Part shown: positions 1-64,000 of the stretch, in pieces | Layout of the letters: every line of letters starts with the position of its first letter | How positions within the stretch are numbered: position 1 is the stretch's first letter | Assembly (NCBI RefSeq): GCF_006345805.1 | Contig: NC_043002.1 | Location: forward strand, 35,774,001-35,838,000 | Direction: 5' to 3' | Length of the DNA: 64,000 nt | Source: Octopus sinensis | Lineage: Eukaryota | Translations under genes and position numbers: made by a program | The notes under the pieces: model-generated | What the model was told of the DNA's origin: nothing | What the model saw: the letters and a program-made list of their open reading frames with translations, nothing else | Database searches by the model: none

Positions 1-386
1 GTGCATACGTATCTGTATATGTGTGCATTGAATTAAACTTCATGCAATAAACTTGAAATGTACGGGGCCTTAGTCAATATCAGCTCTAAGATGACTTTTA
101 TTGTCTTATAGATTGCTAATATAAATCATCAACATACGTGATGTAACCCTGACAATAGATAGTTAGGTAACACCATCAGGAATCTTACCGGTCTTTCCTC
201 CCCACTTCACCTCTCCTGCGTCTCACTCTCCGGGTTTTTCACACTAACCACTTTGTCCCATCTTCTTTCTTATAGCTTCAACCCTTTCTAATTTCCCTCT
301 TAAACCTCGCATGGAGACTAGATTGATCTTACCACCTCTGTGTATAATTCCTACTCCATGCTTAGCCGTAAAAACAAATATTCAGC

Positions 387-504
<118 letters not shown>

Positions 505-962
505 GTTTAAACAGGCTCCAAAGAGGCTGGCGTTGGTCTTCATTGGTAATACTTCCACTAATTAGTAAAATCGATAAAAAGAGTACAGTAAACTTGCCGT
601 GTGGAGTGGAAAATACAACGTTTCACACAGAATTATCCACCAAGGAAAGGAGAGAAATTAATGGGACAGCAAAGTTTTATACCCTCTGAGATAAAAACAA
701 AAAATGACAGCAATTGGTAAGGAACACAGGATCACGTGAGCCTCATACGTGAACAAGAAGTGGTAGGAGAAACAGTGTGAGGAGGTAAACGGAAAAAGGA
801 ATAGAATGAAGAGGAGACTCAGACAATGTCGAGAGTGAATTGAAGGGGAAAGATGAGGGACAATGGAGTTGAAGGATAAACAAGGGTTTAATATACTAAG
901 AGGTGGTGTAAGAGCAGAAAGTAATTTTTTTCATATAAACTTATTGTTGGTGCCAAGTTCGA

Positions 963-1020
<58 letters not shown>

Positions 1021-2509
1021 TGCAGATTCCAAGAAGCCATTCGTGTATCATGTAACTGCTTATTTCATATGAACTAATGAACTAAGAGACAGAGAATATG
1101 ATTACAGCTAATTGTCGCTTTCTGAGTATTCTCAATCGAAACTCCTCTCTACTCTATGTAACTTGGTATTGATTAGTAGTGAGTTTAGACTGATAATAAT
1201 GTTTAAAAGAATAAAGCTATTAAATTGGAGAAACTTCCAAAACTTTTAAAGAGGAATGCTAAGACTTAAGAATAAATACGCTGCTAGGTTGTAACAATGC
1301 TGTCACAAATTGTGAGGAACAATGTTATTCCTAATATCTGGAGTAGTGTAAGCTTCCTTAATTAGAATAAAGACAGATGAAATGCAGCGGAGAAGTAAGA
1401 TTAAAGAGGAAGTGAGCTAATGGATTAATTAAGGGCTAGAGAGGAAGAAAGAGAAAGCGAGAGAAATAAAGAGAGAGAGGGGGAGAGAAAGAGAGTCATA
1501 GTTAATTTATAATCAAATAAAAGTGATATGAAATGAATGCGACTTCATTGTGTCACGGCTGCCATGAAGCCATGTTTTTGATGAAACTGTATGTGTAAGA
1601 AATACTTTGATAAAACTCAGACAGATATATCTGATTCAGTCAACATAGATATTACATGAAGCAGATTGCAATAAGAGTCGATTACATTTCATTCAAGCCA
1701 ATAGCATCTAAATTATTAACATATAGTTTCCAGTAACATAATTGTTATTCTAGTTAAATGGAGGCATATCACATATGCGTTTGTTGTAACATAAACGAGA
1801 GAAATGAAAATTTGACTTAGAGACTCACAATACACAACCGAAACCGAAAGTACTTTGACAGATTAGTTAACTCGTATGTTTATACTTACACACGTACATC
1901 ACACACACACACAAACAAAACACACACACACACACACATACACACACATACACACATGTATATAAACATGCACACAAACATACAAACGCATCCACACATA
2001 TCTATTCAACAATAACTGCATATATATACATACATACATAAATACATAAATACCTACATGCGTACATATATACATACATATGTACATACATACGTACGTA
2101 CGTACGTACATACATACATACATACATACATACATACATACATACATACATACATACATACATACATACGCTGAGACACGCACACACACCATTGTTTATA
2201 AAAATAGAAAATAACTCCAGTTGCTAGATCATTTCAAGCGTCGGAGAAAATACATTTTGCGATGACGTCAGACATTCCGAGCCAACGCGGGAGCCTCTGC
2301 GCGGTCACCCGACCTTCTAAACATAGCAGCCACATTTGACGTTATAAAGCATAGAAGGACACATTAGATAATGTAGTCACGGCTGTAGTGGCAAGAAAAC
2401 AAGCAACACAAAAAAAAAAAATCCAAGAAGATCACCTCTTGAACGCCTTTGATCTAAGGGCTGCTGGTTTAGGACTGATCTAGAGCTAAACAACAAACAA
2501 CAACAACAG

Positions 2510-2590
<81 letters not shown>
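2510..2590. repeat. (CTA)n microsatellite
   Basis: Perfect CTA trinucleotide run. Confidence 0.97.
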
Positions 2591-2752
2591 GAAATATTCA
2601 TTCAGTCAACAACACACGTTTCTTTAGATTGCATACATTTAGAGCTGGCCAAACCTCAGTATATATAGATTTCATATATATGAACTGGCTATTGTTTTTT
2701 GTCTTTATTTTCTCTCTCTCTCTCTCTCCCTTTCTCTCTTTCTTTCTCCCTT

Positions 2753-2805
<53 letters not shown>

Positions 2806-5062
2806 TCATACACGACATATTTTCTGTAACCTTCCCTATTTTGTGATTTACAGCTAACACTACATCTTATTGAAAAAGAATATTAGATTTCCCAAAGTAC
2901 CACTGGGGGAAATGCAGTAATATATTTAGACGTCAAACAATAGGTTGGTTCATTTGTACATTTTTAAAATTGTTTGTTTTCATGTTTTAGTCAGAAGGGG
3001 AATACAGCGTCCATAACCCGCTTTTTCTTCCTTTCTGCTTTTGTTTTTGGCGGTGGGGGCCCTCTGAGGCTACTGAGAAGAAAAGCATAGACGATGATAC
3101 GTAGACAGCTGCAGTTGAAAAGCAACGCGTCAAAATATTGAGCTATCTTCATATCAAGAAACTTCTAAGGATGCCTGCAAGAAAGTATACTCAACTATAT
3201 ATCAAGCGCTATCTATTCAAAATGATTCGGTATGCTTTTACTCAACCCAAGTTTATTCCCCTCACAAAACATGGCCGGATCTGAGGCTGCAACAGAAGAC
3301 CCTTTGGAAGGCGCCGGGCAGCGGGATCCAAACTCGGTATCACGTGATAGTGAAGAATCCGTCTTAACCACACTTCAATGCCACCGCCCAGTACCGAGCT
3401 TTGTAAAAGTATTGAAATACATAATTCGCATTTATGAATTTGTGAATCACAAAAGTATATACAAGGTTTCAACCAGTGAAAGCAATTCTCCATATATAGC
3501 TAACAGAACAGAAATCAAAGAGTCGAAAAGAAACAAAATACATTTCAAACCGACATCAACGATAATGCTAATGGAGTATATACTACGTATCAGAGCAAAT
3601 CTTGGAACAGATTGGGAAGGATAAAGAAGAAACTAGGTAAAGCAGATTCACGATATGATAACGACAAATTCCAAGGAGTGTTTGCTGAGGCTACCTCTAA
3701 GAGGGGTATGTAGTAATTTTGAAAATACTTGCTTAGTTACAGGCTTCTCTTTGGCAAGGCATAGCACCCATTCAGCCACCCTGCCAGGGAGACGCCGAAG
3801 TCAAGGGACTGCAGCAAGCGGGATGTAAAGAGGGAGCGGAAGAGCTCAACTGAGATAACAGCGATTCTTACATTGATGCTGAGCGGAGGAATCCCGGAAG
3901 ATCAACGGTCAGGATCACAAAGTTCTATTAAGAGAGTGACTACAATGTATCGAAAGGGGGAGCGTTCATGATTGTGTAATCAGCTAATGAAAGATTCATT
4001 TTGACTCAAGCTCCCAATGCAAATAATAGAATTTGATGGCGATAGAGAGTCACGAGAATCCGTCCAAGCAATGCGAGTGATTATAGAAGCAAATTAGCTC
4101 ACAAATTTATGAAGGTTTTAGACAATGTAAAGCTTAGAGTTTATGTAGAAAAGAAACTGGGAAGCCTTATTTGTATCACTAGTCAGTAGAACAAAGCCAT
4201 TAAAAAAATAATGTATTGATGACAACATCAGATCTGCAAAGCAAACCCACGAATGCAAATGTATTAATGTCGTGTGAGACGCACAGAAGGTCACTGTAAA
4301 AACACTATAACAACTTATATAGGGAAAATTATGTAGAGTATGGGTGAAAGAATAGAGGAACACATATGTAAATAGATCGAAAAGGAACCAACATCAGTAC
4401 TCCCGTAATAAGTCAAAAGTAAGCATATTTGTTAGATAAACAACAGTAAATTAAAACAATCGTTTCTGCATTTCTGCACGGTACGATACTAAGACAAGTT
4501 ACACAGCTAATACACATACTAGACGTGGAAACTGAACCATGAAGGGGAAATATGACTAGAATAACATCCCTCACCACCACACCTCAAACGTAAGTTCTAC
4601 CACTAATACAGCCGCCCAAACACAAACTAACAAGAAAAATAACAATAATACATATTTAATACATAATCTACAATAATGTAAAATAAAGAATTAACCTATT
4701 ATGCATGCGTGCGAGTGAATGGAAATGTGTATGTATAAAAATAAACTTGGGTAAATATTTGTGATGAGACATGCCAATAAGTGTTACCAACAGTTATGAA
4801 TGGATTATAAGACATAAATGACAAGCTACAAACAAAACAAGACGAAGACAACAAGAAGTACACACACACACACACACGTTCAACTATGCATATATACACA
4901 CATAACCACTCCCTACCACACAAATATACATAAATATATCACACACTCAAATATATAGATAAATCACAAGCACACACATACACACACGTGCGCATGCACA
5001 AATATGTGTAGGCGTGAAGTTCAAAGTTCAAAAGTTCAACACAAGTTCAGCACACCCAACTC

Positions 5063-5099
<37 letters not shown>

Positions 5100-5179
5100 C
5101 GCTCACGATCACATACATAAGCTGTCACAACATAAGTATCATCTTAATTAAAAGTAATGCATATGCATACGCTTGAACG

Positions 5180-5221
<42 letters not shown>

Positions 5222-5837
5222 ACACACTAACAAGTTAAACATAAATAACACGATGGAAATTGCTTCGCATTTTACTGCGTGACATACACGTATTCATGCC
5301 TCTTGTATGTGCATACGTGTGTAATTATGCATAAAAACAAGCATAGATAAATATAGGTCACACGGCAAAGAGGATAGGACAAAGAGTATGTAAGTTATGG
5401 AGGTGTAAAAGGGCTCTTTTTTCAAAAATAAGGTCACAAGGTGTGATCAGAGCACTTTAGTAAGTCACTTAATCAATTAGGTACGTAACTAATGAATTAA
5501 TTATCTAATTTATAGGCCATAGTGTGAAGAAGTGCGAAGATGTTTTTGGTTATTTTGAATCTATATGCGTATGTATATGTGTGTATGTATATATGAGTAT
5601 GCATGTGTGTGGTGAATTTTTGGGGGCTTGGTTAGAGAGATGAAAAAGGGAAAAGGAAAGAAAGAGATGAATAAAAAAATAAAAGAAATGGGTCTTTTTC
5701 TAAGATGGTTGAAACTGATGACAGTTTCATAAGTCAATTTTCTTCCAGTCATTGTTATACTAAGAGCATCCTCTTCCCAATTCAACTCCAGATTTTTTTC
5801 AACTAACTCATATGCATACATACAAACATACATACAT

Positions 5838-6330
5838 GGTGGCTGCCCCCTCGTTATCGAGTATGGCCATTGCACGAAGCTTAATCAATGTTGTTATCGT
5901 GTAATGCCTGTGCAAGAAGATTTTTTTTAAAGTGAGGAACGGCTGTGCACTGAGTCAGTCCCACTCACTAAGCAACAGCAGCCATAATCCGAAAAGAAGA
6001 ACAAGTCAACATCATCGGTAACCACTGAGCCGCAGGTTTTATGTCGGAGTTATCCCAGTTATCTGAGTTACCTTCTCCTAGAAGGATGCCCTAACAAATA
6101 TTAGGAGCCCTTCCCTCCCAATGGTTTATACGCGCGATCGGGTATTCAGTCCGATTATTTCTATGTCCCCGCGCATGATACAGCCTTAAGACATTTATTG
6201 GATGGCTGTTGACTCTCAAGAGTTCCTCCGCCCTTTGACGGGTTTTGTTTTTCATCCCGCAGGGTGTCCAACACCCTCTTCACCAAGCAAGCTTAGTGGG
6301 GTTGCCGGTATAGTCGCCGACGACCCAACC
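5838..6330 (-). mobile_element. Short non-coding RTE-derived element (5'-part plus 3'-tail, bipartite-like) embedded in (CATA)n
   Basis: Minus strand contains GGGCATCCTTCTAGGAGAAGGTAACTC, resembling the RTE 5'-UTR motif as I recall it, and ends CGAGGGGGCAGCCACC before a (TATG)n tail. GC-richer than the flanks, with CATA repeats on both sides. Confidence 0.5.
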
Positions 6331-6395
6331 ATACATACATACATACATACATACACACACAAACACACACTCACACACATACACACACACACACA

Positions 6396-6427
<32 letters not shown>

Positions 6428-6612
6428 TACACATACACACACATATATATATATATAGATTATTGCTCAGTGTGTGCATGTGTGTTGCTATTCTGGATTA
6501 TTATTATTTTCTGTAAATATGTCTTTCATGATGAATCTCTCAAATGACATGAAAGCGTTAAATAAATAATTTTAATCCAAAATCCTAACTACCTCTTTTT
6601 CCTTTATATATT

Positions 6613-6666
<54 letters not shown>

Positions 6667-7912
6667 CATGTATATATATGTGTTTGTACACAAACACATT
6701 TCACAAGAGGATTATTAAAGACATTTAGTTCATTTCAGATGAAGTTGTTAAAAATAAGAAATTCCTTTTTTAAAAGTATTGGCTTTATAATTTAACTAAA
6801 TGATTTTAACGATTAAACGGAAAACGTTATCTAGGTTTATCTGTGTGCATACATTCATATGTATTGAAAGACAAGCAGATAATATAGTTGTTATATTCGT
6901 AAGAATGTATCTCTTTGTACCTGTATATACGTGTGCTTATTATATAGAGAAAGACAAAAAAGGGGAAGAGGGGAGCACGCGTGAACTAAATTGATTCTTT
7001 AGAGACAATACATGAGAAGATGGCAACAGAAGATGGAAATCTACTCTATGGCACTAGATGATGTTAAAAATTTAAAAGTACTTTGATCTATTAAATGTTC
7101 CTTTTATTTTAATTTTCTTTTACTTAATTCTTTCTTGCTTATATACTTGAAGCTAATATATATTTTCCTACAAGTTCTCTGCCTATTGTTCTCGTCTGTT
7201 GCACTTAGAAATTTACGAGAGTAAACTGACCTCTTAACCTTTTTCGAGTCATACATGGATCAAAGCTGATAGGGAGGAAAGGTCCTTTATTTAGCCTGAC
7301 TTAGTTTGGTTAGGAAGAATATAAATAAGCAACTTCAAATTAGTTCCTCTCTGGTCACTTGGTACCTACTCAGAGAGAACACCTCGTTTTCTCCTTTTGC
7401 TTATAGCTTGACAATACATTTCCTACATTTTCCACTTGACTAAACCCTATTATCCTTTCTCTCTCTAGTAGTCACCCAAAGATGAAGTTACCTATCTATG
7501 AAGTTACCTATCTGTGAAGTTACCTATCTATGGACTATAAATAATCTTTGTACATTTACAAGTATAATAAGTGGGCTACTACATTGTAATGATGATGATA
7601 TTAAATAAAGGGCCATTTCAACTAACAATTAATAACTTATTCTCCCATTTATTCGGTGCATTTATTTGCAACACATGATGTTATAATTGCTTTCCTCCAA
7701 TGTTTATAAACTGTTAAAATTGGATCTTACACTTAACCGTTACAAATTGGTAATTCCAACATTCATTGATCGTTATACATAACCATTACATACCAATATT
7801 TCAATGAAGCAAGTTATTTATTAGTTACAGGCTTAAAACCAACGGCGCATGCCCTTGTGTGTGTATGTGTGTGTGTGTGTGTGCGTGCGTGCGCGCGTGT
7901 GTGTATGTGTGC

Positions 7913-7965
<53 letters not shown>

Positions 7966-8049
7966 TGTGCATCTTTCAGTGTTAAGGTATATATTACTGT
8001 TTCCATACACTTGTGATGTAACGATGAAGAGTTTTCGTGTTTAAGCAAT

Positions 8050-9260
8050 TATTGTCCTACGATATCTTTGGTGGAATGCTGCCCAGCTCAGGTAAGTTCA
8101 AGCGTTAAGTAACACCTTCGATCAAAGGCCAGTGGCTTGCCAAGATGGTTGATGACGACTATTTCCCAAAATAGAAACCATTGCAGTTATTTTCCCAACA
8201 CAATGATCCTCGAGTACTCGATCAACTGTACAGTTTCCGGCTCTTGCATTAAAATCTATAAGAATGCTTTTGTTGTGATTTTGTATCTGAAGCAAGTTTT
8301 GTCCCTGAATAGTAGATGACAGAATTGATGCATTGACATATAGCAAGCAGCATAACGTCTCGTAAAAAGAAAATATGAACTGATATTAGTTAAGACTGAT
8401 GACCTTGTCAGGAAGCAGACTATTCTTCACAGCAAAGCTGATTCAATGCTTGTGATGTCCACTCTCGAGATGACTTCCTGAAAAATTAGCGTAACTCACC
8501 AATCTCCTTAATGGAGCCTTCCCTCAGTAGCACGAGCTCACTGGGTGCAGCAGTAACTATACTGTAGCATCTCAGTTAATTGAGTTGTAGGGCCGTTCCT
8601 CGCTGGGGCCCGTTTGTAGAATTGTCGATATCAAGTTAAGCATGTATACTACAAGCGAGGAACCTAAGTAGTGTGTCACATTCCTTTATTTATGACTGTT
8701 TTATGAAGTGTCTTGGCAGGTACGGTTTCATGTCCTGTAAAGGAGCTGAGTGGATAATTTATTGGGCATCTTCTCTAGGGTCTGCCCGGTTGGGATGAGC
8801 AGCATTTATCTAAATAGGGTTGTTCATTTGTACAGGGGCCTGTCGGAAGAAGCCCCCACTCAGTACCAGCTATCAGAAACTGCTGCTCTGAGCTGTTCAA
8901 ATGTAGAGTTCTAATTAAAAGCCTACAACACATTCAAACCTGCTCCCAACGTTAGCTTCTCTATCGCCGTCAAACACTAAGGATTGAAAAGATATCCGTG
9001 CACACAAGCTTTATAGGCGATCAGTCCAGTGGCAAAAGAGACTTAAGAATGAGTTGTATCGTCTCTCAGCTGCGGGAGGCTGTGTCAGAAATCCAGTCTG
9101 TCGGAAACCGCCTCAAAACTGACCTTCACAGTTTACACCTTCCAGTTAAGGTGTACTTCCTAAGACTTTCCCTTGCTGGACTCACCTACAAAGCAATACG
9201 GCAGTGGCTGGTGATAACTATGGCGTATCGATTAGAAGGGGTGCTTACACTGTACTTCTG
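8050..9260 (-). mobile_element. Decayed RTE-type LINE 5' fragment (AP-endonuclease relic)
   Basis: ORF 8122-8346 reads ILIDFNARAG...VLEDHCVGK, matching the APE motif GDFNARVG...VLGxHGVGK of RTE LINEs. Heavily frameshifted; upstream extent uncertain. Confidence 0.55.
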
Positions 9261-10072
9261 AAGACCACTGTTTTCCGAAATTACCCTATTAAATCTGCAT
9301 GGGGCTGGAGGTTTGGATGGATACTTCTCAAAAAAAGAGTTTGTGTGCTGACATAAAAGACATATGGTTGCTTACCGGTTCAATACATCGAACAGCTAGT
9401 GGAAGCGAGCTGTACCTAAAAGATTTTTACAAGCAGATGGAATGTAGTAACACACCTACATCACCAACTCTGCACTTTTCACTCGATGACTTTCTCACTG
9501 GTAATGCCTACCCTGTATTTTATACAAATGTAATACTTTTTCTCAAATAAATTGCACTTCATATTCAAGGCTCCGATAAAACTATAGGATGCTATCCAGG
9601 CACTCAACTGCGAGTGCACTGCATCTTATAGCAGAAACAGCTGTGAGCTAATGAAGTTCATAACGTAAGCATAGTTTATCCTGTGTAATCTCTTTTTCTA
9701 ATTTATATATATATATATATCAGCTTAATTTAATTCGTCCTTAGTCGAAAGACACCTGTTGTTATGTCCTGTTATTTGTATTTGTGTAACATTCTCCGTT
9801 TTTTTCCATCCTTGTTTTCGTATACATTCGCTGTTTTCTTTTCTTCCAAGGAAGCTAATGCTCTTAGCTTAGTTTTTCTTTGGGACTGGCCAGATTGGAG
9901 CAAACTGGAGTATAACCAGCCAAAATCACAAAGACAATCTGGAACTCGACTGAGGTAAGAAAACTCGGAATGACCCGTCCTTGTTTTCTGTGTATCGTCT
10001 ATATGGATGTTTTGTTGTCCCTTTTTTGTATCACCTAACTGTCTGGATGTTTTGCGTTCTTTTCCCATTTTG

Positions 10073-10109
<37 letters not shown>

Positions 10110-10334
10110 TTGGTCACGTATTTACCGTACGTACGTGAAGCTCCGAGTAACTATAGACTGATTCAGCTACTGATTCTTCCAACACTATGCCATGTATTTA
10201 GTGTTAATTTCTTTCGTTTATAAACAGAATCATACACACACTCACACACACAAGTACGCACACACACACACACACACATGCACACAAATACATATCCACA
10301 TATACACACACGCCCACGTGTCTATCTATGTTTG

Positions 10335-10427
<93 letters not shown>

Positions 10428-10515
10428 TCATACATGCATGCACATACGCACGCGTGTAAAAATGCTTGTGTGTATGTGCGTGTATGTGCGTGTACGTGTG
10501 TGTGTGTGTGTGTGT

Positions 10516-10547
<32 letters not shown>

Positions 10548-10621
10548 GTGTGTGTGTGTGTGTGTGTACATGCGAGCGTGCGTGCGCGCTCGCTCACACG
10601 TGTGTGTGATGAGTATAATAT

Positions 10622-10897
10622 TTACATTGTTTTCCCCCACAGCAGAACCATAGAGACATCAATTACAGCTGCAGGCATCTGAAGAAGTATGGCTGAGCGA
10701 GGCTCTAAGCCGTGGTGATGGTCTTGAAGTCGTGGTTTCCGTAGGGTTTGTGGTGTGGGTACTGGTCGTGAAGGTGCTGCCTTGGTTATGGTGTTGGTGC
10801 TGTTATTACTGTTGGTGGTGGTAGAGTTGGTGGTGGATGTGGTAATAGTAACGTTGGTGGTATTTAAAGTGTTGGAAGCGGGTTGAGATGAATAGTG
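10622..10897 (-). CDS. Candidate host terminal exon: Thr/Asn/Ser-rich stalk, Pro-rich segment and hydrophobic C-terminus
   Basis: Acceptor-like TTTGTTTATCCTGCAG directly precedes a 92-codon frame (HYSSQPASNTL...KAAPSRPVPTP...AAVIDVSMVLLWGKTM*); the other two frames are closed. No homology recognised. Confidence 0.35.
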   Translation of the reverse strand, partial: HYSSQPASNTLNTTNVTITTSTTNSTTTNSNNSTNTITKAAPSRPVPTPQTLRKPRLQDHHHGLEPRSAILLQMPAAVIDVSMVLLWGKTM

Positions 10898-11007
10898 CTG
10901 CAGGATAAACAAATACCTAACTATTCTCTTTTCTATTTCTCTGCCACCCCATCTATCCCTACTTAACACACATAACTATCCTTGAATAGGGAGATATCTC
11001 AGACTCT

Positions 11008-11049
<42 letters not shown>

Positions 11050-11180
11050 TGTGTATGTGTGTGTTTGTGTGTTAGTGTGCGCGCGCGTGTGTATTAAGCT
11101 TATTGACTCAAGGGAAGTAGCTATATATAGATTCTCACACACGCGCGCACACACAAACATGCGCTCATAGACTTACAAAC

Positions 11181-11212
<32 letters not shown>

Positions 11213-11228
11213 TTGTATGTGTGTGTGT

Positions 11229-11265
<37 letters not shown>

Positions 11266-11681
11266 GTGTGTATGATGTAGTTTTCCGGTGAGTCAATAGG
11301 ATTAACAAGATAAAATATACAATGAACATTTCTTCAAGTTTCAACTGTTTCAGCTACTTATTAAAATAACTTTTCACACACACATACACACACGTAGTTT
11401 AAGACAAACAGACAGTTATGTCATTATTTGGGACTGATCTACCTCACTATCTTCCTATCTATCTATGTATCTACATGTTTTACCACTGGCATGAATAGTG
11501 TACTATAATTGTTACGTCTCTAAATCAAATCACAATGCAGCAAATATATTCTTTTAAAATATCCCTATGATTATGGAAGTATCACCTTTAACACTATAGC
11601 TAAAAAAATTAAAATCCAACAACAATTCGATTGTTCAACAAGATTCCTCATATTATCATAGGTTTTTACATGTTAATAATG

Positions 11682-12115
11682 AGGAGGCGGTCAGCTGGCA
11701 GAAGCGATTGCACGCCGGACAAGCTGCTTAGTGGCATTTTGTCCGTCTTACGTTCTGACTTCAAATTTGGCCGAAGTAGAAGTTGCCTTTCACCCTTTCG
11801 GGGCTCGATAAAATAAGTACCAGTTGAACACTAGGGTCAATGTAATCGACTTATCCCTCCTCTCCAGAACTTGTTGGCCTCGTACCAAAATTTGAAACTT
11901 ATACTGAGGAAGCGGTGAGTTGGCAGAATCCTTATCACGCCGGACAAAATGCTTCATATCATTGTATCTGTCTTTAGGTTCTGTGTTCAAATTCCGCCGA
12001 GGTCGACTTTGCTTTCATCCCTTTCGGGGTCGATAAAATAAGTACCAGTCAAGCACTGAGGTCGATGTAATCCACGACTTACCCACTACTCCAAAATTTT
12101 CGGCTTTGTACCGAT
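11682..12115 (+). mobile_element. Two tandem tRNA-derived SINEs (family with GCCTTTCATCCTTTCGGGGTCGATAAA core)
   Basis: Heads GGCGGT(C/G)AG(C/T)TGGCAGAA, B-box-like GTTCAAATTCC, and a core shared with copies at 27745, 42012, 43701 and 62660. Confidence 0.85.
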
Positions 12116-13572
12116 AGCAGATGGGAGTGTTAAGAAATTTTACATTTCTATCACTCTCCCTCTTGAAACAAGGCTTTGAAATGCTGAAGGCCTTATTAAG
12201 GGTGGTAGAAGTGTAAAACATCTCAACAAGGAATCGGACATTGACATTGTCACACACATATGGAAAATGATTTTAAATTACTAATCCTTTATGAGTGAAA
12301 AAGTTACCATAATCTGATGTGAATATGGATTCATTAGACTCGGCAGAAATGAGCGAACTCGTCGGCCATTTCTTATTTTTTAATTCGTGCACTTAGTAAG
12401 AGGTATGTTTTGACTTTATGAACTACTGTTGTTAAATAAAAAGTGTCGACAAGTGCTATACTTATTATTCAATAATTTCGGATCTTCTATTATTAATAAA
12501 ACCAGTTTTCAAATTTGACTGCCTAGATGTAACAGTCGATCTTTCTAAATCATTCTACTAATCATTTAAGAAATCAGACAAGTTGTTAAAATACATACAT
12601 TTTTTTCTTATCTCCCCAAAATATAATTAATAATCTTATATATACAATGATACTAAATGTAACTGCATTAACTTTTGTAATTGCTATTGAGATCATAAAT
12701 GCTTAGATAATGATATAATCTACCAATATAAAGTTGCCAATAATAATTCAATCTACATATATGAATAGGTTCCACTTCTACACCTTTTAAAATAGGCTAC
12801 AACTACCACACACACACGTTTAGAAACTCGAATATAAAAAAAAATGAACGTCACACACAATTTATTTGATGAATGTTAAAAATACTAACTACACACTCAA
12901 ATGGAAAATGAGGGCTCCGTAAGCAGACCTATCAATTTATGTTCGTGAGAAAGCTTAGCCATTTTATTTGCTTAGCGCAATCCACTGAATAGACATAAAG
13001 AGATGATTTTCTCATATAAACGCAGGGCCTCAAAACCTTATATCTACGTCAAAACCAGATCTTTATCTGAAGATAGCATGGAATTCAACCTATAGCTTTT
13101 TCTCGGGTTAATACAGTTTTCACAGGAATTTTTTTTATTAATCTACTGGATCTTTACTTACGGCGACTGAATTTTTTATTATTTAGTAACTTAACATCTT
13201 AAAATCATTTTTATATAATAATATTTCTTATTCCTACTTTAATTGATTTAACACATCAATCTTGTTATATTTTGACTTTTTGATTTTGTATTGGTAATTT
13301 TATTTACTTTTCAACAATCAATACTTAAACATTTTCAACACGCTACTCTCTTTAATTATTTTTACTTTATTATTTATTTTCCCCCAGAAAATTTACTCAA
13401 TGTTAATTTACATTAGTGTATATTAACAATAATTTTTTCTTGCCCGACCTACATTGCCCAATATAATATGTGTACCTAGCGGTCTCTTTTACTTAACTTT
13501 CGATTTGTTTTAATTTCTACTCAAACACCTTGCACCTTCCTACTATTTTGTAGACACCTAGTTAATTATATT

Positions 13573-14017
13573 TCTTCTTCTTCTTTTCTTCTTCTTCTTC
13601 TTCTTCTTCTTCTTCTTTCTTCTTCTTCTTCTTCTTCTTCTTCTCTTCTTCTTCTTCTTCTCTTCTTCTCTCTTCTTCTTCTTCTTCTTCTTCTTCTTCT
13701 TCTCCTTCCTCTTCATCGTCTTCCTCTTCTTCCTCTTCATCGTCTTCCTCTTCTTCGTCTTCTTCTTCCTCTCCTTCCTCCTCTTCTTCCTCTTCTTCTT
13801 CCACCCTTCTGTCTCCCTTCTTTCTCTTCTTTCTCTTCCCCCTCCCCCTCCCCCTTCTTCCTCTGCCTCCCCTTCTTCCTCTTCCTCCTCTGCTTCCTCT
13901 TCCTCCTCTGATTCCTCTTCCTCCCCTTGTTCTTCTTCATCCTCCTCTTCCTCTTCCGCCTCCTTCCCTCCTCTGCCTCTTTTCTTTTCTTCATTTCATC
14001 ATCATCATCATTTCTAC

Positions 14018-14064
<47 letters not shown>
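13573..14064. repeat. Compound (CTT)n/(CCT)n pyrimidine tract followed by (CAT)n and (TTA)n
   Basis: Direct reading; gives the poly-E/K/R/N pseudo-ORFs. Confidence 0.95.
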
Positions 14065-14065
<1 letters not shown>

Positions 14066-14066
<1 letters not shown>

Positions 14067-14278
14067 TAATGGTATGTCCAGATGTGTTACATTTGGAATC
14101 AATGTCTTTGATAACAAGTCAATCAGTTTCCTTACATATCAAAGGCCTTTCGTACAATCCTTGCTGTTGCTAATAGAGATTTCTGTATGATGCAACTCTC
14201 GTACTTACACCGATCTCATTAAGAAAACTACCAAATCTGCTGGTAACGGAACCTAGTACGTCTATAACTACTGGGACA

Positions 14279-14279
<1 letters not shown>
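14066..14279 (-). mobile_element. R4/Dong-like LINE 3' fragment
   Basis: Minus strand reads VPVVIDVLGSV...EIGV and, after a frameshift, ATARIVRK: the end of the restriction-like endonuclease domain. Followed by a (TAA)n tail. Confidence 0.6.
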
Positions 14280-14342
<63 letters not shown>

Positions 14343-14378
14343 GTTGTTGTTGTTGTTGTGTTGTTGTTGTTGTTGTTG

Positions 14379-14451
<73 letters not shown>

Positions 14452-17304
14452 TATTGTCTTTGCACAGCTTCTATCGTTGGAGATGTACTACGGTGCCAGC
14501 TATTCACTACCAGTGAACTAAAGTAACACCCCTTATTTTTCGAGCACTATCCGGAGTATTCGAGCGGTTCCAAGCAGTACTGTTTTCTGCAAGTGATCCA
14601 CCCTTGTTGCAACTCCTATTTGTCTCAAAATATTTTCAAGATTTTTACTCACTGATTTTTACCAGGACCCCGACAATTATTGGTACTACTACCGCCTTTT
14701 TCATCGTCCACAACTGCTTAACCTCCCAAGCTCACCGGTCATATCTATCGACTTGTCTTTCTTTCTTATCGCATACCTTGTTGTCAGCTGGGTATGCTAT
14801 ATCTGTGATCCAGCATCGTTTGCTTTCTTTCTCAATTAACACTGTGTCTGGCTTCTTATTCTCTATCTCATGGTCGTACTGAATCATAAAATCCAATAGG
14901 ATTTTTGCCTTATCACTTTCGATGATGCCTTCGGGTTTGTACCACTTTTTTGCTCTGTCAAATCCATACTTGTTGCAAAGTGTCCAATGGAGAATATTTG
15001 CTTATCATCACGCCTCTTATATTCTTTCTGGCTAGTGGCGTACATTGACTGGTTGTATGCCATGCGGTTTCACCTTTTTGTCCACAAATTCTGCACTTAT
15101 CACTTTCTGATGTGTTGTCTATTTTGTATTCAGTGTAATTCGTTCTTAGTGCTTGCTGTTGGGTAGCACAGATTTTAGAACCTCCGTTTCCGGTTTTAAA
15201 TCACTTTTAGTAATCCATAGCCATCTTTTTTTCTGTCTGTCTTATCTTCAACATCCCTATGAAATTGTCCATGTATTTTTTTCTTTATCCACCTATTTTC
15301 AGTTTCATTTATTCTCAAGTGCTTGTACAGTGCTTTATCTTTGCAATCTTCCATCCTACACACGCCTGACCTTCTTACTTCCAATAATAGTGGTTCTGTG
15401 GCACTTTTTACATACCAAGCTATGTTGTTTTCTTCTTCTTTAATGCTGTGTTCGCATTCAATCAGTCCTCTTCCTCTTGCCTCTCTTTTTCTTGGTACAT
15501 ACAGTCTGTCTATGTCACATTTTGGGTGGAGTATCCCATATCTAGTCAGAGACTTCCTTGTCTTTCTGTCTAAGCTGTTTACTTCGTCTACTGTCCATGC
15601 GATTACCTCTGTTCCCTATCTAAGGAGTGAAACCGCCCAGGTGTTGATAGCTCTAATTTTATTCCGTCCGTTTAATTTCGACTTAAGGATCAGTCTCAGT
15701 CTGCGCAAGTACTCCACCTTCAATTTTTCTATCATTTCTTTCTCCAATTTATCCATTTCCAAATCCCCAAGTACTTATAGCCCGTCTCTTCTATACATTT
15801 GATTTTGCCTCTCTTCAAGATTAACACACCACACTTTTTCTGTCAGAACTCCATTCTGATATCATTCACTAAACGTATACACCGTATCAACAAGGGAACT
15901 GATTTGGGATTCATCTTTGCCGTAAAGTTTGAGGTCATTCATGAATAATAAGTGGTCGACTTTTTGTAAGCGGCTTTTCAATGCATACTCAGCCTTTGCT
16001 TTCCTCAGAATCAGTGTTAGTGGTATCATGCACTGTACAAAGATCAGTGGGAACAGGCAGTCCGCTTGGAAGATGTCTCTCCTGATTTCTATTGCCCCTA
16101 AACTTCTTCCATATGGTGTCAGTTCCGTTCTCCACTTCGCCATATATTTTCCAAGCAATCGCTCAACATTCAATGCAATACCAAATAGGTTCATACATTC
16201 CATAATCCAAGAATGTGGGATCATATCGTACGCCTTACTATAATCGATCCATGGCATGGCTAAGTTACTTTTCCTCCTCTTGCAGTTTCTGAGAACAGTT
16301 TTGTCTACGAGGAGTTGATTTTTGGTACCTCTGCACTTATCCTTGCAACCCATCTGCTCATGTGACAGGACTCCATTCTTTTCCAGATATTCGTACATTG
16401 ACTCTGCGACTACTCCAGTCAATAGCTTCCACATAAGTAGCAAGCAGGATATCGGCCTGTAATTGTCTACCATATTGCCCTTTTCACTGTTTTTCAAGCA
16501 CAGCACTGTTCCACCCATTGTCAACCACTCTGGTGTTACTTGGTCGGCATTTAACAAGGTGTTGAGTTGTGCAGCTATTCGTGCATGATATTCACCAAAT
16601 CTTTTGATCCAGTAGCCTTGAACTCCATCTGGTCCCGGGGTCTTCCAGTTGCCCATTTTTTGCTGATTTCCTTCACTTCCCTAACTGAAATGAGTAGTTC
16701 TGCCTGTTTTGGACAGACTACTGTTTGTTTCAGTTCTTGCAACCATTCAGTATCCTTCTTGTGCTCCTTGTCTTTGCTCCAGAGGTTACTCCAAAACCTT
16801 TGACTTTCAATGTTTTCTGGTATCAACTTTTCGTCTGTACATTCTCCATTTAGTTCTTTGTAGAATCTCTTCTGATCTACACTGAGTAACCTATTCTGCT
16901 GGTAAACCTTCATTCTTTGGTCGTATCTTACCATCTTTGCTTTCTTTGCAACGAGGCGCTGTTTCAGTTCCTCCATTACCACTTCCAGGCTCTTTCTTTC
17001 AATATTATATTTCCTGTTAGTTGCCCTGTATTTTTGTTCGCTTTTAAGCTCCCCCTTTTCTTTTCGGACTAACACAGAAACGTTCTTCGAGAGCATATCT
17101 AACCGTGCCTATACTCTTCTTTTCCACCATGGATCTTTTCTTTTGTCACTCCCATTATATTTCTTTTTCTTGACATCAACACCCAAATTTTCTCTTACAA
17201 CAATACTTGCCGCTTTGATCAAATTATTTGTTTCTGTGATGTTTTTTGTTCTGATATATTTCAGAATTTCATTCACATTTTTCGTTTCTTGGTTCAATTT
17301 CCAC

Positions 17305-17305
<1 letters not shown>
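14452..17305 (-). mobile_element. 5'-truncated R4/Dong-like non-LTR retrotransposon (RT plus C-terminal restriction-like endonuclease), disrupted
   Basis: ORFs 16575-17096 and 15862-16656: [61 protein letters not shown]. Downstream come CRICG (zinc knuckle), KPDTVLI and LLGTARILRIVLEK* (stop about 14533), then a (TAA)n/(CAA)n tail. Multiple frameshifts. Confidence 0.92.
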
Positions 17306-17341
<36 letters not shown>

Positions 17342-17356
17342 CCACCACCACCACCA

Positions 17357-17388
<32 letters not shown>

Positions 17389-17390
17389 TC

Positions 17391-17436
<46 letters not shown>

Positions 17437-17439
17437 TAT

Positions 17440-17573
17440 TTTATTGTCATTGCACAGCTTATAACGCTAGAAATGTACTACGGTGTCAGTTGTTCACTAC
17501 CAGTGAACTAAGGTAACACCTCTTATTTTTCGAGCACCATCCGGAGTATTCAAGCTAATCCAAGCAAGACTAT
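17440..17573 (-). mobile_element. Short 3' end of the same R4/Dong-like family
   Basis: Closely matches about 14452-14585 (TTCACTACCAGTGAACTAA..TAACACC..TTATTTTTCGAGCAC); flanked by (CAT)n runs. Confidence 0.88.
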
Positions 17574-17575
17574 TT

Positions 17576-17606
<31 letters not shown>

Positions 17607-18409
17607 CTTTTCTTCATTTCTACTCTCCTCTTTTTATCCATCGCCTTTATCTTAATCTCACAGTTCACATGTCTTACAAATAATCTTAGAACATCTACCC
17701 AACCTGTCTGACGACTTGAGAGACAGATTCATTTATCTGAAGCAGATAAATTTCTCTTCTAGGATTGCTCCGCCATTTCTCTATAACTGGGAAAATAAAG
17801 ACTGCCTGGTTAAAATGGAATTCGATAAGATCAACGAGCTAATGAAGAAGCAAAGTGAAGACATTGTGAACTTGAGCTATGCTTCAAAACAACGCTTCTT
17901 GTGGATGGATAAGGTGAACTAAATGTAAGAAAAGCTCAGCCGGTGTTTCACCCTCCTCAACAACAAACTTGGCTGAATGTGCCCTTACTACAGTTACGGA
18001 TATGTTGACTAAAAAACGAAGATATTTGTGAGCGAAACAAACTGGATTTGTCCCTCAGGTTTCGAGTTTAGTTTCTATGCATATAGGACGAAATGGGTAT
18101 TAATTCAAAGTGAAGTTATGTGTTGCAAGGATTCCCTTTATTACCCTATTTTTGCCCTTTTGAAGGCACTTAATAAGGTGCTTTTGAACTTCCCAACACT
18201 GATACGTGAACACGAAATCAAATGGAAGATGCGAAGGGTATAAGTGCTATGGGCATTGTCTTCCGTCTCCAACTAAATCACTAAAATTACATGTATACAT
18301 ATATCTGAGTAGATTGTGTAAGTATGTGTGTGTAGGTGTGCGGTGTACGTACGTGCGTGAGCGTGCACGAGTATATAATGAATACAGTTTATGGACGAGT
18401 TGTGAAGAA

Positions 18410-18712
18410 GTACACTTCACAATCATGAGGTCTCGTGTTCAATCCTACTGAATAGCATCGTGAGCAAGTGTCTTTTACTGTAGGCTCAGATCGACCCGAG
18501 CCATGTGAATTAAACTGGATAGACAAACTGCGTGGAAATCCGTCGGAAAGAATGTACCCGTAATCCAAAAAGCTGTAGCTTTGTCAATCATTGTGCCACG
18601 CTGATTCAGCTTCTTTATGTGCAGAAGAATCTATGGAATACTCAACCATTTACATTACAATTCAATTGGTCAAGCAACTGGAATTATTCCTCGTCGCAAC
18701 CGACAAAGGATT
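18410..18712 (+). mobile_element. Degenerate SINE remnants
   Basis: GCAAGTGTCTTTTACTGTAGG...GTGGAAATCCGTCG and CCTCGTCGCAACCGAC resemble the SINEs at 51370 and 36404. Confidence 0.55.
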
Positions 18713-19053
18713 AATGTGTTTTAAATAACTATTTTGCGTGGAGATTTGTACAGGTGTGTCTTCAGGTACGTTTTAGACGTTATTATTGTTGACATGTGAT
18801 TAAGGTTTTGCTTTAGTTTTTCACATGCAGTACATCTAATACTGTATTATTCGATAAATCCTTCCTTTTCTAAGGGGATGGAGTATTATTTGAGAGAGAT
18901 GGTATTCTATTTCTCGCGGGGTCATCGACAAACTAGAAGCTCCCGCGTTGACTCGTGGCAGGAAAGTAATCAAGACTACACATAGATGGATTTTTGCTTG
19001 CAGGAATAAGTTGAAAATAAATGAGTTTGTGACTGTGGGTGGTCATGCTTGCT

Positions 19054-19128
<75 letters not shown>

Positions 19129-19138
19129 ATGTGTGTGT

Positions 19139-19169
<31 letters not shown>

Positions 19170-19442
19170 AGTGGACACGCGTGTCCATGAATATGCGGAT
19201 TCGTTTGCGGGTGTGTTGAAGTATATTATTATGTATACATATATGCACAAGCACGTACAAATTGTATTATGTATGTATAATTGTACGTATGTAAAACTTT
19301 ATTTACACAGAAAGCGTTCAGCGATTCTACAAAGACTTCGAAACATGTAAATGCACGCGTGCGCGCGTGTGTATGTAGGCATTCTACTGTAACGAATGCG
19401 ATTTGCAGCTTACGCAATGTATAAGTGCACATGTGTAACTGT

Positions 19443-19453
19443 ACATACATACA

Positions 19454-19485
<32 letters not shown>

Positions 19486-19600
19486 CATACATACATACAT
19501 ACTACATTCATACCTACCAACCTACATACATACATACACATACATACATACATACATATATACATACATACATACATACATACATTCATACCTACCTACC

Positions 19601-19632
<32 letters not shown>

Positions 19633-19871
19633 CATACATACATACATACATATACATACATACATACATACATACATACATACATACTTACATACATACA
19701 TTCATACCTACCTACCTACATACATACATACATATATATACATACATACATACATACATACATTCATACCTACCTACATACATACATACATACATACATA
19801 CATACATACACATACATACATACATACATACATACATACATTCATACCTACCTACCTACCTACTACATACA

Positions 19872-19903
<32 letters not shown>

Positions 19904-20069
19904 CATACATACATACATACATACATACATACATACATACATTCATACCTACCTACCTACCTACCTACCTACCTACATACATACATACATACATACATAC
20001 ATACATACATACATACATACATACATACATACATACATTCATACCTACCTACCTACCTACCTACCTACC

Positions 20070-20101
<32 letters not shown>

Positions 20102-20160
20102 CATACATACATATATATACATGCATACATACATACATACATACATACATACCTACATAC

Positions 20161-20191
<31 letters not shown>

Positions 20192-20282
20192 AATATATAC
20201 ATATATACATACATACATACATACATACATACATACACACACACATACACATGTACTCGCATACACAAACACACATATACAC

Positions 20283-20335
<53 letters not shown>
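19443..20335. repeat. Long (CATA)n tract with CATT/CCTA variants, then (CA)n and (GA)n
   Basis: Direct reading; source of the 365-aa HTYI pseudo-ORF. Confidence 0.97.
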
Positions 20336-20339
<4 letters not shown>

Positions 20340-20520
20340 CATACATGCATGTGTAAAGGATTACTTACTCAAACAGATACATACATATACATATGCACAA
20401 TTGCAATCACATGTATATTTATGCGTGCACAGTTCTACGGGAATATGTTTGTGTGTTCTTCATTTGTACAGAAAACTTCAGGAAATTAATTGAATGCCTT
20501 ACAGTTTGTATACACACATT

Positions 20521-20720
20521 TACACACGCTAAAACACGCTAAATGACACATGCCAAATACACAGGCTAAAACACGCTAAATGACACATGCCAAATACACA
20601 CGCTAAAACACGCTAAATGACACATGCCAAATACACACGCTAAAACACACTAAACGACACATGCCAAATACACACGCTAAAACACGCTAAATGACACATG
20701 CCAAATATACACGCTAAAAC
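20521..20720. repeat. 37-bp minisatellite, about 5.5 copies
   Basis: Unit TACACACGCTAAAACACGCTAAATGACACATGCCAAA repeated with few substitutions. Confidence 0.95.
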
Positions 20721-20906
20721 ATGCACACATATGAATGCTAAAACACACGCCGCACACACTCATACACACAATGAATCATAAACAGCTACAAACATAAGTT
20801 TTCAAGCATATTTTCGCAGATAAAGACTGCTTACTCACAGATATAGTCGTTGAAAGAATAAAAGACAACCAAGCGTTTACTTAAACACACACACATATTT
20901 ATATTC

Positions 20907-20960
<54 letters not shown>

Positions 20961-21458
20961 GCACCCATGCACATGTGCACACACACACACACACACATAC
21001 ACATTCCCACGCCGTCTACGCACGCACACGCACGCACGCACATACACACAGCCATACAGCCACCCATTCACACACTCTTCAGATTGCCTCTGACTCACTA
21101 CTGACCCTTCCATCTACGCACACATGCAAACATACACACATGCACGGCCACCCTCATCCATTCGCACACCTGTCACTATAGGTACTGACCTCTCAGAGTG
21201 ACATTAACGCACACATACATAGATCCTACCTCCGGCACAGATCCTAGCACACACACACACAAACACACACACACAAACACACACACACAAACACACACAC
21301 ACAAACACACACACACAAAGTTAATGTCACACACATGCACACACACAGACACGCAGTTACTGCCTCACACACACGTTACCATACATACACACGCTACCAC
21401 ATACATACACACACACGCTACCACACACACGCGCACACACGCACGGACGCACGCACGC

Positions 21459-22781
21459 ACAGTATCAGGAATTAACGGTCCTTTCTATAAGATTTCTAGG
21501 CTCCTCTCTAAACCTCTCAAGCCCTTACAACACGCATTCCATGGACACGTCAGCAGCTCCCACGAAATCTTCACAAGACTCAAAGATATCTTAAAACTAA
21601 CAAACACCTTTTTAGCTTAGACGCAGTTTTCCTCTACACCTCTGTACCTGCACTTCCGGTCGTCGATATCCTCATAGACCACATCACGTCCTTATCTCCT
21701 CTCACATCTCCTTCCCCCAACCTCCATCCTAATTTCTTCTTCCCTCTCCTGCAACCTCCTCCTCCTCTTCATCTCCCACCTCCCCATCCATCAACTTCCA
21801 GGACTTTGGCCTCACACCCTCGGACATACGAGAGTTACTAACTATTATGATTAGTAACACCTATTTCCAAAATAACGGTGTGATTTACAAACAGACTTCC
21901 AGCCGACCTATGGGATCTGGCCTTTCAGGCCTGCTGGCCATCACGTATAAGAATAAGCTAGAACGCACAGCACTCAACACGTGCCGCTCATGCATCTTCT
22001 TCTGCAGGTACGTTGATGACATCCTTATCATCACGTCCTTCAGGGATGAGGCCATTAACATACACCGGACCTTCAATAACATCGACATAAACATCAAATT
22101 CGAGAATTGAACACCCAAACCCACCAGAGCCAAAGCCGCATACGTGAGAAACGAGATTGCACGTATAAACCACAATTGCAGCGAAGTGATTGACAAAGCC
22201 GTCAACACTAAACAGTTCCTCAGAGCCTTAACCCTGAATGGCTACCCACCATCTTTAGCCAAACAACGGCGCCTAAAATGTATATCAGGGTCAATAAACT
22301 CCCAAGTCCGGCACGTGCTTCCTAAAGCTACCACATTTTGACCACAGATCTACTGCAGCGATACAACACACAGTCCGCAGAGAAGGACTCGACACACAGA
22401 TAGTGCACATCAGCCCTTCTGTGAGAAAATCTCTGTCCAAGAACAACACCTCTCACTACTCCGAGGAGTGCACATTATCGAACTGTCACATTAATGACCC
22501 TGAATTGTGCCAGAGGACCTATGTTCTATACGAGATCATCTGTTGCAAATGTGGTGCATCCTACATAGGAAGCACAAGAAAACTGTATATCTGCATAAAG
22601 GAACACATGCAGGCAGAAGAAACATCTACGAAAATGCCAGACCCGGGAATTCACAATGCACATCAGGGCAACACAGCGGAACAGGGGCAACCTCAGAATC
22701 TCTGAGGCCATCCTCATACACCAAAGAAAACCAAATATCAACAACAGAAAAGAGTTACAAGAAGCTAGCTGGTTGCTATAG
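21459..22781 (+). mobile_element. Penelope-like element relic (RT plus GIY-YIG endonuclease), internally deleted
   Basis: VSGINGPFYKISRLLSKPLKPL; NTYFQNNGVIYKQTSSRPMGSGLSGLLA; FCRYVDDILII; then VLYEIICCKCGASYIGST...IKEH and RISEAILIHQRKPNIN. Contains stops and frameshifts. Confidence 0.92.
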
Positions 22782-23039
22782 CAACACCTTTCCACGCATG
22801 TCCACTCCACACACGCTCACACACATGCACATCGGCAACATTCGTCAATTTCTTCGGGAAATGAAGGTAGCAGAGCACTATGGGAATTTATAGGTGATTA
22901 GTACCAAGAGGAGGGGGGGTAATTCCACTATGCATAGTGTAATCTAAATTATCTTCTATTATTATCTTCAATCTATATTGAAGGATATATATAATTTGTT
23001 ATAATTTTTAGTAGTATTTCATTTATTTATGTAATTATT

Positions 23040-25670
23040 TATATAATCTATTCAAGTACTAAGAAAATACGGAATATGGTGAAATATATCAAATTCAAAA
23101 TATACCCTAACAGACACGACAAGCACCTCGGCAACTTGGCTAGTAAAATAGAAAAATCAAAGAACCAGGATGGAATTATAGTACAATCTGATAAGACCAG
23201 GAACTTATACAGGCTAGATACACCACTTTATGATAATCTACTCGAAAAGGAAATAATGTAAAAATATAAAGTAGTTAATAAAAATTATCTAGATAATATT
23301 AACATAATCTCCAAACAAATTATGGTTAAATATGGTATTGAAAATAGATCTGAATCATATGTCCCGATGCATCTAAGAATAACGATTAAAGACCATTAGA
23401 ATAATTTTTACTCTAACCCCCAAATAAGGTTAATATGCCCTAGCAAGTCAGACATAGGCAGACTTAGTAAATTGATATTAGATAAATATATAGATAAATT
23501 AAATAGGTTAGGTAATCTTAAACTCTTGAATTGTATCCGTGACACTATTAAATGGTTTGATAATATTCAGGATAAAAATAGATGTAAATTGTTTAAAATT
23601 AATATAGAGAATTATTATTCATCCTTCAATGAAGTGTTTTAAATAAAGCCCTGTCATATGCCATGAAAAAGGTAAATATGTTATTTGAAGAAGTCAAAGT
23701 GGCGTTGGCCGCGAGGAAGTTTATTATGAAATATAAATAATGAAATATAAACTATGAGCAAGAAAAGACACAAGAGATCATGTGCCCCTGATTCTGTCCA
23801 AGTTACCGATCTTGTAGGATTATATCTTTTATCTGAACTACAGATAGAATTTACGAATACAAAGGGTGTTCTTTATAGGGACGACCTACTACTTATAACC
23901 AGGAACTGTGCTAATAGTTCATTTGAATGCCTTAAGAAGAAAATGTACAAGTTCTTTAAGAATTATGGTCTGGGAATATCTATAGAGAATGAACACTATG
24001 CAGTAAATTATCTAGACGTCAACCTTAATCTTGTCACTAATAAGATCCATCCATTCCATAAGTTGAATGAAAATTTAATGTATATCATTAGTTCTTTAAG
24101 TAAACATCCTGGATCAGTTAAAGACGCTTTAATAGATAATATAGGCAAAAGAATATCTATGCTATCCTCAGATTATGCCACTTTTAATATAAATGTCCCA
24201 TATTATAATAAGGCATTAAAAGACGCAGGGTATAACTCTAATATAAAATTCTTTAATTATTACGAACACCTTAATAATATAACGAGTAATCCTAATAATA
24301 ATTCTAACAGCAAAAATATGAAATAAAAGACAATATAAGAAACTAAATAAGGATAAAAACAATGATTACAATAATATTAATGATTACAATAATAATAGTA
24401 ATATTGATAATGAGAATACGATCAATAGTAAGAAACATAGTAAATTATACAAGCGGAAATATAATACACCCAAGAATAACACTTTAATACCGATGATGTT
24501 TAATAATGATAATATAAAAAATATAAAAAATAAAAATTAAAAAGGATATTATATGGTTAATTATTTCGTATGGGGCTCAAATGATGACTAATATTTTTAA
24601 GGAGACACTTAAAATTCTAAAAATGTTTTTTAATAAGGACAAAATTTATTCAAATATATTTTCCAATAAAACCATAAGAGTAGGCCACTCAACATCGAGG
24701 AATGTAGGCAATATCATTTCCTCTATAAATAATAAGAAATTAAATAATTATTATAATAGAAGAATAAATAATAGCTTTAGCCATAATGTAACCAATAGTG
24801 ATGGGAGTCCTAATCAAAAGATAGAAAAATGTTCATGTCGTGAACTAAATGTAAGCTCTCTAATAATTATAATATTGATAATGTAATTTATAAATGTGTA
24901 ATAAGCTCTAAGAACAATAATAATAAAATTATAAATAAGGTTTAAACAGGATCTACAGCTAATGAAATTTAAAAAAGACTCTCCCAACACTACCAGACTT
25001 TCAAAAATCCTAATTCCTAGTCCACAGCTTTAAGTAAGTATATATGGGAAATAAAATCTAGAAAAAGAGATTACACTCTTAGTTGGAGTATAATAGGCAG
25101 AGCCCACTCTTATAATATTGGGAATAAAATGTGTTTATTATGTATAACAGAATTTATGAAACTGCTAGAGTCTAGAGATAAATTACTAAACACATACGAT
25201 GAACGAGGAGTAAATGTAGACACAAAAGTAATTATATTTTCAATAAAATGAAATACTGAGCCCCACCCTTGAATCTAATGGCCACGTATTATAGTTCCTT
25301 CATAATTGATAATTTTAATTTTAACTTAAGTTAAAGAAAGTATATTTTATACCCTGCTGGTATACTGGTTATATTCTTCAAAGTATTATTACGTGATGTA
25401 CAAATAGACACCACGAGTTTACCTTCAGATATACTTATTAGGTTATTTTTTTTTGTATTATCTTAAATAGAATACCTGCACATCTATTAATCCCCCAAAC
25501 TGAATTATTATTGATTTCTATTATATATTTTGCATATTTCTAGATAAATAGATAAATATATAAATATATGATAATCAAGACCCCACTGTACGATATGCAG
25601 ATGCATGTAGTGCTAAAGGGTTGTACCTGATTGATTTGGAAATTCATTTTCCCAAATTATTAAAATTAAT
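23040..25670 (+). mobile_element. AT-rich Penelope-like element relic (possibly Naiad-type), RT plus GIY-YIG, ending at (TA)n
   Basis: VQSDKTRNLYRLD, ITIKDH, RLICPSKSDIGRLSK, DSVQVTDLVGLYLL, LYRDDLL, VNYLDVNLNL; then KCSCR...NVIYKC, TGST, STALSKYIWEIK, MCLLC, KCRH. Many stops. Clade assignment is from recalled motifs only. Confidence 0.9.
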
Positions 25671-25685
25671 ATATATGTATGTATG

Positions 25686-26960
<1,275 letters not shown>

Positions 26961-27744
26961 TGGTCTCTAAAACACTTTCCCTCCCAGATAATTTGTCGGA
27001 GACAAAGAATCGATACTGGGAAAAATTGCAGGGGTGTGCATTGTGAACATTGCAGAACGGTCAAAATTATCATTGCAAGATGTAAAATTACAGATTGATA
27101 TAATGTAAGGCCAAAGAAAATCATGGATATCAGGAGAAAGGAACTGAGGTGATGTATGCGGGACAGTTATTTATTCAAGTGAGTCCAAATAGTTCAATGT
27201 TGCTTTGCGTGCATGGTGTGCAGTCTGGGTGTTGACATCGTGATTCAGTAGTGAGTTGCGTATACATGTACGCGAGAACGATGCAGCTTCAGTCTTTTAT
27301 TGAAAGAAGCTGAGGCGAGAGAGTGCATTCTCAATCCATGATATAATTTTCAAATTTTCAGATAGAAGTGTACATGCTGTGTTTCGTGTACATTTGCTAT
27401 GGGTAAGCAAGACGGCAAAGTGTGACATGCTGGCGTATTGAGAGAGACAGGAAACTGTCTCACGGTATACACAGGATCCTACAAAGCTAAGTTGTTTAGA
27501 TACAAGGGTGCAGAGAGTACGATGAGACACATGACGCGCTGAGTTGGGAAAATAGCTGAGTCGGCGCAGACATGGGAAAACAAATCAATGACGACACAAT
27601 ATTGTGGTGCATGTGTATAACTGGAAGTGAGCATACGGGATGTATGGATGTACATTGTATTTGTTCATATATACATATATATACATACATATATATATAT
27701 CATTCATCTACGGTAGTAGTTGAATAACATTCTTAAGGCCGCAA

Positions 27745-28237
27745 GGCGGCGAGGTGGCAGAAACGTTAGCATACCGGGCGAAATGTTTAGCGGTATTTCG
27801 GCTGCCGTTACGTTCTGAGTTCAAATTCCGCCGAGGTCGACTGTGCCTTTCATCCTTTCGGGGTCGATTAAATAAGTACCAGTTACGGACTGGGGTCGAT
27901 ATAATCGACTTAATCCGTTTGTCTGTTCTTGCTTGTCCCTTCTGTGTTTAGCCCCTTGTGGGTAGTAAAGAAATAGGTATTTCGGCTGCCGCTACGTTCT
28001 GAGTTCAAATTCCGCCGAGGTCGACTTTGCCTTTCATCCTTTCGGGGTCGATTAAATAAGTACCAATTACGCACTGGGGTCGATGTAATCGACTTAATCC
28101 GTTTGTCTGTCCTTGTTTGTCCCCTCAGTGTTTAGCTCCTTGTGGGTAGTAAAGAAATAGGTATTTCGTCTGTCTTTACTTTCTGAGTTCAAATTCCGCC
28201 GAGGTTGACTTTGCCTTTCATCCCTTCGGGGTCGATA
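27745..28237 (+). mobile_element. SINE with tandemly reiterated body (about 2.5 units)
   Basis: Head AAGGCGGCGAGGTGGCAGAAACG, then the body GTATTTCG...GGTAGTAAAGAAATAG repeats with a period of about 185 bp. Confidence 0.92.
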
Positions 28238-29271
28238 GTATTATTTCTCTTGCTCGCATTTTCCATGTAATTGAATAATGCGAAGACTGATCAACCTGGG
28301 AAAAATTCAGCAGAACTGCGAAAAATGCAAACATTCAAAAGAAAACATGTGATGAAAACCATGCAATGATAATGCAGTGAACAATACGGGTGCATGAAAT
28401 GTGCAATGCAAACGGCCAGTGAGAAAAATAGATGCACGTGAATTTCTTCGAAGAATTCGACCTCCTAGCATTAAATTGAAACATAATTGTGTTGGGGTTT
28501 ATAAACGCCGAAGTTCAGCTTGCCTGGGACGCCAGAAGCCCTAGAGTCGTCCCTGGTTTGTGGGTATGTAACTTAGTAATTTTATGCATCACAGTCGGCT
28601 GAATTGTTTTGGTTGACAGAAGCGCGTTGTGCCCAGTTAAAAGTTGACCGCGGGATTACAGCGTGGAACTGCAGAATTCGATCGGATTGCATGTTGTTTT
28701 GGTCAATGGTTGACGGCTCGTAGCTAGCTGGAGACAGTGCATTTCATGTTAAGCCAGATGCATATTCGTTTTTGAAGGCAAGATTTAATTGTTAAAAGAA
28801 AGAATTTGTCTCTAATCGTAGAAAGTTGCATGATTGATTGAAGAGAAGTGTGTACTTCCTTTAAGTCGAAATTAACCAACTCTGTGTATCGATCTGTGAC
28901 AAATTAGTGCAATTATTTTAGAAGACGTGCAGTTCTTGAGTCTCGAGTAGAATGCTGCTATTTGTAACGACGTGCTGTGATTGTTTCAGAAGAAGGCCGT
29001 TATTCTTTAAGGCTGCTATTCTTTTGTCAGAGACCACCAAATGTAAAGAAATCTGTTGCTCATGAGTCAGCAGTCGCTAGAAATGTAAAGAAAGCTGTTG
29101 TCCTTGAGTCGGGGGTCACCAAAATGTAACGACATAATTTGAAGAGAAGTTGGAAAGTCAACAGAAGCTAACGATGTAGTTTGAATGATGGTGATGATGC
29201 GGCAGGGAAACGAATGAAAGAAGAAGAATTAACTAATTATGAAGATGGCCATTTATTTCATATGAATTATG

Positions 29272-29874
29272 GGATCTATACCTTTTGACCGACAGATTTA
29301 AAAAATAAATTAAATACTTTCAAACTTCAGACAGTGGTAGAATGTATCCTTTTATACATCTTTTACTCTTAGCATTTTTTAGAAAAACTTATATTTACGA
29401 AGTTATTTCACGTTAAAGTAGTCGTATTTCGGTAATTTTGAACAAATCAATGACGTGTATGCAGCTGAATAAACTTACTGTCGTTGTTTGTCAACAACAA
29501 CTATCGGCGGTGTATTTTTCGTTTGTCACTGTTATTTATGACATCGTTCGTTCGTTTGTACTGGTTTTAGCTTTAAGGTTTTAGGGTTAGGGTTGTCATA
29601 AATAACAGTGACAAACGAAATATACACCACCGGAAGTTCTTGTTGACAACCAACAGCAGTAATTTTATTCAGCTGAATACACGTCATTAATTGGTTGAAA
29701 TTACTGAAATAGGACAACTTTAACGTGAAATAACTTCGTAAATATAAATTTTTCTCAAAAATGCTAAGAGTAAAATATGTCTTATATGACACATTCTACC
29801 AGTGTCCGAACTTTGAAAGTGTTTAGTTACAAAAAATAATTTTTTAAAATCTGTAGGTCAAAAGGTAAAGATCC
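29272..29874. mobile_element. Foldback MITE, about 270-bp TIRs, 8-bp TSD (Merlin-like termini)
   Basis: Ends GGATCTATACCTTTTGACC / GGTCAAAAGGTAAAGATCC; arms 29272-29543 and 29594-29874; direct repeat GAATTATG at 29264-29271 and 29875-29882. Superfamily is inferred from the GG termini plus 8-bp TSD. Confidence 0.9.
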
Positions 29875-30420
29875 GAATTATGATATTAATCGTTACAATA
29901 TAAAATTTACGACGTCCTCGTGTTGTGTGTACACATTGTTTGGTAATGCAGTAAGATATTTTCTGTGGCTACATGATTCATTCTGTGTGGAAGTTAGTTT
30001 CATCCCTGTGTCGCTAGAAAAAAAAAAGAGAAAGAGTAAATGTGATATAGCAGCTTCAGATAATAAAAGTTCTATCTTTACATGCATAGGAAACAAAAGT
30101 TTGCTCCTCGACCAGCGATCGAATTGACCGACAAAATGTACTTCTTAAGTATTGCGCTTCAAAGAGGTCATCTTAAAACAATAGCTTTCTTCAGAGTTAT
30201 TTTTCTGACACTTCCATGACCAGAGGAAGATCAAGAGGTTAACTCATCCTCATAAATCTCTAAGTGCAGAGAGGAAAAAAAACAAAAGACCGGAAATTTA
30301 TTTGACAATTAATAAAAATGTCGATTCAGTCCCGACTCTTCTTAGCTATACTATTCTGCATCTGATTACTAATACATACATACATACATACATACATACA
30401 TACATACATACATACATACA

Positions 30421-30456
<36 letters not shown>

Positions 30457-30498
30457 TATATTGATAGAAATGGTAAGACAACAAAAGAAGGAGACCTT

Positions 30499-30660
30499 GG
30501 AGTTCAAATTCCGCCGAGGTCGACTTTGCCTTTCATTCTCTCGGGGTCGATTAAATAAGTACCAGTTACGCACTGATGTCGATATAATCGACTTAATCCG
30601 TTTGTCTGTCCTTTTTTGTCCTCTCTGTGTTTAGCCCCTTGTGGGTAGTAAAGAAATAGA
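30499..30660 (+). mobile_element. 5'-truncated SINE body
   Basis: GAGTTCAAATTCCGCCGAGGTCGAC...GGTAGTAAAGAAATAG, same family as 27745. Confidence 0.88.
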
Positions 30661-30680
30661 TATTATGTAGAGGAATTTGT

Positions 30681-30756
<76 letters not shown>

Positions 30757-30974
30757 ATGGCCGGTCACAAAGTGACCATTGGTTTCGTACCTATAAATAT
30801 AGATATAAATATAAATGTATGTATGTATGTATGTATGTATGTATGTAGTATGTATGTATGTATGTATGTATGTATGCATGTATGTATGTATGTATGTATG
30901 CATGTATGTATATATATATATATACACATATATACATATATATTTATGTATATGTAAGTATGTATGTATGTATG

Positions 30975-31042
<68 letters not shown>

Positions 31043-31222
31043 TTGCGAGGATATATCAACCTCTTAAAAGGATGATTTCATCCAAGATACACTGGTTTAA
31101 TACCTTATATTGTTGTGAAATATATCTTCAATATAAATAGGTATATTATAAATATCGAATATTATTAAGAAAATGGGAAATTTAAATGGATATAAATTAA
31201 TGTATTAACATATTGTTTATTT

Positions 31223-31319
31223 AAGCCTACAATTGCTTCAGTTTATACTCAATACAAATTACAAATCTATAAAATAAGTCTACATTTTGAAGATTGTGAA
31301 TAAAATGTCATCAGAGCCG
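31223..31319 (-). ncRNA. Degenerate type I hammerhead ribozyme in a Penelope-type terminal repeat
   Basis: Minus strand: GGCT-CTGATGA-(68 nt)-GAAG-CAATTG-TA-GGCT. GAAA has become GAAG and the base of stem II is broken; the tail runs left into (TA)n at about 31039. Confidence 0.6.
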
Positions 31320-31639
31320 ATGGACATTAAAGGAACTACATGCTGATCAATTGAGATTCTCCGACAGACTAAGTAGATGAAAATATGTTTCATAAAAAAT
31401 AAAAAATAAAGATATAATAAAAATAAAAATAAAAATGTGTAAACAAAATAAAAATAAAACCGCTATAAATGTGGATGTCAATTGCCTATGTTAATTTGTG
31501 TGTGTGTGTGTGTGTATGTGTTTGGGTGTGGGTGTGTATGTGCGGGCGCTCGTGCGTGTTAACGTGTTAGGAAAAACTTACCGAATCAAATCCGCTTGTT
31601 TATATATGCGTGTGTGCGTAATTATTTGAAAATAAAATC

Positions 31640-33519
31640 CAACCAGTATAATCTTGTATTATTTTCAAAGTAACCATCCTAAAACATTAACAAATACTTT
31701 CATATCAAATGTCGAAAAAACAATTTCTTACCTTTCGTCTAATAAATTGATTTTCTATGATAATATAGAATGCGATAATATAGCACTCGCAAAAGTAGGA
31801 TATAAACGTAAGATAAAATATTATAGGCCTAATGTAAACAATATAAATAAAAATAGAGTTGATAAAATGCGAAATAAAACAATTAAAAATGATAATAAAT
31901 GGACTAAACTAGAAGTATTAATACACATGATATAAATAAAAATAATATGAATATAACTACAAACTGATTATTTAAACCCTAAAATAAACAAACATAGATT
32001 TTAAAATAAGAATAAGAATAAAAAAGAATAATAATAACTTTGGCAAAGTAAATATTAAGTCTAATTATGAATTCACGAAACCTAATACTAAATATAAAAT
32101 TTATAACTATTCATTACGAAAATAACAAATCTAGTAAAGCTGAAATTATTACGAATATGAATATCCAAGATAATACTCATAATATTCGTAAAAATAAAAC
32201 TAAACGATATACCCCTTACGTAAATTCTTCTAAATCATATATGGATAATAATTGTCCTGATAAAGCTAATATTATATGGTTGATTATCCCCTTTGCAAAG
32301 CAGGTTAGAAATAACTTAATTCTCTTTATAGATCTATTTCTAAACACTTCACTAAAGATAATAGATATAATGAAATAATTAACAATAAATCTATAAGAAT
32401 AGGTTTCTCTTCATCTAAAAATGTTTTTAGAAGTATATCTTCAATTAATAACAAAAAAATGGATATTTTCTATAACAATAGAAATATTAATAATACTGAT
32501 TTATCGAACGACTACCGTGGTAAATCTAGTTGTAGGAATGATGATAATATATTTTCCAATGATAGAAGCGAAATAACTCTTTTTATCCACACTAATATGA
32601 ATAATGATAATAAACGGAAATAATATTGGTAAAAATTCTATAATAAATGCTGTAAATAATACTTGTGATTGTAGGATTAAGGATGAATGTAAATTTAATA
32701 GTTTTTGTAAGCAAGATAATCTAGTATATCGATGTATAGTAGAATCAGAAGATTAAAACTACTTTATACTGGATCAACCGAAAATCCCATCAAGCGACGG
32801 ATTGCTAACCACGAAAACAGTTTTAGAAAGAGACAAAAAAATGAAAAGTACAAGTCTATGCAAATTTATATGGATGTTAAAAGACAAAAATAAAAATTAT
32901 AAACTTAAATTGAAGATTATTTGTCACGCCAGATCGTATAGAATTTCTGATAGGTGATGTGAATTATTCGTAGAAGAGATTTTTTCAAATTCTAACATCT
33001 AAACAGACTCCTTAATTCCAGATAAGAGACAATTTTTATCATGTACACATTCCTCTAAATAGGTTTTTAGGAAGTATAATTAGAATAAATAAAATTGAAT
33101 ATAATAAAATAATATCTAACTGTATAATATAATACATGTAACAAAATAAAAAATTAAATATATACAAATATATATGATATAAAACAATATAAATAATATG
33201 ATATAATATTCAAACGTCTAATAATAATATTGATTATTTCAATTGATAAGCTTAATTAATTAACTGATATAATATTTAATATTTTGATACTAAATATTGT
33301 AAATCTATTAACACACTAATTTTGATACGTAATACGTTAAATCTTTATTCTCACGAAACAAAAATTGCATTTAACGTAATCACGTGATACACAATTTATA
33401 CTACTCACTTGTTTAACACTAATAAAATTTATCATTAGCATAAATGATCCTTAAATCTAATAATTAAAATTAATTGATACGAATATTCTAAATACTATTA
33501 AGATTAATCATAATTTTGT

Positions 33520-33520
<1 letters not shown>
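31640..33520 (+). mobile_element. AT-rich Penelope-like 3' fragment (RT thumb plus GIY-YIG), ending at (TA)n
   Basis: SNHPKTL...ISYLSSN...ALAKVGY; IIWLIIPF; CDCRIKDECKFNSFCKQDNLVYRC; YTGSTENPIKRRIANHENSF; STSLCKFIWMLK. Same architecture as 23040-25670. Confidence 0.88.
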
Positions 33521-33583
<63 letters not shown>

Positions 33584-34261
33584 CGTTTTTGGATTTGGTT
33601 TGCAAGATTCTTTATATGAGTTCGTGTGTTGAAGCATATTCTGTTGTGTCTGGGGAGAGTCATTTTCTTTTTGTGCCTTATAATGTAACACACTCACCGG
33701 TAAAATTTCCACTTTTTCTTATTTTTATTTTCCTAAAATTTTCGTTGCGTCTTGCAACCTTTTCAATAGTTTTGACTCTGTCCGTTATTTACACTGCGTT
33801 CCCTTTTGTTTGTTTGTGCGCATGTGAGTGGGTCAGTGTGTGTGTGTATGTGTGCCTATACATGCATACATGTACGTATGTATGTGTGTGTTTGCATGTG
33901 TATGTATGTATATATGTGTGTGTATGCATATGTATGTATCTGTGTGCATCTGTATGTACGTATCCTGCATATTTATTTGCTTGCATGTCCGTGTTTGTGT
34001 ATTTTGTATGTATATGTGTGTGAGCATGTATTTGTATATGTATGTACCTCTGTCTCCTTGTGTGTGCATATCTGTGTGTATGTGTGTGTTATGCAACTAT
34101 GTACCATGTTTGTATGTATGGATGTGCATCTTTATATGTGTGGATCCGTGTCTCTATATGTGTCTGTTCTTATAGCCTATGCACCTATCCGCCTGTATGT
34201 TGATCTATTTATTTATATAAAGATCACCAGCCCTTATCCACACACACACATACACGCTCTC

Positions 34262-34437
34262 ACATACACACGCATGCGCACCTTCGTTTTGGGATCACCA
34301 CTACTTTATTATCCCCTCTTCTTCATAGCTGTCCTGTCTGACCACCTCCGTCCGGCCATCGCCATGATTGACCGCTAGCCACTAAAGCTTTTTTATTATT
34401 CTCTTTCTATTTTCTCGTGTTCCTTTCTGTTGAAAGG
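34262..34437 (+). mobile_element. Probable Penelope terminal-repeat fragment
   Basis: ...GACCGCTAGCCACTA...CCTTTCTGTTGAA resembles a recurrent non-coding Penelope end as I recall it; it abuts the minus-strand Penelope tail. Confidence 0.35.
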
Positions 34438-34439
34438 TG

Positions 34440-35930
34440 TGTGCATGTATAGGTGTATGGATGACGGTATGGTTGCTGGGAAGTGGTCAGTGTTAGTGTG
34501 TGCGGAGTAGTGTGATGTAGTGTTGTAGGGTGTGGTGTGGTGTTGGTGCTGGAAAGTTTGTCAATGCTAGTGAAAGCAGGGTGGTGCGATGTAGTGTGGT
34601 GGTGTGGTGTAGTGATGTGTGGTGTGTTGTGTATTGTGTTGTGGTGTGATGGTGTGGTGTGGTGATATGTAGTATGTTGTGTTATAGTATAGTGGTGTGT
34701 GGTGTTTTGGTGCGGTGTGGCATGATGTGGTGTGTAAGGGTGGGGTGTAAGTTGGGGTGAGGGTGTGGGGGTAAGGGTGGGTATGAAGGAGTGAGGCGTG
34801 TGGTGGGCGGGATGGCAAGTATAGGGATGGGAAGTAGAAACGCGTCTGTGTAGATGTGGGGTAATGATGGAGGAGTGACGAAGAAGGGAGAGGGTGGTAG
34901 GGAGGTGGGTAGGAATGAAGAGAGGAGGTAGGTGTCAGAGCAAAAGAGGAGAGAGAGATGGTGGGAGTGAAGAAAGGAAGTAGATGTGAGAGGAAGGTAA
35001 CAGAGAGTAGGGTAGTTAGATGAAGAGGGGTGGGGAGTTGAGCCCATGTGGGGCAAAGGAGCGAAGAGAGAAGAGTAATTCCTGTTCACGGCGAAGACGG
35101 GAATCCGGATGGCCCCTGTGCAAGGACAATCCGAACACAAGACAGGTGTTGTAAAGAATGACCGGTAGAGTGGAAATGGCGCGAGACCGGGGTGTCGATG
35201 CCGAGTCTGATGTCTCGGAGATGTTCCGCGAACCGGTCAGCCAAACGGCGTCCCGTTTGACCGATGTACAGAGAAGGACAGAGAGAGCAGGAGATGCAGT
35301 AAATGACGTTGCTAGAAGTGCAAGGGAAGGAGTCAGTGATTCGATGATGGGTGCCTGTGAGGATGGTGGTGTTGGAGAGGTAGGGGCTAGTGCGGCAGCG
35401 TGGGCGGGAGCAGAGGAACGAGCCGGGTTGAGAGGTGGAGTTAGGGAAGAAACTGAGGACCAGGAGGTCACGTAGGTTGTGGGCTCGTTTGAAGGAGAGG
35501 AGGGGTAGGTTAGGAAATATGTACGAAGAGGAGGGTCGGACTGGAGACGCCGGAAGGCTCGGAGAATGGTGCGTTGGAGAGATAGGGTGGAGGGGTGGTA
35601 GGTGACGAGAAACAGGAGATGGATAACGGTGGGGCGCGTGCGGGAAGAGAGAGCAGATGCACGGTCCACGGAACGTGCTCTGGCAAGGGCGGTGTGGATA
35701 GTGGTGAGGAGATATCCACGAAAAATGAAGTGGTGAGCCATGAGTTGAGTTGAGACTGAATCTCAAAGTCATGGTTGTCACTCCAGAGCCTGCGCAGACG
35801 GAGGAATTGGGCGAAGGGGATGGAGAGCTTGGTGTGTTTCGAGTGAGAGGAGGAGAAGTTGAGGTATGAGTGTGAGTCGGTGTGTTTCTTGTGGATGGGG
35901 GTGGTGAGAGTGGAGTGATGAATGCTGACC
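34440..35930 (-). mobile_element. GC-rich Penelope-like 3' fragment (RT thumb plus GIY-YIG plus low-complexity 3' region)
   Basis: TDSHSYLNFSSSH...SIPFAQFLRLRRL; FPCTSSNVIYCISCSLCPSLYIGQTGRRLADRFAEHLRDIR...VSRHF; REQELLFSLRSFAPHGLN. Frameshifted. Confidence 0.93.
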
Positions 35931-36403
35931 GAAATGTCGAGAAAGGCGACGAAACTGTTATATATAAACTTAAAACCAGTGCATTTTGCACTTTTTTATA
36001 AGTTTTTATTTTGTTTTAGTTTATGAAAAAAATCATGTCTAATTTATTGCTTAACTGCACAACAAACTCTTGAAAATGCAGCTTTCAGCAAAAATTTCAG
36101 CTGCAGATGTAGAGATGGGCGAAAAACAATTAAGTTCAGCTAATTAGTATGTGTAAATAAAACAGCTCAAGTTCTCTATGTAGTACAGAGATCAAATTTG
36201 AAATGCCGGTTCTGAAAGTTTTTCTAGAACAACAATCAGTTCAATATCTAATCAAATATGCAAATTACCTATGATATATTCAAACCTCAAATATGCAAAT
36301 TAAGAATTATAAATTTTAAAATTTTCAATAAACCTTTTACATATTTAGCTATGATTAAGTAGAATGATATTGTAATTGTTTGTAAAAAATATACTGTGGA
36401 AGC

Positions 36404-36783
36404 ACTCCGTCGGTTACGACGACGAGGGTTCCGGTTGATCCGAATCAACGGAACAGCCTGCTCGTGAAATTAACGTGTAAGTGGCTGAGCACTCCACAGA
36501 CACGTGTACCCTTAACGTAGTTCTCGGGGATATTCAGCGTGACACAGAGAGTGACAAGGCCGGCCCTTTGAAATACAAAGGTACAACAGAAACAGGAAGT
36601 AAGAGTGAGAGAAAGTTGTGGTGAAAGAGTACAGCAGAGATCACCACCATCCCCTGCCGGAGCCTCGTGGAGCTTTAGGTGTTTTCGCTCAATAAACACT
36701 CACAACGCCCGGTCTGGGAATCGAAACCGCGATCCTATGACCGCGAGTCCGCTGACCTAACCACTGGGCCATTGCGCCTCCAC
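36404..36783 (-). mobile_element. tRNA-derived SINE (copy A)
   Basis: Minus-strand head GGAGGCGCAATGGCCCAGTGGTTAGG...GGTTTCGATTCCC (A and B boxes); 3' end CCCTCGTCGTCGTAACCGACGGAGT. Confidence 0.92.
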
Positions 36784-37432
36784 TATAAAATATACTAACA
36801 TTAAAACCAATGGAAAGCCTGGCCTTTGTAGATACATATCCTGGTGCAGCCCTCCTCCGAATCCCGTATACTTTAGCTACAGGACTATTTTCTGCTATTT
36901 GACACATAACCGGGGTTCTTAACAGATACTACGACCCCTGGCTAGAGCGAACCTGAAAGTAGTGGTGACTAAGCGATAAGTCCGTATTTCTCCAAATATC
37001 CTGAGCACCCTAACTGGAGGTTCACCATTACATGCAGTTTATTGTCTTCTCCATTTTGTAAGGGAGAGTTTTTGAAATCTAAAGCAGTTGATCAGTGTGT
37101 GTTCTCAATAAAGAAAATTACAGTTTCTGTTTTTGAGCCACTTTAAAACTGAACAAAATGTCAATTACTTACCAAAAAAAAAATCTGCGTAGATCACTAC
37201 CTTTGAAGTAAGCTACATATATTAAAAAATACACATTTTATGAATATATTAAAAATGAATAAATTAAAAAATGAATATATTAAAGAATGAATATATTAAA
37301 AAATACACATTTTATGAATAGTGAAAGGAATAATTTCATATCAAATTTTGTTATTTTGTTTAATCAGTAATCAATTTTTAATTTTCGAAATTTGTGTACA
37401 ACAGATATATCGCACGTGAATGTGATGTACCT

Positions 37433-37758
37433 TTTAAAGACTCCGCCGGTTACGACGACGAGGGTCCCAGCTGATACGATCAACGGAACAGCTTGCTCGT
37501 GAAATTAACGTGCAAATGGCTGAGCATTCCACAGACACGTGTACCCTTAACGTAGTTCTCGGGGATAATCAGCGTGACACAGAGAGTGACAAGGCTGACC
37601 CTTTGAAATACAAGTACAACTCATTTTTGCCAGCTGAGTGGACTGGAGCAACGTGAAATAAGTGTCTTGCTCAAGGACACAACGCGTCGCCGGGAATCGA
37701 ACTCACAACCTTACGATCATGAGCCGAATGCCCTAACCACTAAGCCACGCGCCCTCAC
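37433..37758 (-). mobile_element. tRNA-derived SINE (copy B) with V-domain-like GTGTCCTTGAGCAAGACAC
   Basis: Head GAGGGCGCGTGGCTTAGTGGTTAGGG...GAGTTCGATTCCC; shares its 3' half with copy A. Confidence 0.92.
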
Positions 37759-37769
37759 TTTCAAAATAA

Positions 37770-38797
37770 GACTCCGCCGGTTACAACGACGAGGGTCCCA
37801 GCTGATACGATCAACGGAACAGCTTGCTCGTGAAATTAACGTGCAAATGGCTGAGCATTCCACAGACACGTGTACCCTTAACGTAGTTCTCGGGGATAAT
37901 CAGCGTGACACAGAGAGTGACAAGGCCGGCCCTTTGAAATACAAAGGTACAACAGAAACAGGAAGTAAGAGTGAGAGAAAGTTGTGGTGAAAGAGTACAG
38001 CAGAGATCACCACCATCCCCTGCCGGAGCCTCGTGGAGCTTTAGGTGTTTTCGCTCAATAAACACTCACAACGCCCGGTCTGGGAATCGAAACCGCGATC
38101 CTATGACCGCGAGTCCGCTGACCTAACCACTGGGCCATTGCGCCTCCACTATAAAATATACTAACATTAAAACCAATGGAAAGCCTGGCCTTTGTAGATA
38201 CATATCCTGGTGCAGCCCTCCTCCGAATCCCGTATACTTTAGCTACAGGACTATTTTCTGCTATTTGACACATAACCGGGGTTCTTAACAGATACTACGA
38301 CCCCTGGCTAGAGCGAACCTGAAAGTAGTGGTGACTAAGCGATAAGTCCGTATTTCTCCAAATATCCTGAGCACTCTAACTGGAGGTTCACCATTACATG
38401 CAGTTTATTGTCTTCTCCATTTTGTAAGGGAGAGTTTTTGAAATCTAAAGCAGTTGATCAGTGTGTGTTCTCAATAAAGAAAATTACAGTTTCTGTTTTT
38501 GAGCCACTTTAAAACTGAACAAAATGTCAATTACTTACCAAAAAAAAATCTGCGTAGATCACTACCTTTGAAATAAGCTACATATATTAAAAAATACACA
38601 TTTTATGAATATATTAAAAATGAATAAATTAAAAAATGAATATATTAAAGAATGAATATATTAAAAAATACACATTTTATGAATAGTGAAAGGAATAATT
38701 TCATATCAAATTTTGTTATTTTGTTTAATCAGTAATCAATTTTTAATTTTCGAAATTTGTGTACAACAGATATATCGCACGTGAATGTGATGTACCT
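37770..38797. repeat. Chimeric B/A SINE plus near-identical duplicate of about 36535-37432
   Basis: 37900-38797 matches 36535-37432 apart from a few substitutions and A-run length; 37770-37899 carries B-type variants. Confidence 0.93.
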
Positions 38798-38978
38798 AAT
38801 ATTAGGTTGAAAGAAGTACAATGGAGAGGTCATTCAGGTTGACCACAAACAGGTTAGCCTTGATTTAGCAAACCTATGATGAAAGGAATTAAGCCTTGAG
38901 CGTCCCAAACACTTTTTCCGGACACTTTGCATAACAAACACATAATGAGGTATTTGTCAGATAAGTTACACACACACA

Positions 38979-39009
<31 letters not shown>

Positions 39010-39011
39010 CA

Positions 39012-40493
39012 GTGGGTGTACCAGCAAAATTGTTACAAACCCTTAAAACTTCTTGAAACCAATAAACTAATCGATTTGCAATTTCCCATGTTTTTCTAAG
39101 ATGTCTGGCTATACTGACACCAGTTTTTGTAAGAATCAATGAAATACCCATTGAGATATTTTGTAGAAAGAGAACAGATTGAAATCGTTTTGTGCTAGCC
39201 TCACCATGTCTTCCCAAATGAGCAACGTTGAGAGGACTAAGATCATCCAGGCCTTCAGTAATGGTACCAACATTCATTCCCTGGCTTCCATCTTCAAAGT
39301 CCATTCAAGAACCATCAAGAGAATCGTAAATAAGTTTGAGAGAGAAGGGACAGTAGAGAAGAAAACTGGATCAGGAGGTCATAATTGCAAGAGGGATCAT
39401 TATTTCAATCTGGAGCTGAAGTGATCAATCAGCAGCGATCCAACTCAATCTATAACACGTTTGGCACGTGAGAGAAGAGTTTAAGCTATGACAGTTGAAA
39501 GAATGGTGACAGAAGACTTGAAAAGGAAATCGTACATGAGACCTGTGAGACACCGTGTAACTCCAGGACAAAAGGTTAGAAGGTAGGACGGGATGAAGGT
39601 CATCCTGAACATAGTGAAACATAAACCTGAAGTGATCTTTTACACAGATACGCAAACAAACAGACGCAACAACTACTTCAGATCTTCATGAGAGAACCAA
39701 AAATGTCATTTTCAAGTGCAAAAACCCTGTCAAGGTGATGAGCTTCCCATTCGTGGCCTCTAATGGCCAGACGGTTTTGAAAGATGTAAAGACCTAGATA
39801 ATTTTTAAATATCTTCAGGCAAGAGATGAGGGAAACCCCAACATATCGCTAAGGACTTCAATTTTACATTCCAGCAAGATGAAGCACCTTGTCACACAAG
39901 TGCAGTGGCTCAAAAATTTCCCAGATATGAGTTTGGAAACATGTTTTGAGATAAGGACACTTGGCCCCTTTCACCTGATTCGAAGATTTCAGCATCTGCA
40001 TTGAACTGGGCAGAAAAGCTTGTGAGAAAACTCACAGTAACCTACAAGCCCTCAAAAACTCCATTCGTAGGACGTGGGAAGACTTCATTGGAGAGGAATT
40101 CATTAAGAAATTGTGCTGCAGCCAGGAAGACGGTTGAGGAAGTCATTGCGAAAAGAGAAGCAACTCTTGATGCCTAACAGCTAGGATTGCGGTCAGGAGT
40201 GTCTCTGGCACTTTCAAACAAAGCTTTAAGCTTCCTTTCAAAGTTTATTCCAGTCCTTTATGAGCTCCCAATCATGGGCTATGGTTAATTTTTTTCATGT
40301 AAATGTCATTTTCGTCCATCATCACGATTCTTCTGGCGAGCTTGGAGAGGAATGAACAGTTTCCTTGCTCAAAGTAGAGTCCAATAGCGTTAGAAACACC
40401 TCTGTTAATTCCATTTCGTTATCTTCAAGCATTGCTGAGATACAAAGTTCGAAGTTGAATATAAAATTTTGACAATTTTGCTGACACACCCGG
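39012..40493 (+). mobile_element. Tc1/mariner-superfamily transposon (maT/DD37D-like), pseudogenised transposase about 39206-40177
   Basis: Imperfect TIRs GGGTGT(AC/GT)CAGCAAAATTGT at both ends, with TA after the right end. HTH region ERTKIIQAF...LASIFKVHSRTIKRIVNKFEREGTVEKKTGSG; catalytic region FTFQQDEAPCHTS and WP..SPD. Subfamily tentative. Confidence 0.9.
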
Positions 40494-40669
40494 TATATAC
40501 AAAAATACATACATACATACATACATACATAATACATACATACATACATATGTGGGTGCGTGTGTGTTTATGTACGTGTTTACACGCGAGTGCGTGTGTA
40601 TGCTTATAGGCTTGGAGGCGTATATGTACGCGTGTATGTGGGTGTATATATCCATGATGATATGTATGT

Positions 40670-41348
40670 ACTAGAAGTCCATTTAATTCAAGGAACCAGA
40701 TTAAATGCTCATCAGCTCTGATTTACAACGCATTAAGTCCCCAGACGAAACTGTTGATGTACTGACAATTCTACAACTAAATTTTATCAATCTCCTGACC
40801 ACCATGCTTGGTCCATAACCTCTATACATCCCTTATCTTTACATTCTTTTACACTTTTATCATGTTTTTATCAGGTTTTTTTACTTTTATTTCTATTTCT
40901 ATTTTTTACTTTATAGTTCTTTATACCCCCTTTACATCTACTTACAACCCTTTATCCTCTACATTTTTATATTATTCTATACTTACACTTTTTATACATT
41001 TTTTATCCCTCGTCCCGAACTCTCGCCCCTCCATCTTCACCTCTATATATGTATTTATTATTTACATTACCTCAACATCCAATTTTCCTCCTCATCTACA
41101 TTGAGAGAGGAAAGAGATGGACGCTTCAACTCTATGCTGCTGCCGCATTATGTCGTACGTGAATGAGAGATTTGCATCCCCAACCAAGAATTTTTGATGT
41201 AACAGACATGTCCTTGTGGAAGCTGTTTGTGCGCGGCTGAAGAAGGCCACAGACATACATTATGCATTGTTATAAATCTGTCTAATAAAGGCCCGAAACA
41301 TATGTACCGCTGAATCCTTCGCATCATTTTTTTATTTTATTTTGATCA

Positions 41349-41351
<3 letters not shown>
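40670..41351 (+). mobile_element. Penelope-like 3' terminal fragment carrying a hammerhead, ending at (TA)n
   Basis: Weak endonuclease C-terminal trace (ILQLNFINLL), pyrimidine-rich UTR, hammerhead at 41233-41310, short tail joined to a TA run. Confidence 0.6.
41233..41310 (+). ncRNA. Type I hammerhead ribozyme, near-intact
   Basis: GCGG-CTGAAGA-AGGCC...GGCCC-GAAA-CATATG-TA-CCGC. Stem I 4 bp, stem II with an A.C mismatch at the first pair, palindromic stem III, GUA cleavage triplet (cut after 41306). Confidence 0.8.
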
Positions 41352-41390
<39 letters not shown>

Positions 41391-41677
41391 CATAATATAT
41401 ATAACATAATATATATATATATAAATTAAAGAAAATCCACTATTATGTAATTCAACCAATGATAGACGTAAACCATATCATATAGAAAAAATAAAATATA
41501 TTATAAAATATATATCTAGATCACAAATAGTACAAAAAAATCAATAAATATTATATAATAAGTAAAAAGACTATGTACGTTTCGTGGCTATAAATTCAAT
41601 TCGAATCACAATTAAATTTAAATTTAATCTAAAAACAATTCAATTTAAAAGTATAGTCATTCCTCGCTTAAATTTAA

Positions 41678-41762
41678 AGAAGACACATGCCCAAGGTGCC
41701 ACGCAGTGCGACAGAACCCGGAACCATGTTGGTAAGCAAGCTATTTGCCACACAGCCACGCC
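41678..41762 (-). mobile_element. SINE head fragment
   Basis: Reverse complement of GGCGTGGCTGTGTGG...GGTTCCGGGTTC...CACCTTGGGCATGTGTCTTC, same family as 51370. Confidence 0.8.
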
Positions 41763-42011
41763 AATGTCTATATATAAAATTCATTATTAGCGATGGAAGC
41801 AGCATTAGTTTCAAATAGCAATCATTATATCATACTTAAAGCAGTTATATTGTTAAAAGATGACTAAACTACGGTATTCATCCCGGGAAGGCATCTCTTA
41901 TAGAGTTGTAGTGTTAAAAAACACATAAATATATAAGCAACAGACAAAATCGTCCAAAAACAGTGGTGGCATTGCTAAATACGTATTTCTGCTTCATAAT
42001 ATTATGTAATT

Positions 42012-42205
42012 AAGGCGGCAAACTGGCAGAATCGGTACCGCGTCGGATAAAATGCTTAGCGGCATTTTTTCGACTTTACGTTCAGAGCTTAAATGACGCC
42101 AGAGTTGACTTTGCCTTACATCCTTTCGGGGTCGATAAAATAAGGGACCGCTTAAGCACTGAAGTTGGTGTAATCGACTTATGTCAACCCCCGAAATTTG
42201 GAACT
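42012..42205 (+). mobile_element. SINE (diverged)
   Basis: AAGGCGGCAAACTGGCAGAATCG...CATCCTTTCGGGGTCGATAAAATAAG. Confidence 0.85.
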
Positions 42206-42683
42206 AATATCATTGTGCCAAAGGGGCTAAATTGTTAAGGGTCAAGTTAGGCATTGATTTCTGAAAGGAAGGAAATAGACCGGGTTGAGTCTATCTAAAA
42301 ACTAGGTTATGTCAATCTCTAGCCTTTTGAAAGAGAGGAGTGGAGTTTCAGGAAAGATAGGAGCGGTTGCGGGGTCAGTGTGTAGAGAGCGGAAGTAATG
42401 GAAAAAATATTTAAGTCGTTTTAGGATAAAACACTAATTTCTTGGTTATTCATTGTTATTTTGATATTAATGGTTAGTTATTGTTATACATTGCTTGTTT
42501 CTAGTTTAATGATTCATAAAGTTAACATTCCACCAAGCCTCTTCGTCACTGACCTCCACCGATATTTTTAAACTTATAGTCGGCTGACATACTTGTGATC
42601 CGGAAGCGGGTCGCGCGCGCGTGTGCATGTGCGTGTATATGTGCGTGCACGCGTGCAGCGATCCTCTGTGTGTGTGTGTACAA

Positions 42684-42714
<31 letters not shown>

Positions 42715-43700
42715 TACATATATTATTAGTATCTATCTGTCGGTCTGTCATTGTGTCTACTACATGCTTTTCTACAAATACATGTATGAATTACATGTAT
42801 GCATGTATGTATGTATGTATGTATGTATGTATGTTTGTGCTTGCGTATTGGTGTATGTGTATACATGTATGTAGATACATATATGTGCACATATATGTCC
42901 ATCTATACCTATATGCATATATATGTGTGTGTATATATAGTTGTATATGTATGTATATGCATTATGATTTATATATATATATGTGTGTGTCTGTATTTGC
43001 GTGTATACATATACATAAATATGTGTACATATATATGTATGCATATAGATGTGTATATGTATGTGTGTGATAGGTGTGTATGTGTATATGTACATATACT
43101 TAGATGTATGTATATAAGAATGTATAAATGGTATCTTTTTCTTTAATTATTCGAATTCTTCCTATAAGAAAGTGGCTATTTTCAAATAAATAAACTAAGC
43201 GCCATCACTAGGATTTGGATAGAGAAAAAGAAAAGAAAAAGATATAATGCTTTTAAAGTTTAGATTTTTTTTAGTCCTGCTTACAGATTTTATTTATACG
43301 GTGCGTATTATCTTGTCACTTTCTTCGCTTTAACACTTTGATCATTTTGAGATTACCGTTTAGACAATTACGAACATAAGCAGGTGCACTTATAATAATA
43401 GATGTGAAGTTAGATGTATAATTTTAAACATTCCCGCTCGTTTTTCTTTTTCTTTTCGTGATTGAGCCAGTCAACAATTATTCTTTTTGTTGAAGCTTTC
43501 CGTTGATGACGGGATTTTGCAGGTATTAATATTATGAAGTGAACTTCTTCTATAGGCCACTCAAGTATCCTAAATGTTGGTATCATTACTACTATTTTAC
43601 ATGCATTATAGAATATTGTCACGTTCTAAGAGAAAAGCTCCGATTGGCATACTTTTTAAAGTCTGGTACAATATTCTTTGGTCATTATATGTGCTTTCAC

Positions 43701-44075
43701 AAGGCGGCGAGCTGGCAGAAACGTTAGTATGCCGGGCGAAATGCAATATTTCGTCTGCTGCTACGATCTGAGTTCAAATTCCGCCGAGGTCAACTTTGCC
43801 TTTTATCATTTCGGGTTCGATTAAATAATAAGTACCAGTTACGCACTGGGGTCGATATAATTGACTTAATCCGTTTGTCAGTCCTTGTTTGTCCCCTCTG
43901 TGTTTAGCCCCTTGTGGGCAGTAAAGAAATAAGAAACGTTTGTATGCCGGCGAAATGCTTAGCAGTATTTCGTCTGTCTTTACGTTCTGAGTTCAAATCG
44001 ACTTTGCCTTTCGGGGTCGATAAATTAAATACCAGTTGCATACTGAGATCGATTTCATCGACTGCCCCCCACCAA
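43701..44075 (+). mobile_element. SINE plus partial second unit, followed by (AAT)n
   Basis: AAGGCGGCGAGCTGGCAGAAACG head and family core. Confidence 0.88.
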
Positions 44076-44154
44076 ATAATAATAATAATAACAATAATAA
44101 TAATAATAATTCGAACCTAGAGTAGAAAAGATTTTATCTGTTTTCACAGCAGGT

Positions 44155-44883
44155 ATTTATAGTACTCATTGTGAAGTACAAGGAAGATAGAGAAATATTA
44201 TTGATGTGCAAATTTTAGATGTAGAAGTCAATTTTTAACTATTTCAACTATTAAACATGAACATTTCTTTTGGTCAAATTTCTCCCTATATTGGCTGAAA
44301 TTGCTGTTATCAAATCCAGTTTTTGTCATAGTTAAATATGTTTCTTGTAGGCATCTTTTGATTATCCACAAAGAAATTGGATTTTTATCATAGAAATTAC
44401 TAGATTTAGTGCCAAAATAAACAAAAGTACAGACATATTATCCTTGGAGTATTACTTTTATAATTATAATGCTGGAAACAATCTTTTCGTTTTCAGTAAC
44501 AAATATGAAGATTATTGACCAGGTCTTTGTGAGCTTTTCAGTGGCATTAGCTATAACAAGTCCTTTTACTAAGTGCAGCACTTTAGTAAACATGTGTAGG
44601 GAATAAAATCGAACATCTTTCTCTAATCCAGACTGCATTGGTTTAAGATCTTCCAGTAAAATGGATAAGAAGCAAACTTGGTAATGCTGACTCATTGATG
44701 TACTTTTTCCGATAATGACAAATATCACGGTAGGTGAAATAATATTTGTTTAAGTTTATGCAATCTCCATTCCAGTAAATTTTAATCACTTCGTGCAGTC
44801 GATGAAAAAGAACTCCACGGCCTTCCCCATAGCACTGGAAAAGATTTTGGTTCAAAAACAAAGTCTAGGTGAAGTGTGTGCAT
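44155..44883 (-). pseudogene. Possible THAP-domain / P-element-like transposase 5' relic
   Basis: ATG at 44883 follows a candidate 80-nt intron (GTAAGT at 44996, TTTGTTAG ending 44917). GRGVLFHRL and YINESALPSL loosely resemble THAP GxSFHRFP and AVPSL; LHNEYYKYL lies further on. Very degenerate. Confidence 0.3.
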
Positions 44884-45372
44884 GTTCTCTTCAATTTTTA
44901 ATTAGTTGAAGTCTTCCTAACAAAGATAAAAAGCTCCATCGTTGGAATGTAGACAACAAAAACAAATTCACATTTTGAACTTGAGGAAAGACTTACATAT
45001 TCTTACTATTCCACTTATAAATAGTTGTAGGAAGTGAGGTTGGCACTGGATGGGTGCCTCACAATTCCTTACATAGTCATGGAAAGGAAAATAGCGGGAA
45101 CAAGAATCTCCGAACGAATAACAATAATAATTTATTTCGCCGAAATAAGCATTTCATCTCTGGACATCGGTAGCCTGGTCGCCTTGCGGGTGGAAGCAGC
45201 AGGGTTAGTAGTCAGACACAAAAATACGAAGGCATTCACAGACTCGTAATGTCGCTTGCAATCAGAATTCCAGCTCCACGGTGCTGGTCCTAGTTGCATT
45301 CGTCTCGGTCGGCAGCAGTTGCGAAGAGAGAGAGAGAGAGAGTAGCGGTCAAGCCTAGCTGCTGCTGATGAC

Positions 45373-45457
45373 TGCGCATGCGCACAAGGGGCTTCCGGCA
45401 GGCCTTCCAGAAGACTCTAATCCCTGCGCATGCGTGGATGAAAATCCCAAAATGGCG
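45373..45457. promoter_or_regulatory. CpG-rich cluster of NRF1-, ETS- and YY1-type motifs
   Basis: TGCGCATGCGCA 45373-45384, CTTCCGG 45392-45398, TGCGCATGCGT 45425-45435, CAAAATGGCG 45448-45457. Confidence 0.5.
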
Positions 45458-45529
45458 TCTGGAACCAGGCGTCATTACACTGTATTTGTAATGTGCGTCT
45501 TAGCTGGTTGATTTCTTTCTTTCTGTTTT

Positions 45530-45900
45530 TTGTTTTTATCCCAGATAACCCAGATCGTTTCCTAGGCATTTACAAACAAAACCAAGTGCCCCAATTATTA
45601 GTAGCATACATGTGAATATATTATCTGGGTATAAAAGCTGAAGGTTTCGAAGCAGTTGTCCAAAATTATCCTCTTTCACTTTGATTACTGAAGAGATATT
45701 CACATAAGCAAGACAGCTGATCTGAATGATGATACATACTTTTTCTTGTCTGCCCGTCCGAAACAACAATAACCGGCCTGCTATGTTTGCACTTAGATGT
45801 TTTATAGTAATGTTCCATCAACATTCCTTGTGTTGATGCATATGTATTGGTTCAATAACAAGGGTGGGGTCTTTACATTTATCCCAGGACAGTCTTGATC
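45530..45900 (-). mobile_element. R4-like LINE endonuclease fragment (second family)
   Basis: KHSRPVIVV...VCIIIQISCLAYVNIS...KEDNFGQLLRNLQLLYPD...IIGALGFV, a decayed PD-(D/E)xK RLE domain. Confidence 0.7.
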
Positions 45901-46804
45901 TATGCTTTTGTCTTCTTATGTTTTACATGTTTCCTATAGTTACGTATATTAACATATATCACAAATAACCTGATGTCGATATCTAATGGGTTGTAGTAAG
46001 TTTTCTCGGGATTTCTGACATACCAGGATTTCTAGCATAGCGAATTTTCTGTTTTTCAAGATCAACTAACATGCACAGCTTGCGGTTGAAGCTAGTTTCC
46101 ACATTTCTGTTAAAGATACCGCCGCTGCTGTTGTTGTGCTGGTAGTGGTGGTGGCGGCGGCGGTAGTGGTGGTATGTAGCCAGTGTAGTTCTGACTGAGC
46201 AGACCTTAGATATAAAACGTTCCAAATATGATCATCTGAACTTATTTTTTTATTACTGTGCACCTTGGATTACATTATTCGGTGTATTCTTCTTTTCTAA
46301 TATGGTGGGTGTAATTTGAGGACGATTCAACTGCTTTTTTTCATGCAAGTATTACTGGGAGAACATATGGGGTGGTAGTGAACAACATTTGCTGGTTAGG
46401 TAATTTTATGTTACGTATTTGTGCTCCTAAAACAGACAAAGTCACGGAGAGGCTAGATAAATGTTCTGACAAGCAATCAGTGAGGAAAACAGGCAAGGAG
46501 GAAGGACAGACAATTAAGTTTATAGACAGAACACCGATTGATATGTGAAATTACTGACAGACAGCGAGTCATAACAAATAGGTAGAGAGAGACTGACAGA
46601 AAACTGAGACTTGCAAACATGCAGGCACCCCCATACATATCACATGTGTATGTATGTATGTATGTATGTATGTATGTATGTATGTATGTATGTATGTATG
46701 TATGTATGTATAAAAATACATATATATGTATATATAAAGACATACAAACATATGTACATACATATACAAGTATATATGTATATATATGTATGTATATATG
46801 TATA

Positions 46805-47155
46805 TATATATATATATATATAAAACTAAGAGTGTGTCTGTATGTATGCATCACTAAAACTCGAGAACTACCCAACCGATTTCGTACAAATATTACGCAT
46901 GCCTTACATAGGGTGGATGGAGTGTCATGGGCCAAAAGAATGTTCAACTTCTTGCCTAATGCGAGCCCGGACCAATCTCTTATCTCTTACACTGTTTCGG
47001 TATTACGTGTCAAAAGTGAAACAATAATATCTCTATTGTAATGTGATATAATAGATTCACTATTACACGGCTTCAATTTCAATTACTTTCATTGTGTGTG
47101 TATATATTAGATCCATTTCTATTAGTTTCACGTTGTATTTATATACGTTTGTATA

Positions 47156-47188
<33 letters not shown>

Positions 47189-47500
47189 GCACATATATAT
47201 ATATACATATATATATGTATATATTTATATCCTTGTATACACACATACACACACACACACACACACACATATATATGTATGTATATATTTATATGTGTGT
47301 GTGTGTGTATATGATTATAAGATAAACTTACTTGGAAATGGATGAGCGGTAAAAGACACTGATAGAATATATATTAGGCTTACAAAGAATAATCCTGTGG
47401 TCGATTTGACCTGCATGGCCACAGTCATATAACTAAATCAAGTGAAACAATAAAAAACTATGCCATTCTAATCCCGAGCAAGGCCGGTTATCTCTGCTCT
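46805..47500 (+). mobile_element. Non-autonomous Helitron-like element, interrupted
   Basis: 5' TATATATAAAACTAAGAGTGTGTCTG; 3' hairpin CCCGAGCAAGGCCGG followed by CTGCT, similar to the terminus at 50385-50412. Confidence 0.5.
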
Positions 47501-47868
47501 CCAGCGTTCGCTATCTTACCTCGTCTGGCCTAACGGCTCTCCATGCTTGTTTTCGTTTGGTTCGTTGTATATCTCCCCAGTCCTGTTTTTGTTACCAACT
47601 TTGACCCGCCGCAAATCCCATATTTATTTTGGTTTGCGGGAGCAACTGTTTCTCGAAGCCTCATGTTGTCATTAATTGCTCGAAATGTAGAGTAGATGAA
47701 CAGCGGACAACTGATGAAGAGTCGTTCTTTATGTTACTTGTCTTGCTTTCCATTTGTTTCTCTCGTTGTTCGCATACCCAAGTTTGCCTACGTATTCCAT
47801 GTTGTTTTCGTATTTCATGTTGTTTACATTTTATGACGTCCTGTACCCATATATGCATATATATATAT

Positions 47869-47913
<45 letters not shown>

Positions 47914-47942
47914 TGTACATATTATGTATGTATATATGTATA

Positions 47943-48161
47943 TCTCTTATTATAAAAGGCAGATTTTATCTGCCTCCCTTTGTCTCTTATAGAAATCTGC
48001 AATATAGGATTTCTTCAATTACAATTTACCTAGCATTTTTAAGAGTAGAATGCATCGGGTCGTCGCAGGTACAGTTTTTAAAATTTCACCCCCAATTAAG
48101 CAAAATTTCGAGAAAACTCACATTGTGGTGTGTAAGTGAAGTGCTTTTCTTAGTGTTGGCT

Positions 48162-48198
<37 letters not shown>

Positions 48199-49568
48199 AG
48201 CGAAATGCTTCACTCATGCTATCACCCTAATTTCTCCTCCTTTCTCTTTGCAAGTGTGCAACGATTAAAGTGAAAGTATTTATATAAAACGAGAGAAGTG
48301 TACCTTAAACCACTACTCAAAAAAAAAACAACACAGCAAACAGAAACAAATAAATACATAGCGATTTACTCCTCACACAATTTCTTCAATTAGAGTTTAC
48401 CTATGATTTTTCTAAGTACTTCCATTCGGTCATGGCATACAAAGTTTCTTTCAATTTCAACCCCATTTCAGAAAAAATTCGAGAAAACTAAATATTTTAC
48501 CATTTCACTCTTTCACTCTGCCTATTACTCCCACTTCCTCTTTACACACAGACACGCAAATATATAAATAAAATTGTAAGCTAACGTGTGTGTGTGTGTG
48601 CGTGTGTGTGAGTGTGTGTGTGTGTGTGCGCGTGTGTGTGTGTGTGTGACAGGGATGACCCATTCAGACTGGACATCCTTTTTGCTAGAAGAAGATCACC
48701 TATGCTACACCACTGGTTTTCAGTTCATATTAATCAAATTAATATTCACAACAAGAAGGACTATTCATTATAATACATCAGTTCCACACATTTACCCTGG
48801 TTCCATTTCGGACAACTGCACAAACATTTGCCATTTCACACATGTATGTAAACAAATTCCTTTCTTAAAAATTTCAATTCATACAAGGTTTTTAAGGACG
48901 AATATAAGATCTAAAGTATATCCAAGTAGCAGAAAGATCGCCCAAAAGTGTATATAGATATTTAAATGTATTTATATATTCATCTATACACAGATGTATG
49001 TATAATGTGTGTGTATATATTTCCATAGAGGTAACCTTTCACTCCATACAAAGTTATTTAGGACGAATATAAGATCTAAAGTATATCCAAGTAGCAGAAA
49101 GATCGCCCAAAAGTGTATATAGATATTTAAATGTATTTATATATTCATCTATACACAGATGTATGTATAATGTGTGTGTATATATTTCCATAGACGTAAC
49201 CATTCACTCCGCACAAAGTTTTTTAGGATGAAAATAAGAACTAAAGTTATCTCTAAGTAGCACAAAGATCGCCCAAAAGTGTATATAGATATATAAATGT
49301 ATTTATATATTCATCTATGCACACATGTATGTATAATGTGTGTGTATATATTTCCATAGAGGTAACCATTCACTCCATACAAAGTTTTTCAGGACGAAAA
49401 TAAGATCTAAAGTTATCTCTAAGAAACAGAAAGATCGCCCAAAAGTGTATATAGATATTTAAATGTATTTATATATTCATCTATACACACATGTATGTAT
49501 AATGTGCGTGTATATATTTCCATAGAGGTAACCATTCAACCCATACAAAGTTTTTTAGGACGAAAATA
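47943..49568 (+). mobile_element. Helitron-like 5' segment containing an internal tandem array
   Basis: Starts TCTCTTATTATAAAAGGCAGATTTTATCTGCC (TC start, early palindrome) and leads into the 165-bp array. Identity inferred from context. Confidence 0.45.
48875..49568. repeat. 165-166-bp tandem repeat, about 4.2 copies
   Basis: GATCGCCCAAAAGTG recurs at 48936, 49101, 49267 and 49433. Confidence 0.95.
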
Positions 49569-50412
49569 TTTATATATAAAAGAAAGGTTGTGTGTCTGTC
49601 TACTCCGATTTAGATTCCTAACTACTCCCACATTTTGCGATGCAGTTTAACCAAAACCGGGTATTTTTTAGTCGTGATTCATATCGAGCCCTTCTGGGTA
49701 TTAGCGCGCGTCTACGATGAGTCTACGATTTTACAAATAATTTACCATCATTTTTTCCATTTTAATGCATATTTCTTTAAATAAAGGGAAGTAACTCTCA
49801 AACTTCACACCAATATGCGTGCTCATATGCGACGTAATATCACATCAGCAGCATTTCCTCATACCCTCCTTGCACTTGGCGAAGGCAAAATACCAGGGGA
49901 TGAAAATGGTAATATTGCCATCGATTCCATTTGTACCATTGTTAAGACGCCTTCTGATCTCAGAGATGCAGTGTTCCCAGATCTACAAGCTAATTATCAG
50001 AATATGGATTGGATTGGCAAAAAGGCTATACTGGCCCCGAGGAATAAAACTGTTCACCATATTAATGATGAAATGCTAAAACTCATTCCTGGGGAAGTCT
50101 ATGTATATCAATCTATCGATACAACTCCTGACCCAGAGGACGTCATCAACTATCCAATAGAGGTACCCAATTCCTTTGAGCACCCCGGACTACCACCACA
50201 CTTTCTCAAACTTAAAGTTGGTGCCCCTATAATGCTCATCAGAAATTTGGTTCCCCCAAAACAATGCAATGGCACACGTTTGATCGTTAAGTCCTTATCT
50301 CCCACCGTAAACTTATATCAATATTTGCCTGAATAATCATCATAATTCAGTGCAATCATTAACAGTACTTTCAAGCAATTCAGCCCCGAGCAACGCCGGG
50401 CAATTCTGCTAG
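49569..50412 (+). mobile_element. Internally deleted Helitron with PIF1-helicase fragment
   Basis: ORF 49815-50336: KAILAPRN, GLPPHFLKLKVGAPIMLIRNL, CNGTRLIV. 3' hairpin CCCGAGCAACGCCGGG then CTAG; inserted between A and T. Confidence 0.9.
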
Positions 50413-50736
50413 TATACATATATGTGTGTGTGTGTGTGTTATAATGGAGAAAGTTGCTCATTAAGTAGGCATGTAACAATTAATAAAAGTACTAAAAAAA
50501 AGCAATTATTAAAAGCTTGGCCATCTGGAATTTTTTAATAAATTCATGTTCCAAGAAATTCCCTATAATTTCGATTTCTGAAGTTTATTGAATTTTTGAA
50601 CTCCAATTTCACAAATTTAAATATTCGTTGTATTCACTGTGGGGTAGATTTTAATGTTTGATAATAAACAATATTAATTCGTAGCAGGCGACATTTTCCG
50701 TTTTCATTTGCAACAGTCTTTCATTCACTCACTTAC

Positions 50737-50808
<72 letters not shown>

Positions 50809-51369
50809 GAATGAAAAATCCAGGAAAGGCTTGAAATTGATGGCTTTGATACCTACAGGTACTTTAGTATTCTTCGACCAGATGTAAGTATGACCAGATA
50901 TAAATATTCCATGTATGGTTAGAGAAGAAACCAATTTTAATCAAGAACAACTGCAACAAACCATTAATGAACTTCTGCCAACTTTGAATAGTGAGCAAAG
51001 ATTAGTTGTTGATACAGCTGTCCAGTCCGTGAATAGAAAAGAAAGAAGAATTCTGTGCTTGAATGCAAGTGGTGACATAGGGAAAACACATGTACTTAAC
51101 GTATGTACTTAATTACCTTATACTTTTAAAAAATTGCAATTGCTACCGGTATTGCAGCAACATTGCTTCACAAAGGAAGAACTCTTCGTTCTAAGTTCAA
51201 AATTTCTCTCAGCGTCACTGTAGAGTCAACATGCAGTTTCCCCAAGAGAGATGCAACATGAAAGTTTATGCAGCAAGCGGATCTGTTAGTTATTGATGAG
51301 ATCAGTATGAGGCATAAGCATATCTTTGAGTACCTTGATAGGTGCTTGCGTGATGTGCGAGAGTGTAAC

Positions 51370-51770
51370 AGGAGTGGCTGTGTGGTAAGTAGCTTACTTG
51401 CCAACTACATGGTTCCGGGTTCATTGCCACTGCGTTGCACCATAGGTAAGTGTCTTCTACTATAGCATCGGGCGGACCAAAGCCTTGTGAGTGGATTTGG
51501 TAGACGGAAACTGAAAGAGGCCTGTCGTATATATGTATATATATATATGTGTGTGTGTGTGTGTTTGTCCCCCTAGCATTGCTTGACAACCGATGCTGGT
51601 GTGTTTACGTCCCCGTCACTTAGCGGTTCGGCAAAAGAGATCGATGGAATAAGTACTGGGCTTACAAAGAATAAGTCCCGGGGTCGATTTGCTCGACTAA
51701 AGGCGGTGCTCCAGCATGGCCGCAGTCAAATGACTGAAACAAGTAAAAGAGTAAAAGAGTAAAAGAGAGT
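51370..51770 (+). mobile_element. tRNA-derived SINE with internal (TA/TG)n and (AAAAGAGT)n tail
   Basis: AGGAGTGGCTGTGTGGTAAG head...GCATGGCCGCAGTCAAATGACTGAAAC tail. Confidence 0.93.
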
Positions 51771-51839
51771 ATCAGTATGAGGCATAAGCATATCTTTGAG
51801 TACCTTGATAGGTGCTTGCGTGATGTGCGAGAGTGTAAC

Positions 51840-52230
51840 AGGAGTGGCTGTGTGGTAAGTAGCTTACTTGCCAACTACATGGTTCCGGGTTCATTCCTAC
51901 TGCGTTGCACCATGGGTAAGTGTCTTCTACTATAGCCTCGGGCGGACCAAAGCCTTGTGAGTGGATTTGGTAGACGGAAACTGAAAGAAGCCCGTCGTAT
52001 ATATGTATATATATATGTGTATGTGTGTGTATATGTGTTTGTCCCCCCAACATCACTTGACAACCGATGCTGGTGTATTTACGTCCCCGTAACTTAGCGA
52101 TTCGGCAAAAGAAGGCCGATAGAATAAGTACTAGGCTTACAAAGACTAAGTCCTGTGGTCCATTTGCTCGACTAAAAGGTGGTGCTCCAGCATGGCCGCA
52201 GTCAAATGACTGAAACAAGTAAAAGAGTAA
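51840..52230 (+). mobile_element. Second copy of the same SINE, splitting the helicase at RECN|KPFG
   Basis: Same head and tail; the helicase frame resumes at AAACCTTTTGGT. Confidence 0.93.
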
Positions 52231-53419
52231 ACCTTTTGGTGAACTTACAGTATTATTATCCGGTGACTAGAAACAAATTCTTCCATGTGTACGCCAAGGT
52301 GTCAGATCAATAATTGTTGATGCAACACTAAAGAGATCTTTTCTTTGGGACAATGTGAAAGTTGTGGAGTTGACAACCAATCTAAGACTTCTTACTGAAG
52401 GTCATTCTGATGAAAGAGAGTTTGCTAATTACGTTACTGATGTAGGAAATTGTAACGTTTTTGTTGAACAAAGCATAGGTTAATTCAAAATCAAGCTACT
52501 CAATGACCTTTGTCTTGAAAGTGGTATTCTTTCAGATCTGTGTGATTTTGTATATGCTGGCGTCAAAAATAACTTCACAAACCCTGCGTGGCTTGCAAAG
52601 AAAACTATTGTTACATCAACAAATGAAGCAACACAATTTGTGAATGATTTTCTGTTGACCAGGATCCCTGGTGAGCTAAAATTATACAGAAGCTCAGATA
52701 CAGTTGATAATGAAATTCTGCACCCAATCGAATTCATCAACAAATTTACACCATCACGGTCTCCACCATACATTTTCAAACTGAATAAAAAATGCTGCAT
52801 AATGCTTTTGAGAAATTTAGATGCTACTAATAGACGTTGCAATTGCACACGCTACATCATTATCACTTTACATGATCATATTGTTGAGGCTGAGATTGCT
52901 TCTGGTCCTTAAGCAGGATCAACACTGCTAATCCCAAGAATACCACATGTATCTCAAGAAATGGAATTTTCATACACATTTACGCGCAAACAATTTCCTG
53001 TCAAGCCAGCTTTTGCCTTGACGTGCAACAAGACACAGGGACAGACTTTTGAACAAATTGGAATATATTTTCCGACACAATTCTTCTCACGTGGTCAGCT
53101 GTATGTTGCATTATCTAGAGTTCGAAAGAAGGCTAATGTAAAAATATTGACTGAGAGAAATGGAAGCAGTATGATTGCTGACAATTGTGTCTACAAGGAG
53201 ATACTACTTTAAAGCAAAATATGTTTTTTAGCAAGTTGCAATAAATGAAATTAACATATAAATTAATTTGTAAAGTAACATATATTTTATGAGGAATTAA
53301 GTTAGTTTGACATATTTCAACACGTACCAGGTGAATGATACCGTTATATTATATAATTTTAAATTCATCACGTGTTCTCACAGCACCAGACTTTTGTGCG
53401 TGTGTGTACGTATGTGTGT

Positions 53420-53503
<84 letters not shown>

Positions 53504-53982
53504 TCGCTGAGTAAATGCCCTCAGTTTATTGTTTATACATACTGGAAATAAATTATATTTGACAACTTATTAAAACTTACTGAAGCTTCGAACTCATGCG
53601 ACTTAATTCCTTTCTGTCATTATCTAAGCATTATCAAGTGAATTTGTTATTATGACTATTTGATACGCCATATGTATAAAAATATCTCTTTGTGATCGCT
53701 GCTATTTTTTTGCACACTAAATGTAGTTGGACTACTTTGATGTTTGTTTAAAAAAGTGATTATGACTGTGATAAAATAATGAAAGCAAAATTTACTAAGC
53801 AAGTGAGTACTATTATACAAAGAAATAATTACACGTAAAATATCATAAAATTTATTAGAATTAGCAATCAAATGCGAAAATATTATCAAGTGACTAGCAG
53901 AAAACTCTCTGCTAGTACATATAATTTTACTATACACATACACAGACACACACACACACACACACATACACACACACACACA

Positions 53983-54015
<33 letters not shown>

Positions 54016-57000
54016 CATATAGAAAGAGAGAGAGAGAAAGGGAGAGAGAGAAAGAAAGGAGAGAAAGAGAGTGATGAGAATTGGTGAGAATGGGTGAGAG
54101 AGAGAAAGAGAAAGAGGAAAGACTAATATACTGGCACAGACAATTCCCTTATTCATAAGTACACCTTATGGCTTAAGAGCTTCGTACAAGTTTGATCCCA
54201 TTACGCAGTACCTTCTTCCATAACTTCGGATTGACTCGAGCTTTGTGAGCGAAATATATTTCACAGGAGCAATGCAGAAGCCCGCTTGTTTCAATGTAAT
54301 TGTTGAGTTGTGGTTCACCACTTGCTACTCAACAGTCTTTTTTAGATCATGGATCCTACCCATCTTTCTCTGAATAAACCGTTAAAAGATCGATATTTCA
54401 CTTTACTGCTAGCACTTTACTTTGCCTTTCAAAGCCCACTGAAGCTGACTTTACATTCGATGCTTCCAGGTACTTGAGTCGATATAATGTGCGACTTTGT
54501 GTCCAATTTCAAAGCCAATTTATCACTAAGGGATGTCATATTAATGGAATCGTTAGACAGTTGGACAAAATACCTTGTTTCATTTCTTCTTGTTCTTTAC
54601 TTTCTAAGAACATATCTCATCGTGGTAAACTTTGCGTTCATCATTTTAGGGTCGATAAAATAAAGTAACACTCAGGTACTAGAGATGATGTAATCCACTA
54701 GTCCCTTTTAATCAAAATTGCTTGCGTTGTGCATTAATTAAAAGCACTACCGAACACTTGTTTTATGGTTGCGATACAATAATTTTTTTCTGTCTTTTTC
54801 CATTTCTTTATCTACAAGGTACCGCCGCCACGTGTCCTTCTGATGGAATATGAAGAAACACTACGTGTGAGAAATATGAATCGTTGTAACCTACGAAAGA
54901 AACCGACCTTAAGAGAGACAAAGTAAAATTAACATATAGACAGTAAGATAAATAAAGTATACAGACTGCATATAGACAAATAAATATGCATTACAGAGAT
55001 ATATAAACGCGAAACAGTGAATTAACTTCTTTACAACACAAATATAGTGCGGTGTTGGTGGTGGGGAAGTCAGTAGGTGCATCTTCTGTTAAATGTAAAT
55101 CACTAGAATGTTAAGATAATATGACAGCTCCTGAATATGTTGTCCTACTTTGATGTGATAGTTTCTAGGTCATTATCACAACTCCTGAGAGGGTGTTTCA
55201 CAAGAGCGATATTGGTCAACTTTTATTTAAGCCTAGCGTGTCAAATTTTTAATTTATTTAATAATTCTAATATATTGAGTGTCACATATATAGATTTATG
55301 TTTGTAGATAAGATTTTTACAATATAATATTGCTAGAAGATTTTTATTTTCAAAGTCCATCCATACCAAAGTCACCCAAAAATCTGTAACATGTCATAGG
55401 TTCACTATCTGTACACTAAAATGATATTAGCGTTAAGGTAATGTAGCAGCTACAAGGGTTGTTGTGCCACTTCAGAATTTCCAGAATACTCTGGTAGCTT
55501 CTCATGAAGGAGAAGTGTATCGCATAACAGTATTGTAGTTATTAGTTTTCTAAGCTGGTTCTAGACTAATCTATCTCAGGACAAGCGACATTTTGATGTC
55601 TATCTTTTCATGTGGGCATTACTTCGTATCCTATTATCATTTTATGAAACATTAATTATCTATCTCACAAGAGCGGGATAAACGTAGTACAATAATATTA
55701 ATATATGCTTGACTGTTATTAATTAGTAAGAGGGTTAATTAACTTAACCACTGTAGAACAGGATTCGCGACAGACGAACTGCAGACAGAAACTTCGCTGC
55801 GGGCTAGCTCGGAAGGTGGTCAGCAGAAAACCAAAAAAAAAAACTTCCAGTAGAAGAAAAACAAAAAGAATGTCAACAGTGAGTGTGAAACGAATCTGAA
55901 TGAACTAAACAGAAATAACTGACTACTTAAGCCCTGATGTACGTAAAGTAATAAACCTTTGATAAATGTCTTCTCGTCTCCACTAGTTTGTTTGCGTATA
56001 GCTTACCAAAGCTTTAATAACTAAAGACACCAACGGTTTTAAGTAGTAATGTTAAACTAGTACAAAGAACAACAAGGCCGTCATAGCAGTATTGTATGCC
56101 CCGAGCAAATCAGTACTGGACCATATAGTATTTATTTATTGACAGCAAGGTAAAGCATAAATAGGTCAGAAGTGGGACCCTAGAAACGACACTGAAGAAC
56201 ATATATAAATACATACGTTTAGGGTTATTAATTGTACATCAAAATCAAAGATCATGACGATGAACGACAATTAGGTCTTTATGGAGACGAATGTACCAGC
56301 GTCCGTATGTACTGTGAACTACCTTTCACCAATTTAAGAAGTTGTTTCCCTTAATGTGAAGGCGATCAAATTGAAAGCATGTGGTATAGTCAAACGTCTT
56401 GGATTATCTTTTACTGCAAGAGAGCTCACGTTTAATATAAATACTGTTCCATTTTTGAAATGGTCCAAATTAACATATTTTATAGGGTATGTAAATGAGA
56501 TGTGTGATATGCGTGCATTTTCCTAACAACAAGTCTAGAACAGGTGAGTGAAATAATCAAACCATCATCGGTTTGCTTATATCACTTCCCCAGCAAAATA
56601 CCCGTCTTTAATTAACAAAAGAAAAAAAAAACAGCTCTATATAAAATTTAATAATAATTCATATTTAATTATAATTATATAACAACAAAATCCAAGAAAA
56701 AGCAGTAAAAAATGATCTACGTTAATAATTTGGCTTAATTTGTTAATGTTAATTTTATAAATTTGGTTAAGCGAGCCAAATCCTTGCTTAATACAAACAA
56801 AATTATAACGAATGAGAAAAAAATTTAAACTTGCGAAGTCATTTAGACCGAGAGGCTCTAAGCCAATGAGTTTCTGTCCTTATGACTTCCTGGCACACTG
56901 GAAATCAAATAAAAAATTATTGGCGCATTTCACATGGAAAATTAAATACACACACACACACCACACACACACTCACACGCGCGTGCGCGGAGAAAGAGAG

Positions 57001-57479
57001 AGAAGGAGAGAGAATGCAAGTGCAGAGAGGAAGTGGAAAACAGCTCTCACGTTCAGCGAGAGACAGAGAGAGTGTTATTTATGATCGTAACACCTGGACT
57101 CCTCATTTTGTTATTGCAATAACACGTTTCCGATCAGCAGACGGTATTTTAGGTAACACTTTGTATCCAATCTGACGATCAAATGATCAAGAACGTAAAA
57201 TTTAAATAATCAGATGGGGTGGGGGTGGGGGGTCATCATGTGTGTGCGTGTGCGCGCGTGTGTTATGCGTGTGTGTATAGAGAGAAACATGGGGAGAGAG
57301 AGGAGGAGAGATAGAGTGAGAGAGAGGAGAGAGACAGACAGAGTGAGAGAGACAGACAGAGTGAGAGAGACAGACAGAGTGAGAGAGACAGACAGAGTGA
57401 GAGAGAGAGACAGAGTGAGAGAGAGAGATGTGTATACATATATTAAATTTTAAAAATGATCTTGTTTCCGACATTAGAC

Positions 57480-58060
57480 CGCTGCATATTGGATTTAGTC
57501 GAACAAATCATCCAAAGGACTTTTTTTTAAAACTTGGTACTTATTCTAGTAGTATCTCTTGCCGAACCACTAAATTTTGGGGACGTAAACAATCCAACAT
57601 CGGTTGTCAAACGGCGGTGGTGGACAAACACAAACAGAAACAAAACGTTATACATACATACATGCATGCATACATACATACATACATATATACATACATA
57701 CATATATACATACATACATATATACATACATACATACATACATACATACATACATACATACATACATGCATGCATGCATACATACATGCATGCATGCATG
57801 CATGCATACATACATACATACATACATACATACATACATACATACATACATACATGCATGCATGCATACATACATGCATGCATGCATGCATGCATACATA
57901 CATACATACATACATACATACATACATACATACATACATACATACATACATACGTAGGTACGTACGTATGTATGTATAAATGATAGGCATCTTTCAGTTT
58001 CCGTCAACCAAATCCACTCACAAAGCTTTGGAAGGCGCGAAGCTAAATTAGAAGACGTTG
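57480..58060 (-). mobile_element. SINE with internal microsatellite expanded to about 320 bp of (CATA/CATG)n
   Basis: Flanks CTTTCAGTTTCCGTCAACCAAATCCACTCACAAAGC and GGGGACGTAAAC...CATCGGTTGTCAA are the reverse complement of the 51370 family. Confidence 0.85.
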
Positions 58061-58499
58061 TTTAACTTACTTTACTAATCATAGTTGTTTATAACAAAGT
58101 TATAGCAAGGTTTTGAAGAAAGCTTAGGTATTAGCATCGATTTTATAATGCCTTACATTATATTTTTTTTTAATCCGCAGCTCACCGTTTGACAACCATG
58201 GTTCTAAGATGTAACTTATGACTAAAGCTGATATTGTGAAATGACTAGTATACGTGTTTAAAGATATATAGTCGCATGAGAGAATGATTAAAAAATTTAG
58301 TTCACAGCTATTACACCCCTGAGTCCTCTTGCTTGTCCGAACCATGTGACAAACATGGTGTAGAATGAAACTGTCTGTTGGGTAGACCGTATTTATTTAT
58401 CAAAGAAGCAAAAAAGGATAAACAACCTTTCCCGAACCATAGGATCATAAGGCAGGTTTCTCGGATTCTGTGGCGTATATATATATCTTCCCTACTTCC

Positions 58500-58677
58500 A
58501 GATGGAACACCGGTCCTTTGCGCAATTACTCATTTTTGCCAGCTGAGTGGACTGCTGAACGGATATGGGGGGATGGGCCATTTTGCTCAAGAACAAAACA
58601 ATTCGCTCAGTGCTGGAACGAAATCACAATCCTACGAAAAATGAATGTAACAACTTAACCACTTAGCCATGCACCTC
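58500..58677 (-). mobile_element. Degenerate V-domain-type SINE
   Basis: CTCATTTTTGCCAGCTGAGTGGACTG and TTGCTCAAG...AACCACTTAGCCATGC match copy B at 37433. Confidence 0.7.
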
Positions 58678-58890
58678 TTCTTGGTGGATATATAATTATA
58701 TATAATTCAAAGGAAATTGAGTTACAATGTTTTACTGCTTCTGACTGATAATTACCAGAAATGTTTGGAATACTCAGACATTTACATTATAATTTCAATG
58801 AGTATGAGGCTTGAGTGATAGAACAACTGGAATATTCATATGCCGAAATCGACATACAGTTCAAAGTATATGGTGTAAGAGAACTAGGTG

Positions 58891-59071
58891 TACTAGCATA
58901 GCTAGAGTGTGTGCCGCCTGGGGCTGCTCTTCCGTTTGCCGCCCCCGAAGCCCATAAAAAAAAACACATTGCCTACAGCAATAACCTACAACAGGATGAA
59001 AAGTGCCGCCCCATTAAACGTGCAGCCCGAAGCGGACCGCCCCTACCGCTCCACCCCCAGCTACGCTAGTG
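58891..59071. mobile_element. 181-bp MITE with 8-bp TSD (hAT-like)
   Basis: TIRs TACTAGCATAGCTAG / CCAGCTACGCTAGTG; direct repeat ACTAGGTG at 58883-58890 and 59072-59079. Confidence 0.88.
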
Positions 59072-59097
59072 ACTAGGTGAATATGGTATTACATAAG

Positions 59098-59187
<90 letters not shown>

Positions 59188-59654
59188 CGTTGAGTTTCTA
59201 CACAGAAAACTTCCACCCAAATTACTCCAGTCTGATATAAACTAGCAGACCAGCAGCAAATGACTGGCATTTTCTTCTATCCACTTCATGCTACTGTGTC
59301 AACTAAGCAGCTATATGTGGTCGCTTGTGGCACTAGTAATAGTAGCCAGTGTCCTCAAATTACGTACATACTTTCATTTATAAAAGAAAAGGGCTCTGCG
59401 CCATGTGATCCTAGCTGCACTGGAAAAAACAAAACCCAGCTGGAAGCTCACAGCTGAAATACATTTTAATCATTTGCTCTGCTCAATTATGTTTGACCTA
59501 TTATTGCTTAACCACAACGGCTTCCTATCGAAGAATCTGAGCTGCTCAGGACTACCGAAGCATTACATGAGCATGGAATATATTAAATAGTTGAAATGAA
59601 AAGGTCCCAAATGTGATTCGAAACCAAATCATAGGAACCAATATTGAGTCCCAT

Positions 59655-60287
<633 letters not shown>

Positions 60288-60542
60288 AAAAATAAGGGTG
60301 AAAAAATTAGATATTAATTTAATAATACCATCAATTTAACACCAAGTGGCTTAGCGCATAAAAACCAGGGATACAATAAAAACTTATACACAAATATAAG
60401 AGAGTGTCCACTATGTGGTCGACTCTTGCGCAAAAAATAGATCCGCTATGGTCTCAACCACCAAGAATTGTTTCCAAGGAGAAATAGCACAACTATGAGC
60501 GTAAACGAGCAGGACAAATGAAAAATAACATAAATGTAGATT

Positions 60543-60621
60543 AATTCTAGACAATTGATTCGCTATTAATGAATTATGCAATTTTACTTACATAATATAT
60601 CCATAGCTCATCAATAGAATT
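60543..60621 (-). ncRNA. Hammerhead copy with two core substitutions (probably inactive)
   Basis: Minus strand: AATTCTA-TTGATGA-GCTAT...ATAGC-GAAT-CAATTG-TC-TAGAATT; changes at 60614 and 60558 relative to the plus copy. Confidence 0.8.
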
Positions 60622-60950
60622 TGTCTTGGATACAATTTACTAAACTGCACGCTAGATTTTAACATAACGTCAAACACACGTGTGGTTTAGTCAATTATAT
60701 TCGCAGTTATGATTCGAATGCCCTCGCTATAGCGCGCAAAAAATCCAAATTAATATCTAATTTTTTCACCCTTATTTTTGATTTTAATTATACTGCAGAA
60801 AATTTTTTATGCAGTATTTGTTTCCGGGATTTTGGCGCGCTATAGCGAGGGCATTCGAATCATAACTGCGAATATAATTGACTATACCACACGTGTGTTT
60901 GACGTTATGTTAAATTCTAGCGTGCGGTTTAGTAAATTGTATCCAAGACA

Positions 60951-61029
60951 AATTCTACTGATGAGCTATGGATATATTATGTAAGTAAAATTGCATAATT
61001 CATTAATAGCGAAACAATTGTCTAGAATT
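60951..61029 (+). ncRNA. Intact type I hammerhead ribozyme
   Basis: AATTCTA-CTGATGA-GCTAT...ATAGC-GAAA-CAATTG-TC-TAGAATT. 7-bp stem I, 5-bp stem II base extended by ATTATGTAA/TTGCATAAT, palindromic stem III, GUC triplet (cut after 61022). Confidence 0.92.
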
Positions 61030-62059
61030 AATCTACATTTATGTTATTTTTCATTTGTCCTGCTTGTTTACGCTCATAGTTGTGCTAATTCTCCTTGGAA
61101 ACAATTCTTGGTGGTTGAGACCATAGCGGATCTATTTTTAGCGCAAGAGTCGACCACATAGTGGACACTCTCTTATATTTGTATATATATATATATATAT
61201 ATATACGTGTGGCCGACATCAAAGACATTTAAAGTTACCAACTTGTTCCATGTATTTCTTTATACCGTGTTCCTGTCAAATGATATTACGGCCTTCTGAG
61301 TAGGGTCATATTAGATGGAATACAACTTATCCATCTATACCAACATCAAGTGGAACCAGAACTAGTATTATTTTGGAGTGTTATTCATACAAAACAACAA
61401 TTAAAATAAAAGAAGCAGAATGATGTGAGACGTCATACCACCATTCACAGAACAACGCATGTTATGTTTTTCTTTTATTCCCTTGTTCTCCCCTCTTGTT
61501 TTTCTAAATTATCTCAAACAAAGAAATATTTCTTACGAAGAAACAAAACAATGAAAGCTACCAGAAAGAAGAATTAGACTAGTCAGAGTTCTTGATATCC
61601 GGAGACATTTATGGGATAAGAGAAAGGAAATGATGTTAACTGATGAAAAGTTGAAACCGAATCTTTCAATCAGCTAGATAGAGCTAACTTCTTTCTGTGC
61701 CGATATCACATTTAAAATATAACTGTTTTTCTTTTTTTAAAAGTTACTTTTATCAGGATGACAAATGTTGTAAAATTAACCAATTGCACTATTTTAGTGA
61801 TATTTGTATTAAAAGACACAATCCCTGTATTCAACTTGTACTTTGTTTGTCAACTTCAACAATGGACGGCAAACGTTCACTTTGGGCGTAGAGAACTGTT
61901 AGAGACGGCAACGTTGAACTCAGGGCGTAGAGAACCGTTATGAAAGTCATTCTATTCGATGCTCTAATTGCTTTTAAGTGCTTCTTCATTGGATGCTTAC
62001 TTGGCTATTTGCACGCTCTCAAAAAAAATTAAATTAAATTATTCTGTATAATGGTTTTG

Positions 62060-62223
62060 AATTTTGGTACAAGGCCATCAAGTTTGCTACTTACTTTATC
62101 GACTCCGAAAGGATGAAAAGCAAAATTGACCCCAGTAGAATTTGAACGCAAACGTAAAGACGGACGAAATATCGCTAAGCATTTTGCCCGGCGTGCTAAC
62201 GATTCTGCCAGCTCACGGCCTTA
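62060..62223 (-). mobile_element. SINE, minus strand, partly deleted
   Basis: Reverse complement of AAGGCCGTGAGCTGGCAGAATCGTTAGCACGCCGGG...TTTCATCCTTTCGGAGTCGATAAA. Confidence 0.87.
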
Positions 62224-62659
62224 AGCAATTCTGTATAATAAATGTTGTTCTTGCTGCTTAGCTCCAGGTTAATCCTGCTCCACTGAAAGAGTTCCAGCCA
62301 CGAAAAATACCACGTCATTTTCAGATGTGGTACATCCAATGTATTTCTCCATTTTAGACTGTAGGGCATGATTTAAGAGAGATTTAGCTGCTGTTTCTCG
62401 AAGACTGAGTAATTTGAGTGTTTTTGATCTGTCATTTTGTCCCCTATCCACTTGACCATTCGCACTCTCTTAAAGATGGCTTCAACGTCGGACAAGACGA
62501 TTAACATACAGTGGTTCGATCAACTGAATGTTCGATTCATGAATGATATACGTTGTTGCGTTGCTCCGGATCTGCCTTGATGGATCTGATCTATGACTAA
62601 CGTCCTTCTAACCATGTCGGTTTCCTCTATTTTCAGATATAATATATCTGAAATTATAC

Positions 62660-63068
62660 AGCGAGCTGGCAGAAACGTTAGCACGCCGGGCGAAATGTGT
62701 AGCCGTATTTCGTCTGCCGTTACGTTCTGAGTTCAAATTCCGCCGAGGTCGACTTTGCCTTTCATCCTTTCGGGATCGATAAATTAAGTACCAGTTATGC
62801 ACTGGGGTCGATGTAATCGACTTAATCCGTTTGTCTGTCCTTGTTTGTCCTCTCTGTGTTTATCCCCTTATGGGTAGTAAAGAAATAGGTATTTTGTCTG
62901 CCGCTACGTTCTGAGTTCAAATTCCGCCGACGTTGACTTTCATCCTTTCGAGGTCGATTAAATAAGTACCAATTACGCACTGGGGTCGATATAATCGACT
63001 TAATCCGTTTGTCTGTCCTTGTTTGTGCCCTCTGTGTGTATCCCCTTGTGGGCAGTAAAGAAATAAGA
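62660..63068 (+). mobile_element. SINE with duplicated body
   Basis: GCGAGCTGGCAGAAACG head plus two body units ending GTAAAGAAATA; same layout as 27745. Confidence 0.92.
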
Positions 63069-64000
63069 TATAATATATTTAGGACTAAATTATTATTATT
63101 TGTTCTTTCTATCTAAGATAGCAAAGTGTGGTTTTTTGAAGATTAGGCTACTTTTCTTGCACATCGTGCGACAACGTTGAGGCTCCCATATAAGTTCCAG
63201 ACGGATAGGCGCTATTTAATTTCCTCACTCTGAAGGGAGTGTGTTGACTGAGAACGTCAGAAATACTTTTTAGAATCTTTGACAATGGAAAATTTTTCTT
63301 TGTCTTTTGCACGAAATGCATGCAGTTAAGTGGGGGATAGCATATAAAGTACAGTGACTCAAAAAGAAATTATAACCAATGAAATTAAACCATTTAATGA
63401 GTAGAAAACGAGTAAGCGTTTCTTTGATGGAAGGTAATGGAAATAATTTCATCTGCTTAAAACTTTTAGAATATTTGACCACAAAACCACAGCGATGATA
63501 TCAGAGAAACCGATGTTACGTGTACAAAGGACAATGTAACATTGTTGACCTGAATAGCTGGATAAACGACCAATCAATTGCCATCAAAATAGAGAAGTAC
63601 TTCTAATAGAGGACGTGGAGTAAATTATTTCGTGTCATTCACTCAAGTAATCGTATACAACACTCCTACATCCTGCTCATATTATTGTTTAGTCCCAGTT
63701 CAATCCTGACCTAGCAGATCTATAATTAAAAAGTATTACAACTATGATTGTCCGTTTGCTATTTTTCTTATTTTTCTCTTTTTAGTTTGTTGTTGTTGTT
63801 GCTGTTGTTGTTGAAACACAGTATATCTATACAGAACTGCATAATTCAACAGATCTTTGTTTTTCTTTTCTAAGACTGTAGGGTGTGCTTTAATGTGGAT
63901 TTGGCTGCCATTTCTAGCGACCACGTAGAGGTTCTCTAGTTGACTCGCCTGAACAGTAGTGACACTTGAGGAGTAGTTAACATTTGACGTCCTAAATCCT

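Follow-up and report, generated by a model that had tools for sequence, protein, structure and literature searches.

A protein-free hammerhead ribozyme repeat inserted head-to-head in a TA microsatellite of Octopus sinensis, with the footprint of a Penelope-like retroelement

Within a TA microsatellite of Octopus sinensis lies a 0.9-kb insertion that consists of two head-to-head, overlapping pieces of one protein-free repeat unit, and one of these pieces carries a hammerhead ribozyme motif with an intact core. From the anatomy of this insertion and from related contigs in public sequence runs, we think it probable that the locus represents an ORF-less hammerhead repeat family, whose unit (B-spacer-A-u in the notation used below) is likely about 505 nt long and probably relies for its copying on a Penelope-like RT/GIY-YIG protein that acts in trans. 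Membership of the family in the non-LTR retrozymes is likely. All coordinates refer to the window, by which we mean the whole stretch of 64,000 nucleotides that was analysed (contig NC_043002.1 of assembly GCF_006345805.1, positions 35,774,001 to 35,838,000).

Results

The insertion is bounded on the left by a (TA)n run at 60178-60287 (TRF period 2, 56 copies) and on the right by (TA)n at 61183-61205, which belongs to a TRF run spanning 61174-61205. Its left arm (60288-60746, minus strand, 459 nt) reads A-u-B in ribozyme sense, with its 3' end at (TA)n and its 5' end truncated at the inversion point, and its right arm (60747-61182, plus strand, 436 nt) reads B-spacer-A, with its 5' end at the inversion point and its 3' end at (TA)n. 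Read in this sense, both arms therefore point outward, each 3' end running into (TA)n. The two copies of B (60288-60320 on the minus strand and 60747-60779 on the plus strand, the latter adjoining the junction) are identical at 33 of 33 bases after reverse complementation, a match with a chance of about 5e-12 within the element, and the two copies of A (60390-60746, minus strand, 357 nt; 60827-61182, plus strand, 356 nt) agree at 347 of 357 positions, the differences being nine substitutions and one gap. The remaining parts occur once each, namely u (60321-60389, minus strand, 69 nt) in the left arm and the spacer (60780-60826, plus strand, 47 nt) in the right arm. This is the order of parts, (TA)n flanks included, that the initial annotation had described. 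The inversion junction itself, 60746/60747, is blunt, head-to-head and without microhomology. The two arms are two different permutations of the unit (A-u-B versus B-spacer-A), and it is in B that the left arm, at its 3' end, overlaps with the right arm, at its 5' end. The inner border of this 33-nt segment is set by the truncation point and not by a second start site. The 3' ends of the arms lie 102 nt apart, which equals u plus B.

Between 60177 and 60274, the (TA)n run on the left comes close to mirror symmetry, with G and C at its ends and phase shifts at 60213 (AA) and 60239 (TT). The symmetry is off by one TA unit and could reflect fold-back synthesis at the target or chance.

Taken in the order B-spacer-A-u, the parts give a unit of 505 nt with the right-arm A or 506 nt with the left-arm A, at a GC content of 0.33, a length that is inferred from the junctions and that agrees with the ORF-less unit of about 506 nt proposed earlier. 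Reading frames in the doubled unit reach at most 25 codons from ATG and at most 76 codons stop-free. No RT/GIY-YIG ORF was found in the insertion and, since it holds no ORF, it is not an autonomous Penelope-like element. Features of a Penelope-type footprint are present in the form of an inverted, 5'-truncated, head-to-head copy and a (TA)n microsatellite at both ends, such footprints being marked by AT-rich or microsatellite targets and by the lack of a discernible target duplication. The strand inversion that had been invoked for the insertion is better read as an ordinary Penelope head-to-head pair of 5'-truncated copies.

Elsewhere in the window there are three broken retroelement ORF remnants (21733-22705 and 23751-24326 on the plus strand, 35016-35995 on the minus strand) that by eye we take to be Penelope-like from their RT and GIY-YIG motifs; none has a sequence match to the hammerhead unit. 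A Pfam search of six ORF remnants in the window gave RVT_1 on two and no domain on four, again with no link to the unit, and among the three Penelope-like remnants RVT_1 was assigned only to 21733-22107. A broken LINE-type RT remnant occupies 15196-17108 on the minus strand, with RVT_1 on 15862-16680. Beside the remnant at 35016-35995 lies a direct repeat of 1029 bp at 98.5% (36404-37432 and 37771-38797) with a 186-bp partial copy between its two members. Tandem repeats of 184 bp (27792-28236), 178 bp (62705-63065) and 166 bp (48873-49568) are also present; the first two share sequence and are presumably SINE-like. Finally, two ORF pieces on the plus strand (49785-50336 and 52484-52912) look to us, by eye, like Helitron/PIF1 helicase remnants.

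The right copy of A contains a type I hammerhead motif on the plus strand at 60951-61029, with an intact core and a predicted cut after 61022 (61022/61023). Its helix I has 7 bp, helix II has 5 bp with a 9-bp hairpin extension, and helix III has 2 bp closed by a palindromic AAUU loop. This was the sole strict hammerhead match on either strand of the 64 kb, a second motif descriptor found the same one only, and no hammerhead of equal quality occurred in 20 shuffled windows; a search of the 64-kb window with Rfam at the gathering threshold returned no matches. The corresponding copy in the left arm (60543-60621, minus strand) has decayed, with CUGAUGA changed to UUGAUGA at 60614 and GAAA to GAAU at 60558, and is predicted from these two core changes to be inactive. 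The complete type I hammerhead that the initial annotation had placed in A is therefore confirmed for the right arm but not for the left copy. At both of the changed positions, the letters of the intact core account for 99-100% of the aligned depth in all four public runs with which the unit was compared, and in helix II both pairs that vary have both partners changed with pairing kept. Pattern scans for the hammerhead gave no matches in viral contigs and none in metagenome contigs. A scan with a 20-mer from u gave none in metagenome contigs, none in viral contigs and one in genome contigs; this match, in a Cellvibrionales chromosome (L001), was dismissed as chance, only the 20 bases being alike.

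As a circle, the 505-nt unit has a predicted fold of -134.0 kcal/mol, compared with -100.4 +/- 5.3 kcal/mol for 40 dinucleotide shuffles (z -6.4), and its antisense folds at only -100.3 kcal/mol. The right arm alone gave a z of -4.9, with none of 100 shuffles as good. Helices of 7 bp and 4 bp are predicted between B and u, at mean pair probabilities of 0.97-0.98, forming a hairpin that spans the u-B junction. The spacer has its own predicted hairpin at 60790-60817, and its last bases, 60818-60826, are predicted to pair with 61096-61104 in a helix that crosses the spacer-A junction and runs into a long stem enclosing the ribozyme. Variation in public copies was then set against this fold, after a predicted helix pairing the catalytic core with helix III had been taken out. 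Of the 40 variants counted (the top 40 of 92 variant rows), five equal the right arm, and among the other 35, 16 are at unpaired positions, 15 keep the pairing and four break it. These four pair-breaking variants compare with 11.5 +/- 2.1 expected, and none of 5000 random placements was as low, in a count of unphased variants that leans toward structure in that the structure was predicted from this copy. At three pairs, of which two belong to helix II, both bases vary and remain compatible, against an expectation of 0.5 pairs (P ~0.01). Since the fold beats its shuffles and the variants spare the predicted pairs, a folded RNA of the ribozyme strand is likely, under this structural model, to be under selection over most of the unit.

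Four of 24 listed public sequence runs were compared with 60321-60826, which contains each part of the unit once. At likeness 85, 766, 484, 49 and 18 contigs aligned per run, and inspection covered 32 of 1357 aligned pieces, 24 of 176 loose-end rows and the top 40 of the 92 variant rows. In the run index, 20 runs contain part of the stretch; they come from 11 studies, carry four organism labels, and none of them is recorded as RNA. The best share of sampled words for any of these 20 runs is 0.39, so none reaches half, and the allele of the window itself did not turn up independently in this material.

The joints A-u, u-B, B-spacer and spacer-A each recur separately in public contigs. The spacer-A joint (60746/60826) was found in six contigs, and two further joints end at 60826 with the A ends slightly shifted. 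In one contig of run X10 (record 14), B plus spacer (80 nt, four differences) is followed directly by A from 60746 to 60516 (31 differences in 231), and the contig extends through the whole ribozyme. Because the three parts are contiguous in a contig that is 13% diverged in A, the B-spacer-A order is, as judged from the sequences, inherited in a diverged lineage and the seam is old. One-base deletions in the terminal T run of B (60775-60778) were called in runs X1, X3 and X10, which would imply, indirectly, that alignments there continue from B into the spacer. On the other side of B, loose ends before 60329 are B-like by eye, being alike to the window at 24 of 30 bases in X3 and 25 of 29 in X10, and the loose ends of both runs share what appears by eye to be a phased double change of U-A to C-G in the predicted u-B hairpin (60325/60314). 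Recurrence of the B-spacer-A junction had been named in the initial annotation as the check on its reading. Since spacer-A is present in all four runs, the whole of B-spacer-A-hammerhead in one diverged contig, and B-like letters after u in two of the four runs, the junctions of the unit are family features and not a one-off switch.

The insertion sites and the inversion also have counterparts elsewhere. In run X11, two contigs run out into (TA)n at 60385, a position five bases away from where the right arm stops; with (TA)n at both ends of the insertion itself, these bear out the TA targeting suggested earlier. Opposite-strand joints within the unit in X3 and X10 (60359/60544, 60366/60447, 60380/60461 and 60395/60451) mark four more insertions of this family in inverted form, broken at different places, and show that the inversion recurs.

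These results bear on the explanation that a single template switch at this locus produced B-spacer-A, or that the inversion is an assembly fold-back. That none of the 32 pieces inspected, out of 1357 aligned, crosses the inversion junction of the locus, 60746/60747, and that both copies of B are identical would suit such an origin, but we regard it as very improbable given the recurrence of spacer-A in four runs and of B-spacer-A in a diverged contig. The arms, moreover, differ at 10 places, five of which are departures of the left arm from the family letter, and at 60531 and 60499 they agree with each other in letters seldom seen in the family, as for one old event from one source. Five of the nine substitutions between the arms, both ribozyme core positions included, occur among the top 40 of 92 variant rows, and at each of these five the right arm carries the family letter; the other four are absent from these rows. 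The arm differences fit a single insertion, drawn from a single source, whose arms then decayed independently, where a fold-back would give identical arms. An assembly artefact is thus an unlikely source of the inversion, and the one-off template switch is, by these comparisons, largely refuted.

Closure of the unit was assembled from separate pieces only, because none of the 32 pieces inspected, out of 1357 aligned, carries u-B-spacer. The u-B joint, 60321/60747, is not among the tabulated joints in any of the four runs, and no head-to-tail dimer was found at the locus or elsewhere in the 64-kb window. The absence of the u-B joint from the tabulated joints favors the main rival account, namely that an autonomous Penelope/Neptune-type element left the two arms behind as 5'-truncated stumps, that the terminal region of this element would itself read B-spacer-A-u-B (a pLTR plus extension), and that no free monomer moves. 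In addition, no helix is predicted across the B-spacer seam, and depth in the aligned runs declines on going from u to the 5' portion of A, a pattern that 5' truncation would give. In the accessible parts of the literature, truncated copies that lie head to head, with one of their ends extended, are the footprint standard for Penelope (PMC8557442, PMC3846280), and hammerheads found on opposite strands 100-700 bp apart in Schistosoma were read as truncated elements (PMC4209133). We nevertheless consider this account unlikely, if worth some weight, since B, spacer and A are contiguous in the contig that is 13% diverged in A and no coding-like DNA lies upstream of B or of the spacer in the pieces inspected. 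A weaker point in the same direction, given that repeat contigs are short, is that merely 1-2% of the aligned material in the two large runs, X1 and X3, runs on into unlike sequence.

Depth along the unit is uneven. The B-proximal part of u (60321-60364) has the deepest coverage, at 5-10x the depth of its neighbours, and many contigs diverge past 60364, as if several related families shared this hairpin arm, which is a candidate protein-binding or RT-start motif. The B-proximal end of the spacer is also deeper in the alignments; spill-over from B could account for that excess.

Twin priming by LINEs requires poly(A) at the 3' end, and there is no poly(A) at the end of either arm. For this reason, and because a Penelope mechanism better fits two internal starts, a duplication of 357 + 33 nt and both ends in (TA)n, we give hardly any credence to the proposal of a satellite-type or SINE-like hammerhead repeat that was placed by LINE twin priming or DNA recombination with no Penelope role. 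The proposal draws on the naming of LINEs as a possible retrozyme driver in the accessible text of PMC7229834, on the LINE-type RT remnant with RVT_1 at 15862-16680 of the window, and on the existence of hammerhead satellites such as pDo500 (PMC2837043).

Discussion

The reading that we prefer, an ORF-less hammerhead family copied by a Penelope-like protein, places the unit beside two groups of known elements. Head-to-tail tandem units, at least two of them with a hammerhead, and self-cleaving RNA present as linear and circular monomers define the retrozyme class in the available text of its descriptions, together with the lack of coding capacity and of LTR, PBS and PPT (PMC7229834, 10.64898/2026.07.22.740005). 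Units were given there as 150-450 bp (PMC7229834; Cervera and de la Pena 2020) and as 51-972 bp, with retrozymes related to pLTRs (10.64898/2026.07.22.740005; Li, Clavereau and Pollet 2026), so that 505 nt lies above the first range and within the second. As far as the same texts describe them, metazoan non-LTR retrozymes share with our unit a type I hammerhead with a 2-bp helix III and a palindromic tetraloop, the lack of an ORF, a GC content below 50% (33% here), strong self-pairing and a proposed dependence on Penelope. The unit is unlike them in the long hairpin on its helix II and in showing no head-to-tail dimer within the 64-kb window, and it is unlike the retrozymes of both descriptions, in their available parts, in forming an inverted pair inserted in (TA)n.

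The second group is that of the Penelope-like elements, for which an inverted 5'-truncated copy, an optional tail and a microsatellite bias are reported as general (PMC8557442, in the text available) and for which insertions with an inverted pLTR and tail are described (PMC3846280, likewise). In the accessible part of PMC11167929, the protein of PAc, a Poseidon element from the anole, cuts AT-rich target DNA on both strands and extends each of them; synthesis begins at two positions within the RNA, which define the tail, and the template is uncleaved RNA. Set against these excerpts, the octopus insertion resembles Penelope-like insertions and those of PAc in its head-to-head, 5'-truncated arms with unequal 3' ends, in a hammerhead upstream of the 3' end, in an AT-rich or microsatellite target and in both arms reading through the ribozyme cut site. 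It is unlike Penelope-like elements, as there described, in that it is without an RT/GIY-YIG ORF, B leading to the spacer and then to A instead of to an ORF, and in that its 3' ends are 102 nt apart and not 30-40. The Penelope tail, which is optional, occurs at one 3' end and measures 30-40 bp; B was considered as a classical tail of this kind and set aside, since the 3' ends differ by 102 nt.

The unit of pDo500, from Dolichopoda cave crickets, is about 500 bp. This repeat also has a hammerhead per unit and compensatory stem changes, but it forms satellite arrays, whereas the repeat described here is a dispersed, inverted, (TA)n-bounded insertion (PMC2837043, in its available text). Another comparison is provided by Chlamys elements such as MRC1, which are likewise non-autonomous and Penelope-like and which form pLTRs and head-to-tail copies; unlike the unit here, they come from a green alga and most are without canonical hammerheads (PMC8557442, as far as its accessible text goes).

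The proposed route to this insertion would begin with transcription of a source array of head-to-tail units. The template would be either an uncleaved multimer or a circle cut by the hammerhead and re-ligated. Both arms cross the ribozyme cut site, with 3' ends 262 nt (left) and 160 nt (right) downstream of it; because of this crossing, a cut linear monomer cannot be the template. A Penelope protein would nick both strands of the (TA)n target, and reverse transcription would begin at two internal positions of the RNA, one 160 nt and the other 262 nt past the cut site, with 102 nt between them. Both cDNAs would stop early and then be bluntly joined at 60746/60747, and the left ribozyme copy would have decayed after the insertion. 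A more specific form of this scheme, which we put forward only tentatively, is that of a (TA)n-targeting, high-copy retrozyme: each target strand would serve the Penelope RT as a primer, and synthesis would begin at two fixed positions on a circular RNA of 505 nt and run across the re-ligated hammerhead junction.

Both the class of element and the inverted architecture are already published, and Penelope elements commonly give rise to inverted pairs of hammerheads; the value of the locus lies in the combination of class and architecture on an ORF-less unit. Already in print, in the accessible portions of the papers cited above, are retrozymes as Penelope derivatives, units reaching 972 bp and pairs of hammerheads that lie on opposite strands at distances of 100-700 bp. 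No cephalopod retrozyme is described in the titles and abstract openings of the literature searched, a scope that leaves most subscription journals and the repeat databases outside it, and the main text of a 2026 paper on Octopus vulgaris repeats has no occurrence of ribozyme or retrozyme (PMC13282606).

Which enzyme drives animal retrozymes, and whether that enzyme copies circles, has been argued from co-occurrence and pLTR similarity (PMC7229834, Discussion section), and the mechanism of their mobilisation is said to remain to be elucidated in the available text of 10.64898/2026.07.22.740005. An ORF-less unit with a Penelope footprint ties retrozyme and Penelope by the anatomy of an insertion, and the conserved u-B hairpin beside the 3' end is singled out as an RNA element. 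If the reading with a 505-nt circle is true, the insertion would be direct genomic evidence for the still hypothetical partnership of Penelope and retrozymes, and the family would also offer a ready in vitro substrate in a host group without retrozymes in the literature searched.
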